This document shows positions 1 through 64,000 of a stretch of DNA of 64,000 bases, in pieces; within the stretch, counting starts at the first letter, position 1, and each line of letters opens with the position of its first letter. The stretch is taken from assembly GCF_022846255.1 (NCBI RefSeq), contig NZ_AP025682.1; one strand, written 5' to 3'. The position numbers were made by a program, and so were the translations under genes. Below the pieces are notes generated by a model that was not told the origin of the DNA, searched no databases, and saw only the letters and a list, made by a program, of their open reading frames with translations. This stretch comes from Escherichia coli (GTDB taxonomy: Bacteria; Pseudomonadota; Gammaproteobacteria; Enterobacterales; Enterobacteriaceae).

Positions 1-184
1 ACCTCGCACGTTTTGACTCATATTCTGACAACACAGCGACACCTGGGCTAATTCGAAAAACAACGTCCTGCCACCGGATGGTGATGTTAAGGCATCTGAT
101 TCGGCCTGCGCCCTCGCGTAGGCCGAATACAGGATCTGCGCAATCAACGGGTAACAAACAGTTGAGTCAATTCAGTGCGCACTT

Positions 185-1738
185 TTATTTGATATCCTTC
201 ACGCGCATACCGTTGAGCTGTTCATCCGTAATGGTGTTGCCCGCTTTGAAGTAATCAACCACCGCGTGATAAACGTAATAACCGCCCGTTGTGTTACGCG
301 CTTTCCCTTCGGTAAAGGCGGTAAAACCATCTCCACCATCAGCAAGGAAACTCTGAGTAGCAATGTGATAAACCGTCGCATCTTCAATGGGTTTGCCATT
401 CAGAGTCAGTGTGATTACCCGCTGACCAACCGGCTTGCTGCTGTCGTACTTCATTTCCAGGCCTTTCGATACCTGTAAAACGCCATTGCTTAAACTTGCG
501 CCGTGTTCCATCAGACTGCGTAATTGTTTACCCGTGAGTTCCATCGTCACCAGTTCGTTGGGGAACGGGAACGTACTGATAACGCCGCCCATCGTGATCG
601 CCCCTGCGGGGATCTCATTGCGGATACCACCAGAGTTTGTTAACGCCAGTTGGGTATTTTTACCCGCTGCTGCCAGTAAAGCGTCAGCCGCCAGGTTCCC
701 GAGGGAAGCCGATTCACCATAGGCACGTTTTAATTCAACCGGCGATTGCGCCACCGTTTGTTGCACCACTTCATCAAGCTTTTTATTCCAGCCGTCGATC
801 ACCTGTTTCGTTTGCGGATCGGGCTTCCACTCGTCAGCGTAAATGGTTTTAAGCTCGAAGTTTTTCACCGTAAAATTATGCGGCTTCTCTTTGTAGTCGA
901 GAACCAGTTTGCCCACATCAATCCCGCCGCTGTCAGTGGAGAGGATGAGCGTATTGCCGACTTTAATCGGTTCCGGCGTACCCACATGTGCATGTCCGGT
1001 GATCAAAATATCCAGCCCTTTCACCTGACTTGCCGTCTGAATATCTTTATCCAACGCGCGACGCACATCTGTGCCTCCCATACTGGACTGGCGGGCCGGA
1101 ACACCTTCATGGATCAGGGCGACGGTCAAATCAACCTTGCCTTTAAGTTCATCGATATAACGTTGTAGCCATTTAATTTCATCACGCGCCTCAATACCCA
1201 CTCGCGTGGCAGCAGATACTGTGTCATTAAAGGCAAATACACCGTGCAAACCTATAACGCCTATTTTCACACCGTCTTTTTCGATGATGGTATAGGGCTT
1301 ATCCCAGAATGATTTACTGCTGTTCTGATAAAAAACATTGCCCTGCACAATCGGGAATTTTGCCTGACTCAACTGTAATAATGTGTTGTCCCAGCCGTGG
1401 TCAAATTCATGGTTGCCTATCGTGACGGCATCAAACGGCATAGTATTCATAATATCGATAATAGCCTTACCTTTGGTCAGGCTGCTGATATATGGCCCGG
1501 TAAAATAGTCGCCCGCATCAAAAAACCATGTCGCTTTATTTTTTGCTTTTTCTTGCTTAACCAGCGTAGTGATATTTGCCCAGCCGCCAATATCCCGTTT
1601 ACCGTTCGCAATCCACGGCACTTTATAAGGCTCTACATGTGCATGGAGGTCGTTAGTATAAATAATGGTGACATCTTTGGCGCAAGCCCAGAACGGCAAT
1701 GTTAATGCGATACCCGCAGCAAGTATTTTAATTTTCAT
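185..1738 (-). CDS. secreted UshA-family metallophosphoesterase / 5'-nucleotidase, paralog 1 (ORF extends to TTG at 1744; first ATG at 1738)
   Basis: N-terminal signal peptide; calcineurin-like phosphoesterase motifs [35 protein letters not shown]; long C-terminal domain as in 5'-nucleotidases; SD-like AAGGGA upstream of ATG. Confidence 0.8.
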
Positions 1739-1797
1739 AAACAATCCCTTTCAGTGAGATAAAGGATTGCTACATTACGTTCTGAAAGACTTATTTA

Positions 1798-1813
1798 TGT
1801 GAGAGTAATCACA
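1798..1813. promoter_or_regulatory. candidate CRP binding site TGTGAgagtaaTCACA in divergent promoter region
   Basis: both half-sites match consensus TGTGA-N6-TCACA exactly; centred about 65 bp from each flanking start codon. Confidence 0.6.
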
Positions 1814-1870
1814 TCCGCAGGGGATAGTTGCCGGACAAAATCAACGACCTTGTGAAATCGTTGGTGATAT

Positions 1871-2995
1871 ATGTCGACTCTGTTTACGATTAATGCCTGT
1901 AAAACGTTCGGTTGCCGAAATTTGGGATTGGCCTCATCGGAAGATTACAGTTGGCCAGACTATAAACTGGGTTATCCGGCACTGCACTGTCGGGCATGTG
2001 GAAGTTACCCGCCGTTGTTTGACGAACAGCAATTTCGTGACTGGTTGTCAGTTCACTTATCTACTTTTGCAACTGAGAAAGGTCATTTCTGCCCGGTATG
2101 TTATGGCACAGACATGATTTGTTATGGTCACAATCCACAGGGTTCGCAACGCATTCAATGCCGTAACTGCAAAAAAGTCTGGACGCCTAAAAAATATCAG
2201 AAAGAAATTACGCATCCCCAGGCCATTGAAACCGTTCAACTGTTCATACCCTTTCAAGGGGCCAGTGCAGTACAAAAACTGTATGTTTTAGTCAGTCTTG
2301 ACGCCACTCGTGGCAACATTCTTCATCTCTCCACGAATTATACGCAACATCAGACAGGAGACAGTCTGCGGTACAGTTACAAGGGCAACACAGAACCAAC
2401 TATGCACCATCGCGATATCGTGCAGAAGGTAGATATGCGTGAAGCGCAATTCTTGCGCCGGAGCCAGTTCGATGAAATTCAGTATGGCAGTGCTGTACTC
2501 AAGCGCAACGGTAAGGGAGCCATACTACGCCCGGTTATCACGGCACACGGGCATTTCAGAATACTGAAAATCCGCTATCCAGATGTCAAAACGCATATTA
2601 TTTCACACGAATGTTTTCTAAGAGGCGCAATTATTACAGCCTGGGCAGATCAGTTCCGCCAACAACAAGGTGAACTTTGGTTCGTAGAAGAAGAAATCAG
2701 TGACAGTAACGCTGATACGCCCTGGCATTTTAAGGGAACGACATACCATGGTTGGTGGCAAAATCAGTGGCAGCGCTGGGAGCAGGGGAATAACTGCAAG
2801 ATGGTCTGCCTACTCACGGGAGCCTGCTTAGAAAGGGGCGCAAATGTTTCTCTGGCAACCAGTCGTTGTTTTATCACATGGCTGACAGACCAACACGACT
2901 TTACCCAAAGCGCGTTATTATCCGCAGGTCGCGTAACACAAATGCTGACCTCACTGGCGTTAAAATACAATGAATCGCTCACTCCATCTTGTTAG
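1871..2995 (+). CDS. zinc-ribbon protein of unknown function; second Cys cluster resembles IS1 InsA / transposase-type zinc ribbon; possibly transposase-derived
   Basis: 374-aa ORF; C-x4-C...C-x2-C and CPVC-x19-CRNC-x3-W motifs in first 100 aa; no terminal inverted repeats seen around it. Confidence 0.5.
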   Translation: MSTLFTINACKTFGCRNLGLASSEDYSWPDYKLGYPALHCRACGSYPPLFDEQQFRDWLSVHLSTFATEKGHFCPVCYGTDMICYGHNPQGSQRIQCRNCKKVWTPKKYQKEITHPQAIETVQLFIPFQGASAVQKLYVLVSLDATRGNILHLSTNYTQHQTGDSLRYSYKGNTEPTMHHRDIVQKVDMREAQFLRRSQFDEIQYGSAVLKRNGKGAILRPVITAHGHFRILKIRYPDVKTHIISHECFLRGAIITAWADQFRQQQGELWFVEEEISDSNADTPWHFKGTTYHGWWQNQWQRWEQGNNCKMVCLLTGACLERGANVSLATSRCFITWLTDQHDFTQSALLSAGRVTQMLTSLALKYNESLTPSC

Positions 2996-3114
2996 TCAAT
3001 ACACTCGACAAACGACCATAAATTAAGAGAGAGCACTACCTTTCATTTAATTAAATATATAAATGTATGACCGTGAAATATAATCATGGTCAATGTTTAA
3101 TTAATAACATTATT

Positions 3115-3130
3115 TGTTACTAAGATCACA
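3115..3130. promoter_or_regulatory. weak CRP-like site TGTTActaagaTCACA upstream of nucleotidase paralog 2
   Basis: one perfect half-site, one with a G-to-T change; about 100 bp upstream of start codon. Confidence 0.3.
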
Positions 3131-3162
3131 CAATACTTTTCTGAACTATGCTTACATAAAAT

Positions 3163-3179
3163 AAGACACGATGTGTCTT
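3163..3179 (+). terminator. hairpin aagacac-gat-gtgtctt followed by T-rich tract
   Basis: 7-bp stem, 3-nt loop, then tttatttaaa; lies between zinc-ribbon gene and paralog 2. Confidence 0.35.
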
Positions 3180-3224
3180 TTATTTAAATAATTCAACAAA
3201 TGTAACACACCCTATCCAGGAGGG

Positions 3225-4778
3225 ATGATGAAAACTGTATTTACAACATTATCAGTCATATTCGGCGTGATATTTTCTCACAGTGTTCTAGCTCAGGACG
3301 TTACTATTTATTATACGAATGACATTCACGCACATGTCAATCCGGCAAAAATCATCGCTGTTGATAAGAACAGACTTATAGGTGGTATGGCTAATATTGC
3401 AGGCATCGTTAATGAAGCGAAGAAAAAAAGCAAAGATGTGTTTTTCTTTGATGCAGGCGACTATTTTACCGGGCCGTATATCAGCACCCTGACCAAAGGT
3501 GAAGCTATTATTGATATCATGAACACTATGCCCTTTGATGCGGTGTCTGTTGGTAATCACGAGTTCGATCACGGTGTGCCCAATATGGTGTCTCAGTTAT
3601 CAAAAGCAAAATTTCCCATTCTGCTGGGAAATATCTACTACACCGATACGAATAAACCAGTTTGGGATCATCCGTGGACCATTATCGAAAAAGATGGTTT
3701 AAAGATTGGTGTGATTGGATTGCATGGCGCATTCGCTTTCTATGATACAGTCGCGGCAAAAGCACGTGAAGGCGTAGAAGCCAGAGACGAAATTAAATAT
3801 TTAAATAAAGCACTTGCAGAATTAAAAGGTAAAGTCGACATTACCGTTTTGCTAATTCACGAAGGTGTCCCGGCGCGTCAATCAAGCTTTGGTAGTAAAG
3901 ATGTGGAGCGGCTACTACAGGCAGATATTGAGACAGCTAAAAAAGTGAATGGTGTTGATGTCTTAATTACCGGTCACGCACATGTCGGAACACCGCAACC
4001 AATAAAAGTTAATAACACATTAATTGTATCTACCGATGCATACGGCACCAACATCGGAAAACTTGTGCTTGATTACAATCCGAAAACGAAGAAAATTGAT
4101 AGTTATAATGGTGAGTTAATCACCATCTTTGCAGATCAATTTAAACCTGACACCATCGTTCAAAATACTATTGATAAATGGAGTGCAAAGCTTAACAAAA
4201 TAACACAGGAAGTTGTCGGCCATTCTCCCGTAGTTTTAACACGTGAGTATGGTAGTTCCTCTTCTACCGGCAACCTTATTCTTGATGCAATGATGGAAAA
4301 AACACCTGATGCCGTTGCCGGATTTCAAAATAGCGGTGGGATGCGAGCTGATTTTCCTAAAGGCGATATCACACTGGGAGATGTTATTAGCACATTCCCC
4401 TTTAATAATGACCTCATCGAGATGGATTTGACGGGCCGCGATCTCAAATCATTGATGACGCATGCAACCAATCTAACTAACGGTGTGTTACAAGTTTCTA
4501 AAAGTGTTGCGGTTGTCTATGACAGCAAAAAACCACTCAACCAACGGTTAATCTCTTTCACCATTAACGGCAAACCCGTGGAAGATAATCAAACATATCG
4601 TATTGCCACGCACTCCTTTTGTGCCAGTGGTGGTGACGGTTTTGAAGCATTTTTGAATGGAAAAAATGTGAAAACGATACCGGGAACAACCTCGGCGGAA
4701 TCTATCATCGATTATTTCAAAAATCACAAGCCTATCACCCCAGACTTAACTAAACGAGTCATGGACGTCGCCAAATAA
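3225..4778 (+). CDS. secreted UshA-family metallophosphoesterase / 5'-nucleotidase, paralog 2 (start may be second ATG at 3228)
   Basis: signal peptide ending VLA-QDV; motifs [35 protein letters not shown]; AT-rich coding sequence. Confidence 0.8.
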   Translation: MMKTVFTTLSVIFGVIFSHSVLAQDVTIYYTNDIHAHVNPAKIIAVDKNRLIGGMANIAGIVNEAKKKSKDVFFFDAGDYFTGPYISTLTKGEAIIDIMNTMPFDAVSVGNHEFDHGVPNMVSQLSKAKFPILLGNIYYTDTNKPVWDHPWTIIEKDGLKIGVIGLHGAFAFYDTVAAKAREGVEARDEIKYLNKALAELKGKVDITVLLIHEGVPARQSSFGSKDVERLLQADIETAKKVNGVDVLITGHAHVGTPQPIKVNNTLIVSTDAYGTNIGKLVLDYNPKTKKIDSYNGELITIFADQFKPDTIVQNTIDKWSAKLNKITQEVVGHSPVVLTREYGSSSSTGNLILDAMMEKTPDAVAGFQNSGGMRADFPKGDITLGDVISTFPFNNDLIEMDLTGRDLKSLMTHATNLTNGVLQVSKSVAVVYDSKKPLNQRLISFTINGKPVEDNQTYRIATHSFCASGGDGFEAFLNGKNVKTIPGTTSAESIIDYFKNHKPITPDLTKRVMDVAK

Positions 4779-4818
4779 AATCTCATTTATCAGTCAATTT
4801 ATTTAACAAGGAATGTGA

Positions 4819-6438
4819 ATGAAAACAGCGCAGTGTACTTTACTTGCCGCAACATTGCTGACTATTTTTTCGACCTCAGTCATGGCGCAGGATGTCACGA
4901 TTATTTATACCAATGATCTTCACGCTCATGTGGATTCCTATAAAGTACCGTATGTCGCAGACGGAAAACGCGACATTGGTGGCTTTGCCAATATATCCAC
5001 GTTAGTAAAACAAGAGAAAGCCAAAAATAAAGCCACCTTTTATTTTGATGCTGGAGACTATTTCACCGGGCCATATATCAGTAGCCTGACAAAGGGCGAA
5101 GCAATAATTGATATTATGAATACCATGCCTTTTGACGCAGTATCAATCGGTAATCATGAGTTTGACCATGGCTGGGATAATGCCCTCCGACAATTAAGCA
5201 AAGCGAATTTCCCTGTTTTATTAGGCAATGTTTATCATAAAGAGAGTGAGAAACCCTTCTGGAACAAGCCCTACACCATCCTGGAAAAAGATGGCATCAA
5301 GATTGGTATTGTTGGGCTACACGGCGTATTTGCATTTAATGACACGGTCTCGGAGCTCTCTCTCCAGGGACTCGATAATGACAATAATAACCGATTTGAT
5401 AAATCTTCCGCGACCCTCAAGAATCAGGGGATTGAAGCACGTGATGAAGTGAAGTATTTGCAGCATTATATCGATGAGTTACGTGATAAGGTTGACCTCA
5501 CCGTGGCGCTGGTTCATGAAGGCGTACCGGCGCGTCAGTCCAGCATTGGCAATACAGATGTTAGACGTGCGCTGGATAAAGATATTCAAACCGCAAGCAA
5601 GGTGAAAGGATTGGATATTCTGATTACCGGGCATGCCCACGTCGGAACGCCAGAACCAATCAAAGTCGGCAACACCTTAATCCTTTCGACTGACAGTGGC
5701 GGTATCGATATTGGTAAATTAATCCTTGATGTCAACCCTACAGCTCGTACTCATAAAGTGAAGAGCTTTGAGCTGAAAACGGTTTATGCCGATGAATGGA
5801 TACCCGATCCAACCACACAAAAAGTTATCAATGGCTGGAATAAAAAACTGGCGGATCTTGTACGCCAACCAGTCGGTGAATCATCGATTGCATTAACTCG
5901 TGCCTACGGTGAGTCATCGCAACTTGGCAACCTGTTTACCGATGCAATGCTTGTCGCTGCACCGACTGCACAAATTGCGTTGATAAACTCCGGCAGTTTA
6001 CGTGCTGATATAAATGCAGGCACGATTACCTTTGGTGACATTACCAGTACATTCCCCTTCAAGAATGAACTTACTGAAATGGATCTCAGCGGTAAGGATC
6101 TGCGTAACCTACTGGAACACGGGGCATCGCTTACCAATGGCATCCTGCAAATGTCAAAAGGCGCAGAAATGCGCTATACCCTGCAGAAACCAGTAGGTCA
6201 GCGCATTGTATCTTTTAAAATTAATGGTGAAGAGATCGTTGATACGAATATTTACCATGTTGCGACTACGACTTTCCTTGCACTTGGGGGCGATGGTTTT
6301 CTGGCATTCAAAGAAGGGAAAAATGTCCAGGTCCGCGCCGGAAATAACATGTCCAATGTCGTAATCGATTATTTTAAGAAAGGCCACAAGATTACTCCTG
6401 CACAGGTAAATGAAATGCGGGTAGAAGTAAGCAAATAA
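4819..6438 (+). CDS. secreted UshA-family metallophosphoesterase / 5'-nucleotidase, paralog 3 (carries an 18-aa insertion relative to paralogs 1 and 2)
   Basis: signal peptide ending VMA-QDV; same five phosphoesterase motifs; SD AAGGAA upstream; starts 40 bp after paralog 2. Confidence 0.8.
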   Translation: MKTAQCTLLAATLLTIFSTSVMAQDVTIIYTNDLHAHVDSYKVPYVADGKRDIGGFANISTLVKQEKAKNKATFYFDAGDYFTGPYISSLTKGEAIIDIMNTMPFDAVSIGNHEFDHGWDNALRQLSKANFPVLLGNVYHKESEKPFWNKPYTILEKDGIKIGIVGLHGVFAFNDTVSELSLQGLDNDNNNRFDKSSATLKNQGIEARDEVKYLQHYIDELRDKVDLTVALVHEGVPARQSSIGNTDVRRALDKDIQTASKVKGLDILITGHAHVGTPEPIKVGNTLILSTDSGGIDIGKLILDVNPTARTHKVKSFELKTVYADEWIPDPTTQKVINGWNKKLADLVRQPVGESSIALTRAYGESSQLGNLFTDAMLVAAPTAQIALINSGSLRADINAGTITFGDITSTFPFKNELTEMDLSGKDLRNLLEHGASLTNGILQMSKGAEMRYTLQKPVGQRIVSFKINGEEIVDTNIYHVATTTFLALGGDGFLAFKEGKNVQVRAGNNMSNVVIDYFKKGHKITPAQVNEMRVEVSK

Positions 6439-6514
6439 CAAAAACTTATAATACCATTCATTCACTGGATGACATTATTTCTCTCTAAATCAACAATATA
6501 TAAGAGATATATTT

Positions 6515-7375
6515 ATGTATATAAAAAAGCACTGGATAGCTTTATCCATTCTATTAATACCTTGCATTGGAAACGCTCAGGAAATTAAAATTGATGAAAG
6601 CTCGTTACATCAAAGCTTGAATGTCATTGGTCGCACAGACTCTCGCTTTGGCCCAAGACTGACTAACGACCTCTACCCTGAATATACTGTAGCAGGAAGA
6701 AAAGACTGGTTTGATTTTTATGGTTATGTTGATCTACCGAAATTCTTTGGCGTCGGCAGTCACTATGATGTTGGGATCTGGGATGAAGGCTCACCACTAT
6801 TTACGGAAATAGAACCTCGGTTTTCCATTGACAAATTGACCGGATTAAATCTTGCGTTCGGCCCATTTAAAGAATGGTTCATTGCAAACAACTATGTCTA
6901 TGATATGGGTGACAACCAGTCATCCCGGCAAAGTACATGGTATATGGGGCTTGGTACAGATATCGACACGGGTCTACCAATTAAGCTTTCTGCCAATATA
7001 TACGCCAAGTATCAGTGGCAAAACTATGGTGCCGCTAATGAAAATGAATGGGACGGATATCGATTCAAAATAAAATATAGCATCCCTCTTACAAATTTAT
7101 TCGGAGGGCGATTGGTATACAATAGTTTTACTAACTTTGATTTTGGCTCCGATCTTGCGGACAAGTCACACAATAATAAACGAACCAGTAATGCTATTGC
7201 TTCAAGCCATATCCTTTCCCTTCTATATGAACACTGGAAATTTGCATTTACACTACGTTATTTTCACAACGGTGGACAATGGAATGCGGGAGAGAAGGTT
7301 AACTTCGGAGATGGTCCATTTGAATTAAAAAATACAGGATGGGGAACCTATACTACTATTGGTTATCAATTTTAA
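6515..7375 (+). CDS. Tsx-like nucleoside-specific outer-membrane channel (Tsx/OmpK family paralog)
   Basis: 286 aa, signal peptide, C-terminal Phe; blocks such as [37 protein letters not shown] and [26 protein letters not shown] recalled from Tsx. Confidence 0.7.
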
Positions 7376-7472
7376 ATTAGGTGACATTTTAGATATTGTT
7401 ACTTAATGTCATTTTGTAATTGTCATTAATAACTTCACCATTCACTCTGTTACTTCATCGCTCAACACAAAA

Positions 7473-7492
7473 GCCCCCTTATTACCGGGGGC
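7473..7492 (-). terminator. hairpin gccccc-N8-gggggc with T-rich tract on the minus strand
   Basis: inverted repeat followed on minus strand by ttttgtgtt. Confidence 0.35.
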
Positions 7493-7556
7493 ACTGACCA
7501 AAGGCAAAATGACAATCAATCACCACTTCCCCAGGAAGAGGTTTCGGGGTGACAAC

Positions 7557-7583
7557 AAAAGCTGGCAACTGCCAGCTTTTGTT
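7557..7583. terminator. bidirectional intrinsic terminator between Tsx-like gene and metL
   Basis: 8-bp stem agctggca/tgccagct flanked by an A-run and a T-run. Confidence 0.6.
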
Positions 7584-7592
7584 CAATAATCA

Positions 7593-20912: not shown

Positions 20913-22338
20913 TAATGCCAGTCAGTTAAGCAACTGACTGGCTCTTTTTCGGGGCTGTGGGGTATTTCCAGGGCCTCTCCTTTACCACTCTCGGGAAGGC
21001 CCTTTCCCTTCTTGTCGGTAATTTCACAAGTTGTCCCATACTTGCAAGATCGCGCATCAGCTCCGGTATACGTCCCGGTGAAGCGCCCTGCAATGTCATC
21101 AGCATTCTCATCACCATTCCACATGATTCTGAGAAACTCAGTTGATTCGGCCAGTAACCTTTCAGATGTTCCGCCATTTTAATCATCTGATATCTCACCA
21201 GATTATAAGCCAGTAAGACACCCCACAGCTCTTGCTCCACAAGCTCCGGTTTTTTACTTCTCAGCGTCAGCCTGCTCAGTTGCATCGTCTGTTTTATCTC
21301 CCTGTATCCCAGTTCGATTTCCCAGCGATGACTGTACAGATCCGCCATTTCTCCTCCGGGGAAGCGCATGGCGTCCGTCATCGACGTCAGCAGATGGCAG
21401 ACTTTTCCTTTGCGCGTCACGGTCAGCAGGCGGGCTGTCACTTCATTTCCCAGTCCCGGCCACTTTTTTCGTGCCTGCGGGCTGGTTTTCAGCTTCACCA
21501 GATGATCGCCTTTACCCAGTTTTCTGATCTCTTCATATTGCGCTCCCTTTCTGAGAGGTATCATCCAGTGGCGGTGTTCTCCCGCCAGGCTCCAGGCATT
21601 TAACAGTCCCAGTGAGTAATAACCTTTATCCATTAACGTCAGAGTGTTATCGCCGGTTTGTTCTATAAGTTGCTCAGCAAGCTCATTTTCGCTGTTCTTC
21701 ATCGTGCCGAAGGCTGCAGCCGTCAGCAGATGGCTGGTCAGTTCCATCTGGCAGACCATTTTGACCTGCGGGTAGAGCGCCGGGTTCCCGGCATGTGTCT
21801 GGCGGGGGAAGGCTGCATCGTTCTCTGGTGTATCCGGTGTGCGCCAGAACACACCATCGATGGCCAGCAGGGTCAGGCCGCACCAGTGCGGATGCGGCGT
21901 GGCGTTATGCCAGAGCTGCGCTGTTTTCGTGAACACGCGGCGGACAGCCTCACTTCCCAGGCGCTGGCGGGCCTGAATAACGGCACTGGGGGCAACGAAG
22001 GGGCGATTGCCCGGCAGCATGATGTCCAGGCGATTCACAATCTGGTGAAGAGGTTCTTTACGCTCAAGCGCCATGCCAACAATACACCAGACCATCATTT
22101 CGAGGGGAAGACGGCGCTTGCGTAGCGTTACAGTACCTGATTCGGCAAGGCAACGAGAGATGAGTTCGGGGTCGAGGTAATCCCCCAGAGAAGTCAGTGG
22201 GTTACGCAGAGAATCGTAACGGGATACCAGATCAAGAGCCTGTCCAATGTGCATAAAAAAATCCGGAAACAAGTGAGCGTTTCCGGATTCTTACACAGCC
22301 ACTGGATCGGTCAACTGATCCTTAACTGATCGGCATTA
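20913..22338 (-). mobile_element. insertion sequence IS4, 1426 bp, with about 18-bp imperfect terminal inverted repeats
   Basis: ends TAATGCCAGTCAGTTAAG and CTTAACTGATCGGCATTA; single 442-aa transposase ORF; flanked by 12-bp direct repeats. Confidence 0.9.
20926..22254 (-). CDS. insG: IS4 transposase
   Basis: 442 aa from [16 protein letters not shown]; ORF track extends 6 codons upstream. Confidence 0.9.
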
Positions 22339-22350
22339 CACCGCAAGGTG
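22339..22350. repeat. IS4 target-site duplication, right copy (caccgcaaggtg)
   Basis: direct repeat of 20901-20912. Confidence 0.85.
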
Positions 22351-22413
22351 CCTTTTTTCTGCGTTACCTGTTGGCCTACACAGTAAAGAAATTACGCGAA
22401 AGATGAAGTGTAA

Positions 22414-22707
<294 letters not shown>

Positions 22708-23083
22708 TTACCGGTGACGCCTTAATAAATACGAGCGCACTTTAGTTAGCTCCGATTGTATGAAGCCGCGCCATCGCTGTCCAGCGGCACGCCTTGCAGA
22801 TTACGGTTTGCCACACTTTTCATCCTTCTCCTGGTGACATAATCCACACCAATCGAAAATGTTAATAAATTTGTTGCGCGAATGATCTAACAAACATGCA
22901 TCATGTACAATCAGATGGAATAAATGGCGCGATAACGCTCATTTTATGACGAAGCACACACATTTTAAGTTCGATATTTCTCGTTTTTGCTCGTTAACGA
23001 TAAGTTTACAGCATGCCTACAAGCATCGTGGAGGTCCGTGACTTTCACGCATACAACAAACATTAACTCTTCAGGATCCGATT

Positions 23084-25460
<2,377 letters not shown>

Positions 25461-25467
25461 TGTAAAT

Positions 25468-25499
25468 GCCGGATGAAGCGTTTATGCCGCATCCGGTAG
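25468..25499. repeat. REP-like palindromic element between glpK and glpX
   Basis: gccggatg...catccggta palindrome. Confidence 0.5.
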
Positions 25500-25594
25500 T
25501 CCTGAATCGTGCGGGGGCAACCCCGCACACATCAATAATCCCGCCCTTCCCCTGTGCTACACTTCGCGCCATTCCTTACTGCTTAGAGTTTGCT

Positions 25595-26605
25595 ATGAGA
25601 CGAGAACTTGCCATCGAATTTTCCCGCGTCACCGAATCAGCGGCGCTGGCTGGCTACAAATGGTTAGGACGCGGCGATAAAAACACCGCGGACGGCGCGG
25701 CGGTAAACGCCATGCGTATTATGCTCAACCAGGTCAACATTGACGGCACCATCGTCATTGGTGAAGGTGAAATCGACGAAGCACCGATGCTCTACATTGG
25801 TGAAAAAGTCGGTACTGGTCGCGGCGACGCGGTAGATATTGCTGTTGATCCGATTGAAGGCACGCGCATGACGGCGATGGGCCAGGCTAACGCGCTGGCG
25901 GTGCTGGCAGTAGGCGATAAAGGCTGTTTCCTCAACGCGCCAGATATGTATATGGAGAAGCTGATCGTCGGACCGGGAGCCAAAGGCACCATTGATCTGA
26001 ACCTGCCGCTGGCGGATAACCTGCGCAATGTTGCGGCGGCGCTCGGCAAACCGTTGAGCGAACTGACGGTAACGATTCTGGCAAAACCGCGCCACGATGC
26101 CGTTATCGCAGAAATGCAGCAACTCGGCGTGCGCGTATTTACTATTCCGGACGGCGACGTTGCAGCCTCAATTCTCACCTGTATGCCAGACAGCGAAGTT
26201 GACGTGCTGTACGGTATTGGTGGCGCGCCGGAAGGCGTGGTTTCTGCGGCGGTGATCCGCGCATTAGATGGTGACATGAACGGTCGTCTGCTGGCGCGTC
26301 ATGACGTCAAAGGCGACAACGAAGAGAATCGTCGCATTGGCGAGCAGGAGCTGGCACGCTGCAAAGCGATGGGCATCGAAGCCGGTAAAGTATTGCGTTT
26401 GGGCGATATGGCGCGCAGCGACAACGTCATCTTTTCTGCCACCGGCATCACCAAAGGTGATCTGCTGGAAGGTATTAGCCGCAAAGGCAATATCGCCACC
26501 ACCGAAACGCTGCTGATCCGTGGTAAATCACGCACCATTCGTCGCATTCAGTCCATCCACTATCTGGATCGTAAAGACCCGGAAATGCAGGTGCACATCC
26601 TCTGA
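25595..26605 (+). CDS. glpX: fructose-1,6-bisphosphatase class II
   Basis: 336 aa from MRRELAIEFSRVTESAALAGYKWLGRGDKN. Confidence 0.95.
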   Translation: MRRELAIEFSRVTESAALAGYKWLGRGDKNTADGAAVNAMRIMLNQVNIDGTIVIGEGEIDEAPMLYIGEKVGTGRGDAVDIAVDPIEGTRMTAMGQANALAVLAVGDKGCFLNAPDMYMEKLIVGPGAKGTIDLNLPLADNLRNVAAALGKPLSELTVTILAKPRHDAVIAEMQQLGVRVFTIPDGDVAASILTCMPDSEVDVLYGIGGAPEGVVSAAVIRALDGDMNGRLLARHDVKGDNEENRRIGEQELARCKAMGIEAGKVLRLGDMARSDNVIFSATGITKGDLLEGISRKGNIATTETLLIRGKSRTIRRIQSIHYLDRKDPEMQVHIL

Positions 26606-26701
26606 TTGATTTGATCGATTGAGCCTTCCAGTCCTTCGGGACTGGAATTTTTTTGTTCGGAGAACGAAGATAAGGCAAGTCAATCAAAACAGGAGAAAAA
26701 C

Positions 26702-27448
26702 ATGGCTGATTGGGTAACAGGCAAAGTCACTAAAGTGCAGAACTGGACCGACGCCCTGTTTAGTCTCACCGTTCACGCTCCCGTGCTTCCGTTTACCGCC
26801 GGGCAATTCACCAAACTTGGCCTTGAAATTGAAGGCGAACGCGTTCAGCGCGCCTACTCCTATGTTAACTCGCCCGATAATCCGGATCTGGAGTTTTACC
26901 TGGTCACCGTCCCCGATGGCAAATTAAGTCCACGACTGGCGGCACTGAAACCGGGCGATGAAGTGCAGGTGGTTAGCGAAGCCGCTGGCTTCTTTGTGCT
27001 GGATGAAGTACCAGATTGCGAAACGCTATGGATGCTGGCAACCGGTACAGCGATTGGCCCTTATTTATCGATTCTGCAATTGGGCAAAGATTTAGAACGC
27101 TTCAAAAACATGGTGCTGGTTCACGCCGCACGATATGCCGCCGACTTAAGCTATCTACCTCTGATGCAGGAACTGGAAAAACGCTACGAGGGGAAACTGC
27201 GCATTCAGACGGTGGTCAGTCGGGAAACGGCTGTGGGTTCGCTCACTGGGCGATTACCGGCGTTAATTGAAAGTGGTGAACTGGAAAGCGCGGTTGGCCT
27301 GCCGATGAATAAAGAAACCAGCCATGTGATGCTGTGCGGCAATCCACAGATGGTGCGCGATACACAACAGTTGCTGAAGGAGACCCGGCAGATGACGAAA
27401 CATTTACGTCGCCGACCGGGCCATATGACAGCGGAGCATTACTGGTAA
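26702..27448 (+). CDS. fpr: ferredoxin/flavodoxin-NADP+ reductase
   Basis: 248 aa, MADWVTGKVTKVQNWTDALFSL. Confidence 0.95.
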   Translation: MADWVTGKVTKVQNWTDALFSLTVHAPVLPFTAGQFTKLGLEIEGERVQRAYSYVNSPDNPDLEFYLVTVPDGKLSPRLAALKPGDEVQVVSEAAGFFVLDEVPDCETLWMLATGTAIGPYLSILQLGKDLERFKNMVLVHAARYAADLSYLPLMQELEKRYEGKLRIQTVVSRETAVGSLTGRLPALIESGELESAVGLPMNKETSHVMLCGNPQMVRDTQQLLKETRQMTKHLRRRPGHMTAEHYW

Positions 27449-27452
27449 GCGG

Positions 27453-27881
27453 TTACTTGTCGATAAACGGCACGATCAAGAGATCCGCACTCAACTTATT
27501 GATCATCCCGCGATATGCCGGCATCAAACGGTTGATAAATGAGTGGTGATGACCACAGACAAGGAGGTCGCACTGCTCTTTTTGCATAATTTCCAGCAGT
27601 GTTTCCGGCATTTCTCCGCGTTCAATACGCAGTTTTGTCTTCGGCCATTGAATATTTTTCGTCAGTTTATACAGCTTGTTATCCGACTTATTCTTCAACA
27701 ATTGAAGAATATCTTCTGTTGCAGGGAAGTAGATACCCGGATACAACTCGCTTAAGCCATCATCAATATGAATTAACGTCAGGTGAGCGTCATTATGTCT
27801 GGCGAGCTCCAGGGCTTTATTCACCAGTAAGGCATCTTCTTCATTCCCGGAAATTGCCACGCCAATGTGTTTATAAGCCAT
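27453..27881 (-). CDS. uspD: universal stress protein D
   Basis: 142 aa, [27 protein letters not shown]. Confidence 0.9.
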
Positions 27882-27907
27882 GTTTAACTCCTTCTAAAGC
27901 AACTCCA

Positions 27908-28207
27908 TCAAGCTAACGAACGCAGTGATAACTCAAAAATAATCATCTCGGCCTGGCATGAGAAGGTGAAGGCCGCATCAAGCTCAACTTGCCCTTCCAG
28001 ATCCTTAATCTTATAGGCCACGCTGGCCCCTTCATCTGCAGAGGATGCAGCGGCGGCAAGCTCTTTCAGTTTGGTCATAAAGGACTCTGCTTCTTCGCGG
28101 GTGGCAAAAAAGCGCGAAAACTTACTGGTACAGTTGTCGTTATCAATCACCGTACCGATATCAATCGCACATCCTTTAGTACTGCATTTATCTACGACAT
28201 CTTTCAT
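27908..28207 (-). CDS. yiiS: DUF406 family protein YiiS
   Basis: 99 aa; position and length. Confidence 0.8.
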
Positions 28208-28418
28208 AGGGCACCTCTGTATATTCGCCTCTCTGTCGATTACGACTTAAGAATAATGCGCCGTTAAAGGAAGAACAAACAAGTAATGATCTTATGGATT
28301 ACCATTTTTTTTGATATTGCTTAAGGTGAAGAGTTCAGAAGGATTTTCCGGGCATTGTCACTTGCATCGTGGAAATAACAATCCCGGAAAAAAATAGCGA
28401 TAAGAGATATATTAAAGG

Positions 28419-28859
28419 TTAATTACTTGATTTATTGTCGGCTTTATACTTCACATCCTGGGTATCTTTACCATATTTATTTTCGCCTTGTGTGCCAACA
28501 AACGCACCAAGATCGATAAGCATCATCACCAGAATCAATGTCGGGACAAAACGCCCCACCGCCCATTGCCAGACACCCGGTAAAATTGCCCAGTTACCCG
28601 CCAGCAGCATCCACGCCACAATCATCAGAAATGCCCATGCGCCGGAACGCCCGCGATCATGCAAGCGCTTAACGGTTACTGCCGCTGTTGGCCAAAGCAA
28701 GCACACAAGGCAAAACGCCGCGGTCTGAATATCGAGTAAATTTTTACCCGCCAGTGAGAAAAGCACCAGCATGCCTGCGAACCACAGGCCTATCCAAATC
28801 CAGAAATCACGGCGTCCAATACGCCCTTTAAATGAGAATAACCATTGCTGTATGGTCAT
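28419..28859 (-). CDS. yiiR: DUF805 inner membrane protein YiiR
   Basis: 146 aa, multiple TM helices. Confidence 0.8.
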   Translation of the reverse strand: MTIQQWLFSFKGRIGRRDFWIWIGLWFAGMLVLFSLAGKNLLDIQTAAFCLVCLLWPTAAVTVKRLHDRGRSGAWAFLMIVAWMLLAGNWAILPGVWQWAVGRFVPTLILVMMLIDLGAFVGTQGENKYGKDTQDVKYKADNKSSN

Positions 28860-28959
28860 GTAAGTTCCTTGATGGTTGTCTTTTCCAGGATTCTACCCTT
28901 TTGACAAGGGCGACAGATATCGTTTTAATCGGAGCCAGTCATAACAAAAGGTACTGTCA

Positions 28960-29559
28960 ATGAAGCCAGGGTGTACGCTGTTTTTTCTCTTATGTTCTGC
29001 ATTAACCGTTACAACAACGGCGCATGCACAAACACCAGATACGGCAACGACCGCGCCTTATCTGCTGGCTGGAGCCCCTACTTTCGATCTCTCCATCAGC
29101 CAGTTTCGAGAAGACTTTAACAGCCAGAATCCCAGCCTGCCACTGAACGAATTTCGTGCCATCGACAGCAGTCCCGACAAAGCCAATCTCACTCGTGCAG
29201 CAAGTAAAATTAACGAGAACTTGTATGCTTCTACTGCACTGGAGCGCGGTACCTTAAAAATCAAAAGCATTCAAATAACCTGGCTACCCATCCAGGGGCC
29301 AGAGCAAAAAGCCGCGAAAGCGAAAGCTCAGGCATACATGGCAGCGGTGATCCGCACACTCACCCCATTAATGACCAAAACTCAAAGCCAGAAAAAACTG
29401 CAGTCGCTACTAACGGCGGGGAAAAACAAACGTTATTACACCGAGACAGAAGGTGCACTGCGTTATGTTGTCGCGGACAACGGCGAAAAGGGGCTGACCT
29501 TCGCTGTTGAACCGATTAAGCTGGCGCTATCTGAATCGCTTGAAGGTTTGAATAAATGA
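28960..29559 (+). CDS. yiiQ: DUF1454 periplasmic protein YiiQ
   Basis: 199 aa with signal peptide. Confidence 0.8.
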   Translation: MKPGCTLFFLLCSALTVTTTAHAQTPDTATTAPYLLAGAPTFDLSISQFREDFNSQNPSLPLNEFRAIDSSPDKANLTRAASKINENLYASTALERGTLKIKSIQITWLPIQGPEQKAAKAKAQAYMAAVIRTLTPLMTKTQSQKKLQSLLTAGKNKRYYTETEGALRYVVADNGEKGLTFAVEPIKLALSESLEGLNK

Positions 29560-29666
29560 CAAAAAGCAAAGCCTTTGTGCCGATGAATCTCTATACTGTT
29601 TCACAGACCTGCTGCCCTGCGGGGCGGCCATCTTCCTTTATTCGCTTATAAGCGTGGAGAATTAAA

Positions 29667-30434
29667 ATGCGACATCCTTTAGTGATGGGTAACTGGAAAC
29701 TGAACGGCAGCCGCCACATGGTTCACGAGCTGGTTTCTAACCTGCGTAAAGAGCTGGCAGGTGTTGCTGGCTGTGCGGTTGCAATCGCACCACCGGAAAT
29801 GTACATCGATATGGCGAAGCGTGAAGCTGAAGGCAGCCACATCATGCTGGGTGCGCAAAACGTGGACCTGAACCTGTCCGGCGCATTCACCGGTGAAACC
29901 TCTGCTGCTATGCTGAAAGACATCGGCGCACAGTACATCATCATCGGCCACTCTGAACGTCGTACTTACCACAAAGAATCTGACGAACTGATCGCGAAAA
30001 AATTCGCGGTGCTGAAAGAGCAGGGTCTGACTCCGGTTCTGTGCATCGGTGAAACCGAAGCGGAAAACGAAGCGGGCAAAACTGAAGAAGTTTGTGCACG
30101 TCAGATCGACGCGGTACTGAAAACTCAGGGTGCTGCGGCATTCGAAGGTGCGGTTATCGCTTACGAACCTGTATGGGCAATCGGTACTGGCAAATCTGCA
30201 ACTCCGGCTCAGGCACAGGCTGTTCACAAATTCATCCGTGACCACATTGCTAAAGTTGACGCTAACATCGCTGAACAAGTGATCATTCAGTACGGCGGCT
30301 CTGTAAACGCGTCTAACGCTGCAGAACTGTTTGCTCAGCCAGACATCGACGGCGCGCTGGTTGGCGGTGCTTCTCTGAAAGCTGACGCTTTCGCCGTGAT
30401 CGTTAAAGCTGCAGAAGCGGCTAAACAGGCTTAA
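29667..30434 (+). CDS. tpiA: triosephosphate isomerase
   Basis: 255 aa, [34 protein letters not shown]. Confidence 0.95.
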
Positions 30435-30488
30435 GTCTGACAGGTGCCGGATTTCATATCCGGCACTTACTTTCCTAAACTCCTCGCC

Positions 30489-31244
30489 TTAACGCAAAAT
30501 CTCACACTGATGATCCTGGATTTCCTCGGCTGAAGCACGGTTCAGCGTCAGTAGATTTCGTTGTGTCGCCAGCAATACAAATGAGTTATCACTCTGCCGT
30601 ACCATCGCCAGCCCGTAGCTTCCCATATGTTCCCGCGCCTCAGGCACTTCTTCCGCCAGCATCATAAATGGGCTGCGTTGTACCAGTTCGCTTTCCGTTA
30701 CCCGACGCACCAGGTACTCATGCCCACGCAAACCACCTGGCAGTGGCAACCAGCGGCTACTGATGTTCGCCAGATTGTTATCCAGCTGTTCGCGCACATC
30801 AGGACGAATACAAGAAATATGAATATGAAAATGGTTTTGCGTACGCCCGGTGCGGGAGTTGATCGCCAGAGATACCGCGCGATCGGGAACAGGCTGGCCG
30901 TATTTTTGGCTCATAAAATCACGCGCCTGCCAGGCTAACCAGAAAAAATTAGGCGTTGACGGATCGGTCAACAATGGGCTTTCAGTACCGTTAATACGGT
31001 ACGTTGGCATCAACAGATATTGCAGTGGGCCATGACGATCTTTTAAAACCACGTATCCGGCGTTGGGTTTGACTTCCGCACATGGCGACGGGTTTTGGTT
31101 TTCCTGCTGGTTGGGCAAACATTGCTCAAGAACAATCTTACGTAACGTGTCTGACTCTTCACCGGTTAATTTCCAGTAACCAATACCGGCAGCCACAACG
31201 GCGATAACTATCATCACCAAAAAAAGAAGACCCGCTTTTTTCAT
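30489..31244 (-). CDS. cdh: CDP-diacylglycerol pyrophosphatase
   Basis: 251 aa from [20 protein letters not shown]; ORF track extends 64 codons upstream. Confidence 0.9.
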
Positions 31245-31350
31245 CTTTTTTTCCCTGTACCTCAAAGAGATGCAAGGGTAACGCAAAATCGTGACAAATA
31301 AAAAACCCAGTCGCGAGAAACCACCGGGCTTGATAATTATCCTGGGGAAA

Positions 31351-32340
31351 TCAGCGTTTGCTGATCTGATCGAACGTACCGCCGTTAGCAAAATGCTCTT
31401 TTTGCGCTTTCGTCCAGCCGCCGAACTCTTCATCAATGGTGAATAACTTCAATTTTGGAAACGCATTTTCGTACTTTTTCGCTACCTCAGCGTCGCGCGG
31501 ACGGTAGTAGTTTTTCGCTGCAATTTCCTGACCTTCTGGCGAGTAGAGATATTTCAGGTAGGCTTCCGCCACCTCTTTGGTGTCTTTTTTCTCGACCACT
31601 TTATCGACCACCGACACGGTTGGCTCTGCGAGGATAGACTCACTCGGCGTGACGATTTCGAATTTATCTTTCCCCAGTTCATTCGCTGCCAGCAGAGCTT
31701 CATTTTCCCAGGCAATCAGTACATCGCCAATTCCGCGCTCGACAAAAGTGTTAGTGGATCCGCGCGCGCCAGAATCCAGAACTTCGACGTTTTTATACAG
31801 TGCCCGAACAAAATCCTGTGCTTTTGCCTGATCGTTGTTGTTGTGATGCAGCGCGTAGCCCCAGGCTGCCAGGTAATTCCAGCGCGCGCCACCAGAGCTT
31901 TTCGGATTAGGCGTGATCACCGAAACACCCGGTTTAATCAGATCGTTCCAGTCATGGATCTGCTTCGGATTACCCTTACGTACCAGGAAAACAATGGTGG
32001 AAGTGTACGGTGCGGAGTTATCCGGCAGACGTTTGATCCACTCTTTATCAATCCGCCCGCGTTCCGCAATCGCGTCCACGTCATAGGCCAGAGCCAGCGT
32101 GACAACATCAGCTTCAATACCGTTGATTACCGACGTCGCTTGTTTGCCTGAACCACCGTGTGACTGACGAATCACCACGTTATCGCCAGTTTGCTGTTTC
32201 CAGTGGGCGCTGAATGCCTTGTTGTACTGTTCGTACAATTCGCGCGTTGGATCATATGAAACGTTAAGAAGCTGAATATCCTTTGCCATAACGCTGGTTG
32301 CCGCCAGCAAAAATGTTAACCCTACGCCCCACTTTTTCAT
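31351..32340 (-). CDS. sbp: sulfate/thiosulfate-binding periplasmic protein
   Basis: 329 aa, [34 protein letters not shown]. Confidence 0.95.
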
Positions 32341-32505
32341 CGCCCGACTCTCTTATGTTGTGTTGTGATGAGCAAAGCGTGCCAGAAGGTTGACCAAACA
32401 TTAAAGAATAAAAAAAGATTGGCTATAACTTGCGAGTATATGTTGGGGGATTAAAAAGGCGGAAGAAATCCGCCTCATATTGCTGACAAAGTGCGCTTTG
32501 TCCAT

Positions 32506-32604
32506 GCCGGATGCGGCACAAACGCCTTATCCGGCCTACAAAAGTTTGCAAATTCAATAGATTACAGAATTCATGTAGGCCTGATAAGCGAAGCGCATCA
32601 GGCC
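32506..32604. repeat. pair of inverted REP elements (BIME) between sbp and pfkA
   Basis: gccggatgcggcacaaacgccttatccggcctac and gtaggcctgataagcgaagcgcatcaggcc. Confidence 0.8.
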
Positions 32605-32659
32605 TTTTTGCTTCTGTCATCGGTTTCAGGCTAAAGGAATCTGCCTTTTTCCGAAATCA

Positions 32660-33622
32660 TTAATACAGTTTTTTCGCGCAGTCCAGCCAGTCGCCTTTGA
32701 ACGGACGCTTCATGTTTTCGATAGCGTCGATGATGTCGTGGTGAACCAGCTGTTCGTTCTGGATACCTACGCAACGACCACCGTAACCTGCCAGCAGCAG
32801 CTCGATAGCGTAAGCGCCCATACGGGAAGCCAGAATACGGTCGTAAGGCACCGGAGAACCACCGCGCTGGATGTGGCCCAGCACAGTTGCGCGGGTTTCA
32901 CGGCCGGTTTCTTTCTCGATGAAATGCGCCAGTTCGTCAACATCACACATATGTTCGGTAATCGCCACGATCGCGTGTTTTTTACCTTTCGCGATACCCG
33001 CTTTGATTTCGTTTACCAGGTCTTCACGGCTGAATTCAACTTCCGGAACCACAACGAATTCACAGCCACCGGCAATGGCCGCAGCCAACGTCAGATCGCC
33101 ACAATAACGGCCCATCACTTCCACCACGGAAATACGCTGGTGAGAAGAAGAGGTGTCACGCAGACGGTCGATCGCTTCTACAACGGTGCTCAGCGCAGTG
33201 AAGAAACCGATCGTGTAGTCAGTGCCTTTGATGTCGTTGTCGATAGTGCCCGGCAGGCCGATGCACGGGAAGCCCATTTCGGTCAGACGCATTGCACCCA
33301 TGTAGGAACCGTCACCGCCGATAACCACCAGCGCGTCGATCCCACGTTTTTTCAGGTTTTCGATAGCCACGGCGCGGATGTTCTCGTCGCGGAATTCCGG
33401 GAAACGCGCAGAACCGAGGAACGTACCACCACGGTTGATCATGTCAGAAACGCTGTAACGGTCTAGCTGTACCATACGGTCTTCATACAGACCCAGATAG
33501 CCGTCATAAATGCCCATTACTTCCAGACCTTCTGTCAGCGCAGAACGAACAACCCCGCGAATTGCGGCGTTCATGCCTGGCGCATCACCGCCGCTTGTCA
33601 ACACACCGATTTTCTTAATCAT
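32660..33622 (-). CDS. pfkA: 6-phosphofructokinase I
   Basis: 320 aa from [23 protein letters not shown]. Confidence 0.95.
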
Positions 33623-33802
33623 GACTACCTCTGAACTTTGGAATGCAAAATGAAATCTGTTGCCGGAAGTCTTCTTGCACATCGAAGTGATCCAACGAAT
33701 GTGCAAATAGTATAACAATCACTTCCTGCTGAATTGATTCAGGTCAGGCCAAATGGCGGTATTTTATACACAAAATGCGGGTCTGGCTCTCTTTTATACT
33801 GA

Positions 33803-34705
33803 TTATGAAAGCATAGACCGTTTACCCTCCCTGGGTACGACGGAACAGGGGTCCTGATGGATAATCACATCCGATCCCGGAAAACGCCGTAAAATAGCCT
33901 GCTCTACCTGATCCGCCACCATATGTGCCTGAACCAAAGGCAGAGAGTCTTCCATTTCCAAATGAATCTGAATAAAGCGGGTCGGCCCTGACTGCCGCGT
34001 GCGAAGATCGTGAGCGCCGCTAACACCCGGCCAGGAAGTCACGATATCAATAATTTCTTGCCGTTCCTCATCAGGCAATGCGCGATCCAGTAATGACTGT
34101 ACCGCCTCATATCCCATGCGTAACGCGCTATATAAAATATAGATGCCGATCCCCAATGCAAACAGAGCATCGGCGCGATGCCAGCCGTACCAGGACAACC
34201 CCAGCGCCAGCAGAATTGCGCCGTTCATCATAACATCAGACTGGTAATGTAGCATATCAGCCCGCACCGCCTGGCTTTGCGTCCGGCGCACCACCCAACG
34301 CTGAAACGAGACAAGGATAATCGTACAAATTAGCGCCACAATTGTCACGATAACCCCGACGCCTGGATCTGTCATCGGTGTTGGAGATACCAGATGTTGA
34401 ATACCCGTCAAAAACAGGAATAGTGCCGAACCGGAGATAAACATACTTTGCGCCAGCGCCGCGAGGGACTCAGCTTTACCGTGACCAAACGAGTGATTAT
34501 CGTCGGCAGGTTGCAGGGAATATCGCACCACCAGTAAATTCGTCAACGACGCGCCGATATCCACCAGCGAATCCACCAGCGCGGCGAGAATACTCACCGA
34601 CCCGGTATACCACCATGCAAAAATTTTAATCAGCAATAGCAGCGAAGCCATCGCCGTCGCAGCAATCGCCGCCCGACTGACCAGCCGTCCATAAGATTGA
34701 TTCAT
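33803..34705 (-). CDS. fieF: cation diffusion facilitator Fe/Zn efflux protein
   Basis: 300 aa from [24 protein letters not shown]. Confidence 0.9.
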
Positions 34706-34786
34706 AAATACTCCCGCTATCAACTGACGGTAGTATAACGGAAGCAAATCATCTGCAATGCATTAAGCAGCAGGCAAATTGAGGAT

Positions 34787-34844
34787 AAAAAAAACCCCCA
34801 CATCATGTGGGGGAAGACAGGGATGGTGTCTATGGCAAGGAAAA
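34787..34844 (-). ncRNA. cpxQ: CpxQ-type sRNA region: cpxP 3' UTR with intrinsic terminator (boundaries approximate)
   Basis: directly downstream of cpxP stop; hairpin cccccacat/atgtggggg followed by eight U; 5' boundary not determined from sequence. Confidence 0.55.
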
Positions 34845-34853
34845 CAGGGTTTA

Positions 34854-35354
34854 CTACTGGGAACGTGAGTTGCTACTACTCAATAGCTTCAACGATGAAC
34901 TTTTTTGCCATTGCGTCACGTCGCGCAACTGCTCCATTCGTTGTTGATGTTTCTCGTTTAAAACCGCTTGCTGCTCCGGCGTTAACAGGCGATACATTTG
35001 GTTGCGGACTTTTGCCATCTCAACCTGACGAGCAATTTGCTCATTCGCCATTTTTTCTGCCTGTGCGCGCACAGCGTTTTCATCAAAATTTTCTGCGGTG
35101 ACAAGGCGATGCATTGTCTCCAGTTCGCTAACATTAACAGGAGGCTGTTCGTGCCGGGCCTGTTGCATAAGATCTCGCATCTGCTGACGCTGATGTTCGG
35201 TTAAACTTATGCCGTCGAACATATGGCTCTGCGTACTGCGCTGCGTAAGTTCTTCACCCGGATGCCAGTTATCGCCTGAACCGACTTCAGCAGCGTGGCT
35301 TAATGAACTGACTGCCAGCGTTGAGGCCATGACGGCAGCGGTAACTATGCGCAT
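34854..35354 (-). CDS. cpxP: periplasmic Cpx pathway regulator CpxP
   Basis: 166 aa from [23 protein letters not shown]; divergent from cpxRA. Confidence 0.9.
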
Positions 35355-35433
35355 CATTTGCTCCCAAAATCTTTCTGTCGCGATTCAACGATAGAGAGTT
35401 TACGATTCAGGCTGCAAACATGCGTCAGGGGGT

Positions 35434-35448
35434 GTAAAACAACGTAAA
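35434..35448. promoter_or_regulatory. CpxR box GTAAA-N5-GTAAA in cpxP-cpxR divergent promoter
   Basis: exact match to CpxR-P tandem pentamer consensus. Confidence 0.7.
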
Positions 35449-35503
35449 GTCATGGATTAGCGACGTCTGATGACGTAATTTCTGCCTCGGAGGTATTTAA
35501 ACA

Positions 35504-36202
35504 ATGAATAAAATCCTGTTAGTTGATGATGACCGAGAGCTGACTTCCCTATTAAAGGAGCTGCTCGAGATGGAAGGCTTCAACGTGATTGTTGCCCACG
35601 ATGGGGAACAGGCGCTTGATCTTCTGGACGACAGCATTGATTTACTTTTGCTTGATGTAATGATGCCGAAGAAAAATGGTATCGACACATTAAAAGCACT
35701 TCGCCAGACACACCAGACGCCTGTCATTATGTTGACGGCGCGCGGCAGTGAACTTGATCGCGTTCTCGGGCTTGAGCTGGGCGCAGATGACTATCTCCCA
35801 AAACCGTTTAATGATCGTGAGCTGGTGGCACGTATTCGCGCGATCCTGCGCCGTTCGCACTGGAGCGAACAACAGCAAAACAACGACAACGGTTCACCGA
35901 CACTGGAAGTTGATGCCTTAAGTCTCAATCCTGGTCGCCAGGAAGCCAGCTTCGACGGGCAAACACTGGAGTTAACCGGTACTGAGTTTACCCTGCTCTA
36001 TTTGCTGGCACAGCATCTGGGTCAGGTGGTTTCCCGTGAGCATTTAAGCCAGGAAGTGCTGGGCAAGCGCCTGACGCCTTTCGACCGCGCTATCGATATG
36101 CACATTTCCAACCTGCGTCGTAAACTGCCGGATCGTAAAGATGGTCACCCGTGGTTTAAAACCCTGCGTGGTCGCGGCTATCTGATGGTTTCTGCTTCAT
36201 GA
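35504..36202 (+). CDS. cpxR: two-component response regulator CpxR
   Basis: 232 aa, MNKILLVDDDRELTSLLKELLEMEGF. Confidence 0.95.
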   Translation: MNKILLVDDDRELTSLLKELLEMEGFNVIVAHDGEQALDLLDDSIDLLLLDVMMPKKNGIDTLKALRQTHQTPVIMLTARGSELDRVLGLELGADDYLPKPFNDRELVARIRAILRRSHWSEQQQNNDNGSPTLEVDALSLNPGRQEASFDGQTLELTGTEFTLLYLLAQHLGQVVSREHLSQEVLGKRLTPFDRAIDMHISNLRRKLPDRKDGHPWFKTLRGRGYLMVSAS

Positions 36203-37572
36203 TAGGCAGCTTAACCGCGCGCATCTTCGCCATCTTCTGGCTGACGCTGGCGCTGGTGTTGATGTTGGTTTTGATGTTACCCAAGCTCGATTCACGCCAG
36301 ATGACCGAGCTTCTGGATAGCGAACAGCGTCAGGGTCTGATGATTGAGCAGCATGTCGAAGCGGAGCTGGCGAACGATCCGCCCAACGATTTAATGTGGT
36401 GGCGGCGTCTGTTCCGGGCGATTGATAAGTGGGCACCGCCAGGACAACGTTTGTTATTGGTGACCACCGAAGGCCGCGTGATCGGCGCTGAACGCAGCGA
36501 AATGCAGATCATTCGTAACTTTATTGGTCAGGCCGATAACGCCGATCATCCGCAGAAGAAAAAGTATGGTCGCGTGGAACTGGTCGGTCCGTTCTCCGTG
36601 CGTGATGGCGAAGATAATTACCAACTTTATCTGATTCGTCCGGCCAGCAGTTCTCAATCCGATTTCATCAACTTACTGTTTGACCGCCCGCTATTACTGC
36701 TGATTGTCACCATGCTGGTCAGTACGCCGCTGCTGTTGTGGTTGGCCTGGAGTCTGGCAAAACCGGCGCGTAAGCTGAAAAACGCTGCCGATGAAGTTGC
36801 CCAGGGAAACTTACGCCAGCACCCGGAACTGGAAGCGGGGCCACAGGAATTCCTTGCCGCCGGTGCCAGTTTTAACCAGATGGTCACCGCGCTGGAGCGC
36901 ATGATGACCTCTCAGCAGCGTCTACTTTCTGATATCTCTCACGAACTGCGCACCCCGCTGACGCGTCTGCAACTGGGTACGGCGTTACTGCGCCGTCGTA
37001 GCGGTGAAAGCAAGGAACTGGAGCGTATTGAAACCGAAGCGCAACGTCTGGACAGCATGATCAACGATCTGTTGGTGATGTCACGTAATCAGCAGAAAAA
37101 TGCGCTGGTTAGCGAGACCATCAAAGCCAACCAGTTGTGGAGTGAAGTGCTGGATAACGCGGCGTTCGAAGCCGAGCAAATGGGCAAGTCGTTGACGGTT
37201 AACTTCCCACCTGGGCCGTGGCCGCTGTACGGCAACCCGAACGCCCTGGAAAGTGCGCTGGAAAACATTGTTCGTAATGCTCTGCGTTATTCCCATACGA
37301 AGATTGAAGTGGGCTTTGCGGTAGATAAAGACGGTATCACCATTACGGTGGACGACGATGGTCCTGGCGTTAGCCCGGAAGATCGCGAACAGATTTTCCG
37401 TCCATTCTATCGGACCGATGAAGCACGCGATCGTGAATCTGGCGGTACAGGTTTGGGGCTGGCGATTGTAGAAACCGCCATTCAGCAGCATCGTGGCTGG
37501 GTGAAGGCAGAAGACAGCCCGCTGGGCGGTTTACGGCTGGTGATTTGGTTGCCGCTGTATAAGCGGAGTTAA
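36199..37572 (+). CDS. cpxA: two-component sensor histidine kinase CpxA
   Basis: 457 aa, H-box SHELRTPLTRL; overlaps cpxR stop. Confidence 0.95.
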   Translation: MIGSLTARIFAIFWLTLALVLMLVLMLPKLDSRQMTELLDSEQRQGLMIEQHVEAELANDPPNDLMWWRRLFRAIDKWAPPGQRLLLVTTEGRVIGAERSEMQIIRNFIGQADNADHPQKKKYGRVELVGPFSVRDGEDNYQLYLIRPASSSQSDFINLLFDRPLLLLIVTMLVSTPLLLWLAWSLAKPARKLKNAADEVAQGNLRQHPELEAGPQEFLAAGASFNQMVTALERMMTSQQRLLSDISHELRTPLTRLQLGTALLRRRSGESKELERIETEAQRLDSMINDLLVMSRNQQKNALVSETIKANQLWSEVLDNAAFEAEQMGKSLTVNFPPGPWPLYGNPNALESALENIVRNALRYSHTKIEVGFAVDKDGITITVDDDGPGVSPEDREQIFRPFYRTDEARDRESGGTGLGLAIVETAIQQHRGWVKAEDSPLGGLRLVIWLPLYKRS

Positions 37573-37583
37573 ACTCCGCATTT

Positions 37584-37667
37584 GTAGGCAGGATAAGGCG
37601 TTTACGCCGCATCCGGCATTTGAGCAGGATGCCTGATGCGACGCTGATAGCGTCTTATCAGGCCTAC
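37584..37667. repeat. pair of inverted REP elements (BIME) between cpxA and yiiM
   Basis: gtaggcaggataaggcgtttacgccgcatccggca and gcctgatgcgacgctgatagcgtcttatcaggcctac. Confidence 0.8.
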
Positions 37668-37677
37668 ACTCCGGGGG

Positions 37678-38352
37678 TTATTTTCCCCACAAACGGCGGG
37701 AAAAATCTTCGATCTTGCCGCTAAGTCGGCGCTTTTGCATCGTTCGCGTCCAGCTTTTCGATAACCCTGCGGCGGAGAGTAAACGGTGATACTGATCGTC
37801 ATCAAACGGCATATGCCATGCGATGGCGGCAGCCTCCTGCACGGTCACATCGCTGACACGGGAAACCAACTCCAGCGGCGCATCAGCAGATACCAACCCT
37901 GGTGCAATTACGCTATACAACCACCCCACTTTACCCGTGTTTTGCATCAACTGCGCTATATCGCTGATATCAAAATGGTAATTGAGTTTATAGCAAGGTG
38001 AGCGTGGCTGGCTGACCTGAATTAATGCCTCTCCCCAGCGGAAAATATCACCAATATAAACATTACTTTCCGTCAGACCGTCGGTTGAGAGATTTTCGCC
38101 AAACGCAGGCGCAACAAACAGCTCCGCCTGTTCCGGAAATTCCCGCGCCCAGTAGAGATAATGCTCACGAGGATAATGACACAGCGCTCTGTCTGGCCCG
38201 CCGTGGATCTTTTTCTCCGCCTGTTCGTCACCTTCCAGCCCCAGGTCCGTCAGCATCAACTCACCATCAACCTGGATTTTGGCAATTGCGCTGGGTTTGC
38301 CTTCGGGATAAGCCTGAATCTTGCCTGTGTATACATCAACCGGATATCGCAT
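37678..38352 (-). CDS. yiiM: MOSC-domain protein YiiM
   Basis: 224 aa from MRYPVDVYTGKIQAYPEGKP. Confidence 0.85.
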   Translation of the reverse strand: MRYPVDVYTGKIQAYPEGKPSAIAKIQVDGELMLTDLGLEGDEQAEKKIHGGPDRALCHYPREHYLYWAREFPEQAELFVAPAFGENLSTDGLTESNVYIGDIFRWGEALIQVSQPRSPCYKLNYHFDISDIAQLMQNTGKVGWLYSVIAPGLVSADAPLELVSRVSDVTVQEAAAIAWHMPFDDDQYHRLLSAAGLSKSWTRTMQKRRLSGKIEDFSRRLWGK

Positions 38353-38500
38353 CTGTTCCCTCTCCACGAGAAATTTCCCCATTAGACCATATTTATTTTA
38401 TGTCAGGCGTGCTGTTTTCGCGGTAAGTATCCAGGCAGAAACGCAATTGAAAACCGGACGAACGTTAGTTCATCCGGCTGTGGGGATTAAGGAAGTTGGT

Positions 38501-39202
38501 TTATTTCACCGTACCTAAAATTTCGATTTTCGCCGCTCTGGCTTTGACTTTACGTGACCAGATAGAGGTAAGAATTGGCACCAGAATCGAAGTCACAATG
38601 ACCGCCGTCGCTACCAGCGAAGTTGCTGCCGGAGCCATAGGTTTAAACGCAGGCACCATTTCTGCAATCAGCACAGGTGTCGCTACCGCGGCCCCTGCGG
38701 AACTGGAAGCGGCAATTCCGGCAGTGCCCAGAATAATCATCGTCATGAGCGGCCCGGACTCCAACGACATCAACACAAATGCCCCAGCTTCTTCTTTTGT
38801 GCCGTACTGCTGCATGATGGAAGCGTAAAGTCCGCCGTTGGTCATATCCATCGCCGCCACCAGCGCCAGCGTTGAAAGTCCGGCAAAGAATCCAACTTCA
38901 ACACCATGTTCCGGAATAATGCGCGAGGCAATTGCCGCAACCACCCACGCGACGGCAATTTTAGTTACCACCAGCGTACCGGATTTACGCAGTACCGTTC
39001 CCGTCGCGCTTAATTTTATTGACGCCCCCATGCAAAAAAACCACACCGCCAGAATGGGCACCGTACCGGTAATCATCCCGTTGGTGAATGATCCAAAATA
39101 TTTCCCCGCCCCCGGCGAGAAGGTGTGGCACAGTGCGCCAAGGAATAGCGGGACGAGCATCATCCCCCCCGGGATTTTCTCAATCGAGCGTTTTATCTGC
39201 AT
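38501..39202 (-). CDS. kdgT: 2-keto-3-deoxygluconate permease KdgT, apparently shortened by an in-frame internal deletion (233 aa versus about 327 aa recalled for K-12)
   Basis: N- and C-terminal segments look KdgT-like but the ORF is about 94 codons short; possibly nonfunctional. Confidence 0.6.
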
Positions 39203-39461
39203 TTCCATCACCTGTCGGCATATTTTTAAGGGCTGATGCGTAATTCCTCAACGGAGCATCAATGTTGATGAAAACGAAGATAGACATTCATTTAATCAAT
39301 AAAAGTGATCAAAACCACATCAATTGAAACACTGTTTTATTTTTATCAGATTATTGTTTTTATTTTGAAATTAATCACAAAAAAACCACCGCCGTTGGCG
39401 ATGGTTCATTCTTTAAGCTGATATGCGGCGTAAACGCCTCATTGCAGCAGGCGGCAAATGA

Positions 39462-40082
39462 TTATTTTTTCGCCGCGAAACGTGCCGCTGCTTCGTCCCA
39501 GTTCACCACGTTCCAGAACTCTTTGATGTAGTCCGGACGGCGGTTCTGGAATTTCAGGTAGTAAGCATGTTCCCACACATCCAGGCCCACAATCGGGAAG
39601 CCGGAAGCGCCAGAAATAGCTTCACCCATCAGCGGGGAGTCCTGGTTAGCAGTAGAAACCACCGCCAGTTTATCGCCTTTCAGCACCAGCCATGCCCAGC
39701 CGGAACCAAAGCGGGAAGCTGCCGCTTTCTCAAATTCTGCTTTGAAGTTATCAACGGAACCGAAGTCACGTTCGATAGCCGCTTTCAGGTCACCCTGCAG
39801 GGTGGTGCCTTTTTTCAGACCTTTCCAGAACAGACTGTGGTTAGCGTGACCACCAGCGTTATTGCGCAGTACGGTTTTCTTGTCTGCTGGCAGCTGGTCC
39901 AGTTTGGTGATCAGCTCTTCAACCGGCAGGTTAGCGAATTCTGGCAGGTTTTCCAGCGCCGCGTTGGCGTTGTTGACGTAAGTCTGATGGTGTTTGGTGT
40001 GGTGGATTTCCATGGTCTGCTTATCGAAGTGCGGTTCCAGGGCATCGTAAGCATACGGCAGGGATGGCAGGGTATAACTCAT
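39462..40082 (-). CDS. sodA: manganese superoxide dismutase
   Basis: 206 aa from [32 protein letters not shown]. Confidence 0.95.
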
Positions 40083-40367
40083 ATTCATCTCCAGTGTTGT
40101 CGGGCGGCCGATTGTTAATGCCGCGTAAGCAGTTGGTTCATTATAGTTAATTAAATGATATTGAAAATGATTATCAATGCCGTACTTTTCATAAGGGTAT
40201 GGTTTTGCAGGAAAATGCCCAAGATGTGAAGCAAATCACCCACTTAATGCCGTGATTGCCAGTAAATCGGCAGCGGCGGCAACAGGCGAAAGGTTAATCG
40301 ACAGCTCAATTTTTACACTCATCTCGTCGGAGATGTGACGCGACGAAAAAATGATGAGGATAAGAAG

Positions 40368-41402
40368 ATGAGTAACGCGATTACGATGGGGATATTTTGG
40401 CATTTGATCGGCGCGGCCAGTGCAGCCTGTTTTTACGCTCCGTTCAAAAAAGTAAAAAAATGGTCATGGGAAACCATGTGGTCAGTCGGTGGGATTGTTT
40501 CGTGGATTATCCTGCCGTGGGCCATCAGCGCCCTGTTACTACCGAATTTCTGGGCGTATTACAGCTCGTTTAGTCTCTCTACGCTGCTGCCTGTTTTTCT
40601 GTTCGGCGCTATGTGGGGGATCGGTAATATCAACTACGGCCTGACCATGCGTTATCTCGGCATGTCGATGGGAATTGGCATCGCCATTGGCATTACGTTG
40701 ATTGTCGGTACGCTGATGACGCCAATTATCAACGGCAATTTCGATGTGCTGATTAATACCGAAGGCGGACGCATGACGTTGCTCGGTGTTCTGGTGGCGC
40801 TGATTGGCGTAGGGATTGTAACTCGCGCCGGGCAGTTGAAAGAGCGCAAGATGGGCATTAAAGCCGAAGAGTTCAATCTGAAAAAAGGGCTGGTGCTGGC
40901 GGTGATGTGCGGCATTTTCTCTGCCGGGATGTCCTTTGCGATGAACGCCGCAAAACCGATGCATGAAGCCGCTGCCGCGCTGGGCGTCGATCCCCTGTAT
41001 GTCGCTCTGCCAAGCTATGTTGTCATCATGGGCGGCGGCGCAATCATCAACCTCGGCTTCTGCTTCATTCGTCTGGCAAAAGTGAAAGATTTGTCGCTAA
41101 AAGCCGACTTCTCGCTGGCAAAACCGCTGATCATTCACAATGTGTTACTCTCAGCACTGGGCGGGTTGATGTGGTATCTGCAATTCTTTTTCTATGCCTG
41201 GGGCCACGCCCGCATTCCGGCGCAGTATGACTACATCAGCTGGATGCTGCATATGAGCTTCTATGTATTGTGCGGCGGTATCGTCGGGCTGGTGCTGAAA
41301 GAGTGGAACAATGCAGGACGCCGTCCGGTAACGGTGTTGAGCCTCGGTTGTGTGGTGATTATTGTCGCCGCTAACATCGTCGGCATCGGCATGGCGAATT
41401 AA
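40368..41402 (+). CDS. rhaT: L-rhamnose-proton symporter
   Basis: 344 aa from [26 protein letters not shown]. Confidence 0.9.
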
Positions 41403-42337
41403 TCTTTCTGCGAATTGAGATGACGCCACTGGCTGGGCGTCATCCCGGTTTCCCGGGTAAACACCACCGAAAAATAGTTACTATCTTCAAAGCCACATTC
41501 GGTCGAAATATCACTGATTAACAGGCGGCTATGCTGGAGGAGATATTGCGCATGACACACTCTGACCTGTCGCAGATACTGATTGATGGTCATTCCAGTC
41601 TGCTGACGAAATTGCTGACGCAAAACGCGCTCACTGCACGATGCCTCATCACAAAATTTATCCAGCGCAAAGGGACTTTTCAGGCTAGCCGCCAGCCGGG
41701 TAATCAGCTTATCCAGCAACGTTTCGCTGGATGTTGGCGGCAACGAATCACTGGTGTAACGATGGCGATTCAGCAACATCACCAACTGCCCGAACAGCAA
41801 CTCAGCCATTTCGTTAGCAAACGACACATGCTGACTACTTTCATGCTCAAGCTGACCGATAACCTGCCGCGCCTGCGCCATCCCCACGCTACCTAAGCGC
41901 CAGTGTGGTTGCCCTGCGCTGGCGCTAAATCCCGGAATCGCTCCCTGCCAGTCAAGATTCAGCTTCAGCCGCTCCGGGCAATAAATAATATTCTGCAAAA
42001 CCAGATCGTTAACGGAAGCGTAGGAGTGTTTATCGTCAGCATGAATATAAAAGAGATCGCCACGGGTAATGCGATAAGGACGATCGTTGAGTACATGCAG
42101 ACCATTACCGCGCCAGACAATCACCAGCTCACAAAAATCATGTGTATGTTCGGCAAAGACATCTTGCGGATAACGGTCAGCCACAGCGACTGCCTGCTGG
42201 TCGCTGGCAAAAAAATCATCTTTGAGAAGTTTTAACTGATGCGCCACCGTGGCTACCTCGGCCAGAGAACGAAGTTGATTATTCGCAATATGGCGTACAA
42301 ATACGTTGAGAAGATTCGCGTTATTGCAGAAAACCAT
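41399..42337 (-). CDS. rhaR: AraC-family activator RhaR (312 aa from ATG at 42337; a shorter 282-aa form would start at GTG 42247)
   Basis: cupin N-domain and C-terminal AraC HTH; follows rhaS. Confidence 0.85.
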
Positions 42338-43157
42338 CCCGTCCCTGACGAATATCACGCGGTGACCAGTTAAACTCTCGGCGAAAAAGCGTCGAAAAGT
42401 GGTTACTGTCGCTGAATCCGCAGCGATAGGCGATGTCAGTAACGCTGGCCTCGCTGTGGCGTAGCAGATGTCGAGCTTTCATCAGTCGCAGACGGTTCAG
42501 GTAACGCTGAGGCGTCAGCCCCGTTTGCTGCTTAAGCTGGCGATGCAGCGTACGCAATGAAAGAGAAAATTGATCCGCCACAGCGTCCCAATTCACCTCA
42601 TCGGCAAAATGGTCCTCCAGCCAGGCCAGAAGCAAGTTGAGACGTGATGCGCTGTTTTCCAGGTTCTCCTGCAAACTGCTTTTACGCAGCAAGAGCAATA
42701 ATTGCATAAATAAGATCTCGCGACTGGCGGTCGAGGGTAAATCATTTTCCCCTTCCTGCTGTTCCATCTGTGCAACCAGCTGTCGCACCTGCTGCAATAC
42801 GCTGTGGTTAACGCGCCAGTGAGACGGATACTGCCCATCCTGCTCTTGTGGCAGCAACTGATTCAGCCCGGCGAGAAACTGAAATCGATCCGGCGAGCGA
42901 TACAGCACATTGGTCAGACACAGATTATCGGTATGTTCATACAGATGCCGATCATGATCGCGTACGAAACAGACCGTCCCACCGGTGATGGTATAGGGCT
43001 GCCCATTAAATACATGAATACCCGTGCCATGTTCGACAATCACAATTTCATGAAAATCATGATGATGTTCAGGAAAATCCGCCTGCGGGAGCCGGGGTTC
43101 TATTGCCACGGACGCGTTACCAGACGGAAAAAAATCCACACTATGTAATACGGTCAT
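42321..43157 (-). CDS. rhaS: AraC-family activator RhaS
   Basis: 278 aa, [44 protein letters not shown]. Confidence 0.95.
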
Positions 43158-43320
43158 ACTGGCCTCCTGATGTCGTCAACACGGCGAAATAGTAATCACG
43201 AGGTCAGGTTCTTACCTTAAATTTTCGACGGAAAACCACGTAAAAAACGTCGATTTTTCAAGATACAGCGTGAATTTTCAGAAAATGCGGTGAGCATCAC
43301 ATCACCACAATGAAGCAAAT

Positions 43321-43336
43321 TGTGAACATCATCACG
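43321..43336. promoter_or_regulatory. CRP site TGTGAacatcaTCACG in rhaS-rhaB divergent control region
   Basis: 9 of 10 half-site positions match; about 116 bp upstream of rhaB ATG. Confidence 0.6.
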
Positions 43337-43411
43337 TTCATCTTTCCCTGGTTGCCAATGGCCCATTTTCCTGTCAGTAACGAGAAGGTCACGAATTCAG
43401 GCGCTTTTTAG

Positions 43412-46170
<2,759 letters not shown>

Positions 46171-46175
46171 ACACT

Positions 46176-46675
46176 GCCGGATGCGGCACAAGTGCCTTAT
46201 CCGGCCTACAGGTCAGCAACAGTTGTAGCCCTGATAAGACGCGACAGCGTCGCATCAGGCATTGATTGCCGGATGCGGCACGAGTGCCTTATCCGGCCTA
46301 CGGGTCGGCAATAGTTGTAGGCCTGATAAGACGCGACAGCGTCGCATCAGGCATTGATTGCCGGATGCGGCACGAGCGCCATATCCGGCCTACGGGTCGG
46401 CAATAGTTGTAGGCCTGATAAGACGCGACAGCGTCGCATCAGGCATTGATTGCCGGATGCGGCACGAGTGCCTTATCCGGCCTACGGGTCAGCAACAGTT
46501 GTAGGCCTGATAAGACGCGACAGCGTCGCATCAGGCATTGATTGCCGGATGCGGCACAAGTGCCTTATCCGGCCTACGGGTCGGCAATAGTTGTAGGCCT
46601 GATAAGACGCGACAGCGTCGCATCAGGCATTGATTGCCGGATGCGGCACGAGTGCCTTATCCGGCCTACGGGTCG
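46176..46675. repeat. tandem array of about 5.4 copies of a 92-bp BIME unit (two inverted REP elements per unit) between rhaA and rhaD
   Basis: unit starts at 46176, 46268, 46360, 46452, 46544 and 46636 with exact 92-bp period and a few point differences. Confidence 0.9.
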
Positions 46676-46712
46676 TGCATCCGACAACACCGAATTAACA
46701 GGAACACAGAAC

Positions 46713-47537
46713 ATGCAAAACATAACCCAGTCCTGGTTTGTCCAGGGAATGATCAAAGCCACCACCGATGCCTGGCTGAAAGGCTGGGACGAGCGCAACG
46801 GCGGCAACCTGACGCTGCGCCTGGATGACGCCGATATCGCACCATATCACGACATTTTTCACCAACAACCGCGCTATATCCCGCTCAGCCAGCCCATGCC
46901 TTTACTGGCAAATACACCGTTTATTGTCACCGGCTCGGGCAAATTCTTCCGTAACGTCCAGCTTGATCCTGCGGCTAACTTAGGCATCGTAAAAGTCGAC
47001 AGCGACGGCGCGGGCTACCACATTCTTTGGGGGTTAACCAACGAAGCCGTCCCCACTTCCGAACTTCCGGCTCACTTTCTCTCCCACTGCGAGCGCATTA
47101 AAGCCACCAACGGTAAAGATCGGGTGATCATGCACTGCCATGCCACCAACCTGATCGCCCTTACCTACGTACTGGAAAACGACACCGCGGTCTTCACTCG
47201 CCAGCTTTGGGAAGGCAGCACCGAGTGTCTGGTAGTGTTCCCGGATGGCGTTGGAATTCTGCCGTGGATGGTGCCCGGCACGGACGAAATCGGCCAGGCG
47301 ACCGCACAGGAAATGCAAAAACATTCGCTGGTGTTGTGGCCCTTCCACGGCGTCTTCGGCAGCGGTCCGACACTGGATGAAACATTCGGTTTAATCGACA
47401 CCGCAGAAAAATCAGCACAAATATTAGTGAAGGTTTATTCGATGGGCGGCATGAAACAGACCATCAGCCGTGAAGAGTTGATAGCACTCGGCCAGCGTTT
47501 CGGCGTTACACCACTCGCCAGTGCGCTGGCGCTGTAA
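46713..47537 (+). CDS. rhaD: rhamnulose-1-phosphate aldolase
   Basis: 274 aa from [25 protein letters not shown]; ORF track upstream extension lies in the REP array. Confidence 0.95.
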
Positions 47538-47546
47538 GGAGCAAAC

Positions 47547-47861
47547 ATGATCCGCAAAGCCTTTGTCATGCAGGTAAACCCCGACGCCCACGAAGAGTAT
47601 CAGCGTCGGCATAATCCCATCTGGCCGGAACTGGAAGCCGTGCTGAAATCTCACGGTGCGCATAACTACGCCATCTATCTCGACAAAGCGCGTAATCTGC
47701 TATTTGCCACGATAGAGATTGAATCTGAAGAGCGGTGGAATGCGGTTGCCAGTACAGATGTTTGCCAACGTTGGTGGAAGTATATGACCGACGTTATGCC
47801 AGCTAACCCGGATAACAGCCCAGTCAGTAGCGAGCTGCAAGAAGTGTTTTACCTACCTTAA
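47547..47861 (+). CDS. rhaM: L-rhamnose mutarotase
   Basis: 104 aa, [30 protein letters not shown]. Confidence 0.9.
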
Positions 47862-47901
47862 TGAGTTGCGGTGCCGGAAAATATCCAGCACCGCGCCTTC
47901 A

Positions 47902-49296
47902 TCAGAAGAAGTATTTAAAGCGAACGCGTGCGCCGTAACGGTCATCAGTATCATCACCGTGTTTTTTATCACCGTCGCTATCCAGAATGGAGTAATAAGT
48001 ACCAAGGTAAATATTAAAGTTCTCCATATCCATCACATTAGCGAACTGGTAAGACGCATGAATGGTGTGAATGGTGTACGTCCCTTCATCATCAATCCAG
48101 CAGTCGTTATCACAAACTACACCGCTGAATTCATCAATCTTATTGTGCGCGTAGATATAACCCAGCTCGAAACGTTTCCACAGCGCGTTAATCCCGGCAG
48201 TGAAATCTTTCTCATTATTAGCATCTAAATAGGCGGTATTAAGATTAACCACGACGCCATTTTCCGGATCCGTTTTCAGGCCATTCCAGGTCATGCTCAT
48301 ACCATAGCCGGTACGATCGGACTGATCGACAAAATTACCCTTGCTATCGGTATAACCATAAGCATTATTTACCATATTCGCTTCCATCGCTGCGGAAACG
48401 GTGAATTCTTCCGTCGGCGACCAGGCAATTACCGGACGCAGATAAGCAACATTTTTCTGCTGTTCCATATCGCGTCCATGATAATTACCGTCGTTATATA
48501 AAGATGTTCCATCTTCCAGTAACGTGTTTAATTCAAAATACCAGTTATCGAGTTGTTTGCTGACGAGGAAATTACCGCCAGCGTTAGAACGTCCGCGGCC
48601 CTCTTTCATCATATAGATATAACCGCTGCCATCGTCATAAAGATCGTTCGCAGTATTACCGGAATGTTCAACAAAGGTATCCTGACTCAGCGGGAACATA
48701 TCGTAGGCTTCAAAACGGCCTACTTTGACCTTCCAGTCGTTTTCTTTGCCAAAGAAGAAAACCGCATCATCGATATTTACTGAACCGTGCATATCCCCCA
48801 GCGGTTGTACGGAGAACCCAGCGAAATAGCCATTATCCAGTTTTCGCATACCATCAAAACCTAACAGAATACGACCATTGAGATTCCACTGTTCATTAGT
48901 GGGATCGCTATTCACATCAGCGTTGGTCATTGCCAGCAGGCCATGATTACTTTCCGCATCCATATTAAATTCTACGTCACCGTAGATTTTTAAATCGCCA
49001 TACCCTGAAAGCAGGAGATTAGGCGGGGTGGCGTTTTTCTTCTCTGACTCCGTCGTTGATTGACCGTTTACCGGCGTGTTGCCCTGTGCGATCTTAATTT
49101 CGCGGATCTCGGCGGCTTGTTGTGTCTGAAGCTGTTTAACCTGCCCCTCTGCTTTTGCTGCCCGCATTTCTGCCGCTTCCAGGCGTTCTTCCAGCAATGC
49201 CATGCGTTGTTCCAGCGTTAAATGCTGTGTTTTTGCCATACCGGTACTACATGCCAATAATAAACCGATGGCTAAAGATAATGTCGATTTTTTCAT
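47902..49296 (-). CDS. outer-membrane porin, probably substrate-specific (carbohydrate-porin-like), with N-terminal coiled-coil extension
   Basis: 464 aa; signal peptide; coiled-coil LEQRMALLEERLEAAEMRAAKAEGQVKQLQ; C-terminal FKYFF; 353-bp AT-rich upstream region. Confidence 0.5.
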   Translation of the reverse strand: MKKSTLSLAIGLLLACSTGMAKTQHLTLEQRMALLEERLEAAEMRAAKAEGQVKQLQTQQAAEIREIKIAQGNTPVNGQSTTESEKKNATPPNLLLSGYGDLKIYGDVEFNMDAESNHGLLAMTNADVNSDPTNEQWNLNGRILLGFDGMRKLDNGYFAGFSVQPLGDMHGSVNIDDAVFFFGKENDWKVKVGRFEAYDMFPLSQDTFVEHSGNTANDLYDDGSGYIYMMKEGRGRSNAGGNFLVSKQLDNWYFELNTLLEDGTSLYNDGNYHGRDMEQQKNVAYLRPVIAWSPTEEFTVSAAMEANMVNNAYGYTDSKGNFVDQSDRTGYGMSMTWNGLKTDPENGVVVNLNTAYLDANNEKDFTAGINALWKRFELGYIYAHNKIDEFSGVVCDNDCWIDDEGTYTIHTIHASYQFANVMDMENFNIYLGTYYSILDSDGDKKHGDDTDDRYGARVRFKYFF

Positions 49297-49649
49297 TATT
49301 TACGTTCCCTGAAATAAAGGAGACCCTACGCTTTCCAAAAGGAATACGTATATAGAGAAATATAAGGTGTGCACTTTCGAATTTTTAATCCAACTTCAGC
49401 AGGCCGATGGATAGTATCCCGCTGCATAATATGAGTAAATCCGCTGATTTCCTGGAACGTGAGGAATATAACAATAGTGCCGTTTTTAACTAAATATCGT
49501 AAAAAATATTAGATATAATTCACGCTGACTCATAAGCCACAAATATAAATAACGCTTAAACAAATTATCTGAGACATTTTAACATTCACAAAATCATTAA
49601 ATAATGATACTTTATTCACAAAATTTATCCTTCACTCTGCTTTATATTG

Positions 49650-50204
49650 TTACGACTTCGTGACATATCCGTGCTCATCACAAACCCGCCCCGCGATTAC
49701 AATTAACTGAAATATTTCATCGACCATTTCGTTGTAATCGCATAACGCTCGTGGAAATGAGTCTTCGGCCATCCAGCTTGAGTTTGCGTCCTGAAGTTGC
49801 TCTTTATCCCAGTCAGAGTACGGGACTTTATCTCTGATGCGGCGAACGTATTTTTTAGCCTCGAGTTGATACTGGCCTGCCGAATTAATAAACGAGAAAC
49901 TCATGCCGCTTTTATCCGCTTCTTTGGCTTGCGCCACCAGCGTTTCCAGTTCAGACACTTTCTTCATTGCCGCTTCTGCATCTAACTTATCTTGCGATAT
50001 CAGGTTATTAATTTGTTTCGCTGAAATCATGACTGCCAGAGAGTAGTAGTGGAATGTTTTCCCTTTCGCAAACGCATCGTCTTTATAATTTTCCTGGGTG
50101 TAATATTTATCCATTTCGTTAATGGTATTACCCAACGCTACGGCAGCATCAATATAACTCACCGCCACGCCATCAATAGGTTGCAGCGCAGGCGTTAACG
50201 CCAC
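49650..50204 (-). CDS. hypothetical protein, possibly a gene remnant (GTG start, no SD, no signal peptide)
   Basis: 184-aa ORF starting 88 bp downstream of fdhD; sits where K-12 has yiiG. Confidence 0.3.
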   Translation of the reverse strand: MALTPALQPIDGVAVSYIDAAVALGNTINEMDKYYTQENYKDDAFAKGKTFHYYSLAVMISAKQINNLISQDKLDAEAAMKKVSELETLVAQAKEADKSGMSFSFINSAGQYQLEAKKYVRRIRDKVPYSDWDKEQLQDANSSWMAEDSFPRALCDYNEMVDEIFQLIVIAGRVCDEHGYVTKS

Positions 50205-50291
50205 TACACGCGTTTTGTTTATGAGAAAATAACAAAATTCACGAAATGAATAAGTCCTGTAATTTAATATATATCGCAGGACTTATTTTAA

Positions 50292-51125
50292 TTAATTGCT
50301 CAAACGCTGCGGATGGGTATAAACCGTTGCCCGACCCGGTTTACAAAAGCCCACCAGCGTCAGATTACAGCGCTCAGCCACTTCTACAGCAAGTGTGGTC
50401 GCGGCAGACACCGCAAACAAAATCTCTACGCCGCACATCGCCGACTTTTGCACCATTTCATAACTGGCACGGCTGGAAACCAGCACCGCACCTTGCTGCC
50501 AGCTTTCCCCTTCTTGTGACCGGCGGCCTAACAGTTTGTCCAGCGCCACATGGCGACCCACGTCTTCATGCCCGCCGACCAGTTCGCCAGATGGCAACAT
50601 CCATGCAGCGGCGTGAGTACAACCAGTCAGTTGCCCCACTGGCTGGAAATCATTGAGATGACGTAATGCATCATCCAGTTTGTTGAGATCAAACATCTGG
50701 GTGAACGGCAGCGGCTGCACCGGTTTACCGATATCGTTAAGCTGTTCTACACCGCATACGCCACAGCCCGTACGTCCCGCCAGCGCCCGGCGGCGCTCCT
50801 TCAACCCCATAAAGCGGCGGCTGGAAAGCTCAATTTGTACTTCCAGGCCATTACAGGAAGGAACGACATCCATGCCGAAGATATCGCGCGGGCTTTCGAT
50901 AATTCCTTCGGAAAGCGAAAAACCGAGCGCAAAGTACTCAAGGTCTTTGGGCGACGCCATCATCACCACATGCGAAATACCGTTGTAGACCAGCGCAACG
51001 GGAACTTCTTCCGCCACCTCATCTAACCGTGGGTGTTGTAAATCATCACGCCGCCATAACTCAATTTGACGAACACCTGTGATATTTGTCACATTTTCGA
51101 TTTCTTTTTGCTGTGTTTTTTTCAC
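50292..51125 (-). CDS. fdhD: sulfurtransferase / formate dehydrogenase accessory protein FdhD
   Basis: 277 aa, [28 protein letters not shown]; divergent from fdoG. Confidence 0.95.
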
Positions 51126-51318
51126 TTTCTCTTAACCAGATAAGAACACACACACCAACATTATGGTATTCTGTTACAAACCCTTCCTGGATGGAGGGAA
51201 ATTGAGCCAATTCTGGACCTTTGCGGCCCCTTCCGCAAAGAAAAATAACTCCCACTCCCTGCACACTCAGCAAGCGAATGTAAATGGGACGTGACAATGT
51301 CGAAACAAGGAGCAATCC

Positions 51319-54300
51319 ATGCAGGTCAGCAGAAGGCAGTTCTTTAAGATCTGCGCTGGCGGTATGGCAGGCACCACGGCGGCGGCACTGGGTTTTGCAC
51401 CCAGCGTAGCACTCGCGGAAACCCGGCAGTATAAACTGCTGCGCACCCGCGAAACCCGTAATACCTGCACCTATTGTTCCGTAGGCTGTGGGCTGTTGAT
51501 GTACAGCCTCGGTGACGGAGCAAAAAACGCCAAAGCATCTATCTTCCATATCGAAGGTGACCCGGATCACCCGGTCAACCGCGGAGCACTTTGTCCGAAA
51601 GGCGCTGGCCTGGTGGATTTCATCCACTCCGAAAGCCGTCTGAAGTTTCCGGAATACCGTGCGCCAGGTTCTGATAAATGGCAGCAAATCAGTTGGGAAG
51701 AGGCGTTTGATCGCATCGCCAAACTGATGAAAGAAGACCGCGATGCAAACTACATTGCGCAAAACGCCGAAGGCGTGACTGTTAACCGCTGGCTCTCCAC
51801 CGGGATGCTGTGTGCTTCCGCGTCGAGTAACGAAACCGGCTATTTAACGCAAAAATTCTCCCGCGCGCTGGGTATGCTCGCGGTCGACAACCAGGCGCGT
51901 GTCTGACACGGACCAACGGTAGCAAGTCTTGCTCCAACATTTGGTCGCGGTGCGATGACCAACCACTGGGTCGACATCAAGAATGCCAACCTCGTCGTGG
52001 TGATGGGCGGTAACGCCGCTGAAGCTCACCCGGTCGGGTTCCGCTGGGCGATGGAAGCCAAAATTCACAACGGCGCGAAGCTGATTGTGATCGATCCTCG
52101 CTTTACGCGTACGGCGGCGGTGGCTGACTACTATGCCCCTATCCGTTCCGGTACTGACATTGCTTTCCTGTCAGGCGTATTGCTGTACCTGCTGAACAAT
52201 GAAAAATTCAACCGCGAATACACCGAAGCCTATACCAACGCCAGCCTGATCGTGCGTGAGGATTACGGCTTTGAAGATGGCCTGTTCACCGGCTACGACG
52301 CGGAAAAACGCAAGTACGATAAGTCCACCTGGACTTACGAACTGGACGAAAACGGCTTCGCCAAACGCGATACTACCCTGCAACATCCACGTTGCGTGTG
52401 GAACTTGCTGAAACAGCACGTTTCCCGCTACACGCCAGATGTGGTTGAAAACATCTGTGGTACGCCAAAAGACGCATTCCTGAAAGTCTGCGAATACATC
52501 GCCGAAACCAGTGCTCACGATAAAACAGCGTCGTTCCTCTACGCCCTCGGCTGGACGCAACACTCCATCGGTGCGCAGAACATCCGTACGATGGCGATGA
52601 TCCAGTTGCTGCTCGGCAATATGGGGATGGCTGGCGGCGGCGTTAACGCCCTGCGCGGTCACTCCAATATTCAGGGGCTGACCGACCTGGGGCTGCTGTC
52701 GCAGAGTCTGCCAGGTTACATGACGTTGCCAAGCGAGAAGCAGACCGATCTGCAAACTTACCTCGCTGCCAACACGCCAAAACCACTGCTGGAAGGCCAG
52801 GTCAACTACTGGGGCAACTACCCGAAATTCTTCGTCTCAATGATGAAGGCATTCTTTGGTGATAAAGCGACGGCGGAAAATAGCTGGGGCTTTGACTGGT
52901 TGCCGAAGTGGGATAAAGGCTACGACGTCCTGCAATACTTCGAGATGATGAAAGAGGGCAAGGTCAATGGCTATATCTGCCAGGGCTTTAACCCTGTTGC
53001 CTCATTCCCGAACAAAAACAAAGTGATCGGCTGTCTGTCGAAGCTGAAATTCCTCGTAACTATCGACCCGCTGAACACTGAAACCTCTAACTTCTGGCAG
53101 AACCACGGTGAGCTGAACGAAGTTGACTCGTCGAAGATCCAGACCGAAGTGTTCCGTCTGCCATCGACCTGCTTCGCGGAAGAGAACGGTTCAATCGTTA
53201 ACTCTGGTCGCTGGTTGCAATGGCACTGGAAAGGTGCGGACGCCCCGGGGATTGCGCTGACTGATGGCGAGATCCTCTCCGGTATCTTCCTGCGCTTGCG
53301 CAAGATGTATGCCGAACAGGGTGGTGCGAACCCGGACCAGGTGCTGAACATGACCTGGAACTACGCCATTCCGCATGAGCCATCTTCAGAAGAAGTGGCA
53401 ATGGAGAGCAACGGCAAAGCGCTGGCCGATATTACCGACCCGGCAACCGGTGCGGTTATCGTCAAGAAAGGCCAACAACTTAGCTCGTTCGCCCAACTGC
53501 GCGATGACGGTACAACCTCCTGTGGCTGCTGGATTTTCGCCGGTAGCTGGACGCCGGAAGGCAACCAGATGGCGCGTCGTGATAACGCCGATCCGTCTGG
53601 CCTCGGTAACACGCTGGGCTGGGCATGGGCATGGCCGCTTAACCGCCGCATTCTGTATAACCGCGCCTCCGCAGATCCGCAGGGTAACCCATGGGATCCG
53701 AAGCGTCAGTTGCTGAAATGGGACGGCACTAAGTGGACCGGCTGGGATATTCCGGATTACAGCGCAGCGCCTCCGGGCAGCGGCGTAGGGCCGTTTATCA
53801 TGCAGCAGGAAGGCATGGGACGTCTGTTTGCCCTCGATAAGATGGCGGAAGGTCCGTTCCCGGAACACTACGAGCCGTTTGAAACGCCGCTGGGAACTAA
53901 CCCGCTGCATCCAAACGTTATCTCGAACCCGGCGGCGCGTATCTTTAAAGACGACGCCGAAGCATTGGGTAAAGCCGATAAGTTCCCGTATGTCGGAACC
54001 ACCTATCGTCTGACCGAGCACTTCCACTACTGGACCAAACACGCGCTGTTGAATGCGATTTTGCAACCAGAGCAGTTTGTGGAAATCGGGGAGTCGCTGG
54101 CGAATAAACTTGGCATTGCCCAGGGCGATACTGTGAAAGTCTCCTCCAACCGTGGCTATATCAAAGCCAAAGCGGTAGTGACCAAACGTATTCGCACGCT
54201 GAAAGCAAACGGCAAAGATATCGATACCATCGGTATTCCGATTCACTGGGGCTATGAAGGTGTTGCGAAAAAAGGCTTTATTGCCAATACGTTGACGCCA

Positions 54301-54369
54301 TTCGTCGGTGATGCGAACACGCAGACGCCGGAGTTTAAGTCCTTCCTTGTGAATGTGGAAAAGGTGTAA
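51319..54369 (+). CDS. fdoG: formate dehydrogenase-O major subunit; selenoprotein with in-frame UGA (Sec) at 51904-51906; Tat signal
   Basis: the two ORF-track pieces are in the same frame and separated only by TGA; RRQFFK Tat motif; 1016 aa if the UGA is read through. Confidence 0.95.
51907..51950 (+). other. candidate bacterial SECIS stem-loop directing Sec insertion at the fdoG UGA
   Basis: hairpin-forming sequence immediately 3' of the UGA (gcaagtcttgct core). Confidence 0.6.
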
Positions 54370-54381
54370 CGGAGACGACAT

Positions 54382-55284
54382 ATGGCTTATCAATCGCAAG
54401 ATATCATTCGTCGTTCCGCGACTAACGGTCTGACCCCCGCGCCTCAGGCGCGGGACTTCCAGGAAGAAGTGGCGAAACTCATCGACGTTACCACCTGTAT
54501 CGGCTGTAAAGCCTGTCAGGTGGCGTGTTCAGAGTGGAACGACATTCGCGATACCGTCGGCAATAACATTGGGGTGTACGACAACCCCAATGATTTAAGT
54601 GCCAAATCGTGGACGGTGATGCGATTCTCGGAAGTGGAGCAGAACGACAAACTGGAATGGCTGATCCGCAAAGACGGCTGTATGCACTGTTCCGATCCAG
54701 GCTGCCTGAAAGCGTGCCCGGCGGAAGGGGCAATTATTCAGTATGCCAACGGTATCGTCGACTTCCAGTCCGAGCAGTGCATCGGCTGCGGTTATTGCAT
54801 TGCGGGCTGTCCGTTCGACATTCCGCGCCTCAACCCGGAAGACAACCGCGTCTACAAATGTACGTTGTGCGTTGACCGCGTGGTGGTTGGGCAAGAACCG
54901 GCCTGCGTGAAGACCTGCCCAACGGGCGCGATTCACTTCGGTACGAAAGAGTCGATGAAAACGCTGGCGAGCGAGCGCGTGGCGGAGCTGAAAACCCGTG
55001 GTTACGACAATGCGGGTTTGTACGACCCGGCAGGCGTCGGTGGTACACATGTTATGTACGTGCTGCACCATGCTGACAAGCCAAATCTGTATCATGGCTT
55101 GCCGGAGAACCCGGAAATCAGCGAAACCGTGAAATTCTGGAAAGGCATCTGGAAACCGCTCGCAGCTGTTGGCTTTGCGGCTACCTTCGCAGCCAGTATC
55201 TTCCACTACGTGGGTGTCGGTCCGAACCGTGCGGATGAGGAAGAGAATAATCTGCACGAAGAGAAAGACGAGGAGCGCAAATGA
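54382..55284 (+). CDS. fdoH: formate dehydrogenase-O iron-sulfur subunit
   Basis: 300 aa, four ferredoxin-type Cys clusters, C-terminal TM. Confidence 0.95.
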
Positions 55285-55916
55285 AACGACGTGACACCAT
55301 CGTGCGCTACACCGCGCCGGAACGTATCAACCACTGGATCACCGCCTTCTGCTTCATCCTGGCGGCGGTGAGCGGGCTGGGCTTTTTGTTCCCGTCCTTC
55401 AACTGGTTGATGCAAATCATGGGCACACCGCAGCTGGCGCGCATTCTGCACCCGTTTGTCGGCGTGGTTATGTTTGCCTCGTTCATCATCATGTTTTTCC
55501 GTTACTGGCATCACAACCTAATCAATCGGGATGATATCTTTTGGGCGAAGAATATTCGTAAGATCGTCGTCAACGAGGAAGTAGGTGACACCGGGCGTTA
55601 TAACTTCGGTCAGAAATGCGTTTTCTGGGCGGCGATTATTTTCCTGGTTCTGCTGCTGGTGAGCGGCGTGATTATCTGGCGTCCTTATTTTGCGCCTGCT
55701 TTCTCAATCCCGGTGATCCGATTCGCGTTAATGCTGCATTCATTTGCCGCAGTGGCGTTAATTGTGGTTATCATGGTGCATATCTACGCCGCCCTTTGGG
55801 TGAAAGGCACGATTACCGCCATGGTGGAAGGATGGGTGACCAGCGCCTGGGCGAAGAAACATCACCCGCGCTGGTACCGTGAGGTCCGCAAGACAACGGA
55901 AAAGAAAGCTGAATGA
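55281..55916 (+). CDS. fdoI: formate dehydrogenase-O cytochrome b556 subunit
   Basis: 211 aa, four TM helices. Confidence 0.95.
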
Positions 55917-56842
55917 GTATTCGCATAATCCCGCAAGATGAGCTGGGTTCGAGCGAGAAACGTACGGCGGATATGATTCCGCCGTTATTGTTCCCTCGGC
56001 TCAAGAATTTATACAACCGCCGCGCCGAGCGTCTGCGCGAGCTGGCAGAAAATAATCCGCTGGGTGATTACCTGCGCTTTGCTGCGCTTATCGCCCACGC
56101 CCAGGAAGTGGTGCTGTACGACCATCCGCTGGAAATGGATTTGACCGCACGCATTAAAGAAGCCAGCGCACAAGGCAAGCCCCCGCTGGATATTCACGTT
56201 CTGCCGCGTGATAAGCACTGGCAAAAGCTGCTGATGGCGCTGATTGCTGAGCTGAAACCTGAAATGAGCGGCCCGGCGCTGGCAGTGATTGAGAATCTGG
56301 AGAAGGCATCGACTCAGGAGCTGGAAGATATGGCCAGCGCACTGTTTGCCTCTGATTTCTCGTCCGTCAGCAGCGATAAAGCGCCGTTTATCTGGGCTGC
56401 GCTGTCGCTCTATTGGGCGCAGATGGCTAATCTGATCCCCGGCAAAGCCCGCGCTGAATACGGCGAACAACGTCAATATTGCCCGGTATGTGGCTCTATG
56501 CCGGTGTCCAGCATGGTGCAAATTGGCACCACTCAGGGTCTGCGTTACCTGCACTGCAACCTGTGTGAAACTGAATGGCACGTAGTGCGCGTAAAATGCA
56601 GCAACTGTGAACAGAGCGGCAAACTGCATTACTGGTCGCTGGATGACGAACAGGCCGCGATTAAAGCCGAAAGCTGCGATGACTGCGGCACTTACCTGAA
56701 GATTCTTTATCAGGAAAAAGAACCGAAAGTTGAAGCCGTGGCAGATGACCTCGCCTCTCTGGTACTGGACGCGCGAATGGAGCAAGAAGGCTATGCCCGT
56801 AGTTCCATTAACCCGTTCCTGTTTCCGGGTGAAGGGGAGTAA
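55913..56842 (+). CDS. fdhE: formate dehydrogenase formation protein FdhE
   Basis: 309 aa, paired CxxC motifs. Confidence 0.95.
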
Positions 56843-56934
56843 TCTCTGACGTTTTCCGGGTGGCGCTGGTCGCCCGGATTACAGCTCATAGGGTGTGACG
56901 ACACCTGCTATTCCCGCAAAATCTCTCGTATTTC

Positions 56935-56974
56935 GCGAGGCGTTTTCCAGATATGATGTAACAGTTGCAGTTAT
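56935..56974. repeat. repeat copy A: GCGAGGCGTTTTCCAGAT plus TGTAACAGTTGCAGTTAT
   Basis: first segment recurs at 59036-59053 (one mismatch); second segment recurs at 57397-57414 (one mismatch). Confidence 0.7.
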
Positions 56975-57057
56975 TATAAGTTCAAGTAAAACAGCCTTGT
57001 ATTAATACCAGAATAAGGGCATCTGGTTTTTTATATTCATGAATAAAAAAACTTTTG

Positions 57058-57276
57058 TCATTCCTTATGCTGCTTACATAGTTCTTCAACACCAACTGCC
57101 TCGTCCCTTTGCCTGCCGCCTTTTGCCTTACGCACCGGAAATTGCTGCCGCTCCAGATATTGCTCTACCGCTTCGCGTAAAATTGCAGAGCGCGAAACCT
57201 TACGCCATCCCCGAAGCTTGTTCAGCCGTTTAATTGCCTCTTCTGATAAATGAAGAAAAACCGTATTCATCGCCAT
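57058..57276 (-). CDS. ribbon-helix-helix (CopG-like) putative transcriptional regulator, YiiE/YiiF-like
   Basis: 72 aa from MAMNTVFLHLSEEAIKRLNKL; SD AAGGTGG upstream. Confidence 0.7.
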   Translation of the reverse strand: MAMNTVFLHLSEEAIKRLNKLRGWRKVSRSAILREAVEQYLERQQFPVRKAKGGRQRDEAVGVEELCKQHKE

Positions 57277-57374
57277 TACCACCACCTTACATATATTACT
57301 CATTAATGTATGTGCGAAAATTACGCCGGAAAGTTAATTAACGAAAGCGGATTTTTTCATATTGTTTTGTTTTT

Positions 57375-57414
57375 GCGAGACGGCATCCAAAGATAATGTA
57401 ACAGTTTCAGTTAT
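57375..57414. repeat. repeat copy B: GCGAGACGGCATCCAAAGAT plus TGTAACAGTTTCAGTTAT, upstream of the RHH gene
   Basis: contains tandem CAGTT pentamers; candidate operator. Confidence 0.6.
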
Positions 57415-57502
57415 TTCAATTGTTACTCAAAAATGGTTTATTACTTTTAATTAAGCGGGGGCACATCTACAGGAAAGAAACAACAAATAATAAGGATGAA
57501 TT

Positions 57503-57619
57503 ATGGATGCTATAAATATTTTATATTCAAGAATATTTTTTGATTGGGTCTTCATTTGCTTCATCAGGATGGTGTACCCGAAAAAGTCAGCAGCTTTACC
57601 GCACCAGGGTTTAAGGTGA
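57503..57619 (+). CDS. candidate small hydrophobic protein (38 aa), unannotated-type sORF
   Basis: SD TAAGGA 7 nt upstream of ATG; MDAINILYSRIFFDWVFICFIRMVYPKKSAALPHQGLR; stem-loop at 57637-57663 downstream. Confidence 0.3.
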   Translation: MDAINILYSRIFFDWVFICFIRMVYPKKSAALPHQGLR

Positions 57620-57671
57620 AATCTACCATTCATAACGACCGGTCAGTGCCGCACCAACCGGTCTTTAATTG

Positions 57672-57950
57672 TTAGTAGTAGTAAATTTGTGGATAACAGT
57701 CCGGGAACCAGACGATTCCTTCCGGATCATCCCCCTGCATTACCCGATGACATTGGCGTCGATCATCTGCGCGACGGCGAAGCGTAGTATAGAGCCGCTT
57801 CCATTCATGATCGCCCGGTGTACTGTAGTTTACCCAACAATCCATTGAAGGGTGACGCCATTTACCTGTAAGTGTTGGGATCCCTGAATGCTTATGCGGC
57901 TTCGCTTTACCATTACGATCCCTATCTTTACGCGTATTAAACGTGGACAT
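57672..57950 (-). CDS. hypothetical basic Cys/Trp-rich small protein (92 aa)
   Basis: strong SD AGGAGA 7 nt upstream of ATG. Confidence 0.45.
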   Translation of the reverse strand: MSTFNTRKDRDRNGKAKPHKHSGIPTLTGKWRHPSMDCWVNYSTPGDHEWKRLYTTLRRRADDRRQCHRVMQGDDPEGIVWFPDCYPQIYYY

Positions 57951-58011
57951 TTTTAGTCTCCTGTTAAGAGTTCTAAAAATGTGCTTCCTTAAAATAGTTC
58001 ATCATTTTCCC

Positions 58012-58224
58012 TTAATTCGCATAGCGTGCTTTTGCACGAATTTCCGATACGCGGGGACCATTATGATAGCGTCGATGCCCACACATCCAACAAGAACAAA
58101 TACAGGGAGTACGAAAGCAAATACCTGATGCTTTTTTGCTTCCATCGCCTGCAGTGCGATAACGACAGCGGATTTTTTTTAATCGCACCATATGATGGCG
58201 ACGTTCAGCACGATTACGGGTCAT
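58012..58224 (-). CDS. hypothetical Arg- and Cys-rich small protein (70 aa), possible zinc-binding
   Basis: strong SD AGGAG 7 nt upstream of ATG; cluster CFRTPCICSCWMCGH. Confidence 0.4.
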   Translation of the reverse strand: MTRNRAERRHHMVRLKKIRCRYRTAGDGSKKASGICFRTPCICSCWMCGHRRYHNGPRVSEIRAKARYAN

Positions 58225-58308
58225 AGCAAAACTCCTGAGCAGGCGGCACTATGCCGCTTTCATAGGAGTTCTGAATGCTGGTGCTTTCTGTATGGCATAA
58301 CCATGCCT

Positions 58309-58599
58309 CTAACGGTTAAGTGCTTGCAGCACATGTTGCGGATCATTGGCAATCGCTCGCAGCAAAGCCTTTGCAGGCCCGGTCGGTGAACGTCGCCCCT
58401 GCTCCCAGTTACGCAACGTGTCTACGCTTACGGAAATAAGATCGGCAAATTTAGATTGTGACAACCCTGAAGCGCGGCGTATTTCTTTGATTTTCATAGC
58501 ATCAACTTCAAAAGTCCGTGAAGGCTGTCGCGTTCCTTCAATAATTTCATTCATCTGGGCCATGCTGTGAGTCAACCGCTCAAAAAGTGCCTTATCCAT
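58309..58599 (-). CDS. XRE-family HTH antitoxin (HigA-like)
   Basis: 96 aa; HTH IRRASGLSQSKFADLISVSVDTLRNWEQGRR; start abuts toxin stop. Confidence 0.7.
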   Translation of the reverse strand: MDKALFERLTHSMAQMNEIIEGTRQPSRTFEVDAMKIKEIRRASGLSQSKFADLISVSVDTLRNWEQGRRSPTGPAKALLRAIANDPQHVLQALNR

Positions 58600-58911
58600 T
58601 TACCACCTCGTATTTAACAACCGGAGCATTGCTTTTTCCTGGGGAGACAGATCATCTTTAATACCCTTACGATAAATAAGCAGTAATCTGATCTCATAAT
58701 GTTTAACCTGATGAAAGTAAATAACCCTGACACCAGCACGTTTCCCCTTTCCTCCTGAGACCCATCGAACCTTTCTTAACCCACCAGTTTCAGGTATTAC
58801 CTCACCATAGTCAGGATTCAAGGCCAGGAAAAACTGAAAACGACTGAATTCATCGTCGTTCAGCAGTTTTTGAACATCTTCAGTAAAAATTTCCGTTTCG
58901 ATGAAGAGCAT
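58600..58911 (-). CDS. RelE/ParE-superfamily toxin (HigB-like, toxin-first operon)
   Basis: 103 aa; small basic protein immediately upstream of the HTH antitoxin. Confidence 0.6.
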   Translation of the reverse strand: MLFIETEIFTEDVQKLLNDDEFSRFQFFLALNPDYGEVIPETGGLRKVRWVSGGKGKRAGVRVIYFHQVKHYEIRLLLIYRKGIKDDLSPQEKAMLRLLNTRW

Positions 58912-58948
58912 AATTATACGCCATTGGCTTAGAGTAACAATCCTTTTT

Positions 58949-58965
58949 GTACGTCATTGACGTAC
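58949..58965. promoter_or_regulatory. perfect palindrome GTACGTCA-t-TGACGTAC upstream of toxin gene; candidate TA operator
   Basis: 8-bp arms; adjacent to TTGTTA-16-TATAAT promoter-like hexamers. Confidence 0.5.
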
Positions 58966-59035
58966 CATTGAAACCACTAGCTTACTGATAGTGCTCCAGC
59001 AAAACCACGTCTCTGCCGGGTTTGTCTTTACATTT

Positions 59036-59053
59036 GCGAGGCGCTTTCCAGAT
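59036..59053. repeat. repeat copy C: GCGAGGCGCTTTCCAGAT, 11 bp upstream of esterase start
   Basis: 17 of 18 identical to 56935-56952. Confidence 0.7.
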
Positions 59054-59064
59054 TTTTCACGCCC

Positions 59065-60048
59065 GTGAATTTCCCTGTATCCATCCAGCAAAAACGGGTG
59101 TATAAAACTGTACATTCATACAGCAAAATGAGTTCTACTATGGCACTGGAAAAAGGAATTGCAGAGTTAGTCGAAGAGTTTATCGCTGCGGGTCGCCCCT
59201 CATCGCGCCAACAAAGTATTACGCAGCGCAGAGAGGGCTATATCGCCAGCGCTGTCCTTGCGGGTGAGACAGAAACGCGGGTAGATATTCAGACTATCGA
59301 ACTTGAAGGGATGACCTTACGAATAGTGTCACCGCTGAATGCCCCGACATTACTCCCGACGATAATTTATTACTACGGTGGCTGTTTTGTTAGCGGCGGG
59401 TTCGCAACTCACGACAACCAGCTGCGCCAGTTAGCCTATTACGGGCAATGTCGGATTATTGCCGTCCAGTATCGGCTGGCACCGGAACATACTTTCCCCG
59501 CCGCCCATGATGATGCACAACGAGGTGCAGAATTAGTCCGGCAACACGCCGAACGACTCGGCGTTGATAAACAACGAATAACTCTTGCCGGTGACAGTGC
59601 GGGAGGGCATCTGGCGCTGGTAACTGCTTTGCGATTGAAGCGTGCTGGCGAGTGGCAACCAGCACAACTCATCTTAATTTATCCTATGCTTGATGCGACT
59701 GCGCATTTCGAAAGCTACATACGCAATGGTCACGATTACATCATCACACGCGACACTTTACTGAGCGGCTTTGAGATGTACCTGCCAGGCATTGAACGCA
59801 GGCATCCTGAAGCCAGCCCTATTTGGCGCAATGATTTCAATGGCTTGCCACCTGTACATATCATTACCGCTGAATACGACCCACTTTGCGATGAAGGTGA
59901 AGCGTTGTATCACCGCATGACAGGGCAAGGAGTGCAATGCACCTGCCAACGCTACCTTGGCGTTATCCACGGATTTTTTCAGTTAGGTGGTATCAGTGAG
60001 GCTGCGCGATCGGCGCTACGGGATGTTGCCTGGAGAGCGGGAAGGTAA
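59065..60048 (+). CDS. alpha/beta-hydrolase esterase/lipase (hormone-sensitive-lipase family); start uncertain (GTG 59065, ATG 59128 or 59140)
   Basis: GDSAGG nucleophile elbow, YYGGCF oxyanion motif, C-terminal HGF. Confidence 0.7.
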   Translation: MNFPVSIQQKRVYKTVHSYSKMSSTMALEKGIAELVEEFIAAGRPSSRQQSITQRREGYIASAVLAGETETRVDIQTIELEGMTLRIVSPLNAPTLLPTIIYYYGGCFVSGGFATHDNQLRQLAYYGQCRIIAVQYRLAPEHTFPAAHDDAQRGAELVRQHAERLGVDKQRITLAGDSAGGHLALVTALRLKRAGEWQPAQLILIYPMLDATAHFESYIRNGHDYIITRDTLLSGFEMYLPGIERRHPEASPIWRNDFNGLPPVHIITAEYDPLCDEGEALYHRMTGQGVQCTCQRYLGVIHGFFQLGGISEAARSALRDVAWRAGR

Positions 60049-60111
60049 CTCCGGACCAGGGCCCAGAAAAGGTTTTCAGATTGAAAACCTTTTCAGTCAA
60101 GTAAAACGCCC

Positions 60112-61101
60112 CTACTCTTCTTCGTTTCCGCCCTCTTCATACGGACCAAATGGCTTCGCGGGCAGAACGATATACGTGCCTTCAAACACTGCACCCGGCG
60201 TCTCGTCGCCAAAGATTTCGACCTGCATTTGTACCCGCGCTTTTCGTCCGCGCGCCAGACGGTCGAGATCGCCACTTAAGGCACCAAGGTCGGCTACCGC
60301 ATGGGGTTTACCACTAATCGGTTTGCTATAGCGGATATGCGCATCCGCCAGAATAATCGTTCCGCCGAGGTGGCGTTCGCGCAGCATCAGCCAGATAAGC
60401 CCCCAACCGGTGAGCGTAGCCAGCGAGAATAAACTCCCGGCAAACAGCGTGTGATGCGGATTCTGATTGCCGGTTTCCGGCATGGTGGTGATAAATTTTT
60501 GCCCGGTATATTGCTGAATGCGCACACCCATTTTTTCGCTTAACGGGATATGTTCATACCACGCTTGCTGGAGCTGGGCGCACCAGTCGCCGCGATGAAG
60601 AATATCATCCAGAGTGGCAACAGGTTTTATCATCAAAAAATGGCGAATCGGCGTGGTGGTTGGCGTGGTGATTTCACCCTGATTAACAAACCCCAGCTTG
60701 GCGAAAAACTCCACCGCGTCTTCACGGGCGCTACAGGTCACGCGCTTAACGCCTTCCTGACGTGCCACCGACTCCAGGGTCATCGCCATCAGCGTGCCTA
60801 ACCCTTTGTCCTGCACGTCGGGATGAACGGCCATAAAGCGAATGGACGCTTCATTGTCGGCATTAATATACAGTCGGCCTACCGCTACCAGATTACCCTG
60901 CTCGTCGACGACCATCTGGTGATGCGCCATCGCATCCCACGCGTCGCGTTCCGAACCTTTTGGTTGATGCAGGGGCTTACGCAACATTTCCCAGCGAAAC
61001 TGATAGTAACGCTCTAATTCTTCTTCTGTTTGTGGAACCCGAAGGTGATACATAGCGATACTCTCTCTTGTTTCCCGTGACAACCCTGGAAGCTGGCTCA
61101 T
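60112..61101 (-). CDS. yiiD: GNAT acetyltransferase / thioesterase fusion protein YiiD
   Basis: 329 aa, [33 protein letters not shown]. Confidence 0.85.
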
Positions 61102-61535
61102 ACCTGCAACCAGAATGTCACGGGGCCATCATTGACCAGCGATACCTGCATATCCGCAGCGAAGCGTCCTGTTTGCGTGTTCATCTCTTGCTGACGGCAG
61201 CGTTCGACGAAATAGTCATATAACGCCTCTGCGCGATCCGGTGATGCGCCTTTGGAGAAACTTGGGCGCATCCCCCGTTCGGTATCTGCGGCAAGGGTAA
61301 ACTGGGAAACCACCAGTACACTGCCGCCCGCCTGTTGCACGTTGAGATTCATCTTGCCTTCGGCATCGCTAAAGATGCGGTAGCCGAGCACACGCTCGCA
61401 CAGACGGTTTGCTTTCTGTTCGTCGTCATCCTTTTCGACACCCAATAACACCAAAAGTCCCGCGCCAATTTCACCCGTCACTTCTCCCTCCACGGTGACG
61501 CTGGCACGGGTTACGCGTTGAATTAATGCAATCAT
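61098..61535 (-). CDS. dtd: D-aminoacyl-tRNA deacylase
   Basis: 145 aa, [24 protein letters not shown]. Confidence 0.95.
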
Positions 61536-62404
61536 GGTTCGTCGTCTTCTTCTTGTTCAGCAGCTTGTTTTAATTTGCGGTATTCCCCGAGAGTGACAGT
61601 AATTTCCGCGCCAAGCAAGACGATACACCATGTCCAGTAGACCCAAACAAAGAGAATGGGGATCACCGCCAGCACACCGTAAATGAGCTGATATGATGGG
61701 AACATGGTGATATAAAGCGCGAAACCTTTCTTTCCTGCTTCGAACAGGAGCGCGGCGACAAACGCGCCGACAATCGCGTCGCGGTTAGGTACACGGATGG
61801 TAGGAACGATGCTGTACAGCAGCCAGAAAGAGATCCACGACAACAGCAGCGGAAAAATACGCAACACATTATCGATGACAGTATTGAGATCGCTCGCCCA
61901 GCGCAGAGAGAGCAGATAGGAGCTGATCGCCAGACTGGCCCCTGCCAACAGCGGCCCCAGCGTTAAAATCATCCAGTACACGGCAAACGAGTAAATTTTG
62001 GGTCGCGCTCGTTTACTGCGCCAGATGGTATTCAACGCGCTATCGATGGAGTACATCAACAATAACGCCGTGACGATCAGCCCGCACGCCCCGACGGCGG
62101 TCATTTTGTTGGAATTGGCGACAAACTGTTCGATATATCGCTGGATAACATCGCCAGTAGCAGGCAGAAAGTTGGCAAAAATAAAGTGACGCAACTGAAT
62201 GCTGACGTCGGAAAACATGGGAAAAGCGGCGAAAAGCGCAAAAACAACGGCAACCAGCGGCACTAATGAGAGCAACGACACATAGGCAAGGTTACCTGCC
62301 AAGGTTGTCATGTTGTCCTCATCAATGCGTTGCCAGAGTAGTTTTAGCCAGGCCCATAGTGGACGGGTACGATGCCTGGCTTTGTCCTGAATGGTTTTTA
62401 GCAT
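61532..62404 (-). CDS. yihY: YihY/BrkB-family inner membrane protein
   Basis: 290 aa polytopic membrane protein. Confidence 0.85.
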
Positions 62405-62997
62405 AACACCTTCGCGAAATAGTCCGGGATGGTGGTTTTATCTTTCACCAGAATACTAGTAATGCCTAGCCGATTAGCTCCTTCTATATTATCGGCGTTA
62501 TCGTCGAAAAAGACCGTATCGTCTGGTGAAAAACCTTCTGCCTGCAAAACATGCTGATAAATTCGTGCTTCAGGTTTGCGCATACCCAAGTCTTGCGACA
62601 GATAGATATGGTCAGCAGCATCACGGATTTCCGGGTATTCCTCCGGCCAGAAGGTAGTATGCAGGCGGTTAGTATTGGAAAGCACCACCACGCGATGCCC
62701 CTGCTCACGCAGTTTATGCATGATGGCGATCACTTCCGGTCGTAGCGCAACAAATACCGCCTGCCAACCGTGGGAGAACTGCTCATAGCTTAGCGGCAGG
62801 GCCATCTCATGACACAGTGCCTCTGCGAACGCTTCGTCGCTAATTTCCCCACGCTCATGCTGATGAAACGCCTCGCCCATGTGGAAACTCTTCTTAAGCG
62901 TAGCCAGTGGAACACGCGTTAAATCGCTCCAGGCCCCCAGCACACGGTTAAAGTCGATATCGACAATCACATTACCTAAATCAAAGATATAGAGCAT
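62398..62997 (-). CDS. yihX: HAD-family alpha-D-glucose-1-phosphate phosphatase
   Basis: 199 aa from [16 protein letters not shown] (HAD motif I). Confidence 0.9.
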
Positions 62998-63095
62998 TTT
63001 TGCCTCCTTTCGCGCCACAAGAAATTAACTGTAGCGGGAAAGGATGGGTTTGGCTATGTGGCCAAGTGTGAAGCCAGGTCAACGGTCACAAAATT

Positions 63096-63881
63096 CTACG
63101 CGTCTTCCTGGGGAAGGATGATTTCAATTTGGCTGTCTTGTAAGCGTGATTTTAGCGCAGCGGGCGGCAGCTCGTCGGTAAAGAGCGCAGTGACCTGTGC
63201 CACGTTACCAATTTCAACCGCCGCCGAAGCATGATACTTAGTGTGATCGGCGACCAGCAGGATATTTCTCGCGTGCGCCATCATCGTTTTCACCACGTTA
63301 GCTTCGTTAACATCAAACTCCATCAACGCGCCATCGCTCTCGATTGCGCCTACGCTTGTTACCAGATAATCTGCGCGAAAATCGGCCACAAAGGACGCCG
63401 CTGAAGGGCCAATGATCCCACTGTTATGGGAACGCAGCGTTCCGCCAGGCACCATCACTTCAAAGCGCGGGTTGTGGTAAAGAATATGCGCCACACGCAG
63501 GCTGTTGGTGATTATCCGCAAATGGTTATGGTTAAGTAACGCCCGGGCAACATGCTCAACGGTCGTACCAATGGTGATAAATATTGTTGAACCATCAGGA
63601 ATATAATCTGCCACCGCTTCGGCAATCGCTTTTTTTTCTTCGGTTTGCGAAACCTCACGCTGCTCGAACGCCGTATTAACGACGCTGGAAGCCCGACCCG
63701 CGCCACCGTGATGGCGCGTAATCAGTCCTTGCTCGCTTAATTTACGAATATCCCGGCGCACCGTCTGCGTGGAGACATCCAGCAGATTTGCCAGCTCATC
63801 AATATTCATATACCCACGCTCGGCGATCAGCATGAGGAGTTGGTCGTGCCGCGGGTTACCGGTTAGTTCGGTAAGGCTCAT
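63096..63881 (-). CDS. yihW: DeoR-family transcriptional regulator YihW (CsqR)
   Basis: 261 aa from MSLTELTGNPRHDQLLMLIAERGYMNIDELANLL. Confidence 0.85.
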   Translation of the reverse strand: MSLTELTGNPRHDQLLMLIAERGYMNIDELANLLDVSTQTVRRDIRKLSEQGLITRHHGGAGRASSVVNTAFEQREVSQTEEKKAIAEAVADYIPDGSTIFITIGTTVEHVARALLNHNHLRIITNSLRVAHILYHNPRFEVMVPGGTLRSHNSGIIGPSAASFVADFRADYLVTSVGAIESDGALMEFDVNEANVVKTMMAHARNILLVADHTKYHASAAVEIGNVAQVTALFTDELPPAALKSRLQDSQIEIILPQEDA

Positions 63882-64000
63882 GAAAATTCCTCGAAAAACC
63901 ATCACCCTGGCATTTTATACAAAAAGTGACAAAAAAGATCGGGTTTGATCACAGTCAGGGATCCCAGCTCGTCCACCGGGACGTGTGCATTTTAACGCCG

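Follow-up and report, generated by a model that had tools for sequence, protein, structure and literature searches.

Locus and gene organization

The window is the whole stretch of DNA that was analysed, 64,000 nucleotides of the Escherichia coli contig NZ_AP025682.1. Its kdgT gene, assigned to the proton-coupled (H+) importer of the sugar acid 2-keto-3-deoxygluconate (KDG), lies on the minus strand between yiiM (downstream, 37678-38382) and sodA (upstream, 39462-40088), and is present as a shortened allele with the following features.

38501..39202, minus strand: shortened kdgT allele of 702 nt, stop codon counted, encoding 233 aa from an ATG at 39202 to a stop codon at 38501-38503 (ORF list)
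38501..38710, minus strand: 3' part of kdgT that is kept, corresponding to intact residues 259-327 and encoding the ASSSAG loop, TM9b, TM10 and the C-terminal helix (comparison, AlphaFold model, Pfam)
38711..38728, minus strand: deletion junction, sole remaining copy of an 18-bp direct repeat (base-by-base comparison with strain 104)
38729..39202, minus strand: 5' part of kdgT that is kept, codons 1-158, from TM1 to TM5, of which TM4 is broken (residues 111-118 and 123-133) (AlphaFold model, Pfam)
39203..39461, minus strand: upstream region of kdgT, the kdgT-sodA intergenic region (terminator scan and SNP tables)

In the six-frame ORF list the reading frame spans 38501-39211 and encodes 236 aa when read from an in-frame upstream GTG, or 233 aa from the ATG. 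The gene order cpxA-yiiM-kdgT-sodA-rhaT is the same in the window and in strain 104, as expected of an orthologous locus descended from kdgT. Intact kdgT of E. coli (strain 104, WP_001166063.1) has a length of 984 nt and encodes 327 aa. Compared base by base with this gene, the window gene is exactly 282 nt, or 94 codons, shorter. Its left flank corresponds to gene positions 1-492 and its right flank to the last 228 nt, the two overlapping by 18 nt at 38711-38728. The missing residues are 165-258 or, equivalently, 159-252, and the 233 kept residues show 100% amino-acid identity to the intact protein of strain 104. The window protein is identical to WP_001528065.1. A megablast search with positions 38300-39400 against 5,426 complete E. 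coli genomes, essentially all of which matched, gave top records in two pieces that spanned 1,383 bp against the 1,101 bp of the query, which again leaves the window 282 bp short.

An earlier note on this DNA had described a 233-aa kdgT ORF between yiiM and sodA, had taken full-length KdgT of K-12 to be 327 aa long, and had proposed an in-frame deletion of about 280 bp (about 94 codons) with its junction near 38711-38728. The ORF list and the synteny confirm the ORF, the length of the intact E. coli gene agrees with the one it gave, and the pairwise comparison with intact kdgT sharpens the remainder: gap, junction and peptide all agree, the gap being exactly 282 bp and the flank overlap in the repeat covering precisely that interval.

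The closest complete genomes are approximately 99.0-99.2% identical to the window over 18 kb and are of the B2 type, e.g., ATCC 25922 and Nissle; the nearest loci are found in the draft assemblies GCA_976941965.1, GCA_039879505.1 and GCA_012104055.1. Elsewhere in the window, the rhaB-rhaA-rhaD region (45000-48000) shows 19-46 SNPs per kb relative to ATCC 25922, together with a 92-bp indel at 46497-46588 and a 10-bp indel at 46689, probably reflecting either DNA imported by recombination or differing REP elements. Three E. coli plasmids in the complete-genome set carry a kdgT homologue approximately 90% identical to the chromosomal gene (e.g., NZ_CP172870.1, 86171-86452).

The direct repeat and the origin of the deletion

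The sequence at the junction belongs to an 18-bp direct repeat, GGCACTGCCGG[G/A]ATTGCC, which encodes the peptide GTAGIA. Intact genes contain a proximal copy, GGCACTGCCGGGATTGCC, and a distal copy, GGCACTGCCGGAATTGCC, which are 282 bp apart, identical at 17 of 18 positions and both translated as GTAGIA. In the protein the copies occupy residues 159-164, at the end of TM5, and residues 253-258, in TM9a. This is the longest and best direct repeat within intact kdgT. Its presence twice in intact genes and once in the window is the endpoint pattern of a slippage-type deletion, and the earlier suggestion of a deletion between short direct repeats encoding GTAGIA is thereby upheld. The window junction retains the distal copy GGCACTGCCGGAATTGCC (minus strand), with base A at the variable position; if the parent gene had the usual G/A pair, the crossover fell within the first 11 nt of the repeat.

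The repeat in the DNA follows from the protein, in which the same hexapeptide is used twice with nearly the same codons (17 of 18 bases). Misalignment of the two copies may then remove one of them together with the intervening sequence and keep the frame. Replication slippage, which is RecA-independent, is the likely route; short-homology recombination would yield an identical product. The in-frame outcome is forced by the spacing of the repeats, as 282 = 3 × 94, and an open frame thus needs no selection. Repeat analysis of the intact gene gave no convincing inverted repeats or hairpins able to bring the direct repeats together. A reading of the two GTAGIA motifs as symmetry mates of the inverted repeats of the fold (a 'repeat-unit swap') was rejected, the motifs being located at the end of TM5 and in TM9a, while the mate of TM9 is TM4.

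Predicted protein structure and probable loss of function

A PDB sequence search with intact KdgT gave no match, even at E values up to 10, and the fold was therefore taken from AlphaFold and Foldseek. A first search for homologues gave only sequences at least 86% identical, too shallow for modelling, and a search of representatives clustered at 50% was used instead. The AlphaFold model of the intact protein and the invariant columns are based on an alignment of 49 sequences. The model (pLDDT 89.4, pTM 0.85) contains 10 TMs with breaks in TM4 and TM9, located in the intact protein as follows.

Residues 13-28, TM1; residues 32-60, TM2; residues 68-95, TM3
Residues 111-118 and 123-133, TM4a and TM4b; TM5 ends at about residue 160
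Residues 168-187, TM6; residues 189-211, TM7; residues 216-247, TM8
Residues 254-258 and 264-276, TM9a and TM9b; TM10 from residue 278

In Foldseek the intact model was closest to the ASBT homologues 3ZUY/8OYF, with TM-scores of 0.65-0.68; further matches were 4N7W, SbtA and NhaA-type antiporters. In ASBT, TM1, 2, 6 and 7 form the panel domain and TM3-5 together with TM8-10 form the core; TM4 and TM9 are broken and cross at the substrate site. By analogy, we take TM6 and TM7 of KdgT to be half of the panel domain of an ASBT-type elevator transporter, and TM8 to be part of the core domain.

The segment deleted in the window, residues 165-258, comprises TM6, TM7, TM8 and TM9a of this ASBT-like fold, leaving only TM1-5, TM9b and TM10; these are the several transmembrane helices that the earlier note had supposed to be removed. 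The three residues invariant in the family, P177, G181 and G211, all lie inside the segment, as do the near-invariant G185, G223 and G226. Intact KdgT covers positions 1-305 of the Pfam model PF03812, while the window protein covers only 1-157 and 247-305, a loss of 29% of the model. The intact model displays the ASBT/BASS arrangement of two inverted 5-TM repeats with crossing TM4 and TM9; the window product does not. Modelled from the same alignment with the segment excised, the 233-aa product reached a pLDDT of 75.6 and a pTM of 0.64, and is moderately confident for most of the chain, though pLDDT falls below 50 for residues 163-168 (the junction) and 37-44 (within TM2).

In the native fold TM5 and TM9 are parallel, with three full spans between them, all of them lost here, so that TM9b and TM10 would be forced into the opposite orientation. 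With TM6-8, TM9a and the native orientation of TM9b and TM10 gone, the crossed TM4/TM9 substrate site is not expected to form. From the predicted structure and from conservation, KDG transport is very likely lost in the 233-aa allele. What had earlier been called probable inactivation is thus strongly backed by structure and conservation, and the loss itself stands as a prediction.

It is improbable that the recurrent deletion was selected, either because a loss of KDG import is adaptive in some host-associated lineages or because the seven-helix remnant has acquired a new activity. Were this the case, the activity might be, e.g., a dominant-negative or scaffold role, and the duplicated GTAGIA codon repeat would amount to a built-in, one-way genetic off-switch of the transporter. 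Quite improbable, too, is a 233-aa protein that still works, as a shortened transporter with altered specificity, an oligomeric half-transporter or a regulator of another carrier, and whose deletion was positively selected. The ORF is intact in every copy seen, but the in-frame result is dictated by the repeat spacing described above. AlphaFold retains most of the helices at pLDDT 70-90, but the invariant residues and nearly a third of the Pfam model are gone, the number of full TM spans removed is odd and incompatible with the native ASBT topology, and none of the diverse family members examined is a natural homologue with such an architecture. The upstream region and the start codon are kept, the allele arose repeatedly, and one version of it is found on at least 1000 contigs; among complete genomes, however, it reaches only 0.15%, and several of its descendants carry radical substitutions at conserved sites.

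These descendants belong to approximately 25 amino-acid variants of the 233-aa protein in public data. Radical or conserved-site changes on the deleted background are G75D, G31E/V, G104R, L16P, W54C, P49H, N122S and a proline-to-leucine change at the equivalent of P303, and the private kdgT changes of strain GmM077 comprise two nonsynonymous and no synonymous ones. These variants are consistent with, and no more than suggestive of, relaxed constraint after the deletion. All deletion copies seen have an open reading frame, and at least three haplotypes share the dominant protein sequence unchanged, which could reflect the youth of the alleles or residual selection on the product.

Recurrence across lineages

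The 6-7 kb around kdgT were aligned for 20 carriers (L002-L014 and L016-L022), two intact strains and the window. The deletion occurs on at least four or five haplotype backgrounds, a recurrence that is new relative to the earlier note. Background (a), the window type, consists of the window, L013 (2 SNPs apart) and L018/L019 (4 SNPs), the last two with an additional L158M beside the junction. Background (b), L009, shows no SNPs relative to the intact strain 104 (L001) over approximately 4.1 kb, the deletion aside. Background (c), the EC28 type, contains L002, L003, L005, L007, L008, L010-L012 and L020-L021. WP_001528065.1, found in EC28, MS1657, ECO20 and others, is the same 233-aa protein with the same junction as in the window, on a different nucleotide haplotype: synonymous differences at three kdgT sites (38696; 38869 and 38888) flank the junction, and the flanks diverge by about 1%. 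On the basis of these differences, the window allele is most likely independent of the EC28-type allele.

Background (d), PM06121/L014, has the same kdgT as the EC28 type, with 23 differences confined to the sodA side; both types are compatible with one origin plus recombination. Background (e), GmM077, carries G31E and G75D. The differences among EC28, PM06121 and GmM077 could reflect a single deletion spread by recombination. Background (f), L016/L017 (GCA_049390185.1 and GCA_013068185.1), is approximately 2.2% divergent from all others across the 6.7-kb locus and has five private kdgT SNPs; in this Escherichia lineage the deletion is accompanied by V70I on 23 contigs. Background (g), L022 (Logan SRR7591054 contig 58), has at gene positions 475-492 the junction GGCACTGCCGGGATTGCC with the proximal G, where all other carriers have A. 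Because the proximal G was kept, the crossover in L022 lay in the last six bases of the repeat, and L022 is a molecularly distinct, independent deletion event. For backgrounds (a), (b), (c) and (f), the simplest explanation is that each arose in a further event of its own. The G junction of L022, the intact-like haplotype of L009 and a divergence of up to 2.2% among the backgrounds are the marks of independent recurrence at the GTAGIA repeat, which thus acts as a mutational hotspot.

A single ancient deletion spread by homologous recombination, with no mutational hotspot, is very unlikely. Recombination is frequent in E. coli, and for the EC28- and PM06121-type alleles, with identical kdgT and all differences on one side, one origin with a nearby breakpoint is a fitting account. 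It does not extend to L022, whose junction has G rather than A, or to L009, identical to an intact-allele strain across 4.1 kb. Sites that distinguish the alleles of the window, EC28 and L016/L017 flank the junction at distances of 15 bp and 141 bp, and under a single origin conversion would have to have occurred repeatedly, in tracts only a few hundred bases long with the deletion at the centre of each.

Other in-frame length variants of kdgT in E. coli and Shigella comprise deletions of 58, 45, 26, 16 (S. flexneri), 10 and 4 aa and an 82-aa tandem duplication (P0296, P0298, P0297, P0097, P0049, P0034 and P0002). Most of these variants have their endpoints within or close to the region of TM5-TM8. 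Where a contig count was listed, the variant was on no more than one or two contigs, which identifies the GTAGIA repeat as the dominant fragile site of the gene. P0002 (409 aa) was considered as the reciprocal duplication at the GTAGIA repeat and rejected, as its 82-aa tandem duplication is unrelated and has other endpoints. Overall, we hold it to be highly probable that the window carries a loss-of-function kdgT allele made by deletion between the 18-bp direct repeats, in a gene that is a recurrent hotspot for this event.

Frequency and annotation

Of the 5,426 complete genomes, 5,417 contain the 282-bp segment. The junction was searched with a 36-nt probe, which intact genes by design match over fewer than 28 contiguous bases, and was found in eight of these genomes (0.15%): EC28, ECO20, ECO21, MS1657, PM06121, VTB96929v, S87 and GmM077. 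The nine genomes that lack the segment are these eight carriers and one genome without the whole locus; with all absences accounted for, the repeat-junction deletion is the only route of segment loss in the complete-genome set. Public data contain the exact 233-aa protein in 1,692 index blocks and on no fewer than 1000 contigs. Members of the kdgT family down to 28% identity have lengths of approximately 300-345 aa and align through the segment, and none is a collinear homologue of similar length to the window protein, the one finding that the earlier note had named as speaking against a deletion. As the segment is found in nearly all genomes and in distant homologues, the 327-aa form is ancestral and the 233-aa form derived. 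Misassembly can produce repeat-flanked deletions, but the chance that the repeat was merely collapsed in assembly or sequencing is practically nil, the repeat of 18 bp being far below read length and the same junction recurring in eight genomes that different laboratories finished independently, as well as on at least 1000 contigs. A search of the literature for this deletion and for kdgT pseudogenisation in E. coli gave nothing relevant.

In all seven carriers inspected, the PGAP entry for the allele is an ordinary CDS named '2-keto-3-deoxygluconate permease', without a pseudogene flag and without a gene symbol. That automated annotation would treat the gene as intact had been anticipated in the earlier note. 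The deleted protein reaches 407.8 bits, in two stretches, against the NCBIfam kdgT equivalog TIGR00793, below the curated cutoff of 453.8 bits and short of a full-length family match; the intact protein reaches 617.8 bits. The low score accounts for the dropped symbol. A structurally crippled transporter has been deposited as an ordinary protein (WP_001528065.1 and approximately 25 variants), and metabolic reconstructions and pan-genome tables will score KDG uptake as present in carrier strains. The deleted allele would show up if length or coverage were compared with TIGR00793. Being homoplasic, the 282-bp deletion can serve as a clonal marker only if flanking SNPs are checked as well.

Regulation and persistence of the allele

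According to Pouysségur and colleagues, whose work concerned the kdg regulon, wild-type K-12 reportedly grows on KDG only when the system is derepressed, which suggests weak selection on kdgT in many niches. Yet more than 99.8% of complete genomes have an intact kdgT, which is therefore not generally dispensable. As a gene that is repressed by KdgR and that E. coli can probably do without in most of its habitats, kdgT may tolerate the deletion as a nearly neutral change, and the allele could in this way persist and reach appreciable frequency in some lineages. KdgT serves the uptake of exogenous KDG, an intermediate of pectin and hexuronate breakdown, and its gene is repressed by KdgR (PMC4784465, PMC6958661).

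The upstream region contains the terminator of sodA at 39407-39383, located by a terminator scan of the kdgT-sodA intergenic region. A scan of the region for the sigma-70 consensus gave no site and is uninformative on expression. A palindrome at approximately 39322-39342 resembles the KdgR-box consensus and may be a KdgR box; it has a lineage-private base at 39331. Between 39242 and 39454, approximately 12-15 SNPs are private to the window lineage (the window, L013 and L018/L019) relative to all other E. coli compared, whereas the surrounding DNA shows only 2-4 SNPs per kb relative to ATCC 25922. The best complete-genome match of the intergenic region is 98.1%. This cluster could be a recombination patch or the promoter decay of a dead gene.

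sodA and kdgT are on one strand, kdgT being the next gene downstream. For paraquat and one other compound, the Keio kdgT knockout is listed with the most sensitive strains (PMC9405208, Tables 3-4).

Comparison with known systems

KdgT of E. coli K-12 (b3909; 327 aa, WP_001166063.1 type; TIGR00793 / PF03812; TC 2.A.10 KDGT family) is encoded at the same locus with the same synteny as the window gene; in contrast to it, the window protein is without TM6-TM8 and TM9a and falls below the equivalog cutoff. The lesion is best described as a cryptic allele, very likely of lost function, that is mis-annotated as intact, recurrent and ordinary in kind. It leaves the fundamentals of KdgT biology and of deletion mechanisms unchanged.

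The structurally characterized proteins of the ASBT/BASS bile-acid:sodium symporter fold (ASBT_NM, 3ZUY/3ZUX/8OYF; ASBT_Yf, 4N7W) resemble the KdgT model in having ten TMs with crossing, broken TM4 and TM9, but sequence identity is only 14-16%.

Deletions between short direct repeats by slipped misalignment were classically described for lacI and for plasmid reporter systems. The kdgT deletion is like these in that its endpoints lie in a short direct repeat of which one copy is kept, that the best repeat of the gene is used, and that the crossover point varies inside the repeat. It differs in that the repeat is imposed by a duplicated peptide motif of a membrane protein. kdgT thus provides a clean natural case in which a peptide motif that occurs twice in a membrane protein creates a DNA repeat and, with it, a fragile gene.

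Follow-up and report, generated by a model that had tools for sequence, protein, structure and literature searches.

BIME-2 elements, as set out by Ton-Hoang 2012 after the Gilson/Bachellier classification, are composed of Y and Z2 REPs that alternate in orientation, are separated by short linkers, and are repeated in tandem at extragenic sites, where DNA gyrase binds and cleaves them in vivo (PMC3333891). Tandem BIME copies are well conserved within a locus, and strains differ in how many they carry (Ton-Hoang 2012, PMC3333891). REP clusters of Escherichia coli K-12 are said to hold 1-12 palindromic units. BIME-1 elements (RIP) share with BIME-2 a Y REP placed in an inverted pair, but the partner is a Z1 REP, an IHF-binding L linker is present, and the element is single (Ton-Hoang 2012, PMC3333891).

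The closest described system is the array that occupies the rhaA-rhaD spacer of K-12, which has 4.4 units and 9 REPs in a 450-bp spacer. Its EcoCyc name, REP299a-i, is used here as quoted in a mobilome preprint (10.1101/2024.07.17.603846), because the K-12 RefSeq annotation lists no repeat feature between rhaA and rhaD. REP299a-i is the sole one of eight long REP regions to lie inside an operon (rhaBAD), and it sits within 15 nt of the upstream gene, a distance for which a link to translational regulation has been made (10.1101/2024.07.17.603846). The same locus is listed by Sutormin 2019 in sheet DS3 as 'BIMEs2', 401 bp, 'rhaA>-rhaD>', with four gyrase cleavage sites trapped by Cfx (ciprofloxacin), two by Rif+Cfx, one by microcin B17, and none by oxolinic acid (PMC6379681). 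In that study BIME-2 elements were transcription-independent gyrase sites that are cut mainly in their Y units (PMC6379681). Cleavage of the rhaA-rhaD BIME-2 by DNA gyrase in vivo has been shown, in published work on the K-12 homologue only.

A second relevant system is REP325, the model BIME-2, in the yjdM-yjdN spacer of K-12, which has been tested experimentally. The upstream yjdM mRNA is stabilised by REP325, and there is partial, partly Rho-dependent termination before yjdN (10.64898/2026.03.23.713779). Genome-wide, tandem gene pairs split by REPs have higher upstream/downstream expression ratios, and REPs do not uniformly lengthen mRNA half-lives, their effects being dependent on context (10.64898/2026.03.23.713779). 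We describe here a long allele of the rhaA-rhaD array and compare it with both of these systems.

The rhaA-rhaD array and its 92-bp unit

The window, by which we mean the whole 64-kb stretch of DNA that was analysed, contains a single tandem array detectable by Tandem Repeats Finder. It lies in the 542-bp rhaA-rhaD spacer (46175..46675), with a period of 92, 5.4 copies, 96% matches, 0% indels, and a score of 932. A repeat search returned start-to-start spacings of exactly 92, 92, and 92, and in a register print of the array, five full units followed by a partial sixth of 41 nt, only 10 positions in all depart from the consensus. Searching for REP heads gave six GCCGGATGCGGC on the + strand and five GCCTGATGCGAC on the - strand, again at exact 92-bp spacing, for a total of 11 palindromic units (six Y and five Z2); over the whole window the REP-head pattern has 18 matches where 1.7 are expected by chance. 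The array and its parts are as follows.

46175..46675, + strand: whole BIME-2 array, 5.4 x 92-bp unit, 11 palindromic units, within the rhaBAD transcription unit (Tandem Repeats Finder, register print, RNA fold)
46176..46209, + strand: Y-type REP no. 1, GCCGGATGCGGCACAAGTGCCTTATCCGGCCTAC (head pattern search; hairpin of -20.0 kcal/mol, z about -5)
46268-46301, 46360-46393, 46452-46485, 46544-46577, and 46636-46669, + strand: other Y units (head pattern search)
46210..46224, + strand: tail-to-tail linker, 15 nt, GGGTCGGCAATAGTT, allele GGGTCAGCAACAGTT, recurring every 92 bp
46225..46261, - strand: Z2-type REP no. 1, inverted, minus strand TGCCTGATGCGACGCTGTCGCGTCTTATCAGGGCTAC (head pattern search; hairpin of -18 to -22 kcal/mol)
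46317-46353, 46409-46445, 46501-46537, and 46593-46629, - strand: other Z2 units (head pattern search)
46262..46267, + strand: head-to-head linker, 6 nt, TTGATT, recurring every 92 bp, without an IHF consensus

The 92-bp unit therefore reads as a 34-nt palindrome GCCGGATGCGGCACGAGTGCCTTATCCGGCCTAC, the 15-nt linker, an inverted 37-nt palindrome whose minus strand is TGCCTGATGCGACGCTGTCGCGTCTTATCAGGCCTAC, and the 6-nt linker. The Y-type REP carries its CTAC tail at the 3′-end on the mRNA strand, strand alternates at every REP so that the junctions are in turn tail-to-tail (15 nt) and head-to-head (6 nt), and variation within the unit is greatest in the tail-to-tail linker. The two REPs of the unit can be aligned with the Y and Z2 REPs of REP325.

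A preliminary description of this locus, made from the sequence, had recognised a 92-bp tandem array of 5.4 copies built of two inverted REP palindromes, and the Tandem Repeats Finder result, the register print, and the pattern search bear this out, with one palindrome of Y type and one of Z2 type. The edges given there need adjustment. On the rhaA side the array begins 4 nt past the stop codon, after the spacer ACAC, and the first hairpin base is 5 nt past the stop, rather than the 6 bp proposed; the right edge, placed about 40 bp before rhaD, is 37 nt short of the ATG. The further claim that the array is unusually regular does not survive comparison, as the same program finds REP325 to be equally regular (period 100, 5.8 copies, 96% matches, 0 indels) and good conservation among tandem copies at one locus is what Ton-Hoang 2012 describes. 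The 11 palindromic units also fall within the range of 1-12 described for K-12 REP clusters.

The Y/Z2 composition, the alternating orientation, the conserved tandem copies that vary in number between strains, and the confinement of the array to the interval from the rhaA stop (46170) to the rhaD start (46713) show it to be a BIME-2. It shares with REP299a-i of K-12 the locus, the ACAC that follows the rhaA stop, the 37-nt rhaD leader, and the 92-bp Y-linker-Z2-linker unit, and differs from it in length (5.4 units, 11 REPs, and a 542-bp spacer versus 4.4 units, 9 REPs, and 450 bp) and in its mosaic of unit variants. The preliminary description had missed that the element is a catalogued one (EcoCyc REP299a-i) and that gyrase cleavage has been mapped experimentally in its K-12 counterpart. 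The literature already describes the element and the class to which it belongs, together with its regularity and copy-number polymorphism, and what the window adds is a rare long allele. We hold it to be very probable that the array is the REP299a-i BIME-2 extended by one 92-bp unit, with the origin and the RNA, translation, and gyrase roles proposed below.

Two other classes of element were considered and rejected. A BIME-1 with an IHF site is inconsistent with a partner that is Z2 and not Z1, with short linkers, and with tandem rather than single occurrence, and the IHF consensus WATCAANNNNTTR, a hallmark of BIME-1, has no match in the array. A CRISPR array is inconsistent with the linkers themselves being repeated, such that the full 92 bp recurs and there are no unique spacers.

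Flanking genes and the start of rhaD

NCBIfam equivalog models identify rhaR and rhaS on the minus strand, followed by rhaB, rhaA, rhaD, and rhaM. The genes and the open reading frame that touch on the array are listed here.

43445-44914, + strand: rhaB (NCBIfam equivalog model)
44911..46170, + strand: rhaA, L-rhamnose isomerase, stop codon TAA at 46168-46170 (NCBIfam TIGR01748, 824 bits)
46542..46712, + strand: spurious 5′ extension of the rhaD open reading frame into array units 5-6, non-coding, with a TTG start; alleles with fewer copies lack this frame or have it shifted
46713..47537, + strand: rhaD, rhamnulose-1-phosphate aldolase, ATG at 46713 (NCBIfam NF002963, 476 bits, residues 1-273)
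47547-47861, + strand: rhaM (NCBIfam equivalog model)

A mechanically called open reading frame (46542..47537, TTG start, 331 aa) runs from the interior of the array into rhaD, and read literally it would give RhaD an N-terminal extension or place a small protein within the repeat. One RefSeq genome does annotate a pseudo 'hypothetical protein' within its array, and translation signals have been reported by PIRT-Seq for a small number of REP elements. That RefSeq feature is flagged as frameshifted and incomplete, the extension is altered or lost with each copy-number allele, alignment to the RhaD family model begins with residue 1, at the ATG at 46713, and RefSeq likewise has rhaD begin at the ATG in homologous loci. 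A coding sequence within the array is effectively refuted by these observations, and we regard its probability as vanishingly small; the preliminary description was right to call the extension of rhaD spurious. The feature in question (NZ_CP171883.1, locus L006, 774-907) is a frameshifted, incomplete pseudogene in a 1.4-unit array and is an annotation artefact caused by the repeat.

The 37-nt rhaD leader differs at few points over six verified alleles of 0.4 to 6.4 copies, a comparison in which the variant with 10 additional bp at the right end (L009 and L011) was left out. Ahead of the rhaD ATG an AGGA is found at 46700-46703. The suggestion that the array affects rhaD translation has no basis in the sequence, since this leader and its AGGA are outside the array and nearly constant over alleles.

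Downstream of rhaM, on the minus strand, is a 464-aa open reading frame (47902-49296) that is annotated as a 'carbohydrate porin' in matching genomes (L002 and L011). K-12 has frvA-frvB after its rha operon at this position, and the junction is therefore variable between strains.

Copy number among E. coli strains

The sequence of the window is E. coli-like, with at most 98-99.3% identity to any complete genome in the collection. To read alleles of the array, the two flanks were joined without the array and used as a query, the span between them was read for each record, and 60 genomes were taken evenly from the ranking of 5402 matching genomes. The alleles found are listed here, and two earlier samples agree with them in outline.

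0.4 units: 15/60 sampled genomes
1.4 units: 11/60 sampled genomes
2.4 units: 8/60 sampled genomes
3.4 units: 1/60 sampled genomes
4.4 units: 15/60 sampled genomes
5.4 units: 0/60 sampled genomes
6.4 units: 1/60 sampled genomes (strain TB06052, verified)
Single Y REP followed by an unrelated inverted-repeat element of about 159 bp: 8/60 sampled genomes
BW25113 with its known rhaBAD deletion: 1/60 sampled genomes

Loci printed in register show that alleles of 0.4, 1.4, 2.4, 3.4, 4.4, 5.4, and 6.4 units have common left and right boundaries. The expectation that copy number differs between strains is borne out by this comparison, from 0.4 to 6.4 in exact 92-bp steps, and variation of this kind was already documented for the BIME class. 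Genomes with 5.4 units (H45-48 and H101) do exist, though rarely, and differ from the window in unit variants and flanks, which indicates that the 5.4-unit length arose more than once. Loci that encode identical RhaA and RhaD protein accessions nevertheless carry 4.4, 3.4, or 1.4 units, or 4.4 units with an 18-bp deletion, and unit number must therefore change faster than the flanking genes. Copy number is associated with lineage and is still changing within identical flanking haplotypes, and it ranges from 0.4 to at least 6.4 among strains that all keep rhaA and rhaD intact. Changes other than by whole units do occur and are rare. The K-12-like 4.4-unit array of NZ_CP047469.1 (L010) has lost 18 bp from its first Y REP, with a spacer of 432 versus 450 bp.

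In about 12-15% of the sampled complete E. coli genomes the array is replaced by one Y REP and an inverted-repeat element of about 159 bp (CCCTCACCCC...CCCTCTCCC / GGGAGAGGGTTAGGGTGAGGGG). Examples of the element in the rhaA-rhaD spacer are found in NZ_LR536431.1 (L008, 772-1012) and in L094 (897-1224), where it is partly duplicated.

The same spacer in other Enterobacteriaceae

Beyond E. coli, the contig of Escherichia sp. MOD1-EC7003 (L013, 1-1041) carries at least 10.5 units of the 92-bp repeat upstream of rhaD, a count that is uncertain because the assembly is a short-read draft. All of its units carry lineage-specific substitutions, which indicates concerted evolution of the array. The first 59 nt of the contig correspond to the end of a multi-copy IS3-family element, which sits in the loop of a Z2 unit and breaks the array; REPs are known targets of IS3-family elements, IS1397 among them (PMC1525189). 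Among species-representative genomes, the scan yielded this one Escherichia locus, and the history of the array at the level of the genus is accordingly read from a single draft contig.

Both rhaA and rhaD could be placed in 75 other species of Enterobacteriaceae, in which the spacer between them ranges over 24-466 bp and is commonly about 100-140 bp. Its content is varied. Unrelated REP pairs are present in Citrobacter, Salmonella arizonae, and Kluyvera, and CCCTCTCCC/GGGAGAGGG inverted-repeat elements in Pseudocitrobacter and Enterobacter (L014, L015, L028, and L061). In Superficieibacter electus (L043, 2035-2500) the 466-bp spacer is filled by an independent array, in which species-specific REPs recur about every 56 bp, all of them in direct orientation, and some species have a bare 24-35 bp between rhaA and rhaD. 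The variety of elements found at the same position across genera points to the rhaA-rhaD site as a recurrent landing place, and the bare or unrelated spacers of other species show that the array is not required for rhaD expression. The elements of Pseudocitrobacter and Enterobacter are similar to the E. coli inverted-repeat element of about 159 bp.

Folding of the array, conservation of its stems, and probable origin

The RNA of the array is predicted to fold at -289 kcal/mol compared with -209 +/- 7 for shuffled sequences (z = -10.8), and single REPs form hairpins of -18 to -22 kcal/mol. The series of hairpins envisaged in the preliminary description is thus far better supported by the fold of the real sequence than by that of its shuffles. 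Alternatively, the 92-nt unit folds as one long Y:Z2 hairpin (-45.9 kcal/mol, z = -5.6), which is the geometry of a REPIN. An inverted REP doublet that can form one long hairpin is common to the unit of the window and to the REPIN-RAYT systems, whose REP doublets are mobilised by the Y1 transposase TnpA-REP, and GTAG/CTAC tetranucleotides and stem mismatches are also present; the role of RAYT in changing copy number is a model drawn from in vitro data.

Conservation of the stems was gauged from 24 distinct full units, those of the window together with 11 Escherichia loci. At paired positions 19 of 1152 depart from the unit consensus, compared with 90 of 1056 at loop and linker positions, so that stems are about 5x less variable than loops and linkers together, and in two unit types a single A-U stem pair is replaced by G-C. 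This pattern fits preservation of the hairpins and could equally reflect copying from intact REP templates.

The array probably originated by local amplification of a REP doublet, either through unequal recombination or slippage between the 92-bp direct repeats or through the action of the REP-associated tyrosine transposase TnpA-REP (RAYT), and the copies would then have been homogenised within each lineage. Cleavage and recombination of BIMEs by TnpA-REP are seen in vitro, where the enzyme can also build up tandem copies.

An amplification of this kind might be all that there is to explain, the array being a neutral genomic parasite, an amplification of REPs, selfish or domesticated, whose effect on rhamnose metabolism, if any, is not under selection, and whose copy number drifts by slippage, unequal crossing-over, or RAYT activity. 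Copy number is unconstrained (15, 11, 8, 1, 15, 0, and 1 genomes for 0.4 to 6.4 copies in the 60-genome sample), about 12-15% of that sample carries the other inverted-repeat element beside a single Y REP, and other genera hold unrelated REP pairs, small repeats, arrays of their own, or the bare 24-35-bp spacer. Spacers of 24-35 bp, together with copy numbers from 0.4 to at least 6.4, imply that any regulatory contribution of the array is dispensable and perhaps unselected. The roughly fivefold better conservation of the stems speaks against neutrality, yet it may stem from copying of functional REP templates. Also weighing against it are the measurable effects of REP325 on its operon and on growth (10.64898/2026.03.23.713779) and the cleavage of the K-12 array by gyrase (PMC6379681). 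We consider neutrality a serious possibility, and one that we nonetheless lean against; the reading of the array as a BIME-2 with effects on its operon is the one followed below.

Proposed effects on the rhaBAD operon

All effects of the array on the rhaBAD operon are proposed by analogy. At the RNA level, hairpins in the rhamnose-induced mRNA would block 3′-to-5′ exonucleases, and the rhaB-rhaA segment would outlive rhaD-rhaM. The segmental stability raised in the preliminary description agrees, by analogy, with the experiments on the sister array REP325. Among papers found to mention both rhaA/rhaD and REP, none dealt with processing of the rhaBAD mRNA. At the level of translation, a ribosome terminating on rhaA would have to melt the first hairpin, 5 nt past the stop codon, which may lower RhaA output. 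A REP near a stop codon reportedly lowers translation of the upstream gene, the '15-nt rule' attributed to Liang and Deutscher in 2015. At the DNA level, the array may serve as a transcription-independent gyrase site that absorbs positive supercoils from the strongly induced operon.

REP325 is the natural comparison for these effects, as it resembles the array of the window in its alternating Y and Z2 REPs, its near-perfect tandem repetition, its location in an operon, and its distance of ≤15 nt from the upstream stop codon. The two differ in their linkers (12 and 17 nt in REP325 versus 6 and 15 nt in the rha array), in that REP325 has been tested experimentally whereas the effects of the rha array are proposed by analogy, and in their orientation to transcription. 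The rha array is inverted with respect to REP325, the antisense rha unit aligning to the REP325 unit with a score of 129 versus 80 for the sense unit, and the mRNA is G-rich in the rha array and C-rich in REP325 (C/G of 0.80 versus 1.30 for the mRNA-sense unit). This caveat on orientation is new in the present analysis.

Orientation matters most for the proposal that the array is mainly a partial Rho-dependent attenuator, which lowers transcription of rhaD-rhaM relative to rhaBA in proportion to copy number. REP325 attenuates before yjdN with partial sensitivity to bicyclomycin and a ladder of hairpin-ended transcripts (10.64898/2026.03.23.713779), and the introduction of the same preprint refers to REPs as partial Rho-dependent terminators. 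Any termination within the rha array would not be intrinsic, since the array has no U tract; a search of 45900-47000 on either strand found no terminator-like site (GC-rich stem-loop followed by a U tract), and an intrinsic (Rho-independent) terminator was rejected on this basis. Set against attenuation, the G-rich and almost fully paired mRNA strand would be a poor rut site and a poor Rho substrate, and the terminator half of the REP325 result may for this reason not apply here. Moreover, rhaD has no predicted promoter of its own, no sigma-70-like site being predicted on either strand around the array, and an internal rhaD promoter was rejected accordingly. A shortfall of aldolase relative to kinase should, from the pathway, lead to a build-up of rhamnulose-1-phosphate, and strong attenuation should be counter-selected; 4.4-copy alleles are nonetheless among the commonest. 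K-12, with its 4.4 copies, grows on rhamnose, and readthrough of the array must therefore be substantial. Strong Rho-dependent attenuation by the rha array is doubtful, attenuation ahead of rhaD would be at most partial, and we think it rather unlikely that attenuation is the main role.

A more speculative extension is that the number of 92-bp units is a heritable, fast-mutable dial that would set the rhaBA : rhaDM expression ratio, and perhaps local supercoiling, lineage by lineage, with long arrays also forming the stress-responsive, exonuclease-protected DNA state reported for REP299 in the mobilome study. We rate this extension as a long shot.

The alleles of 0.4 to 6.4 units, with at least 10.5 in another Escherichia, form a natural series in a tightly inducible and widely used operon, with which the number and orientation of REPs could be tested for their effects on mRNA decay, attenuation, and gyrase recruitment. 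The rha array complements REP325 as a test case because it is oriented the opposite way. Its practical value is modest: arrays of this kind lead gene callers to extend rhaD or to place pseudo-ORFs within the repeat, and short-read assemblies may misreport copy number at rhaA-rhaD.

Matches to the naRNA4 family and other REPs of the window

The Rfam family RF02564 (naRNA4) was built on REP325 units, and it has five matches in the array.

46228..46666, - strand: five RF02564 naRNA4 matches, each a Z2-Y head-to-head pair (67-77 bits, gathering score 59.5)

These matches above the gathering threshold are one reason to ask whether the array is a source of naRNA4-like ncRNAs that bind HU, bridge cruciform DNA, and condense the chromosome, a role that Qian 2015 proposed for REP325 units (PMC4550694). 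On the + (mRNA-sense) strand RF02564 scores 46-54 bits, below gathering, so that the matches above threshold are solely antisense to rhaBAD and to its promoter, the only one known; neither strand has a predicted promoter-like site. The Rfam model is in effect a Y-Z2 REP pair, and a match implies REP identity, not sRNA function. Deletion or overexpression of REP325 was without effect on nucleoid size and no REP-REP contacts were observed (10.64898/2026.03.23.713779), in a preprint from a group to which one author of the original naRNA4 work belongs. The naRNA4/HU model of condensation is weakened by this 2026 preprint and by the strand of the matches, and a nucleoid RNA role for the array is, in our estimate, highly improbable.

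Other REPs occur elsewhere in the window. A single pair of Y and Z2 REPs at 37587-37664 matches naRNA4 at 78.6 bits on the + strand and sits between the convergent open reading frames 36199-37572 (+, 457 aa) and 37678-38382 (-); the former ends in LPLYKRS and is, by look, a putative CpxA. At 32506 a solitary Y-type REP head lies beside a borderline match to Rfam ES036 (CssrF) at 32541-32582 (37.9 versus a threshold of 37.6 bits), and this 'sRNA' match may simply be REP. A strong SECIS_3 match (84 bits) at 51901-51959 (+) indicates a selenocysteine insertion element, which presumably belongs to a formate dehydrogenase gene.

Follow-up and report, generated by a model that had tools for sequence, protein, structure and literature searches.

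The rhaM-fdhD interval of an Escherichia coli chromosome: an intact RafY-family porin and a remnant of yiiG

While Escherichia coli K-12 carries frvABXR and yiiG between rhaM and fdhD, the window analyzed here, a stretch of 64,000 nucleotides from an E. coli chromosome, leaves a gap of 2,430 bp between these two genes (47862-50291; all coordinates are those of the window) and fills it with a porin gene and a short open reading frame (ORF). This raises the question whether the porin was imported in exchange for the K-12 genes or whether the K-12 map is the wrong point of departure. A sequence-only reading of the window had favored import. The features it described, i.e., a 464-aa porin, a 353-bp AT-rich spacer and a 184-aa ORF with GTG start in a gap of 2.4 kb, were all found where it had placed them, and its statement on K-12 holds for strain BW25113, which has frvABXR and yiiG at this site and no porin. 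The interval is probably a reduced form, of the type seen in ST131 and CFT073 (phylogroup B2), of an old enterobacterial locus with the order fdhD-yiiG-frvRXBA-porin-rhaM, in which the porin is resident and the ORF is dead yiiG. The arrangement as such is ordinary, frequent in E. coli and already covered by annotation; the chromosomal porin gene is already published, being named "rafY2" in E. coli O157:H7 (PMC4809568), and so is the loss of frv in ST131 (phylogroup B2). The left flank is rhaM, encoding L-rhamnose mutarotase (47547..47861, plus strand), which is convergent with the porin gene and was assigned by its ORF and by the rhaM annotation in matching genomes; the right flank is fdhD (50292..51125, minus strand), assigned by ORF and annotation. 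An Rfam search of 47862-50291 returned no RNA family.

The porin and its family

The porin gene (47902..49296, minus strand) is intact and encodes 464 aa, annotated by PGAP as "carbohydrate porin." In a profile search, residues 104-464 matched the Pfam family Porin_8 (PF16966) over the complete model (1-372 of 372; E 2.7e-154), and the protein is 78% identical over 450 aa to a plasmid raf-operon porin of the same length. This comparator is encoded by an E. coli plasmid porin gene directly after rafA-rafB-rafD and serves as a stand-in for the pRSD2 sequence. NCBIfam gave no match for the porin or for the 184-aa ORF, and the naming of both proteins therefore rests on Pfam and PGAP. For the porin, neither a profile match to the LamB/ScrY sugar porins with an 18-strand barrel nor one to the OprB family was found. 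Judged from its sequence, the protein is an intact outer-membrane channel of the RafY family (Porin_8, TC 1.B.15). Plasmid RafY (TC 1.B.15) is encoded on the raffinose plasmid pRSD2 (Ulmke et al. 1997, Andersen et al. 1998). This prototype is reported to be a general diffusion pore with a wide channel that supports the uptake of raffinose, sucrose, and maltose, and a TCDB-based survey assigns 16 strands to the family.

The porin shows what is expected of an outer-membrane protein of this family: a signal peptide, a C-terminal aromatic residue and approximately 16 strands. The signal peptide, read from the sequence (aa 1-21, MKKSTLSLAIGLLLACSTGMA, with putative cleavage before KTQ; 49234..49296, minus strand), contains a helix at residues 4-15 in the AlphaFold2 model, which has a mean pLDDT of 81.9. 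Behind it lies a predicted periplasmic N-terminal helix resembling the ScrY-type extension (aa 28-71; 49084..49215, minus strand; pLDDT of the block 83-89), in which 11 of 14 a/d heptad positions are hydrophobic in one register. Helix and heptad pattern support the N-terminal coiled coil predicted earlier; Sugarporin_N (PF11471) matched aa 27-52 weakly (E 0.08), and the same domain is among the precomputed Pfam domains of several porin homologues. The beta-barrel prediction that had been suggested as a check yielded 16 long strands in the model (aa 100-464; 47905..48999, minus strand), the chain ending in KYFF, with a long conserved L3-like loop (aa 195-240) between strands 5 and 6. Because a sequence search of the PDB returned nothing meaningful, fold searches were performed with the model, and these placed the barrel nearest to porins of the OprP/Omp32/OmpU type and not to LamB/ScrY. 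A flexible linker would join the coiled coil to the barrel and the L3-like loop would form the constriction. The structural neighbors suggest that the porin may assemble into trimers, and by analogy to plasmid RafY it may let oligosaccharides such as raffinose diffuse through a wide pore.

Probable residence and putative control of the porin

At least 80% of the porin gene, at a nucleotide identity of at least 95%, is present in 2,556 of 5,426 complete E. coli genomes (47%), and K-12-type genomes without it account for 52%. The interval is thus strain-variable, as had been supposed; that the porin might be a known gene at this locus in most E. coli, which the sequence-only reading had named as evidence against itself, applies to about half of the genomes. 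That reading amounts to a replacement hotspot at which yiiG-frvRXBA gave way to a porin cassette, acquired horizontally and substrate-specific. The presence in only 47% of the genomes would fit such an event, as would the G+C content of the porin gene (44.9%, compared with 51-55% in the flanking genes), a leader of 32% GC and the close relatives on plasmids within raf operons. However, approximately 1,390 genomes contain porin and frvABXR together, and the porin therefore did not replace frvABXR; the fullest E. coli arrangement (locus L004) is rhaM-porin-frvABXR-yiiG-fdhD. Moreover, rhaM and the porin gene point toward each other at loci of Kluyvera, Citrobacter, Klebsiella, Raoultella, Enterobacter, Pseudocitrobacter, Trabulsiella, and Superficieibacter, and C. 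braakii and Trabulsiella show the full order fdhD-frvRXBA-porin-rhaM-rhaD. In broad terms, the tree of the porin agrees with one of RhaD and RhaM, Escherichia forming a deep branch of its own that is not nested in another genus. Incongruences between the porin and its flanks are found for K. ascorbata, C. braakii, and Pseudocitrobacter, which indicates that alleles were exchanged between genera at the locus. A general diffusion pore, as the prototype RafY is reported to be, also speaks against a substrate-specific cassette. The genomes with porin and frv, the synteny across genera and the tree largely refute an acquired cassette, which we consider very unlikely; nothing marks the porin as newly imported, and it seems to be resident.

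G+C and GC3 (0.47 for the porin gene of the window) track each host, always 1-9 points under the local sequence. Low G+C as a mark of foreign origin was ruled out, the orthologues of each genus showing the same offset to their host. In K-12, an unrelated filler of 150 bp stands in place of 1,761 bp including the porin gene and its promoter. A degraded porin in the rhaM-frvA spacer of K-12 was likewise ruled out, as filler and porin region share no similarity. K-12 and other genomes of the phylogroup A/B1 type would have lost the porin gene along with its promoter, K-12 thereby representing a derived, porin-less state. Among the loci retrieved by a pattern-based scan of genomes, none came from E. 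albertii, E. fergusonii, or Salmonella, and for this reason the direction of the change, loss in K-12-type genomes as opposed to an older re-gain, is one that we infer.

The 5' region of the porin gene lies in the AT-rich spacer (49297..49649; 353 bp, 32.0% GC), which also holds the remains of the old divergent spacer between porin and frvA and a 38-bp deletion scar between 49618 and 49619. The transcriptional regulator CRP has the consensus TGTGA-N6-TCACA, and TGTTATATTCCTCACG (49458..49473, minus strand) agrees with 8 of the 10 consensus positions of the half-sites, by which it is assigned as a CRP-like site. It is kept across genera, with the pattern TGTTAyNTyNCTCACG in 28 of 33 porin upstream regions, where TTTAC-17 nt-TAnTAn comes after it at a constant distance. 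The pattern has a single match in the window, with 0.10 expected by chance. This phylogenetic footprint yields a candidate porin promoter (49411..49439, minus strand) composed of a -35 element TTTACT (49439-49434), a 17-nt spacer and a -10 element TACTAT (49416-49411), which would place the CRP-like site near -61.5 and the start of transcription near 49404. A generic promoter and terminator scan performed no better than on shuffled controls and missed the conserved promoter. The porin may be transcribed from a conserved promoter of the cAMP-CRP class-I type and, with such a promoter, would be made without glucose.

Alternatively, the porin gene could be cryptic or silenced and in the course of being lost, still intact through inertia but neither expressed nor useful in E. 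coli. It is an orphan there: linkage to rafA, rafB, rafD, or rafR is absent from the window and from E. coli chromosomal loci, and no catabolic partner is adjacent, while the upstream neighbors of the orthologue are rafR-rafA-rafB in Enterobacter JUb54, and rafA-rafB in both Klebsiella and Raoultella. The gene was lost at least twice independently, by the K-12-type replacement and by an IS1 deletion in HS30-1, and it is interrupted by an IS in some genomes; together with the orphan status, the low GC3 and the AT-rich leader, this repeated loss means that the porin may be cryptic or dispensable. In addition, a RafY-family paralogue is normally repressed in K. pneumoniae. Against silent decay stand the retention of the gene, at the coverage and identity given above, in about 2,550 genomes, and a CRP-like site and promoter that are kept between genera although the surrounding sequence has diverged. 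We regard it as unlikely.

Probable stepwise deletions and the yiiG remnant

Positions 47500-49717 of the window are colinear with 8001-10256 of L004, ending 18 nt before the frvA ATG, and wherever the window departs from the fuller arrangement, it does so by a deletion whose ends show microhomology. The replacement hotspot thus dissolves into deletions only, which also argues against a cassette. Three of these, D3, D1, and D2, shaped the locus. D3 is a deletion of about 478 bp at an 8-bp repeat (AACGCCAC; junction 50197..50204) that removed codons 1-138 of yiiG, with start codon and lipoprotein signal, and 64 bp upstream; its junction is shared with the frv-containing genome L087, and the block is missing from about 1,500 of the 5,426 genomes. 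D1 (junction 49717..49720, microhomology TCAT) comprises 4,803 bp with frvA, frvB, frvX, frvR, and the last 19 nt of yiiG. This junction is present in 1,165 of the 5,426 genomes, including the type strain DSM 30083, and absent from the frv-containing loci L087, L003, and L004. D2 is an internal yiiG deletion at a 10-bp repeat (GTTTTCCCTT; junction 50056..50065), of 135 bp compared with intact yiiG and of 134 bp compared with a frameshifted precursor of the L002 type; the block is missing from about 900 of the 5,426 genomes, and among the loci examined the junction occurs only in the window and in L001.

The frequencies are nested (D3 > D1 > D2), and the stages can be found as separate loci: L004 is intact, L087 has D3 only, L002 and L088 have D3, D1, and the frameshift, and the window and L001 have all three deletions. 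The type strain DSM 30083 represents the penultimate stage, without D2 only. In the proposed course of events, D3 would in a first step have cost yiiG its start codon, its lipoprotein signal and 64 promoter-proximal bp, D1 would then have taken frvABXR and the yiiG stop codon, and D2 would finally have excised a 134-bp block bearing a 1-bp frameshift, accidentally re-opening a long frame that runs into the old upstream spacer of frvA. All three would be short-repeat (illegitimate) events.

The product of this series is the 184-aa ORF (49650..50204, minus strand), which starts 87 bp from the fdhD stop codon, rather than the 88 bp given before. It matches DUF3829 (PF12889) in two fragments, i.e., model positions 67-117 (E 7e-18) and 158-282 (E 2.5e-31), and in BLASTP it aligns with few substitutions to residues 139-188 and 234 to approximately 345 of full-length YiiG, a DUF3829 lipoprotein of 351 aa in E. 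coli K-12. Its last 22 codons including the stop (49650..49716, minus strand) are unrelated to yiiG: they derive from what was once the spacer immediately before frvA and stand in for the last six or so yiiG codons. In YiiG, but not in the ORF, a signal peptide with lipobox is present, and neither this signal nor the native ends of a complete gene were found. PGAP annotates a pseudogene in identical loci ("incomplete; missing N-terminus"). The earlier suggestion of a surviving 3' part of a yiiG-like gene was therefore right as to yiiG and its remnant state, and has to be amended for the internal gap of 45 codons and the foreign tail.

In favor of a new gene assembled from old parts, whose product would be a truncated yet functional YiiG-like protein, one can cite an open frame of 555 nt that persists, the fact that D2 is effectively in frame, and the occurrence of the same ORF in roughly 900 genomes. 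Against it stand the GTG start, which is merely the internal yiiG codon 139, the lack of the 138 N-terminal and 45 internal residues and of the lipoprotein signal, and a search upstream for a Shine-Dalgarno-like sequence and in the ORF for a signal peptide that found neither. In the type strain, the precursor allele carries a frameshift, so that the frame was not maintained. Furthermore, a hairpin (AAGTCCTG...CAGGACTT followed by ATTCATTTC; 50252..50284, minus strand), read from the sequence as a probable fdhD terminator, separates the ORF from fdhD. Counts of synonymous and non-synonymous substitutions in the remnant comprise few changes, and intact yiiG is itself fast-evolving. A functional protein is extremely improbable, and by its sequence the ORF is a non-functional leftover of yiiG, a pseudogene.

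Meaning and comparison with known systems

For this locus the K-12 map would not be ancestral: the "extra" porin would have been there all along, and the "missing" frv-yiiG genes would have gone in a series of ordinary deletions. As a case of pseudogene decay the locus is clean and datable, four of the stages surviving among sequenced strains, and it illustrates how chance can restore a long ORF. Its practical reach lies in the porin, a predicted RafY-family pore with a conserved, putatively CRP-type control region, which many clinical lineages possess and laboratory K-12 lacks. We put forward tentatively, as possible though short of probable, that about half of E. coli, including CFT073 of phylogroup B2 and the type strain, keep an ancestral RafY-family wide-pore porin with a periplasmic coiled coil and a cAMP-CRP-induced class-I promoter; it would have escaped study because K-12 deleted gene and promoter. 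Were it expressed in the gut or urinary tract, oligosaccharides, and perhaps bulky antibiotics or phages as well, would gain a further entry route.

The closest known system is plasmid RafY, which the porin resembles in family, length of 464 aa and domain order (signal peptide, coiled-coil N-terminus, barrel). In contrast to the plasmid gene, the porin gene of the window is chromosomal, adjoins rhaM, is an orphan in E. coli, with rafRABD not in its vicinity, carries a conserved CRP-like site of its own that is missing from the plasmid raf-operon copy, and has a G+C content of 44.9% compared with 39.6%. LamB and ScrY are 18-strand sugar porins, ScrY with an N-terminal coiled coil (PF11471); the porin has a predicted N-terminal coiled coil that may correspond to the Sugarporin_N type, and it shares with them, in other genera, the association with sugar-uptake clusters. 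DcaP of Acinetobacter baumannii (PDB 6eus), with 11% sequence identity, belongs to a different family and substrate class. The "rafY2" gene of O157:H7 and the PGAP "carbohydrate porin" of DSM 30083 (WP_000749934.1) are the same gene at the same locus, with approximately 96-99% nucleotide identity, and the fuller loci L004 and L087 differ from the window in keeping frvABXR, L004 also in keeping intact yiiG. In K. pneumoniae, the RafY-family glycoporin GlyP is controlled by the LacI-type repressor GlyR, and its up-regulation improves nutrient uptake (bioRxiv 10.64898/2026.03.29.715108). GlyP is, like the porin of the window, an alternative porin of the RafY family, but it is encoded in a regulator-permease-hydrolase-porin operon, which matches the approximately 60%-identical paralogue loci L062-L065, probably the GlyP loci themselves, and not the rhaM-linked orthologue. 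Should the tentative proposal on the expressed wide-pore porin be true, this porin would be the E. coli counterpart of K. pneumoniae GlyP.

The porin and its surroundings

The interval between the end of rhaM (47861) and the end of fdhD on the minus strand (50292) measures 2,430 bp, and ORF reading places in it, both on the minus strand, a porin of 464 aa (47902-49296) and a 184-aa ORF with a GTG start (49650-50204), separated by a 353-bp spacer of 32.0% GC (49297-49649). The sequence-only reading had described the same ORFs, spacer and sizes, and this layout holds. The 184-aa ORF starts 87 bp from the fdhD stop, and in the sequence upstream of its GTG there is no Shine-Dalgarno sequence. The rha genes have a G+C content of approximately 55%; it falls to 43-47% in the porin and approximately 31% in the spacer.

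The Pfam family PF16966 (Porin_8, "porin-like glycoporin RafY") matches the porin over its full length (E 2.7e-154, model positions 1-372 of 372), Sugarporin_N matches weakly at residues 27-52 (E 0.08), and no NCBIfam model matches; the PGAP name is "carbohydrate porin" in every matching genome. An E. coli plasmid encodes, following rafA-rafB-rafD, a porin of equal length with 78% identity. By sequence search no related solved structure was found. An AlphaFold2 model built from 45 homologues (mean pLDDT 81.9) begins with a signal-peptide helix. Residues 28-71 form an unbroken helix (block pLDDT 83-89), residues 73-97 a disordered linker and residues 100-463 a barrel of 16 long strands. No other part is as well conserved within the family as the long loop between strands 5 and 6 (residues 195-240); the C-terminus reads ...KYFF. 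In the helix 11 of 14 a/d positions are hydrophobic in one heptad register, and the earlier designation as a coiled-coil porin and the beta-barrel are both supported by the model. Fold searches group the porin with 16-strand trimeric porins: Foldseek neighbours of the model are OmpU, VhChiP, BpsOmp38, PorB, Omp32 and OprB, with ScrY (18.3) and maltoporin (18.1) ranked lower. A TCDB-based survey likewise treats RafY as a 16-strand family, in agreement with the model. That the channel is substrate-specific, as had been proposed, receives no support from its nearest characterised relative.

Two further features of the window were recorded. The rhaA-rhaD spacer (46133-46666) carries five full REP-type units in tandem with a 92-bp period and one partial unit, all of which match the Rfam family naRNA4 (RF02564), the five full copies scoring above the gathering threshold; it appears approximately 80-90 bp longer than in two other E. 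coli loci (L001 and L004), a difference of roughly one unit. A SECIS_3 match (84 bits, 51901-51959) lies exactly where an in-frame stop divides the fdoG/fdnG-like frame into two ORFs (51319-51906 and 51955-54369), the arrangement to be expected for selenocysteine, and an FdoG 5'UTR thermometer match (51150-51348) stays sub-threshold (31.9 bits; gathering score 50).

Distribution and origin of the porin

At least 80% of the porin gene is present in 2,556 of 5,426 complete E. coli genomes, and 2,814 show the K-12-type junction, in which rhaM is followed directly by frvA. The 1,761 bp of the porin haplotype that K-12 lacks, i.e., the porin gene and 327 bp upstream, are replaced there by an unrelated 150-bp filler, and the fullest order found in E. 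coli is rhaM-porin-frvABXR-yiiG-fdhD (L004). Synteny across Enterobacteriaceae was followed by a pattern-based scan of one genome per species, with flanking genes mapped by tblastn. Convergent porin and rhaM genes were found in Kluyvera, Citrobacter, Klebsiella, Raoultella, Enterobacter species, Pseudocitrobacter, Trabulsiella and Superficieibacter, and the complete order fdhD-frvRXBA-porin-rhaM-rhaD is kept in C. braakii and Trabulsiella.

The porin had been taken for a horizontally acquired gene. Its low G+C content was considered as a sign of foreign origin and is ruled out as such, as G+C and GC3 of the orthologues follow each host (44.9% and 0.47 in the window, 54.5% and 0.70-0.72 in Klebsiella and Raoultella); in each host the porin lies somewhat below the surrounding sequence, which marks low G+C as a feature of the gene itself. 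In neighbour-joining trees of the porin and of RhaD+RhaM the main clades agree, some incongruences reflecting allele exchange at the locus, and the Escherichia porins form a deep branch of their own, not nested in another genus, with plasmid RafY as distant sister. Conserved synteny with rhaM, host-tracking G+C and this deep branch all speak against acquisition: the porin is resident and not imported. Since no locus from E. albertii, E. fergusonii or Salmonella came out of the pattern-based scan of one genome per species, we infer the direction of change within Escherichia.

Raf genes accompany the porin at several loci. In Klebsiella and Raoultella rafA-rafB lie upstream of it. The Enterobacter JUb54 locus (L015 2421-9386) reads fdhD, an azlD/azlC-like exporter pair, an XRE/cupin regulator, a LacI-type regulator, rafA, rafB, porin and rhaM, with the last regulator and the raf genes directly upstream of the porin; in C. 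braakii (L020 6032-7664) an azlCD-like pair and an XRE/cupin gene separate frvA from the porin (azlCD and XRE/cupin identities by eye in both). A chromosomal raf cluster at the rhaM-linked site may have been the ancestral partner of the porin. Plasmid rafY (L006 6003-7397) has 39.6% GC and a GC3 of 0.35 versus 51% GC in the adjoining rafA and 46.5% in rafB, and its nearest neighbour-joining relatives are the Escherichia chromosomal porins. The porin gene is also present, with 96.5% identity, in the BL21-derived expression strain C43(DE3), a point of possible relevance to work on outer membranes prepared from B-strain hosts.

Stepwise decay of yiiG and the frv genes

Two separate stretches of the DUF3829 model (positions 67-117 and 158-282) match the 184-aa ORF. 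In BLASTP with the intact YiiG of 351 aa, the ORF corresponds to residues 139-188 and 234 to approximately 345 of that protein, with a gap of 45 residues between them, the apparent GTG start being yiiG codon 139. To judge from these alignments, the ORF is a decayed yiiG, which refines the earlier suggestion of a surviving 3' part to two segments. Three deletions, mapped by blastn of the window against the full locus, made the pseudogene. D3 removed approximately 478 bp between 8-bp repeats AACGCCAC, including 64 bp upstream of yiiG and codons 1-138 with the lipoprotein signal. D1 removed 4,803 bp at a TCAT microhomology, and with it frvA, frvB, frvX and frvR; it starts 18 nt before the frvA ATG and takes in the last 19 nt of yiiG. 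Because the stop codon was lost, the reading frame extends by 22 codons (49650-49716) into what used to be the spacer upstream of frvA; a further 38 bp are missing from this spacer at 49618|49619. D2 removed 135 bp inside yiiG between 10-bp repeats.

Sharing of the deletions was judged by exact junction searches over the examined loci. D3 is common to the window, L001, L002, the type strain DSM 30083 and the frv-positive RIVM_C039227; D1 and the 38-bp deletion occur in all of these except RIVM_C039227, and D2 only in the window and L001. Among the 5,426 genomes the D3 block is absent from approximately 1,500, the D1 junction is present in 1,165 and the D2 block is absent from approximately 900, so that the counts are nested in the same order, D3 > D1 > D2. 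The precursor allele, seen in L002 and, going by its annotation, in the type strain, is annotated as frameshifted and has lost 1 bp in a T-run within the block later taken by D2, which measures 134 bp there between perfect GTTTTCCCTT repeats; D2 took the frameshift and thereby re-opened the 555-nt frame by accident.

Independent losses are found elsewhere. In E. coli 06-00048 (L003 3775-4286) an frvA' fragment is fused to 'frvR without frvB and frvX, and yiiG and the porin are intact; in HS30-1 (L089 3001-3819) an IS1-bounded deletion removed the porin body, frvABXR and yiiG between a 75-bp porin 3' stub and fdhD. The interval had been regarded as a replacement hotspot; it was reduced by deletions and is not a replacement site but a dispensable stretch prone to deletion. 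In E. coli E69 the 8 kb upstream of the porin (L008 1-8000) contain no frv, yiiG or fdhD homologue, which points to a rearrangement or insertion at the locus.

The frvA 5' region is 86-88% identical between K-12-type (L005 3067-3360) and porin-bearing genomes, the rhaM 3' end 92-94% between K-12 and CFT073, and the yiiG part of the window approximately 92-94% to most genomes; this unusual divergence of the two haplotypes around the porin indel suggests an old polymorphism or recombination tracts. For rhaM-fdhD (47500-50700) the best match among the 5,426 genomes reaches only 98.7%, versus 99.7% for the adjacent fdoGHI-fdhE (52000-56000; best hits wild-animal isolates), and the lineage of the window is therefore poorly represented for this interval.

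A conserved putative porin control region and related systems

Alignment of porin upstream regions across genera revealed TGTTAyNTyNCTCACG as a prominent conserved island in otherwise diverged sequence. It occurs in 28 of 33 porin loci, being absent from four Klebsiella/Raoultella loci and the plasmid copy, and has a single match in the window (49473-49458, minus strand; 0.10 expected by chance in 64 kb). The site matches 8 of 10 positions of the CRP consensus TGTGA-N6-TCACA and is followed after 18 nt by TTTACT, a 17-nt spacer and TACTAT, a putative conserved promoter that a generic promoter scan missed. This would place the CRP-like site near -61.5, a putative transcription start near 49404 and a leader of approximately 108 nt; on the basis of this spacing we propose that the porin is under cAMP-CRP class-I activation, as predicted from the footprint.

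The rhaM-fdhD locus is ordinary and already annotated: more than a thousand genomes, among them that of the species type strain, carry PGAP entries for the porin and for the 184-aa ORF, which is entered as a pseudogene. According to a pangenome study (PMC9205054), ST131, one of the major sequence types of phylogroup B2, lacks the frv cluster. Many E. coli lineages keep this apparently ancestral RafY-type porin with its conserved CRP-like site, and its possible function in them is the one point of modest interest. A chromosomal rafY homologue, "rafY2", is mentioned in an O157:H7 comparison (PMC4809568), and in K. pneumoniae the RafY-family paralogue GlyP serves as an alternative porin on loss of a LacI-type repressor (2026 preprint, bioRxiv 10.64898/2026.03.29.715108).

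Follow-up and report, generated by a model that had tools for sequence, protein, structure and literature searches.

A UGA codon predicted to be recoded as selenocysteine makes the fdoG gene of Escherichia coli look broken

Does an internal stop codon that divides a long coding sequence mark a broken gene, a pair of genes or a codon that is read as an amino acid? The question is raised by a locus in the window, the whole stretch of 64,000 nt of Escherichia coli DNA that was analysed here. The list of open reading frames (ORFs) for positions 50000-58000 contains two pieces on the plus strand, 51319..51906 (195 aa) and 51955..54369 (804 aa), both in frame 1. Translating 51319-54369 of the plus strand in one frame, we found 1016 sense codons, a single internal stop at codon 196 and a terminal TAA. 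The internal stop is a TGA at 51904-51906. The first-pass annotation of this DNA had described the two pieces as lying in the same frame and split only by the TGA. It was right about the frame, and a frame change between the pieces, which it had named as the observation that would overturn its view, was looked for and is absent. The reading frame is indeed interrupted by the TGA alone, but the description needs one small correction, as the listed pieces lie 48 nt apart. These 48 nt (51907-51954) form 16 codons that are open and conserved, and the gap arises because the ORF lister resumes at the next ATG (51955). We found that the other two frames across the TGA junction contain stops or encode nonsense. 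A frameshift therefore does not explain the split ORFs, and this reading was rejected.

The gene and its neighbours were assigned as follows.
51319..54369, plus strand: fdoG, catalytic alpha subunit of formate dehydrogenase-O (single frame, TIGR01553, identity to K-12 FdoG, RefSeq).
50292..51125, minus strand: fdhD, accessory sulfurtransferase (TIGR00129, 338.8 bits, cut-off 140.9; annotated fdhD in the nearest genome).
54382..55284, plus strand: fdoH, iron-sulfur beta subunit (TIGR01582, 478.7 bits, cut-off 334.7; annotated fdoH in the nearest genome).
55281..55916, plus strand: fdoI, cytochrome b556 gamma subunit (NF007924, 453.3 bits, cut-off 341).
55913..56842, plus strand: fdhE, formate dehydrogenase accessory protein (NF002925, 604.1 bits, cut-off 426).

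With cysteine put in for selenocysteine (Sec) at position 196, the product matched the NCBIfam equivalog TIGR01553 (formate dehydrogenase alpha subunit) unbroken over residues 2-1015 (1575.5 bits, cut-off 814.2). At the amino-acid level it is 99.7% identical to K-12 FdoG, 76.8% to K-12 FdnG and ~22% to FdhF. K-12 fdoG (b3894) shares with the window gene its length of 3051 nt, the TGA at codon 196 and the same neighbours, and the order fdhD (opposite strand) followed by fdoG-fdoH-fdoI-fdhE is common to the window, K-12 and the nearest genome, E. coli RM14723. The E. coli fdnG gene is a paralogue at another locus, in fdnGHI beside yddG, and the gamma-subunit family scores of the two loci differ: the fdoI product passes the FDH-O model and reaches 243.6 bits on the FDH-N gamma model NF007558, under its cut-off of 339. 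Judged from sequence identity together with locus arrangement, the gene is the fdoG orthologue and not the fdnG paralogue. In RefSeq, the homologous locus is annotated as one 3051-nt coding sequence without a pseudogene flag. In most E. coli genomes of RefSeq, the NCBI PGAP label for the gene at the fdo locus is 'fdnG'.

The same comparisons bear on whether the two ORF pieces are two genes, with a 195-aa protein ending at the TGA and an 804-aa protein initiated independently at the in-frame ATG at 51955, which is the feature that makes such a pair conceivable. The fdoG ATG at 51319 is preceded, at a distance of 7 nt, by the Shine-Dalgarno sequence AAGGAG, whereas no Shine-Dalgarno-like sequence was found when one was looked for before the ATG at 51955. 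Moreover, the latter ATG encodes Met213, within the conserved motif GRGAMTNHW, the 16 intervening codons are conserved and align without interruption to a single protein chain (1kqf_A, the solved FdnG), and the match to TIGR01553 runs continuously across the junction. Two separately initiated genes are thus exceedingly improbable, and we treat 51319-54369 as one gene.

At the start of this gene, the translation contains an S-R-R-x-F-F-K motif.
51319..51417, plus strand: likely Tat signal peptide, MQVSRRQFFK...VALA, ~33 residues.
In the alignment to the FdnG chain 1kqf_A, this signal region (residues 1-33 of FdoG) falls on residues 1-33, and from general knowledge of FdnG and FdoG we take this N-terminal segment to be a Tat signal. 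The FdoG1 5' UTR thermometer (RF02778) was considered as a further element and rejected: it scored 31.9 bits against a threshold of 50 and aligned well only over the Shine-Dalgarno sequence and the first codons. The 5' region of fdoG (51272-51348) folded no better than its shuffles (z = -0.30), and a promoter and terminator scan of 51000-57200 returned fewer sites than in shuffled sequence. Of 5426 complete E. coli genomes, 5425 contain the 3.3-kb fdoG segment. Its best identity was 99.4% and most genomes fell at 95-99%, so the window comes from a less-sampled E. coli lineage.

We then considered the internal stop itself.
51904..51906, plus strand: UGA codon 196, predicted to be read as selenocysteine, the catalytic residue (the only internal stop; homologue alignment).
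The residues around it read DNQARV-U-HGPTVASLAPTFGR, with U standing for the UGA-encoded residue. The first 297 residues of FdoG, the part submitted to the comparison, align end to end with 1kqf_A, and the TGA position falls on the non-standard residue X196 of that structure. It also aligns to the X of Desulfovibrio FDH chains, which their depositors named 'selenocysteine-containing'. Residue 196 as Sec is presumably a ligand of molybdenum, as we take from general knowledge of the enzyme. Alignment with fdoG, fdnG and fdhF, which the first-pass annotation had proposed as a check, placed a TGA at codon 196 in K-12 fdoG and K-12 fdnG alike, and the UGA of K-12 fdhF at codon 140. These three genes are the E. 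coli genes for selenopolypeptides, and the literature backs selenium incorporation for E. coli fdoG in general (PMC4009273).

A nonsense mutation at codon 196 would leave fdoG a pseudogene whose downstream 820 codons are untranslated, and a plain ORF call, with its pieces of 195 and 804 aa, looks just like this. We found, however, that the same TGA is present in K-12 fdoG, in fdnG and in at least 115 loci of distant bacteria; among the related loci listed, 115 have TGA as the aligned codon and 5 have TGY (Cys). A 151-nt segment keeps an identity of at least 95% in 5424 E. coli records, and the RefSeq annotation carries no pseudogene flag. The changes that have accumulated beyond the stop also argue against decay. 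Window fdoG and K-12 fdoG are 97.5% identical in nucleotides, with 77 nucleotide differences. Among codons 197-1016, 70 are not the same in the two genes; 67 of these changes are synonymous and 3 are non-synonymous. The three residues (T337S, I417V and A483T; window residue, position, K-12 residue) all lie far from the recoding site. This ratio argues that the part beyond the TGA is translated, and comparison of the two sequences shows strong purifying selection on fdoG beyond the UGA. A pseudogene is recognized by a lineage-specific stop and by relaxed constraint downstream of it; here the stop is conserved in paralogues, across the species and in distant phyla. We therefore give a pseudogene almost no credence. 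The caution in the first-pass annotation against calling one is borne out by the conserved TGA, the downstream purifying selection and the single RefSeq coding sequence. What remained was to explain how an intact fdoG would be read through its UGA.

Sequence immediately downstream of the TGA matched a known class of RNA element.
51907..51949, plus strand: SECIS stem-loop inside the coding sequence, codons 197-211 (full SECIS_3 match at 51901-51959; minimum-free-energy hairpin).
51918..51935, plus strand: upper mini-hairpin GG-U-AGCAA-GUC-UUGCU-CC, presumed SelB-binding part (layout and spacing as in fdhF; covariation).
51907..51916, plus strand: 5' arm of the lower stem, pairing with 51941-51949 (in both the Rfam and the ViennaRNA structures, in differing registers).

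The Rfam model SECIS_3 (RF01989), whose gathering score is 63, aligned to 51901-51959 over all of its positions (1-59 of 59) with 84.3 bits. At E = 1.8e-19, chance does not account for this match. The SECIS elements of K-12 fdoG and fdnG each scored 84.3 bits on the same model, equal to the window. The window does not belong to SECIS_2, the fdhF type (RF01988), the threshold of which is 70 bits, as it scored no more than 28.1 bits on that model. When 51904-51950 was folded with ViennaRNA, the free energy was -13.8 kcal/mol. A hairpin-forming sequence after the TGA had been proposed in the first-pass annotation at 51904-51950; the fold and the SECIS_3 score agree with it, and the stem at 51907-51949 fits within those coordinates. 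The free energy of the hairpin gave z = -1.63 relative to shuffled sequences, 9 of 200 of which folded as well. As this z-score is weak, we relied instead on the covariance model and on covariation across species. All of the defining features that can be tested in sequence are present, and on this basis we assign the window as a bacterial SECIS-dependent recoding site of the SECIS_3 family.

The SECIS of fdhF is the bacterial SECIS that has been dissected experimentally, and we compared the window with it directly. In the window, the upper mini-hairpin begins 11 nt past the UGA; position 51920 is the bulged U, and GUC at 51926-51928 forms the loop. The K-12 fdhF element, GG-U-UGCA-GGUC-UGCA-CC, also starts 11 nt past its UGA. 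The two share a UGA followed by CACGG, the bulged U, a stem of 4-5 bp, G-U-C in the loop and a closing CC. They differ in the length of the upper hairpin, 17 nt in fdhF and 18 nt in the window, and in the stem sequence; K-12 fdhF scores 87.1 bits on SECIS_2, and its protein is ~22% identical to FdoG. SelB reportedly makes its contacts with the bulged U and with the G-U of the loop (Hüttenhofer et al. 1996; Liu et al. 1998; Fourmy et al. 2002).

To collect homologous loci, we took a single genome from each species and scanned it for a degenerate DNA pattern, Q-A-R-[VI]-(TGA/TGC/TGT)-H-G-P; the scan returned at least 120 loci. The pattern ends 14 nt into the SECIS, and the covarying columns of the upper helix lie outside it. 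The matches listed comprised 115 with TGA, 5 genuine homologues with a Cys codon and 1 chance match; the 115:5 ratio of TGA to TGY is no unbiased frequency, because the pattern demands conserved flanking codons and the loci are the matches listed only. Together with the window, the 115 gave 116 TGA sequences, from Gamma-, Beta- and Alphaproteobacteria, Acidobacteria, Actinomycetota and relatives of Desulfovibrio. Among the matches listed, all 7 pairs of the upper helix are standard in 109 of the 116 TGA homologues, the bulged U is kept in every one (116/116) and 114 of 116 have GUC or GUU as their loop. The stem itself occurs in at least 13 different versions among the TGA homologues listed.

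We next analysed covariation in the 76 distinct TGA-linked sequences among the matches listed, which come from Gamma-, Beta- and Alphaproteobacteria, Acidobacteria and Actinomycetota. In this set, 97.4% of upper-helix cells are paired and 4 of the 7 pairs vary on both sides. Pair 21:27 is AU in 40 sequences, CG in 31 and GC in 3. Pair 18:30 occurs as GC, AU or CG and pair 19:29 as GC or UG, while pair 15:32 changes from GC to UA in one sequence only. As a control, the partners were slid by 1-3 columns, and pairing over the whole structure fell from 89.5% to 50% or less. The varying stem positions are mostly third codon positions (Val GUN, Ala GCN, Leu CUN); the changes are therefore synonymous and compensatory.

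The homologues with a cysteine codon served as controls. Just 2-5 of the 7 upper-helix pairs are formed in the five TGY homologues, and none of the five (0/5) gave a SECIS match at the Rfam gathering score, compared with 5 of the 8 TGA loci tested. The TGA loci without a match were one from Bryobacteraceae and two of Desulfovibrio type with a differently placed hairpin. These results also bear on the idea that the UGA is read through without the Sec machinery, for example by a near-cognate Trp or Cys tRNA, with the hairpin merely slowing the ribosome. Low-level near-cognate read-through of UGA does occur in E. coli, and the stability of the hairpin alone is unremarkable relative to shuffles, as such a reading would allow. 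Against it, homologues have either TGA with the hairpin or a Cys codon without it; the hairpin matches a curated SECIS model; and the bulged U, the loop G-U and the 11-nt spacing are common to the fdhF element. In addition, solved homologues show X at the aligned residue, and the Desulfovibrio chains are named as containing selenocysteine. Read-through of this kind is accordingly most unlikely in our view, and we favour Sec insertion directed by the SECIS. The statement of the first-pass annotation that FdoG carries a UGA-encoded Sec with a downstream SECIS agrees with the 99.7% identity to K-12 FdoG, the SECIS_3 match and the covariation in 116 homologues among the matches listed, as far as sequence can speak to it.

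The lower part of the element was less well defined. In the Rfam register, the lower stem of the window sequence contains two non-standard pairs (A-G and A-C mismatches), and ViennaRNA preferred a shifted register with a bulged G. Across homologues ~83% of its cells are paired, and in the homologue alignment no double-sided covariation was found in the lower stem in either the Rfam or the ViennaRNA register. The evidence for the structure of the lower stem in the window SECIS is weak. Since the registers differ and covariation was absent, we do not claim a defined structure for it.

Constraint on the RNA was also visible in codon usage. In 21 loci of enterobacterial type, third-codon-position identity to the window was 0.97 over 60 nt from the TGA and 0.56-0.61 in the adjacent 60-nt bins, where amino-acid identity was still 0.92-0.94. 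The longest run of identity between the window and K-12 fdnG is 71 nt (51901-51971), against an overall nucleotide identity of 74.8%, and E. coli fdnG (FDH-N alpha, structure 1kqf) shares with the window both the codon-196 TGA and an identical 71-nt SECIS segment. Where window fdoG and K-12 fdnG encode the same residue, 60% of codons are the same. Over the stretch that begins 12 nt upstream of the TGA and ends 60 nt downstream of it, K-12 fdoG is identical to the window, and the nearest difference is at 51984. Furthermore, the 55 nt from the TGA are identical base for base in at least 18 loci of Escherichia, Citrobacter, Enterobacter, Klebsiella, Yersinia, Photorhabdus, Providencia and Superficieibacter. 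In clades outside that identical set, the stem varies freely through compensatory changes. The SECIS segment might be constrained beyond what the hairpin needs, through extra sequence-specific contacts (lineage-specific co-adaptation with SelB, or an interaction of the lower stem with the ribosome) or through repeated gene conversion that involves fdnG and fdoG and has the recoding site at its centre. We put this forward tentatively and regard it as rather doubtful.

Together, the findings described above lead us to conclude that 51319-54369 is almost certainly an intact fdoG encoding the Sec- and molybdopterin-containing catalytic subunit of FDH-O, with UGA196 recoded as Sec via the downstream SECIS; none of our observations speaks against this. 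That SelB binds, that Sec is inserted and that Sec196 serves as a ligand of molybdenum we infer from what is known of the sel system in E. coli. As a ribosome arrives at UGA196 (51904-51906), SelB would bind the downstream SECIS (51907-51949), with its upper mini-hairpin at 51918-51935. SelB-GTP carrying Sec-tRNA(Sec) would then deliver it to the A site, outcompeting release factor 2. Sec would be inserted at position 196, and translation would continue through another 820 codons. The element would act as the fdhF SECIS does. For fdhF, recoding of UGA with a SECIS by SelB has been reconstituted in vitro with an efficiency of 30-40% (PMC4513850). None of selA, selB, selC and selD lies in the 64-kb window, and a search of the window for tRNA genes returned none. 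The selA-selB genes occur in as many complete E. coli genomes as the fdoG segment does, 5425 of 5426, and on this species-level presence we assume that the source genome has the sel machinery.

The recoding feature in fdoG is already known and is an instance of textbook selenocysteine recoding, which has been established since the late 1980s and 1990s. The first-pass annotation had labelled it as a known feature, and rightly so; the SECIS is identical to the elements of K-12 fdoG and fdnG. Curated resources already cover it, in Rfam (RF01989), in RefSeq as a single coding sequence and, for the paralogue, in the structure 1kqf, and the finding makes no open question testable. Its value lies in annotation: recognition of a UGA together with its SECIS prevents naive ORF calling from splitting fdoG in two or labelling it a pseudogene.

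Around the start of fdoG (window 51319-54369, + strand), a sub-threshold match to a 5' UTR thermometer was seen. The Rfam family RF02778 (FdoG-1 5' UTR thermometer) matched at window 51150-51348 (+ strand) with 31.9 bits and E = 5e-5, which is below the gathering score of 50 for this family. The match aligned well in its 3' part alone, over the Shine-Dalgarno sequence and codons 1-10. When window 51272-51348 was folded, AAGGAGC was paired with codons 7-9 in the MFE structure, but shuffled sequences folded equally well (z = -0.30).

The ORF list also placed an ORF beyond fdhD:

49650-50204, minus strand, 184-aa ORF (555 nt)

In E. coli RM14723, the genome nearest to the window, a pseudogene of matching size (555 nt) and position, adjoining a carbohydrate porin gene, is annotated as 'DUF3829 domain-containing protein, incomplete, missing N-terminus'. 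K-12 carries full-length yiiG of 1056 nt at this site. A lineage-specific truncation or replacement appears to have taken place here, downstream of fdhD as read on that gene's own strand.

Alignment blocks between the window and RM14723 were 98.8-99.6% identical and otherwise collinear, with differences in length noted at two places. The first, at window 46211-46635, is a stretch of about 420 nt without counterpart in RM14723, located at the position of the rhaA-rhaD intergenic region. At its junction the overlap between the blocks is about 36 nt, and the extra segment may have arisen from a small repeat or from insertion of a mobile element. The second lies within kdgT, where about 264 nt of RM14723 are missing from the window at 38711-38728, with an 18-nt overlap of the blocks at the junction. 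In RM14723, kdgT is annotated as frameshifted. The window may hold either the intact form or the deleted form. Collinearity ended upstream of cpxP, where RM14723 carries a P2-like prophage with integrase, Cox and replication endonuclease; no alignment to the 20 kb of RM14723 compared was found for window 1-34783.

In other species, a TGA was present at the aligned codon in the FDH alpha genes of Candidatus Desulfovibrio gallistercoris (locus L033), Mailhella sp. (L066) and Bryobacteraceae (L014), and SECIS_3 had no match at gathering score in any of these three loci. Just 2-3 of the 7 pairs formed in the proteobacterial upper-helix register in L033 and L066, which have instead a shifted hairpin, GGCUCUGGCAGAGUC. 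This hairpin is a different SECIS sub-type. A tRNA match was found near the Sec codon at the Paracoccus amoyensis locus (L022):

9069-9148 of L022, minus strand, tRNA match, 80 nt, 52.9 bits

Relative to the FDH Sec codon, this match is placed about 850 nt upstream and is on the other strand. Clusters of fdoGHI-selABC with unusual tRNA-Sec placement are known in Alphaproteobacteria (PMC8124441).

Matches to the 151-nt Sec-codon segment of fdoG included 25 plasmid places. One match over the Sec-codon region was NZ_JBXULY010000002.1 150161-150283 (row H30). A divergent fdnG-like gene, with this region covered at about 75.6% identity, is present on a few E. coli plasmid records; selenoprotein FDH genes therefore occur on plasmids too.

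Finally, the alpha subunit of the fdo locus is called 'fdnG: formate dehydrogenase-N subunit alpha' in all listed RefSeq/PGAP E. coli rows, and the same label stands at locus L001 3220-6270. The genes beside it carry the names fdoH and fdoI, and the gene so labelled is the fdoG orthologue (99.7% to K-12 FdoG). An fdnG label on the fdoG orthologue could mislead the counting of paralogues.

Follow-up and report, generated by a model that had tools for sequence, protein, structure and literature searches.

Repeats between fdhE and an esterase gene of Escherichia coli as probable copies of one upstream element in a decaying array of small modules

Introduction

Short sequences that recur between bacterial genes have been described in several settings. 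The operators of Arc, CopG and the ribbon-helix-helix (RHH) antitoxins lie over the core promoter of the genes that they control, and RHH tetramers use an 11-nt spacing between half-sites at Arc/CopG-type operators. Integrons hold tandem small modules, each with a recombination site (attC/attI) that is recognized by an integrase. Tandem paralogs may share their 5′ regions, and promoters of toxin-antitoxin (TA) modules can be orphaned. Finally, putative mobile promoters are highly similar intergenic sequences located upstream of non-homologous genes (Matus-Garcia et al. 2012, PMC3488235).

Here, we analyzed direct repeats located between fdhE and an esterase gene in a 64-kb stretch of E. coli DNA (contig NZ_AP025682.1), hereafter called the window; positions are those of the window unless another locus is named. 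Between fdhE and fabY, small modules appear to lie in tandem in an array that is decaying. The repeats are probably three copies of one element found upstream of such modules, and their 20-nt core is a putative protein-binding cis element.

Results

A first-pass annotation had listed two separate 18-mers, GCGAGGCG(T/C)TTTCCAGAT at 56935-56952 and 59036-59053, and TGTAACAGTT(G/T)CAGTTAT at 56957-56974 and 57397-57414, the latter with tandem CAGTT pentamers. Both were recovered at these positions, and both are real and non-random, as shuffling of the 64-kb window gave 0.00 and 0.06 chance matches, respectively, with two to three mismatches allowed. A repeat search revealed, however, that they are adjoining halves of one 45-nt unit rather than two repeats. 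Copy A (56931-56975, minus strand; core at 56932-56951) and copy B (57371-57415, minus strand; core at 57372-57391) are 80% identical and spaced by 440 nt, and copy C (59027-59053, minus strand; core at 59033-59052) consists of the left half of the unit only. A 20-nt core, TCTGGAAARCGYCTCGCAAA, is common to the three copies; it is degenerate in copy B, which differs from the degenerate 20-mer pattern at three positions. All copies are direct, and the search detected no inverted partner of theirs within 2.6 kb. Copy B lies 95-139 nt upstream of the yiiE ATG. Copy C precedes the toxin ATG by 122 nt and the esterase ATG by 87 nt. The 11 bp given earlier for this last distance had to be corrected, since RefSeq places the esterase start at ATG 59140 and not at GTG 59065.

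The gene yiiE (57058-57276, minus strand; RefSeq annotation of an identical locus) encodes a CopG/RHH protein of 72 aa that is 41% identical to YiiF over the RHH domain and is a paralog of YiiF/VapB. An imperfect inverted repeat, ACATACATTA-N5-TAATATATGT (57289-57313, minus strand; checked by script), is found some 12-36 nt before the yiiE start codon and is unchanged in an alignment with the diverged K-12-type allele; it is a better candidate for a YiiE operator than the 45-nt repeats. Another inverted repeat, GTAACAGTT-N11-AATTGTTAC (57398-57426), was detected in copy B by the repeat search, and a weak promoter-like site, TTGAAA-18-TATCTT (57419-57390), overlaps this copy.

Two ORFs without a family separate yiiE from the TA pair: one of 92 aa (57672-57950, minus strand; RefSeq hypothetical), with no match in Pfam, NCBIfam or PADLOC, and one of 70 aa (58012-58224, minus strand), annotated in some strains only. 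Strain a15 and others do not have segment 57777-58170 of the window. The TA pair is composed of a NadS-family HTH antitoxin (58309-58599, minus strand; NCBIfam NF041265, 60.7 bits for a cut-off of 60; nadS in RefSeq) and a RelE-like toxin of 103 aa (58600-58911, minus strand; weak match to Pfam RelE PF06296, E=0.006), named RelE/ParE family toxin by RefSeq in some genomes. The two genes abut at 58599/58600. Upstream, the toxin/nadS promoter region contains a promoter-like TTGTTA-16-TATAAT (58940-58913) and a perfect palindrome, GTACGTCA-T-TGACGTAC (58949-58965; 100% complementary), a candidate antitoxin operator. With adjacent small genes and a palindrome, the toxin/NadS pair is predicted to be a type II TA system, and so is the module from which the vapBC remnant described below derives.

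The esterase gene (59140-60048, plus strand; RefSeq CDS) encodes an alpha/beta hydrolase of the hormone-sensitive-lipase family, with an NCBIfam LipP1-like match (E=1.5e-70) under the curated cut-off. A LexA-box-like palindrome, CTGTACATTCATACAG (59108-59123), lies in the space from a TATAAA hexamer to the start of the esterase gene; it is one of three CTGT-N8-ACAG sites in the window. This box matches the LexA consensus at 15 of 20 positions (counted by eye) and is intact in Citrobacter and Enterobacter; in Superficieibacter and Phytobacter, ACAG is changed to CCAG. The esterase is therefore probably under LexA control, judging from this site.

The left edge of copy A is a deletion junction. 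Positions 56700-56937 of the window are about 98-99% identical to two comparison loci, L005 and L007, with an annotated vapC (6180-6554 in L007) and an annotated RHH antitoxin gene, and this homology breaks at ...GTATTTCGCG|AGGCG. The final 59 nt of vapC, which codes for a PIN toxin, are still present with the stop codon (56879-56937, minus strand) and are joined to copy A by a 657-bp deletion. The same scar was found in 678 of 5,426 genomes, including the type strain. Copy A has an identical counterpart in BL21 and in MRY15-117, 94-137 nt ahead of yiiF in the former and of vapB in the latter, and from these alignments we interpret it as the distal part of the 5′ region of a yiiF(vapB)-vapC module that was lost, leaving this part orphaned. 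The deletion, at a microhomology of 3-8 nt, would have taken the antitoxin and most of the toxin and left the upstream element. YiiF is 81% identical to the RHH antitoxin that adjoins a VapC toxin in other strains; by this homology, YiiF of K-12, which is catalogued among the uncharacterised transcription factors, appears to be an orphan VapB-type antitoxin. Each stage of decay is found across strains, namely a full vapBC, an orphan antitoxin (K-12 YiiF), and the upstream element alone (this window). At cybC-nrdG, the toxin of relBE was also lost first, as with vapBC.

The fdhE-fabY interval is hypervariable: at least 80% of the present arrangement was found in 1,270 of the 5,425 matching E. 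coli genomes. A hybrid of copies B and C, TTTTTGCGAGACG|CTTTCCGGAT, is present in 6 of 5,426 genomes; in it, the yiiE leader continues directly into the region upstream of the esterase, and 1.66 kb corresponding to the small ORFs and the TA pair are missing. Repeat copies therefore recombine occasionally. In strain 23AR0303, segment 58230-58334 of the window is duplicated around the nadS-toxin-esterase block (it matches 3961-4063 of this locus, and the self-match of 2144-2248 with 3961-4063 is at 89.5%). This 105-nt repeat is the true indel boundary of the block, and copy C lies inside the block.

A search for the core revealed about 24 Enterobacterales loci in at least nine contexts, with unrelated flanks and unrelated genes downstream. 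These contexts include relBE at cybC-nrdG, a RelE/ParE-HTH pair at ilvA-ilvY, a Gp49-HTH pair, vapBC and toxin-nadS in other genera, C4/isrK-like antisense-RNA units, and the spacer between yfhM and a PTS gene. Citrobacter, Enterobacter, Superficieibacter, and Phytobacter also have the core in the space that separates the esterase from either a TA module or fdhE; in Phytobacter, one copy lies directly between the esterase and fdhE. In orthologous contexts, identity is 97-100% in the core and mostly 24-90% in the 60-nt flanks, with the left flank of relBE (99%) as the exception; as these loci were collected by an exact core match, the apparent conservation is inflated. The nearest gene or RNA unit is 37-310 nt away from the core, which is found in either orientation, and this variability fits no single promoter geometry. 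It is present in the sseA-yfhM spacer of Kosakonia but absent from the orthologous spacer of E. coli. On true plasmids or phages, it was not found: the sole matches are mislabelled chromosomes, for which reason a plasmid or phage origin was rejected. When phages were searched with the C4 unit, the 37-nt a1b1 core was the only match. The searched literature contained no match to the core sequence. Four loci have another conserved block downstream; it belongs to the a1b1/isrK element and is not general.

Within the fdhE-fabY array, each core-bearing module has one core, always in the same orientation, and other modules have none (a DUF6708 pair, a 'transposase'/hypothetical pair, and HigB-HTH). 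The right half of the unit is confined to the E. coli yiiE/yiiF copies and is not kept upstream of K-12-type yiiE or of vapB in other genera. E. coli K-12 has two perfect copies of the core, one ahead of yiiE (by 96-115 nt) and one ahead of yiiF (by 94-113 nt). In the K-12 yiiD-yiiE spacer, gSELEX peaks are recorded for RpoS and for SlyA or another factor, located to the spacer only.

The regions upstream of yiiE and of yiiF/vapB align from the repeat through to the start codon, with about 77% identity over about 150 nt. That yiiE and yiiF are tandem paralogs explains the likeness of copies A and B. On the minus strand, a module would consist of an optional AATAACTGNAACTGTTACAT.. segment, the core, a leader of about 95-120 nt, and the gene or genes. 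Copy B would serve yiiE, copy A would formerly have served the neighboring yiiF(vapB)-vapC module, and copy C would be a core alone, located where the RelE-like toxin/NadS operon and the esterase gene diverge. We infer that the core is a protein-binding site at the edge, on the promoter side, of small autonomous modules. Incidentally, the direct copies would offer short homology for occasional deletions, such as the one between B and C.

Discussion

Before our comparison, the 18-mers at 56935 and 59036 had been proposed to be att-like sites, or scars of the insertion of an RHH/TA cassette between fdhE and the esterase. The same orientation of the copies, the rearrangement junction adjoining copy A, and the single Phytobacter core between the esterase and fdhE would all agree with an islet of this kind. 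However, the expected counterpart in genomes lacking the cassette was not observed: a synthetic query for an empty site bounded by A and C had no single-piece match in 5,426 complete E. coli genomes. Moreover, the junction at copy A is a vapBC deletion rather than an insertion boundary, the indel of the TA-esterase block is bounded by the 105-nt repeat, and yiiE, inside the supposed cassette, is a tandem paralog of yiiF outside it and is annotated in all arrangements fetched but that of ETEC4090 (5% coverage). The six ORFs of 56843-60111 match no recombinase, integrase, or transposase family; they match RHH, HTH antitoxin, RelE-like toxin, and esterase families only, two of them being without a family. 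The islet reading is thus largely refuted and extremely unlikely, and what stands of it is that copy A abuts the vapBC scar and that B/C hybrids exist. A dedicated site-specific recombination system that shuffles addiction and immunity cassettes in an integron-like manner, with the core as the crossover site, would also account for one core per module in a constant orientation in the array, and it predicts rearrangement junctions inside the core, as seen for two of them (the B/C crossover and an end of the vapBC deletion). The core accompanies TA islets at three other chromosomal sites as well. Nevertheless, these single islets have one core and not two flanking copies, the core of the relBE insert is about 100 nt inside and not at the edge, and its orientation relative to the cargo varies. 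Since, in addition, other modules of the same array do without it, the genes examined include no associated recombinase, true plasmids and phages yielded no core, and only 6 of 5,426 genomes display core-to-core recombination, we regard such a system as very unlikely. A MITE or IS remnant was rejected, as the copies are all direct and neither an inverted partner within 2.6 kb nor a true plasmid or phage match was found, and so was an integron cassette array, with no integrase among the ORFs and no paired inverted repeats around the core.

Regulatory readings fare differently for the two halves of the unit. Operators bound by YiiE (and YiiF/VapB), for auto- or cross-regulation, would suit the location of both full copies upstream of RHH paralogs, the promoter-like site overlapping copy B, the AACTG tandem repeats 6 nt apart in the right half together with the inverted repeat of copy B, and a core readable by eye as a pair of CT(C)G(G/C)AAA half-sites with a spacing of 11 nt. 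Yet the core also precedes RelBE, RelE/ParE-HTH, Gp49-HTH, and C4 RNA modules as well as yfhM/PTS genes, none with an RHH partner, and the right half is not maintained upstream of K-12-type yiiE or of vapB in other genera. In the strain studied here, the core at yiiE has three mismatches while the RHH domain of YiiE, compared by eye, is unchanged, which indicates a weak constraint at copy B; the conserved inverted repeats beside the start codons are at more typical operator positions. As an explanation of the repeats, RHH operators are rather unlikely; an operator role is possible for the right half and unlikely for the left half. The GG and GC of the core are at the canonical spacing of a sigma-54 (-24/-12) promoter, TGG-N9-CGC, that would drive the RHH and TA genes, and they are among the invariant columns of the alignment of the yiiE and yiiF/vapB upstream regions; a scan of the gene strand of the K-12-type allele detected no consensus sigma-70 promoter upstream of yiiE or yiiF. 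Even so, the core scores 3.7-5.3 bits with a weight matrix derived from 50 E. coli sites verified by ChIP, far below real sites (minimum 7.9, median 16.1), and it points away from the adjoining genes in several contexts. The main-text tables of K-12 sigma-54 ChIP-seq list no site at yiiE or yiiF despite the two perfect cores; they do list the fdoI site, which is in the window at 55434-55450 with a canonical TGGC...TGCA. A sigma-54 promoter was rejected on these grounds and has next to no likelihood. Other candidates were also discarded: a sigma-70 promoter inside the core (no conserved hexamers in either direction), an RNA element or anti-SD pairing (no common structure in nine folded leaders, no Rfam match in the window), and an intrinsic terminator (no shared hairpin). 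In the frames SGKRLAK and FARRFPD, changes at the two variable positions of the core are synonymous; a hidden small ORF was rejected, with no start, stop, or flank conservation shared between contexts. To our knowledge, the core fits none of the marbox, Ada box, FadR, Cra/PurR/RbsR, IHF, Ter, or SlyA consensus sequences; these comparisons serve as leads.

We thus favor copies of one upstream element in a decaying array. A more specific and unlikely proposal, which we advance tentatively, is that the core is the recognition site of a single Enterobacteriaceae protein, either a regulator/insulator or a recombinase, and marks the promoter-side edge of small selfish modules. If so, this site would tie the expression or the gain and loss of these modules to one host factor, and the modules marked in this way would comprise four type II TA families, RHH genes that stand alone, and C4 antisense-RNA units of the P1 immI kind.

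As for the repeats, they are nothing unusual: a TA hotspot in decay offers one more case of regulatory DNA that was duplicated and of scars left by deletions. The idea of a mobile 2.1-kb islet is corrected. The locus displays each stage of this decay, from TA pair to orphan antitoxin to orphan upstream element. A further useful outcome is a 20-bp element, without a match in the literature searched, that is common to unrelated TA and antisense-RNA immunity modules across genera. Should it bind a common factor, the regulation or turnover of many addiction modules would become accessible through this one element.

Compared with described systems, the repeats resemble the operators of Arc, CopG, and RHH antitoxins in being short direct or inverted repeats with helical-turn spacing upstream of an RHH gene, but they are located 95-139 nt upstream of the start and probably not over the core promoter, and the core is not limited to RHH-controlled genes. 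As in integron arrays, tandem small modules, many of them TA pairs, each have one short conserved copy in the same orientation, and recombination between copies is occasionally seen. Unlike integrons, the locus lacks an integrase, an imperfect palindrome of the attC type, and a GTTRRRY core; its modules would each have their own promoter, and single islets are without two flanking copies. The tandem RHH paralogs yiiE and yiiF, with their homologous upstream regions, correspond to what is known of tandem-paralog 5′ regions and orphaned TA promoters, except that the upstream block is about 77% identical at the nucleotide level for proteins at 41%, and that the core is also common to non-paralogous modules. 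Finally, similarity of intergenic sequence within and between genomes, upstream of non-homologous genes, is what defines putative mobile promoters, and by its sequence the core would belong with them, published length thresholds aside. It differs from them in that only 20 nt are shared, in both orientations and with no conserved promoter hexamers, and in that the core is enriched beside TA and phage-type immunity modules.

Three copies of one repeat unit in the fdhE-fabY interval

Both 18-bp direct repeats that a first-pass annotation placed at 56935-56952/59036-59053 and 56957-56974/57397-57414 are present and are non-random relative to shuffled sequences (0.00 and 0.06 chance matches expected, with two to three mismatches allowed). 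They are not two separate repeats, as had been proposed. A repeat search joins them into a single 45-nt unit, which occurs in full as copy A (56931-56975) and copy B (57371-57415), 80% identical and spaced by 440 nt, and as its left half only in copy C (59033-59053). A 20-nt core, reading TCTGGAAARCGYCTCGCAAA on the minus strand, is common to the three copies, with one mismatch in A, three in B, and none in C. Copy C lies 87 nt upstream of the esterase and not 11 bp before it, because the RefSeq start is the ATG at 59140.

The copies are found between fdhE, which ends at 56842, and fabY (yiiD; 60112-61101, minus strand). In the RefSeq annotation of an identical locus, the order from left to right is fdhE, yiiE (CopG/RHH; 57058-57276, minus strand), a 92-aa hypothetical, nadS (annotated as an HTH antitoxin), a 103-aa toxin, an alpha/beta hydrolase, and fabY. 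This interval is highly polymorphic: of 5,425 matching complete E. coli genomes, 1,270 have at least 80% of the arrangement in the window. Strains of the BL21/K-12 type carry fdhE, yiiF, yiiE, a pseudogene fragment, and fabY, while strain a15 has both RHH genes, the toxin-antitoxin (TA) pair, and the esterase. An additional CopG gene and a DUF6708 pair are found in AVS0153; another two-gene block adjoins fabY in O157:H7 and 23AR0303; and a VapC toxin beside an RHH antitoxin immediately follows fdhE in MRY15-117 and E7-1N7. Among comparison loci from other genomes, alternative cargo consists of a 304/297-aa gene pair, a DUF6708 pair, and a HigB-HTH pair (L006 7842-9656; L004 708-2321; L051 2330-3092), the last adjoining a truncated esterase. 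The 304/297-aa pair is sometimes labeled "transposase" in RefSeq, and no family match was found for either gene. The core was not found upstream of any of these three pairs. ISL3-family and IS621 (IS110-family) insertions also occur within the interval of some strains. The two small ORFs at 57672-58224 (92 and 70 aa) are basic and rich in Cys, His, and Trp, and matched no Pfam, NCBIfam, or PADLOC family; a 394-bp deletion in many strains (window 57777-58170; absent in L003, L005, L006, and L007) takes parts of both.

Origin of the copies

Compared with vapBC-bearing strains, the window is ~98-99% identical from fdhE to 56937, including the final 59 nt of vapC, and beyond this position its alignment jumps to sequence 94 nt upstream of vapB. 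The deletion junction, ...GTATTTCGCG|AGGCG, shows a microhomology of 3-8 nt, and 657 bp are missing relative to these strains. This jump identifies copy A as the distal part of the upstream DNA of a vapBC module that has been deleted. The first 18-mer begins at this scar, and the same scar was found in 678 of 5,426 genomes, among them ATCC 11775, the type strain, at 100% identity.

The K-12 protein YiiF (L002 771-1013), an uncharacterised transcription factor according to the literature, is 81% identical to the VapC-paired RHH antitoxin of other E. coli (L007 6180-6796), which marks it as an orphan antitoxin of the VapB type. YiiE is a paralog of YiiF (41% identical). Where a strain keeps both genes, the DNA upstream of yiiE can be aligned with that upstream of yiiF/vapB over ~150 nt, beginning at the 45-nt unit and ending at the start codon; BLAST of these regions gave ~77% identity over 78 nt and aligned nothing in the coding DNA except one 28-29-nt match. 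An upstream region plus RHH gene was thus duplicated in tandem, and the repeat is the part of this duplication that has been best preserved.

The repeats had also been read as att-like scars bracketing a 2.1-kb islet. The synthetic junction expected if the A-C segment were absent was run against all 5,426 E. coli genomes, and none gave a single-piece match. The best matches were two pieces spanning yiiE, in six genomes. In FHI_NMBU_03, the leader of yiiE is joined to a hybrid copy, TTTTTGCGAGACG|CTTTCCGGAT, B-type on the left and C-type on the right, followed by the esterase upstream region; this genome lacks the 1.66 kb that carries both small ORFs and the toxin/NadS pair. The B/C hybrid in six genomes indicates that the copies can recombine, though rarely, but A and C are not the limits of a unit. 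The real flanks of the nadS-toxin-esterase block in 23AR0303 are a 105-nt direct repeat, 89.5% identical (L009 2144-2248 and 3961-4063, equivalent to window 58230-58334), and none of the six ORFs of the interval matched a recombinase family. These three results speak against the att-site reading. The repeats are shown to be a single upstream element, copied along a tandem array of RHH/TA modules; one copy was orphaned by deletion and another pair occasionally recombines. The 105-nt repeat includes the final 26 nt of nadS, and O157:H7, without the block, retains one copy.

Operator and promoter candidates

The other reading in the first-pass annotation, operators for the RHH regulator, could apply only to the right half of the unit, as the core half is also found upstream of RelBE, RelE/ParE-HTH, and C4 RNA units. 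The right half contains AACTG repeats, with an inverted repeat at 57398-57426 in copy B, and may be a YiiE-binding site; conservation of this half does not extend to the yiiE upstream DNA of K-12-type strains or to that of vapB in other genera. Two gene-proximal sites are better operator candidates than the repeats: the inverted repeat ACATACATTA-N5-TAATATATGT (57289-57313), closer to yiiE and identical across diverged yiiE alleles, and, ahead of the toxin gene, a perfect palindrome at 58949-58965, GTACGTCA-T-TGACGTAC.

For the toxin/NadS pair, the best sigma-70-like match, TTGTTA-16-TATAAT (58913-58940), ends 1 nt before the annotated toxin ATG (58909-58911); one of three things is atypical here, namely the start codon, the promoter call, or the leader. 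The corresponding Citrobacter sequence is CATAAT-AAAA-ATG. A LexA-box-like palindrome, CTGTACATTCATACAG (59108-59123; flanks 59106-59125), closely follows a TATAAA hexamer and precedes the esterase ATG by 17 nt. It agrees with the SOS-box consensus at 15 of 20 positions (counted by eye) and is intact ahead of the esterase in Citrobacter and Enterobacter, with ACAG changed to CCAG in Superficieibacter and Phytobacter. The esterase, which is of the hormone-sensitive-lipase type, may be under SOS control.

The 20-nt core at other loci

An exact-pattern scan for the core, with one genome per species, returned 37 loci, ~24 of them in Enterobacterales and in at least nine contexts with unrelated flanks. 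Two matches (L030, L038) are E. coli yiiE-yiiF contigs filed as Robinsoniella sp. and Bacillus coahuilensis, probably through contamination; the remaining dozen, from unrelated phyla, look like chance or coding matches. The core was not found on genuine plasmids or in phages, and its sequence had no match in the literature searched.

In E. albertii, E. whittamii, and Salmonella, the core precedes a RelE/ParE-HTH pair located between ilvA and ilvY; in one species, it precedes a Gp49-family toxin and HTH pair downstream of clpA; and in Enterobacter, Superficieibacter, and Citrobacter, it precedes vapBC and toxin-nadS beside the esterase. It is also found upstream of antisense-RNA units of the C4/isrK type, like immI of phage P1, at 37 nt in one orientation (Enterobacter, RIT691) or 58 nt in the other (Lelliottia, Enterobacteriaceae 89). 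In Enterobacter, Lelliottia, and relatives, these chromosomal C4 antisense RNA, a1b1 and isrK-like units (L017 750-949; L019 5250-5466; L024 1689-1867; L026 4815-4904) sit downstream of clpA or of a gene for an ABC ATPase, and each is followed by an acidic ~150-aa ORF with no family match. Kosakonia has the core between the divergent yfhM and PTS genes, and the orthologous E. coli spacer lacks it. In Phytobacter, a single copy is found between the esterase and fdhE, with nothing else there. Within orthologous groups, the core is 97-100% identical and the adjacent 60 nt mostly 24-90%, a comparison biased by the choice of loci by exact match to the core; the relBE left flank (99%) is an exception.

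A sigma-54 promoter, prompted by the TGG-N9-CGC spacing, was rejected: with a weight matrix built on 50 ChIP-verified E. coli sites, the core scores 3.7-5.3 bits, whereas real sites score at least 7.9, with a median of 16.1. The main-text tables of K-12 ChIP-seq list no sigma-54 site at yiiE/yiiF, despite two perfect core copies in K-12-type strains. An intragenic sigma-54 binding site reported within K-12 fdoI (IS47; PMC4591121) is kept in the window at 55434-55450 with one mismatch (CTGGCGCGCATTCTGCA) and looks canonical. Also discarded were a sigma-70 promoter (no hexamers conserved with the core), a small ORF (none common to the core contexts), and an RNA element (no common fold with ribosome-binding sites, and no Rfam family in the window). 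Conservation and position suggest, with modest confidence, that the core is a putative protein-binding cis element, which would mark the promoter-side edge of small autonomous modules. A recombination site is still a live alternative, as two rearrangement junctions, the vapBC deletion and the B/C hybrid, fall inside the core. The repeats themselves are ordinary; the widespread 20-mer is the part that deserves an experiment.

In E. coli, the core also precedes relBE, within a 709-bp insert that separates nrdG from cybC (L047 474-1182). It sits 63 nt from relB and is oppositely oriented, ~100 nt in from the edge of the insert. This insert, in which the relE stop abuts the nrdG stop, occurs in ~450 of 5,426 E. 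coli genomes. In the O145 strain RM8995 (L054 478-717), relB alone is left as an orphan antitoxin, the same toxin-first decay as at fdhE-fabY.

Follow-up and report, generated by a model that had tools for sequence, protein, structure and literature searches.

The window analyzed here is a 64,000-nucleotide stretch of the Escherichia coli contig NZ_AP025682.1; it is phylogroup B2 DNA of the CFT073/Nissle type, and its positions 57000–59100 are 100% identical to the corresponding region of CFT073, Nissle 1917, ABU 83972 and ATCC 25922. The local gene order is fdoH, fdoI, fdhE, yiiE, ORF92, ORF70, a NadS/HigA-like gene, a RelE/HigB-like gene, an alpha/beta hydrolase gene and fabY. A preliminary description had reported two minus-strand ORFs of 70 and 92 aa, co-directional with the ribbon-helix-helix (RHH) gene, which is yiiE. 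Both are present in the sequence and in the ORF list, as are the two peptides that were quoted from them (CFRTPCICSCWMCGH and HPSMDCWVNYSTPGDHEWKR). RefSeq lists ORF92 under WP_001296612.1 as a hypothetical protein. Some genomes have ORF70 annotated, under WP_000197774.1, but in CFT073 it is skipped. The features are as follows.

57058–57303, minus strand: yiiE, the RHH gene.
57580–57663, minus strand: 3' end of the unit, a 12-bp hairpin and then a terminator-like hairpin with a T-run.
57672–57950, minus strand: ORF92, 92 aa, basic and aromatic-rich, of an unnamed family with the pattern WxRLxxTxxRRA…GxDPxG…P…YYY/YYW.
57948–57981, minus strand: ORF92 leader hairpin, in which CATTTTTAG (57981–57973) pairs with CTAAAAATG (57956–57948).
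57973–58005, minus strand: intergenic mini-ORF encoding (M)MNYFKEAHF, with AUG codons at 58005 and 58002 and an SD, AAGGGA, that abuts the ORF70 stop codon.
58012–58224, minus strand: ORF70, 70 aa, Arg-rich, with a CxCxCxxC motif, of the T5 ORF053/PHROG 4499 family.
58227–58273, minus strand: ORF70 leader hairpin, in which the anti-SD AACTCCT (58270–58264) pairs with the SD AGGAGTT (58236–58230).
58260–58298, minus strand: tentative mini-ORF upstream of ORF70, encoding MPYRKHQHSELL followed by a stop.
58309–58599, minus strand: NadS/HigA-like HTH gene.
58600–58911, minus strand: RelE/HigB-like gene.
Between the RelE/HigB-like gene and fabY, plus strand: alpha/beta hydrolase gene.

The 12-bp hairpin after ORF92 has the arms GACCGGTTGGTG and CACTGACCGGTC and spans 57663–57637, and the terminator-like hairpin with its T-run lies at 57602–57580 (terminator-like site, 57602–57590). 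At most of the other loci examined a GC hairpin is found directly 3' of ORF92, with a T-run in several of them. A consensus scan of the window finds no promoter-like site between nadS and ORF70, and places one at 58940–58913, upstream of the HigB-like gene. With this promoter-like site and the terminator-like site that follows ORF92, the pair is likely to be co-transcribed with the HigBA-like pair.

Coding status of the two frames

ORFs of this size can arise by chance. ORF70 and ORF92 go beyond chance because their dN/dS values are low and because adjacent-pair homologues exist in many genera. With the Nei-Gojobori method, dN/dS is 0.10–0.25 in unsaturated comparisons. Those between Edwardsiella and Kosakonia give 0.10–0.12 for ORF70 and 0.18–0.23 for ORF92, and the more diverged comparisons between E. 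coli and Klebsiella give 0.12–0.19. By gene, the range is 0.10–0.25 for ORF70 and 0.14–0.23 for ORF92. As purifying selection acts on these very frames, the possibility that they are spurious frames of a gene on the opposite strand, which had been raised beforehand, is excluded.

It had also been suggested that the two ORFs are pieces of one frameshifted gene. The ORFs are short, the CFT073 RefSeq record has no annotation for ORF70, and sequence databases hold many frameshifted ORF70 variants, all of which would fit either a broken gene or non-coding frames. The variants were considered as evidence of decay and rejected: in the assemblies from which they come, the neighboring genes (nadS, yiiE and the hydrolase gene) have indels as well, and the variants are probably assembly errors. 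At paired loci ORF70 and ORF92 are always separate frames, 41–66 nt apart, and nine genera keep two separate ORFs and a structured spacer between them. Natural ORF70–ORF92 fusions are absent among the matches from protein sets of 5.8 billion and 1.8 billion sequences, where the sole apparent fusions, P0032 and P0135, result from artefactual read-through. Aligned with hhalign, the two profiles show no kinship, and a single frameshifted gene is excluded because each family also occurs alone. By these comparative data, the reading of the ORFs as halves of one gene or as spurious frames is already refuted and has almost no chance of being right. The comparisons indicate instead that ORF70 and ORF92 are genuine, separate protein-coding genes.

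Two protein families and their distribution

Both proteins are basic, as had been noted: ORF70 has a pI of 11.1 and a net charge of +16, and ORF92 a pI of 9.5 and a net charge of +6. In this they are unlike the usual combination of an acidic antitoxin with a basic toxin. The preliminary description placed them in no recognizable family, and this stands for Pfam, NCBIfam and PADLOC, where scans of ORF70 and ORF92 return zero matches; it is not wholly correct for ORF70, which matches the PHROG 4499 profile with an E of 1.4e-13, residues 3–67 aligning to profile positions 6–73 of 88. This full-length match makes ORF70 a member of PHROG 4499, which is the family of T5 ORF053/T5.055. A tblastn search finds homologues of approximately 50% identity in 442 phage records, nearly all of them T5-like. 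T5 ORF053/T5.055 are also among the matches of a profile search, in which Salmonella, Lelliottia, Edwardsiella, Klebsiella, Vibrio and Photobacterium are represented by chromosomal copies.

The invariant positions of ORF70 are R5, A6, R8, R9, H10, H11, R14, K16, R19, Y22, G34, T39, P40, C41, C43, S44, C45, W46, M47, C48, G49, R52, G56, E61 and R63. The RRHH…TPCxCSCWMCG core is kept in about 35 diverse homologues, where substitutions in the Cys motif are rare; the first Cys is replaced by Thr or Ser in two sequences (L015 and P0139). Here, a candidate ligand set for a zinc knuckle or ribbon is present, as C41, C43, C45, C48, H10 and H11 are all invariant in the alignment. The description of both proteins as Cys-rich is consequently borne out for ORF70 by its four invariant Cys. 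It does not hold for ORF92, in which three alignments contain zero conserved Cys columns and no conserved set of Cys/His ligands; the protein therefore has no Cys cluster in the sense of the description. The proposal of zinc and nucleic acid binding is plausible for ORF70, given the four Cys with H10 and H11, and the protein may be viewed as an Arg-rich N-terminal helix joined to a CxCxCxxC knuckle. AF2 confidence is low in the Cys/His region of ORF70, which is expected for a model without metal.

T5 ORF053/T5.055 resembles ORF70 over residues 3–67, at about 50% identity, and the two share RRHHxxRxK…Y…G…TPCxCSCWMCG…E.R. The phage members of PHROG 4499 differ from ORF70 in that they are 91–104 aa long and have an added acidic C-terminal tail (net charge of -8 over the last 32 aa), and in that their genes lack an ORF92 partner. 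They lie in the phage tRNA region and adjoin a GrcA-like gene. T5-like phages therefore have the ORF70 homologue alone, in a 104-aa form with the acidic tail, and a further solitary homologue is found in a Vibrio superintegron cassette. In T5 the gene belongs to the dispensable tRNA-rich region, and part of that region of T5/SP15 is an experimentally defined anti-defence island (bioRxiv 10.1101/2023.03.15.532788). The SP15 homologue, at 27486–27800, lies about 7 kb from ORF71–75, the genes that were tested there.

Close relatives of ORF92 are few. When 1.8 billion cluster representatives were searched exhaustively with the profile, 72 matched at E<=1e-3; separately, a 1665-aa match to the profile (P0184) was discarded as a repetitive protein. 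The family has the C-terminal motif PxWWxRLxxTRPRRA…GxDPDG…KPxxYYW, and its conserved features are the N-terminus MSxFNxRxDRxxxGxPxPH, the Trp, the RR(R)A stretch, GxDPDG and the aromatic C-terminus. In ORF92 itself, 12 of the 92 residues are aromatic and 28 are charged, and there is no hydrophobic stretch of the kind that marks small hydrophobic membrane toxins. Solo homologues, in forms of 76–87 aa, are found in Pantoea, Mixta and Rouxiella. A solo ORF92 also occurs in a 612-bp cassette beside an IS3 element, in differing contexts and with a conserved upstream region of about 345 nt.

Structure and literature searches add little to these assignments. Pfam returns zero matches for 35 members of the ORF92 family, and PDB profile searches with both proteins return only a chance match (E 1.5). 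Foldseek searches of the PDB with either AF2 model, that of ORF92 or that of the linker-fused pair, give zero matches, and an HTH, RHH or other DNA-binding domain is not detected in either protein. The AF2 model of ORF92 alone has a mean pLDDT of 66, with confident helices at residues 47–54 and 58–71 and little else. When the two proteins were fused by a linker and modeled from a paired alignment, the pLDDT was 64 and the pTM 0.32, and the model therefore gives no confident complex or fold. Literature searches with the T5 gene names, the RefSeq accessions and peptide strings of the pair found nothing.

A genome scan and contig look-ups place an ORF70 homologue directly upstream of an ORF92 homologue at 13 loci in nine genera, which are Escherichia, Klebsiella, Salmonella, Edwardsiella, Kosakonia, Atlantibacter, Huaxiibacter, Citrobacter and Mixta. 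In Salmonella the pair is present on both the chromosome and an IncFIB plasmid, and a scan of viral contigs yields one locus only. Pairwise protein distances of ORF70 and ORF92 correlate, with r=0.81. The surroundings otherwise vary between loci. A constant third gene was sought and rejected, as the upstream neighbor is, depending on lineage, HigBA, a 211-aa unknown, a weakly UDG-like protein of 194 aa or a zinc-ribbon-like protein of 133 aa. The pair adjoins a HigB/HigA-like pair in the window and Dnd and SNF2/AAA/S8 islands in Salmonella, and JetCD adjoins one family member. In K. spallanzanii the whole island (hydrolase, HigBA-like pair, ORF70, ORF92 and RHH gene) occupies the same position between fabY and fdhE.

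Of 5426 complete E. coli genomes, 1269 contain the full region, and K-12 is a strain that lacks an intact pair. Approximately 2100 others, including EDL933, have a remnant only, in which a 390-bp deletion (window positions 57781–58170) fuses the 5' end of ORF70 to the 3' end of ORF92. The module is ancestral to much of E. coli but dispensable, because about 2100 genomes have lost it through this deletion. In Leclercia, ORF70 is a pseudogene and the ORF92 frame is open, but its near-invariant Trp is lost; this state is consistent with joint decay and does not discriminate between models. Across enteric bacteria, the distribution indicates that ORF70 and ORF92 form a horizontally mobile two-gene module.

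Structured leaders and the intergenic mini-ORF

As had been described, AGGAG lies 7 nt before each ATG, at 58236–58232 for ORF70 and 57962–57958 for ORF92. These SDs were called consensus, which is correct as far as sequence goes. Neither is free, however, since geometry and covariation show each of them paired within a conserved hairpin. The ORF70 leader folds with an MFE of -25.6 kcal/mol (z -4.2), and the pairing of anti-SD and SD encloses an inner GC hairpin, GCGGCA/TGCCGC, at 58257–58243. An MFE fold of the same layout occludes the SD at 10 of 11 ORF70 loci, where the pairing sequences differ by locus (for example, CCUCAU:AUGAGG and UCCGGG:CCCGGA). The inner hairpin is 96% paired and has compensatory changes, and its score is reached by 0 of 500 shuffles. 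Upstream of the T5 gene an anti-SD/SD fold is likewise present, with a z of -1.6 that falls short of significance.

Upstream of ORF70 there is a mini-ORF whose last codons contain the anti-SD and whose stop falls just past it. Those of the window, L010 and L011 all stop 38 nt before the ORF70 ATG. The element is confined to the E. coli/Klebsiella subgroup, was rejected as a general feature and is tentative because it is absent from other lineages.

The ORF92 hairpin encloses both the SD and the start codon (z -3.65). Over eight sequences, 86.5% of its cells are paired, versus 26–51% with the partners slid; compensatory changes occur at 5 pairs and none of 500 shuffles reaches the score. Identity across the leader and intergenic region is 75–89% when E. 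coli is compared with a cryptic Escherichia and Klebsiella spallanzanii, versus 47–60% at third codon positions and 43–61% in the flanks. Neither leader belongs to an Rfam family, the search giving only a chance mir-191 match (E 0.99).

The stop codon of the intergenic mini-ORF, TAG at 57975–57973, lies within the 5' arm of the ORF92 hairpin. This arrangement recurs at every one of the 12 paired loci that were examined. Each has a mini-ORF, preceded by an SD of its own, that begins just past the stop codon of ORF70 and terminates within the 5' arm, 24–26 nt short of the ORF92 ATG. The encoded peptides are unrelated (MNYFKEAHF, MRYIQEHW, MHHDTIGEHL, MYLLQEHF and MR are examples) and range from 2 to 14 codons. 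Several solo ORF92 genes have a leader ORF that ends in LDTL, with its stop 27 nt before the ATG. Among four distant members, which are 25–30% identical and come from unrelated metagenomes, the layout is found in three; these have either MT and a stop or the 13-codon MKPPNRKEARRVG, stopping 18–27 nt before the ATG, and a similar hairpin. The layout was not found in the fourth (L032). At two loci (L017 and L033), the usual stop of ORF70 is missing, and its frame continues across the hairpin and into the start of ORF92.

Geometry and covariation together suggest relay coupling through the mini-ORF. Because the SD of the mini-ORF abuts the ORF70 stop, a ribosome finishing ORF70 would feed the mini-ORF; on the mini-ORF, it would melt the 5' arm of the hairpin and so expose the ORF92 SD and AUG. 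ORF92 would then be made only downstream of upstream translation, in a relay that runs from ORF70 through the mini-ORF to ORF92.

Occlusion of an SD under the control of a leader ORF is known from the ermC leader and from secM-secA, and termination-coupled translation from the MS2 coat and lysis genes. As in these systems, a ribosome on a short upstream frame would open the hairpin in which the SD and AUG of ORF92 are buried. The known systems use specific stalling peptides or defined operons, whereas at ORF92 only the position of the stop is conserved and the peptide, 2 to 14 codons in length, is not. A second parallel is hok/mok/sok of plasmid R1, a type I locus in which mok overlaps hok and Hok is a hydrophobic membrane peptide. 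There, as is predicted for ORF92, mRNA folding hides the start site of a small gene, which only ribosomes translating a leader frame can expose, and the locus, like the pair, is a small self-contained module on mobile DNA. On geometry and covariation, ORF92 has the hok/mok-like combination of an occluded SD with predicted dependence on a leader ORF. It differs in that the mini-ORF does not overlap it but ends about 25 nt upstream, and in that its product is hydrophilic and basic. In regulatory layout the pair is similar to coupling and occlusion devices already known, but its proteins fall in no characterized family.

The likeness to hok/mok raises the reading that the ORF92 family consists of type-I-like, translation-gated toxins under cis and antisense RNA control, with ORF70 as an unrelated neighbor that has a similar leader. 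An SD occluded by an upstream anti-SD and a predicted dependence on a leader ORF fit this reading, and so does conservation of the layout across the family, including the solo 612-bp cassettes with their upstream region. Nearly all type I toxins, however, have the hydrophobic segment that ORF92 lacks, and the consensus scan predicts no plus-strand promoter inside 57672–58300. The co-inheritance of ORF70 and ORF92 is also too consistent for a chance neighbor, and this reading is very doubtful.

The leaders could alternatively be binding targets of the proteins themselves. ORF70 and ORF92 would then be small non-toxic regulators of neighboring genes or of the carrier element, and the hairpins would provide autogenous translational control as in ribosomal-protein operons. 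The strong positive charge and Arg-rich helix, the conserved structured leaders and the location of the window pair between the HigBA-like pair and the RHH regulator are all in keeping with this. Against it, HTH, RHH and other DNA-binding domains were not detected, the mini-ORF geometry favors opening by ribosomes over protein binding, and there is no constant target gene, because the neighbors differ in every lineage. A purely regulatory role is quite unlikely.

A possible conflict module

The preferred explanation, which is held with moderate confidence as a whole, is that the pair is a mobile two-gene module with relay-coupled translation that encodes probably nucleic-acid-binding proteins and has a possible toxin/partner role. 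At lower confidence, both proteins would bind nucleic acid, ORF70 through its zinc knuckle and Arg-rich helix. The charges of +16 and +6 and the aromatic content of ORF92 were counted toward nucleic acid binding, and the AF2 model, which is extended and only partly confident, is listed with these points. Also at lower confidence, ORF92 may be harmful if made alone, with ORF70 as its partner or modulator, and its proposed harmfulness would be the reason that ORF92 is kept tightly off. Small toxic genes, hok among them, characteristically have occluded start sites.

The pair may accordingly be a conflict-type, toxin/partner-like module of mobile elements. Residence on a plasmid, in integron cassettes and beside IS elements counts for such a role, as do proximity to Dnd, SNF2/AAA/S8, JetCD and TA genes and the location of the T5 homologue in a dispensable tRNA-rich region; this homologue with its extra acidic tail could be the phage-side counterpart. 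A toxin/partner role is possible and unproven. Within it, ORF92 cannot strictly need ORF70, and ORF70 cannot be solely a neutralizer of ORF92, since both families occur alone.

Type II toxin-antitoxin systems, such as the adjacent HigB/RelE-like and NadS/HigA-like genes, are a further parallel. Like the pair, they have two small genes in the same orientation, the upstream one being the first to be translated, and reside on plasmids and islands. In a classical version, ORF70 would be a DNA-binding antitoxin that is made first and neutralizes the toxin ORF92 by direct binding, so that a cell losing the module would die or stop growing. Several points would agree with this: the small size of the products (70 and 92 aa), the translation of ORF70 ahead of ORF92 by the relay, the co-inheritance (r=0.81), the presence on plasmids, islands and defence islands, and the tight translational repression of a toxin-like gene that the hairpin predicts. 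On the other side, the pair has no homology to TA families (zero toxin or antitoxin matches in Pfam, NCBIfam and PADLOC, and zero from PDB and Foldseek searches), both proteins are basic, and no confident complex is predicted. The genes do not overlap, as type II genes do, but are 41–66 nt apart with a mini-ORF in the spacer. Nor is co-occurrence obligate, as solo ORF92 is common and solo ORF70 occurs in T5 phages and the Vibrio cassette; Leclercia keeps an open ORF92 frame next to an ORF70 pseudogene, though with the near-invariant Trp lost. A classical type II system is unlikely.

The preferred explanation can be extended to a more specific proposal, which is doubtful. Here, the ORF92 family would be a new class of hydrophilic, nucleic-acid-targeting growth inhibitors, gated in cis by a universal switch made of a mini-ORF in a hairpin. 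ORF70 would be the zinc-knuckle partner that neutralizes or directs ORF92, and the acidic-tailed homologue of T5-like phages would be a counter-measure. The whole would form an undescribed conflict module between bacterium and phage.

Previously, both proteins were only "hypothetical" and ORF70 was left unannotated in some reference genomes. To this are added their status as real genes under purifying selection, the joint spread of the pair through enteric genera, plasmids and defence islands, and the kinship of ORF70 with a conserved gene of T5-like phages. A further addition is a regulatory signature in most of the ORF92-family members examined, in which a mini-ORF, even one as short as Met-X-stop, ends in the 5' arm of a hairpin that conceals the SD and AUG. 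The signature leads to a simple testable model of obligate translational coupling, and it flags expression kept tightly shut, as is commonly the case for proteins that are harmful or take part in conflicts. Should the toxin/partner reading be true, the pair would be a new small-protein system, and a T5 gene that is widespread would gain a function. Should it be false, the pair would still be a clean natural example of relay coupling by a minimal upstream ORF.

Probable transcript start and spacers around the pair

Upstream of the pair, which consists of ORF70 (the gene for a 70-aa Arg-rich protein) and ORF92 (the gene for a 92-aa basic protein), lie two HigBA-like genes and a promoter-like site. 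The first gene encodes a 103-aa product, and together the two genes are probably a type II TA pair. The ORF70/ORF92 transcript probably begins at this pair. On the other side, ORF92 is separated from the RHH gene yiiE by an AT-rich spacer. In a cryptic Escherichia (L010; L-numbers denote comparison loci in their own coordinates) the DNA between fabY and the pair contains tandem repeats. These repeats translate as one 421-aa repetitive ORF and are probably REP/BIME-type elements, not a gene.

Features flanking the pair
Window 58940-58913: promoter-like site at the HigBA-like genes
Window 58309-58911, minus strand: RelE/HigB-like gene (PHROG 5869, weak Pfam RelE), then NadS/HigA/MqsA-like HTH gene
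Window 57304-57671: AT-rich spacer of ~370 bp, ORF92 to yiiE
Window 57516-57487 and 57419-57390, minus strand: two weak promoter-like sites in this spacer
Window 57451-57633: 60-aa ORF in this spacer, without support
L010 2009-3274: ~1.2 kb of tandem ~150-bp repeats

Deleted, apparently frameshifted and read-through forms

An unannotated remnant of the pair is present in ~2100 E. coli genomes, where a clean 390-bp deletion has fused the two genes, leaving 54 nt of the ORF70 5' end and ~110 nt of the ORF92 3' end. In one of these, EDL933, the HigBA and hydrolase genes are replaced by two different hypothetical genes.

Apparent frameshifts in both genes were found in three E. coli assemblies (L034-L036; GCA_053291645, GCA_053291525 and GCA_013422845). 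Since the nadS, yiiE and hydrolase genes are also shortened in these contigs, this suggests homopolymer assembly errors, not true pseudogenes; the A8 run at window 58178-58171 is an example site. In a Salmonella IncFIB plasmid and Huaxiibacter, ORF70 is without its usual stop, which results in a 99-aa form that runs through the mini-ORF (the short frame between the two genes) and hairpin and overlaps the ORF92 start by ~30 nt.

Variant forms of the pair
L008 (EDL933) 2501-2800: deletion remnant, compared with window 57781-58170
L017 (Salmonella IncFIB plasmid) 4733-5029 and L033 (Huaxiibacter) 4733-5032: read-through ORF70

Homologues in integrons, phages and cassettes

The ORF70 homologues of Vibrio and Photobacterium each form a single superintegron cassette between attC/VCR-like repeats, with an anti-SD/SD hairpin upstream. 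In T5-like phages, the homologue's neighbour at the tRNA cluster edge is a GrcA/YfiD-like gene of 122 aa with a glycyl-radical domain. The SP15 homologue is an intact 104-aa GTG-initiated frame, which the annotation wrongly splits into small ORFs 055 and 056.

ORF92-family genes also occur in tandem and alone. In Mixta, ORF70 is followed by two paralogues, the second having its own …LDTL* leader (the mini-ORF ending of solo genes) and hairpin. Elsewhere, a 76-aa family gene and the AT-rich, conserved ~345 nt that precede it form a 612-bp cassette, whose left boundary is identical across differing genomic contexts and which is immediately adjoined by an IS3-family element in three contigs. This cassette may be mobile in its own right.

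Homologous loci
L039 2880-3400 and L038 3001-3219: ORF70 homologue, Vibrio and Photobacterium
L003 3548-4312 and L041 12487-13251: ORF70 homologue and GrcA/YfiD-like gene, T5-like phages
L013 (Mixta) 4582-5544: ORF70, then two ORF92-family paralogues (77 and 83 aa) in tandem
L024, L025 and L026 3656-4267; L019 4657-5268: 612-bp cassette with ORF92-family gene

Follow-up and report, generated by a model that had tools for sequence, protein, structure and literature searches.

The two adjacent genes located at positions 58309-58911 of the window (the whole 64,000-nucleotide stretch of Escherichia coli DNA analyzed here) represent, at an estimated probability of roughly 85%, a chromosomally located operon of the HigB2/HigA2 type of type II toxin-antitoxin systems. 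The toxin is encoded first, and the gene products are predicted to bind two GTACG-N7-CGTAC operators. Homology, catalytic residues, the predicted fold, and the conservation and position of the operators form the observed basis of this assignment, and it is from there that we infer toxicity, DNA binding, the position of the promoter and the trigger.

Both genes were taken from the list of open reading frames (ORFs) and are located on the minus strand. The toxin gene (58600-58911) encodes 103 amino acids with a pI of 9.3; as read from the sequence, it starts with an ATG at 58911 and ends with a TAA stop at 58602-58600. The antitoxin gene (58309-58599) encodes a 96-aa helix-turn-helix (HTH) protein, the ATG of which (58599) begins at the base directly after the toxin TAA, resulting in the junction TAAATG. 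A preliminary description of this region had reported the basic 103-aa ORF followed by a 96-aa ORF of the XRE-HTH type with abutting stop and start codons, and both were recovered as described. The toxin-first gene order was also found in 60+ homologous loci. A Shine-Dalgarno sequence of the antitoxin, GAGGTG, is embedded in the last toxin codons (58604-58609, minus strand), whereas inspection of the sequence upstream of the toxin ATG revealed none. Divergently from the toxin, an alpha/beta-hydrolase gene is encoded on the plus strand (59140-60048), leaving an intergenic region of 228 bp. A scan of positions 57000-59400 against Rfam matched no RNA family.

Toxin and antitoxin families

Residues 2-99 of the toxin matched HigB-2 of Vibrio cholerae (VcHigB2; PDB 5ja9/5jaa/8a0x) with an E-value of 1e-19 in a phmmer search, which bears out the earlier reading of a RelE/HigB-like toxin encoded ahead of an XRE-HTH antitoxin. 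Its residues R49, R62, Y80 and K82 align with the catalytic residues R51, R64, Y82 and K84 of VcHigB2, and were invariant in family alignments of 12 and 30 members. Alanine substitution of these residues in the V. cholerae toxin was reported to lower activity 170- to 3000-fold (PMC5416850). The Pfam family PF06296 ('RelE') was matched weakly and over residues 43-101 only (i-Evalue 0.0062, 17.2 bits); several close homologues (72-73% identity) bear a precomputed match to the same family. No NCBIfam model and no defence-system model of PADLOC matched the toxin. Because the PF06296 match is weak and NCBIfam holds no model, the intact toxin is called a 'hypothetical protein' in RefSeq, where frameshifted copies from some E. 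coli strains are named 'RelE/ParE family toxin'. By homology, the toxin is a HigB2-type (PF06296-family) protein of the RelE fold and is predicted to act as a ribosome-dependent mRNase.

The HTH domain of the antitoxin was recognized by HTH_3 (PF01381, E-value 3e-9), and residues 5-89 matched the NadS family (NCBIfam NF041265) just above its cut-off (60.7 versus 60 bits). A profile built from 24 antitoxin sequences matched V. cholerae HigA-2 (VcHigA2; 5jaa/5j9i) with an E-value of 7e-12, again over residues 5-89, and the aligned span of VcHigA2 takes in the N-terminal LF..L helix, which is toxin-neutralizing in V. cholerae. The antitoxin is thus predicted to consist of a neutralizing N-terminal segment (residues ~3-31) and a C-terminal XRE-HTH domain for dimerization and DNA binding. 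PADLOC returned only generic HTH matches for this protein, and both the toxin and the antitoxin matched PHROGs of unknown function. An assignment to MqsRA was rejected: the corresponding model (TIGR03830) reached 39.1 bits versus a cut-off of 61.8, and did so on the HTH part only. The zinc-binding CxxC...CxxC domain of MqsRA is absent, the 96-aa antitoxin being devoid of any cysteine.

For structure prediction, 30 fusions of the form toxin-(G4S)6-antitoxin, drawn from related loci, were aligned as pairs and submitted to AlphaFold2, and the resulting model reached a mean pLDDT of 82.5. The modelled toxin follows the beta-alpha-alpha-beta-beta-beta-alpha order of HigB2 and was superimposed by Foldseek on HigB2 chains (5jaa, 5ja8, 8a0x) with TM-scores of 0.80-0.86 and rmsd values of 1.6-2.8 Å. 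Its Gly/Lys-rich beta2-beta3 loop is of low confidence, as it likewise is in the crystal structure. In the antitoxin, residues 3-21 were modelled as a helix (pLDDT 87-97) and residues 28-31 as a short strand, and the C-terminal domain compared well with HigA2 (5j9i; TM 0.79-0.83, Foldseek). VcHigA2 adopts the N-terminal helix and strand conformation only when bound to HigB2, and the antitoxin of the predicted pair appears in the same conformation.

The HigB2/HigA2 pair of V. cholerae (VCA0468/0469; PDB 5JA8, 5JA9, 5JAA, 5J9I, 8A0W, 8A0X) is the closest known system and is likewise encoded toxin first. The toxins share the RelE fold, 38-42% identity and the same four active-site residues, and the V. 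cholerae antitoxin also combines an N-terminal neutralizing segment with a C-terminal XRE-HTH dimer. The two systems nevertheless differ in several respects. Toxin and antitoxin genes are adjacent here but separated in V. cholerae; the linker of the antitoxin is about 7 residues shorter than in VcHigA2; and two operators, 33 bp apart, are found in place of the single V. cholerae site that overlaps the -10. Among the base-contacting residues of VcHigA2 (R68, E71, N72 and R77), the counterparts N64 and R69 are kept, whereas R68 and E71 are replaced by D60 and R63, respectively.

Several names are in use for this family. UniRef lists Toxin HigB-2 and Antitoxin HigA-2, other sources a RelE/ParE toxin and NadS, and members of PF06296 have been named variously HigB-2, RelE, RelE/ParE and StbE (bioRxiv 10.1101/2025.01.28.635273). 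The antitoxin gene is named nadS in RefSeq, and toxin homologues on Acinetobacter, Klebsiella and Shewanella plasmids are partnered by NadS-annotated proteins; a literature search on the origin of the name 'NadS' retrieved nothing relevant to toxin-antitoxin systems. The Rts1/Proteus HigBA, K-12 HigBA (YgjN/YgjM) and Salmonella SehAB modules are also encoded toxin first and feature an autorepressing HTH antitoxin, but Rts1/K-12 HigBA and SehAB belong to other toxin (PF05015) and antitoxin families and are kin only through the RelE superfamily. Membership in the Rts1/K-12 type was rejected, given that the toxin has no PF05015 match and that no HigA model (TIGR02607) is among the NCBIfam matches of the antitoxin. 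SehAB (STM4031/STM4030.S) was also rejected as an orthologue near fdhE, being K-12-HigBA-like with a SehB of 142 aa.

Predicted operators upstream of the toxin gene

The preliminary description had singled out a perfect palindrome with 8-bp arms at 58949-58965 as an operator candidate, and both its coordinates and its sequence were reproduced. On the plus strand, this putative distal operator (O1, 17 bp) reads GTACGTCA-T-TGACGTAC, so that its center is an A on the minus strand (GTACGTCA-A/T-TGACGTAC). The palindrome alone proves little, because perfect palindromes with arms of at least 8 bp are not rare in the window (12 observed versus 5.0 ± 2.2 in Markov simulations). Support for the operator assignment is provided by the VcHigA2 operator TGTACGC-N5-GCGTACA, which was footprinted and crystallized and which spans the -10, beginning directly behind the -35 (PMC11006873): GTACG-N7-CGTAC occurs in both, with identical half-sites and spacing, suggesting a common type of binding site.

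A second, proximal site (O2, putative), which had escaped the first reading, was detected at 58917-58931. It reads TAAGCCAATGGCGTA on the minus strand, with one mismatch to TACGnCAnTGnCGTA, and the centers of O1 and O2 are 33 bp apart. Within the 64 kb, TACGnCAnTGnCGTA was found once without mismatches and twice with at most one mismatch, both sites being located upstream of the toxin, compared to simulated expectations of 0 and 0.13, respectively. O2 probably covers the likely transcription start and the leader.

To evaluate the conservation of these sites, 76 loci with toxin relatives were fetched from species-representative genomes, and the 200 nt upstream of the toxin were scanned for TACGnCAnTGnCGTA (at most two mismatches) in 68 loci including the window. 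At least one site was present in 66 of the 68 loci and two sites in 43, compared to 0.006 sites per region after shuffling of the upstream sequences. In 43 homologous loci, a distal site occupies -53 to -69 relative to the ATG. Conservation extends further for the proximal site, which lies at -20 to -27 (up to -34) relative to the ATG and was the only one found in Pseudomonas loci. Between genera, 14-15 of the 15 operator bases have been retained despite saturated synonymous sites. More distant plasmid homologues from Klebsiella and Shewanella feature other GTAC-containing palindromes, as expected if operator and repressor co-evolve.

The motif was also recovered outside chromosomes. RelE/ParE-NadS pairs on Acinetobacter plasmids (e.g., p597A-6.7) share 44-45% toxin identity and a NadS-annotated partner with the module studied, and carry ATACGCCATTGACGTAC at -25, as observed for a homologue from an A. 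baumannii plasmid (44% toxin identity); they differ in being plasmid-borne and in having a single operator. These pairs are probably of the HigBA2Ab type of pAB120, in which the antitoxin autorepresses and the toxin corepresses (PMC5906591).

The position of the palindrome raises the question of whether it serves the neighboring gene instead, as the operator of the divergent alpha/beta-hydrolase gene or the site of another regulator. It does lie within the intergenic region shared by the two transcription units, and O1 on the plus strand reads TTGACG owing to the A at its center. We nevertheless regard this explanation as very improbable, since the motif accompanies the toxin-antitoxin pair in loci lacking the hydrolase (Enterobacter hormaechei, Leclercia, Xenorhabdus, Pseudomonas and an Acinetobacter plasmid) and the palindrome matches the VcHigA2 operator. 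A plus-strand hydrolase promoter starting from the TTGACG of O1 was also considered and rejected, no usable -10 being present downstream. O1 and O2 are therefore best described as predicted, conserved binding sites of the antitoxin repressor, and the predicted HigA2 operator consensus GTACG-N7-CGTAC spans Enterobacterales, Pseudomonas and Acinetobacter plasmids, usually in the form of two sites bracketing the promoter.

Start codon and promoter

A sigma-70-like element, TTGTTA-16-TATAAT (58913-58940, minus strand; TTGTTA at 58940-58935, TATAAT at 58918-58913), agrees with the consensus at 10 of 12 positions and is the only such match in 57900-59400. As noted in the preliminary description, only 1 nt separates it from the toxin gene: TATAAT ends two positions before the A of the ATG, with base 58912 as the sole separator. 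O2 lies within the spacer and the -10, filling the former and overlapping TATAAT by 2 nt, and thereby supplies its initial 'TA'. This arrangement had led to the suggestion that either the promoter or the start codon was misassigned; the start codon withstood the analysis, being conserved in all homologues, and the doubt applies to the promoter, the TATAAT of which is lineage-specific.

With respect to the start codon, an in-frame TGA stop is located at 58956-58954 and no other ATG, GTG or TTG occurs in frame before 58911, leaving the ATG at 58911 as the sole candidate. The equivalent ATG opens every toxin homologue, with M-[LIV]-F-[IV]-E as the first residues, and 103 aa is the length called for most of them; the few homologues called with 122 aa represent upstream extensions reading through the operators. 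Since this ATG is conserved family-wide, the toxin start codon is considered sound.

The relatives point to a promoter located further upstream. In an alignment of 20 enterobacterial loci (alignment A2), a TAnTnT hexamer (TACTAT, TAATAT or TACTCT) is conserved between the operators, with A66, T68 and T70 of the alignment being (nearly) invariant. In the window, the corresponding TACTCT (58936-58931) is preceded by TG and located immediately 5' of O2, giving a candidate extended -10, TGtTACTCT (58931-58939, minus strand), at what appears to be the family-wide -10 position. The candidate -35, ATGACG (58952-58957, minus strand), lies inside O1 at a spacer of 15 nt from TACTCT. Relatives with a T as O1 center feature TTGACG at this position, and the highest-ranking promoter-like element of most relatives is TTGACG-16-TAcTAT. 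The same design emerged when 60 loci were scanned for promoters, namely a -35 TTGAC(G/T) formed from the distal operator's right half, a spacer of 16-17 nt, a TAnnnT -10, and the proximal operator at or just after the -10. On account of the A at the O1 center and the 15-nt spacer, the ancestral-type promoter ATGACG-15-TACTCT is weak in E. coli. The TG extension partly offsets this weakness. Transcription starting near 58925-58921 would leave approximately 10-14 nt of leader, without a Shine-Dalgarno sequence.

The hexamer abutting the ATG varies within the family: it is TATAAT in E. coli only, TATTAT in Pseudocitrobacter, and TATGAT, TATATT or TACATT in Enterobacter and Leclercia, and it reads TAGGGA in Klebsiella spallanzanii and TACTGA in Xenorhabdus; TACTCA also occurs. 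Pairs of the TTGTTA-16-TATAAT type score well in E. coli and Pseudocitrobacter only. Hence, the TATAAT beside the toxin ATG probably does not represent the ancestral promoter, and TTGTTA-16-TATAAT has most likely arisen as a by-product of the CGTA operator arm and the AT-rich leader that follows it.

It is nevertheless conceivable, albeit unlikely, that TTGTTA-16-TATAAT is a working promoter in E. coli, initiating approximately 5 nt inside the toxin ORF and yielding an RNA devoid of the toxin start codon, which would serve the antitoxin only, still subject to O2, or leave the toxin effectively silent. Such a promoter would account for the only strong sigma-70 match of the region and for the strong equivalent in Pseudocitrobacter (TTGTCA-16-TATTAT), and the TTGACG -35 in O1 is gone from both lineages, because their O1 center is an A. 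In addition, the antitoxin has its own Shine-Dalgarno sequence, and toxin-first modules need extra antitoxin. However, the hexamer following CGTA is variable in the family, and CGTA followed by an AT-rich leader readily mimics a -10. Moreover, a start 7 nt after the hexamer would lie within the ORF and fall on pyrimidines only, and in higBA2 of A. baumannii a predicted internal higA promoter proved inactive (PMC5906591). An evolutionary version of this idea, in which the O1 promoter of E. coli and Pseudocitrobacter was weakened by a T-to-A change at the O1 center and a 15-nt spacer, and a new, strong TTGTyA-16-TATwAT arose 19 bp downstream to produce an antitoxin-only RNA under O2 control, is in our view similarly doubtful. 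If true, such a promoter would offer a toxin-first module a compact means of adjusting the proportion of antitoxin to toxin, or of silencing the latter. A repressor bound at O2 would block either promoter.

Returning to the favored reading of a toxin-first operon controlled from both operators, the following mechanism is proposed. By homology, the toxin would enter the ribosomal A site and cleave translating mRNA by means of R49, R62, Y80 and K82, and it would be neutralized by the N-terminal helix (residues 3-21) and the short strand of the antitoxin. The latter is expected to dimerize through its C-terminal XRE-HTH domain, and the antitoxin dimer or a toxin-antitoxin heterotetramer would bind both inverted repeats and repress the operon, with O1 overlapping the presumed ancestral -35, and O2 abutting the -10 and covering the putative transcription start and the short leader. 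Given the toxin without a Shine-Dalgarno sequence versus the antitoxin with GAGGTG and the TAAATG junction, the antitoxin should stay in excess. This difference in translation signals fits the need of a toxin-first operon for excess antitoxin. Loss of the labile antitoxin would then free the toxin and derepress transcription; in V. cholerae, Lon is the agent of antitoxin loss.

Conservation, genomic context and significance

Between enterobacterial genera, toxin pN values ranged between 0.14 and 0.19 and pS values between 0.6 and 0.9 (pN/pS ~0.2), and the antitoxin reached a pN of about 0.10 (pN/pS ~0.12); pN and pS are given instead of dN/dS because synonymous sites are saturated between genera at such pS values. 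As pN is far below pS, both genes appear to be under purifying selection. On the other hand, the toxin was disrupted in 7 out of 67 species-representative loci, with the antitoxin remaining intact there, indicating that the family decays. Furthermore, a toxin lacking a Shine-Dalgarno sequence and transcribed from a weak ancestral-type promoter could be expressed at a very low level. These observations, together with the frameshifted toxin alleles of some E. coli strains, are what might be expected of a decaying remnant, the toxin of which is barely or not expressed or active and the antitoxin of which is kept as a small XRE regulator. We consider this to be quite unlikely, as well over two thousand E. 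coli genomes carry an intact toxin ORF at 98-100% identity, and as the invariant catalytic residues and the low pN argue against it.

A 1.3-kb query from the window was 100% identical to E. coli ATCC 11775, S88, UM146, APEC O1 and others, and the module (at least 80% coverage) was detected in 2635 out of 5426 complete E. coli genomes. Comparison of the loci showed it to be absent from K-12. The relE-1/yiaG-1 pair (TA27; NRG857_19405/19410), catalogued by Bustamante and Vidal (2020, PMC7232551) in AIEC NRG857c and UPEC CFT073, appears to be the very locus studied here: its genes of 312 nt and 291 nt are adjacent, located between yiiD (fabY) and fdhE, and absent from K-12 and HS. The catalogue entry gives the toxin without a domain and contains no HigB2/HigA2 assignment, operators or promoter analysis. 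Searching the literature by accession and locus tag for published experiments on the E. coli pair yielded none, the AIEC catalogue being the only paper found.

The module also occupies the position between fabY (yiiD) and fdhE in nine other enterobacterial genera, namely Citrobacter, Enterobacter, Salmonella (S. enterica subsp. arizonae), Pseudocitrobacter, Kluyvera, Klebsiella (K. spallanzanii), Leclercia, Lelliottia and Siccibacter, and in six of these nine the alpha/beta-hydrolase gene is present as well. Beyond this locus, the toxin family was found in 881 plasmid records, 307 of them from Acinetobacter, and in a few phage records. In E. coli O157:H7 and similar strains, from which the module is missing, positions 58171-58334 of the window are retained, including the 3'-terminal 26 nt of the antitoxin gene, and two transposase-like genes follow this 3' scar. 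ETEC4075 carries the module as well as both transposase-like genes, and between them lies a second copy of 58230-58334 (87% identity). These patterns point to an old resident that was deleted between repeats of approximately 105 bp, as opposed to a recent gain by B2 strains. The proposal that the module was acquired with the islet, understood as a recent gain, is doubtful, given that at least nine enterobacterial genera carry it at this very position between fabY and fdhE.

The pair is thus already catalogued as a predicted toxin-antitoxin system, and its family is characterized structurally and biochemically in V. cholerae. For annotation purposes, the 'hypothetical' toxin of RefSeq can safely be named a HigB2-type RelE-family toxin with a HigA2/NadS antitoxin. 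The two-site HigA2 operator design supplies ready targets for EMSA and reporter assays, and the TATAAT case illustrates that an operator arm and an AT-rich leader can mimic a promoter. In terms of its evolution, the module has long resided in the fabY-fdhE hotspot and has been lost repeatedly, and it does not mark a pathogen islet of recent acquisition.

Genes flanking the toxin–antitoxin module

On the same strand as the antitoxin gene of the HigB2/HigA2-type module, and 84 nt downstream of it, a Cys-rich ORF was found (58012-58224, minus strand), preceded by a good Shine–Dalgarno sequence (AGGAG). The deduced 70-aa product matched phrog_4499, a family of unknown function (E-value 1e-13). This ORF is annotated in some E. 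coli genomes only; Klebsiella spallanzanii and Pseudocitrobacter vendiensis also have it conserved beside the module. Another ORF (57672-57950, minus strand), encoding a hypothetical protein of 92 aa (WP_001296612.1), matched no family in searches of NCBIfam, PADLOC, and PHROGs. An ORF with 61% identity to it occupies the equivalent position in K. spallanzanii, and O157:H7 and K-12 kept the 5' part alone of the 92-aa ORF.

On the other side, the module is transcribed divergently from an alpha/beta-hydrolase gene of the hormone-sensitive-lipase type (59140-60048, plus strand), for which LipP1 was the top-scoring model (237 bits, below the cut-off of 350). In six genera, the hydrolase gene lay in synteny with the module; it was absent from Enterobacter hormaechei, Leclercia, and Lelliottia, where fabY directly adjoins the module.

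Toxin gene decay and a mini-ORF in the proximal operator

The toxin gene was truncated or frameshifted, yet the antitoxin gene intact, in 7 of the 67 species-representative loci (including L031, L051, and L079), and some strains of E. coli, such as Iso00225 (L003), also had a frameshifted toxin gene. Disruption of the toxin with retention of the antitoxin is the usual way in which toxin–antitoxin modules decay.

The proximal operator, the predicted antitoxin-binding inverted repeat just upstream of the toxin gene, has a CAATG core, and the ATG within this core (58922-58924, minus strand) begins a 14-codon mini-ORF, MAYNYALHRNGNFY, which is out of frame and overlaps the toxin start. This ATG would lie at the 5' end of the mRNA if transcription began at A58924; it is probably incidental.

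Structural variants between fdhE and fabY

The final 26 nt of the antitoxin gene are contained in a segment of approximately 105 bp (58230-58334; counterparts at 3298-3401 in L004 and 2924-3084 in L005), which also features a pair of small hairpins (GGCAT-ggtt-ATGCC; GCGGCA-tag-TGCCGC). Past the hydrolase gene, ETEC4075 has a second copy of this segment (87% identity), which adjoins two transposase-like genes, and in O157:H7-type strains without the module, only the segment remains of this region, followed by the same two transposase-like genes. It looks as though the module and the hydrolase gene were lost together via direct-repeat recombination, leaving an antitoxin scar behind.

Comparison of the interval 56906-57443 with K-12 (L002) concerned the CopG-family genes past fdhE, two of which (yiiE and yiiF) are present in K-12 and O157:H7, and only yiiE (57058-57276) in the window. 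The entire fdhE–fabY interval, of which E. coli has at least four structural variants, is a multi-allelic hotspot.
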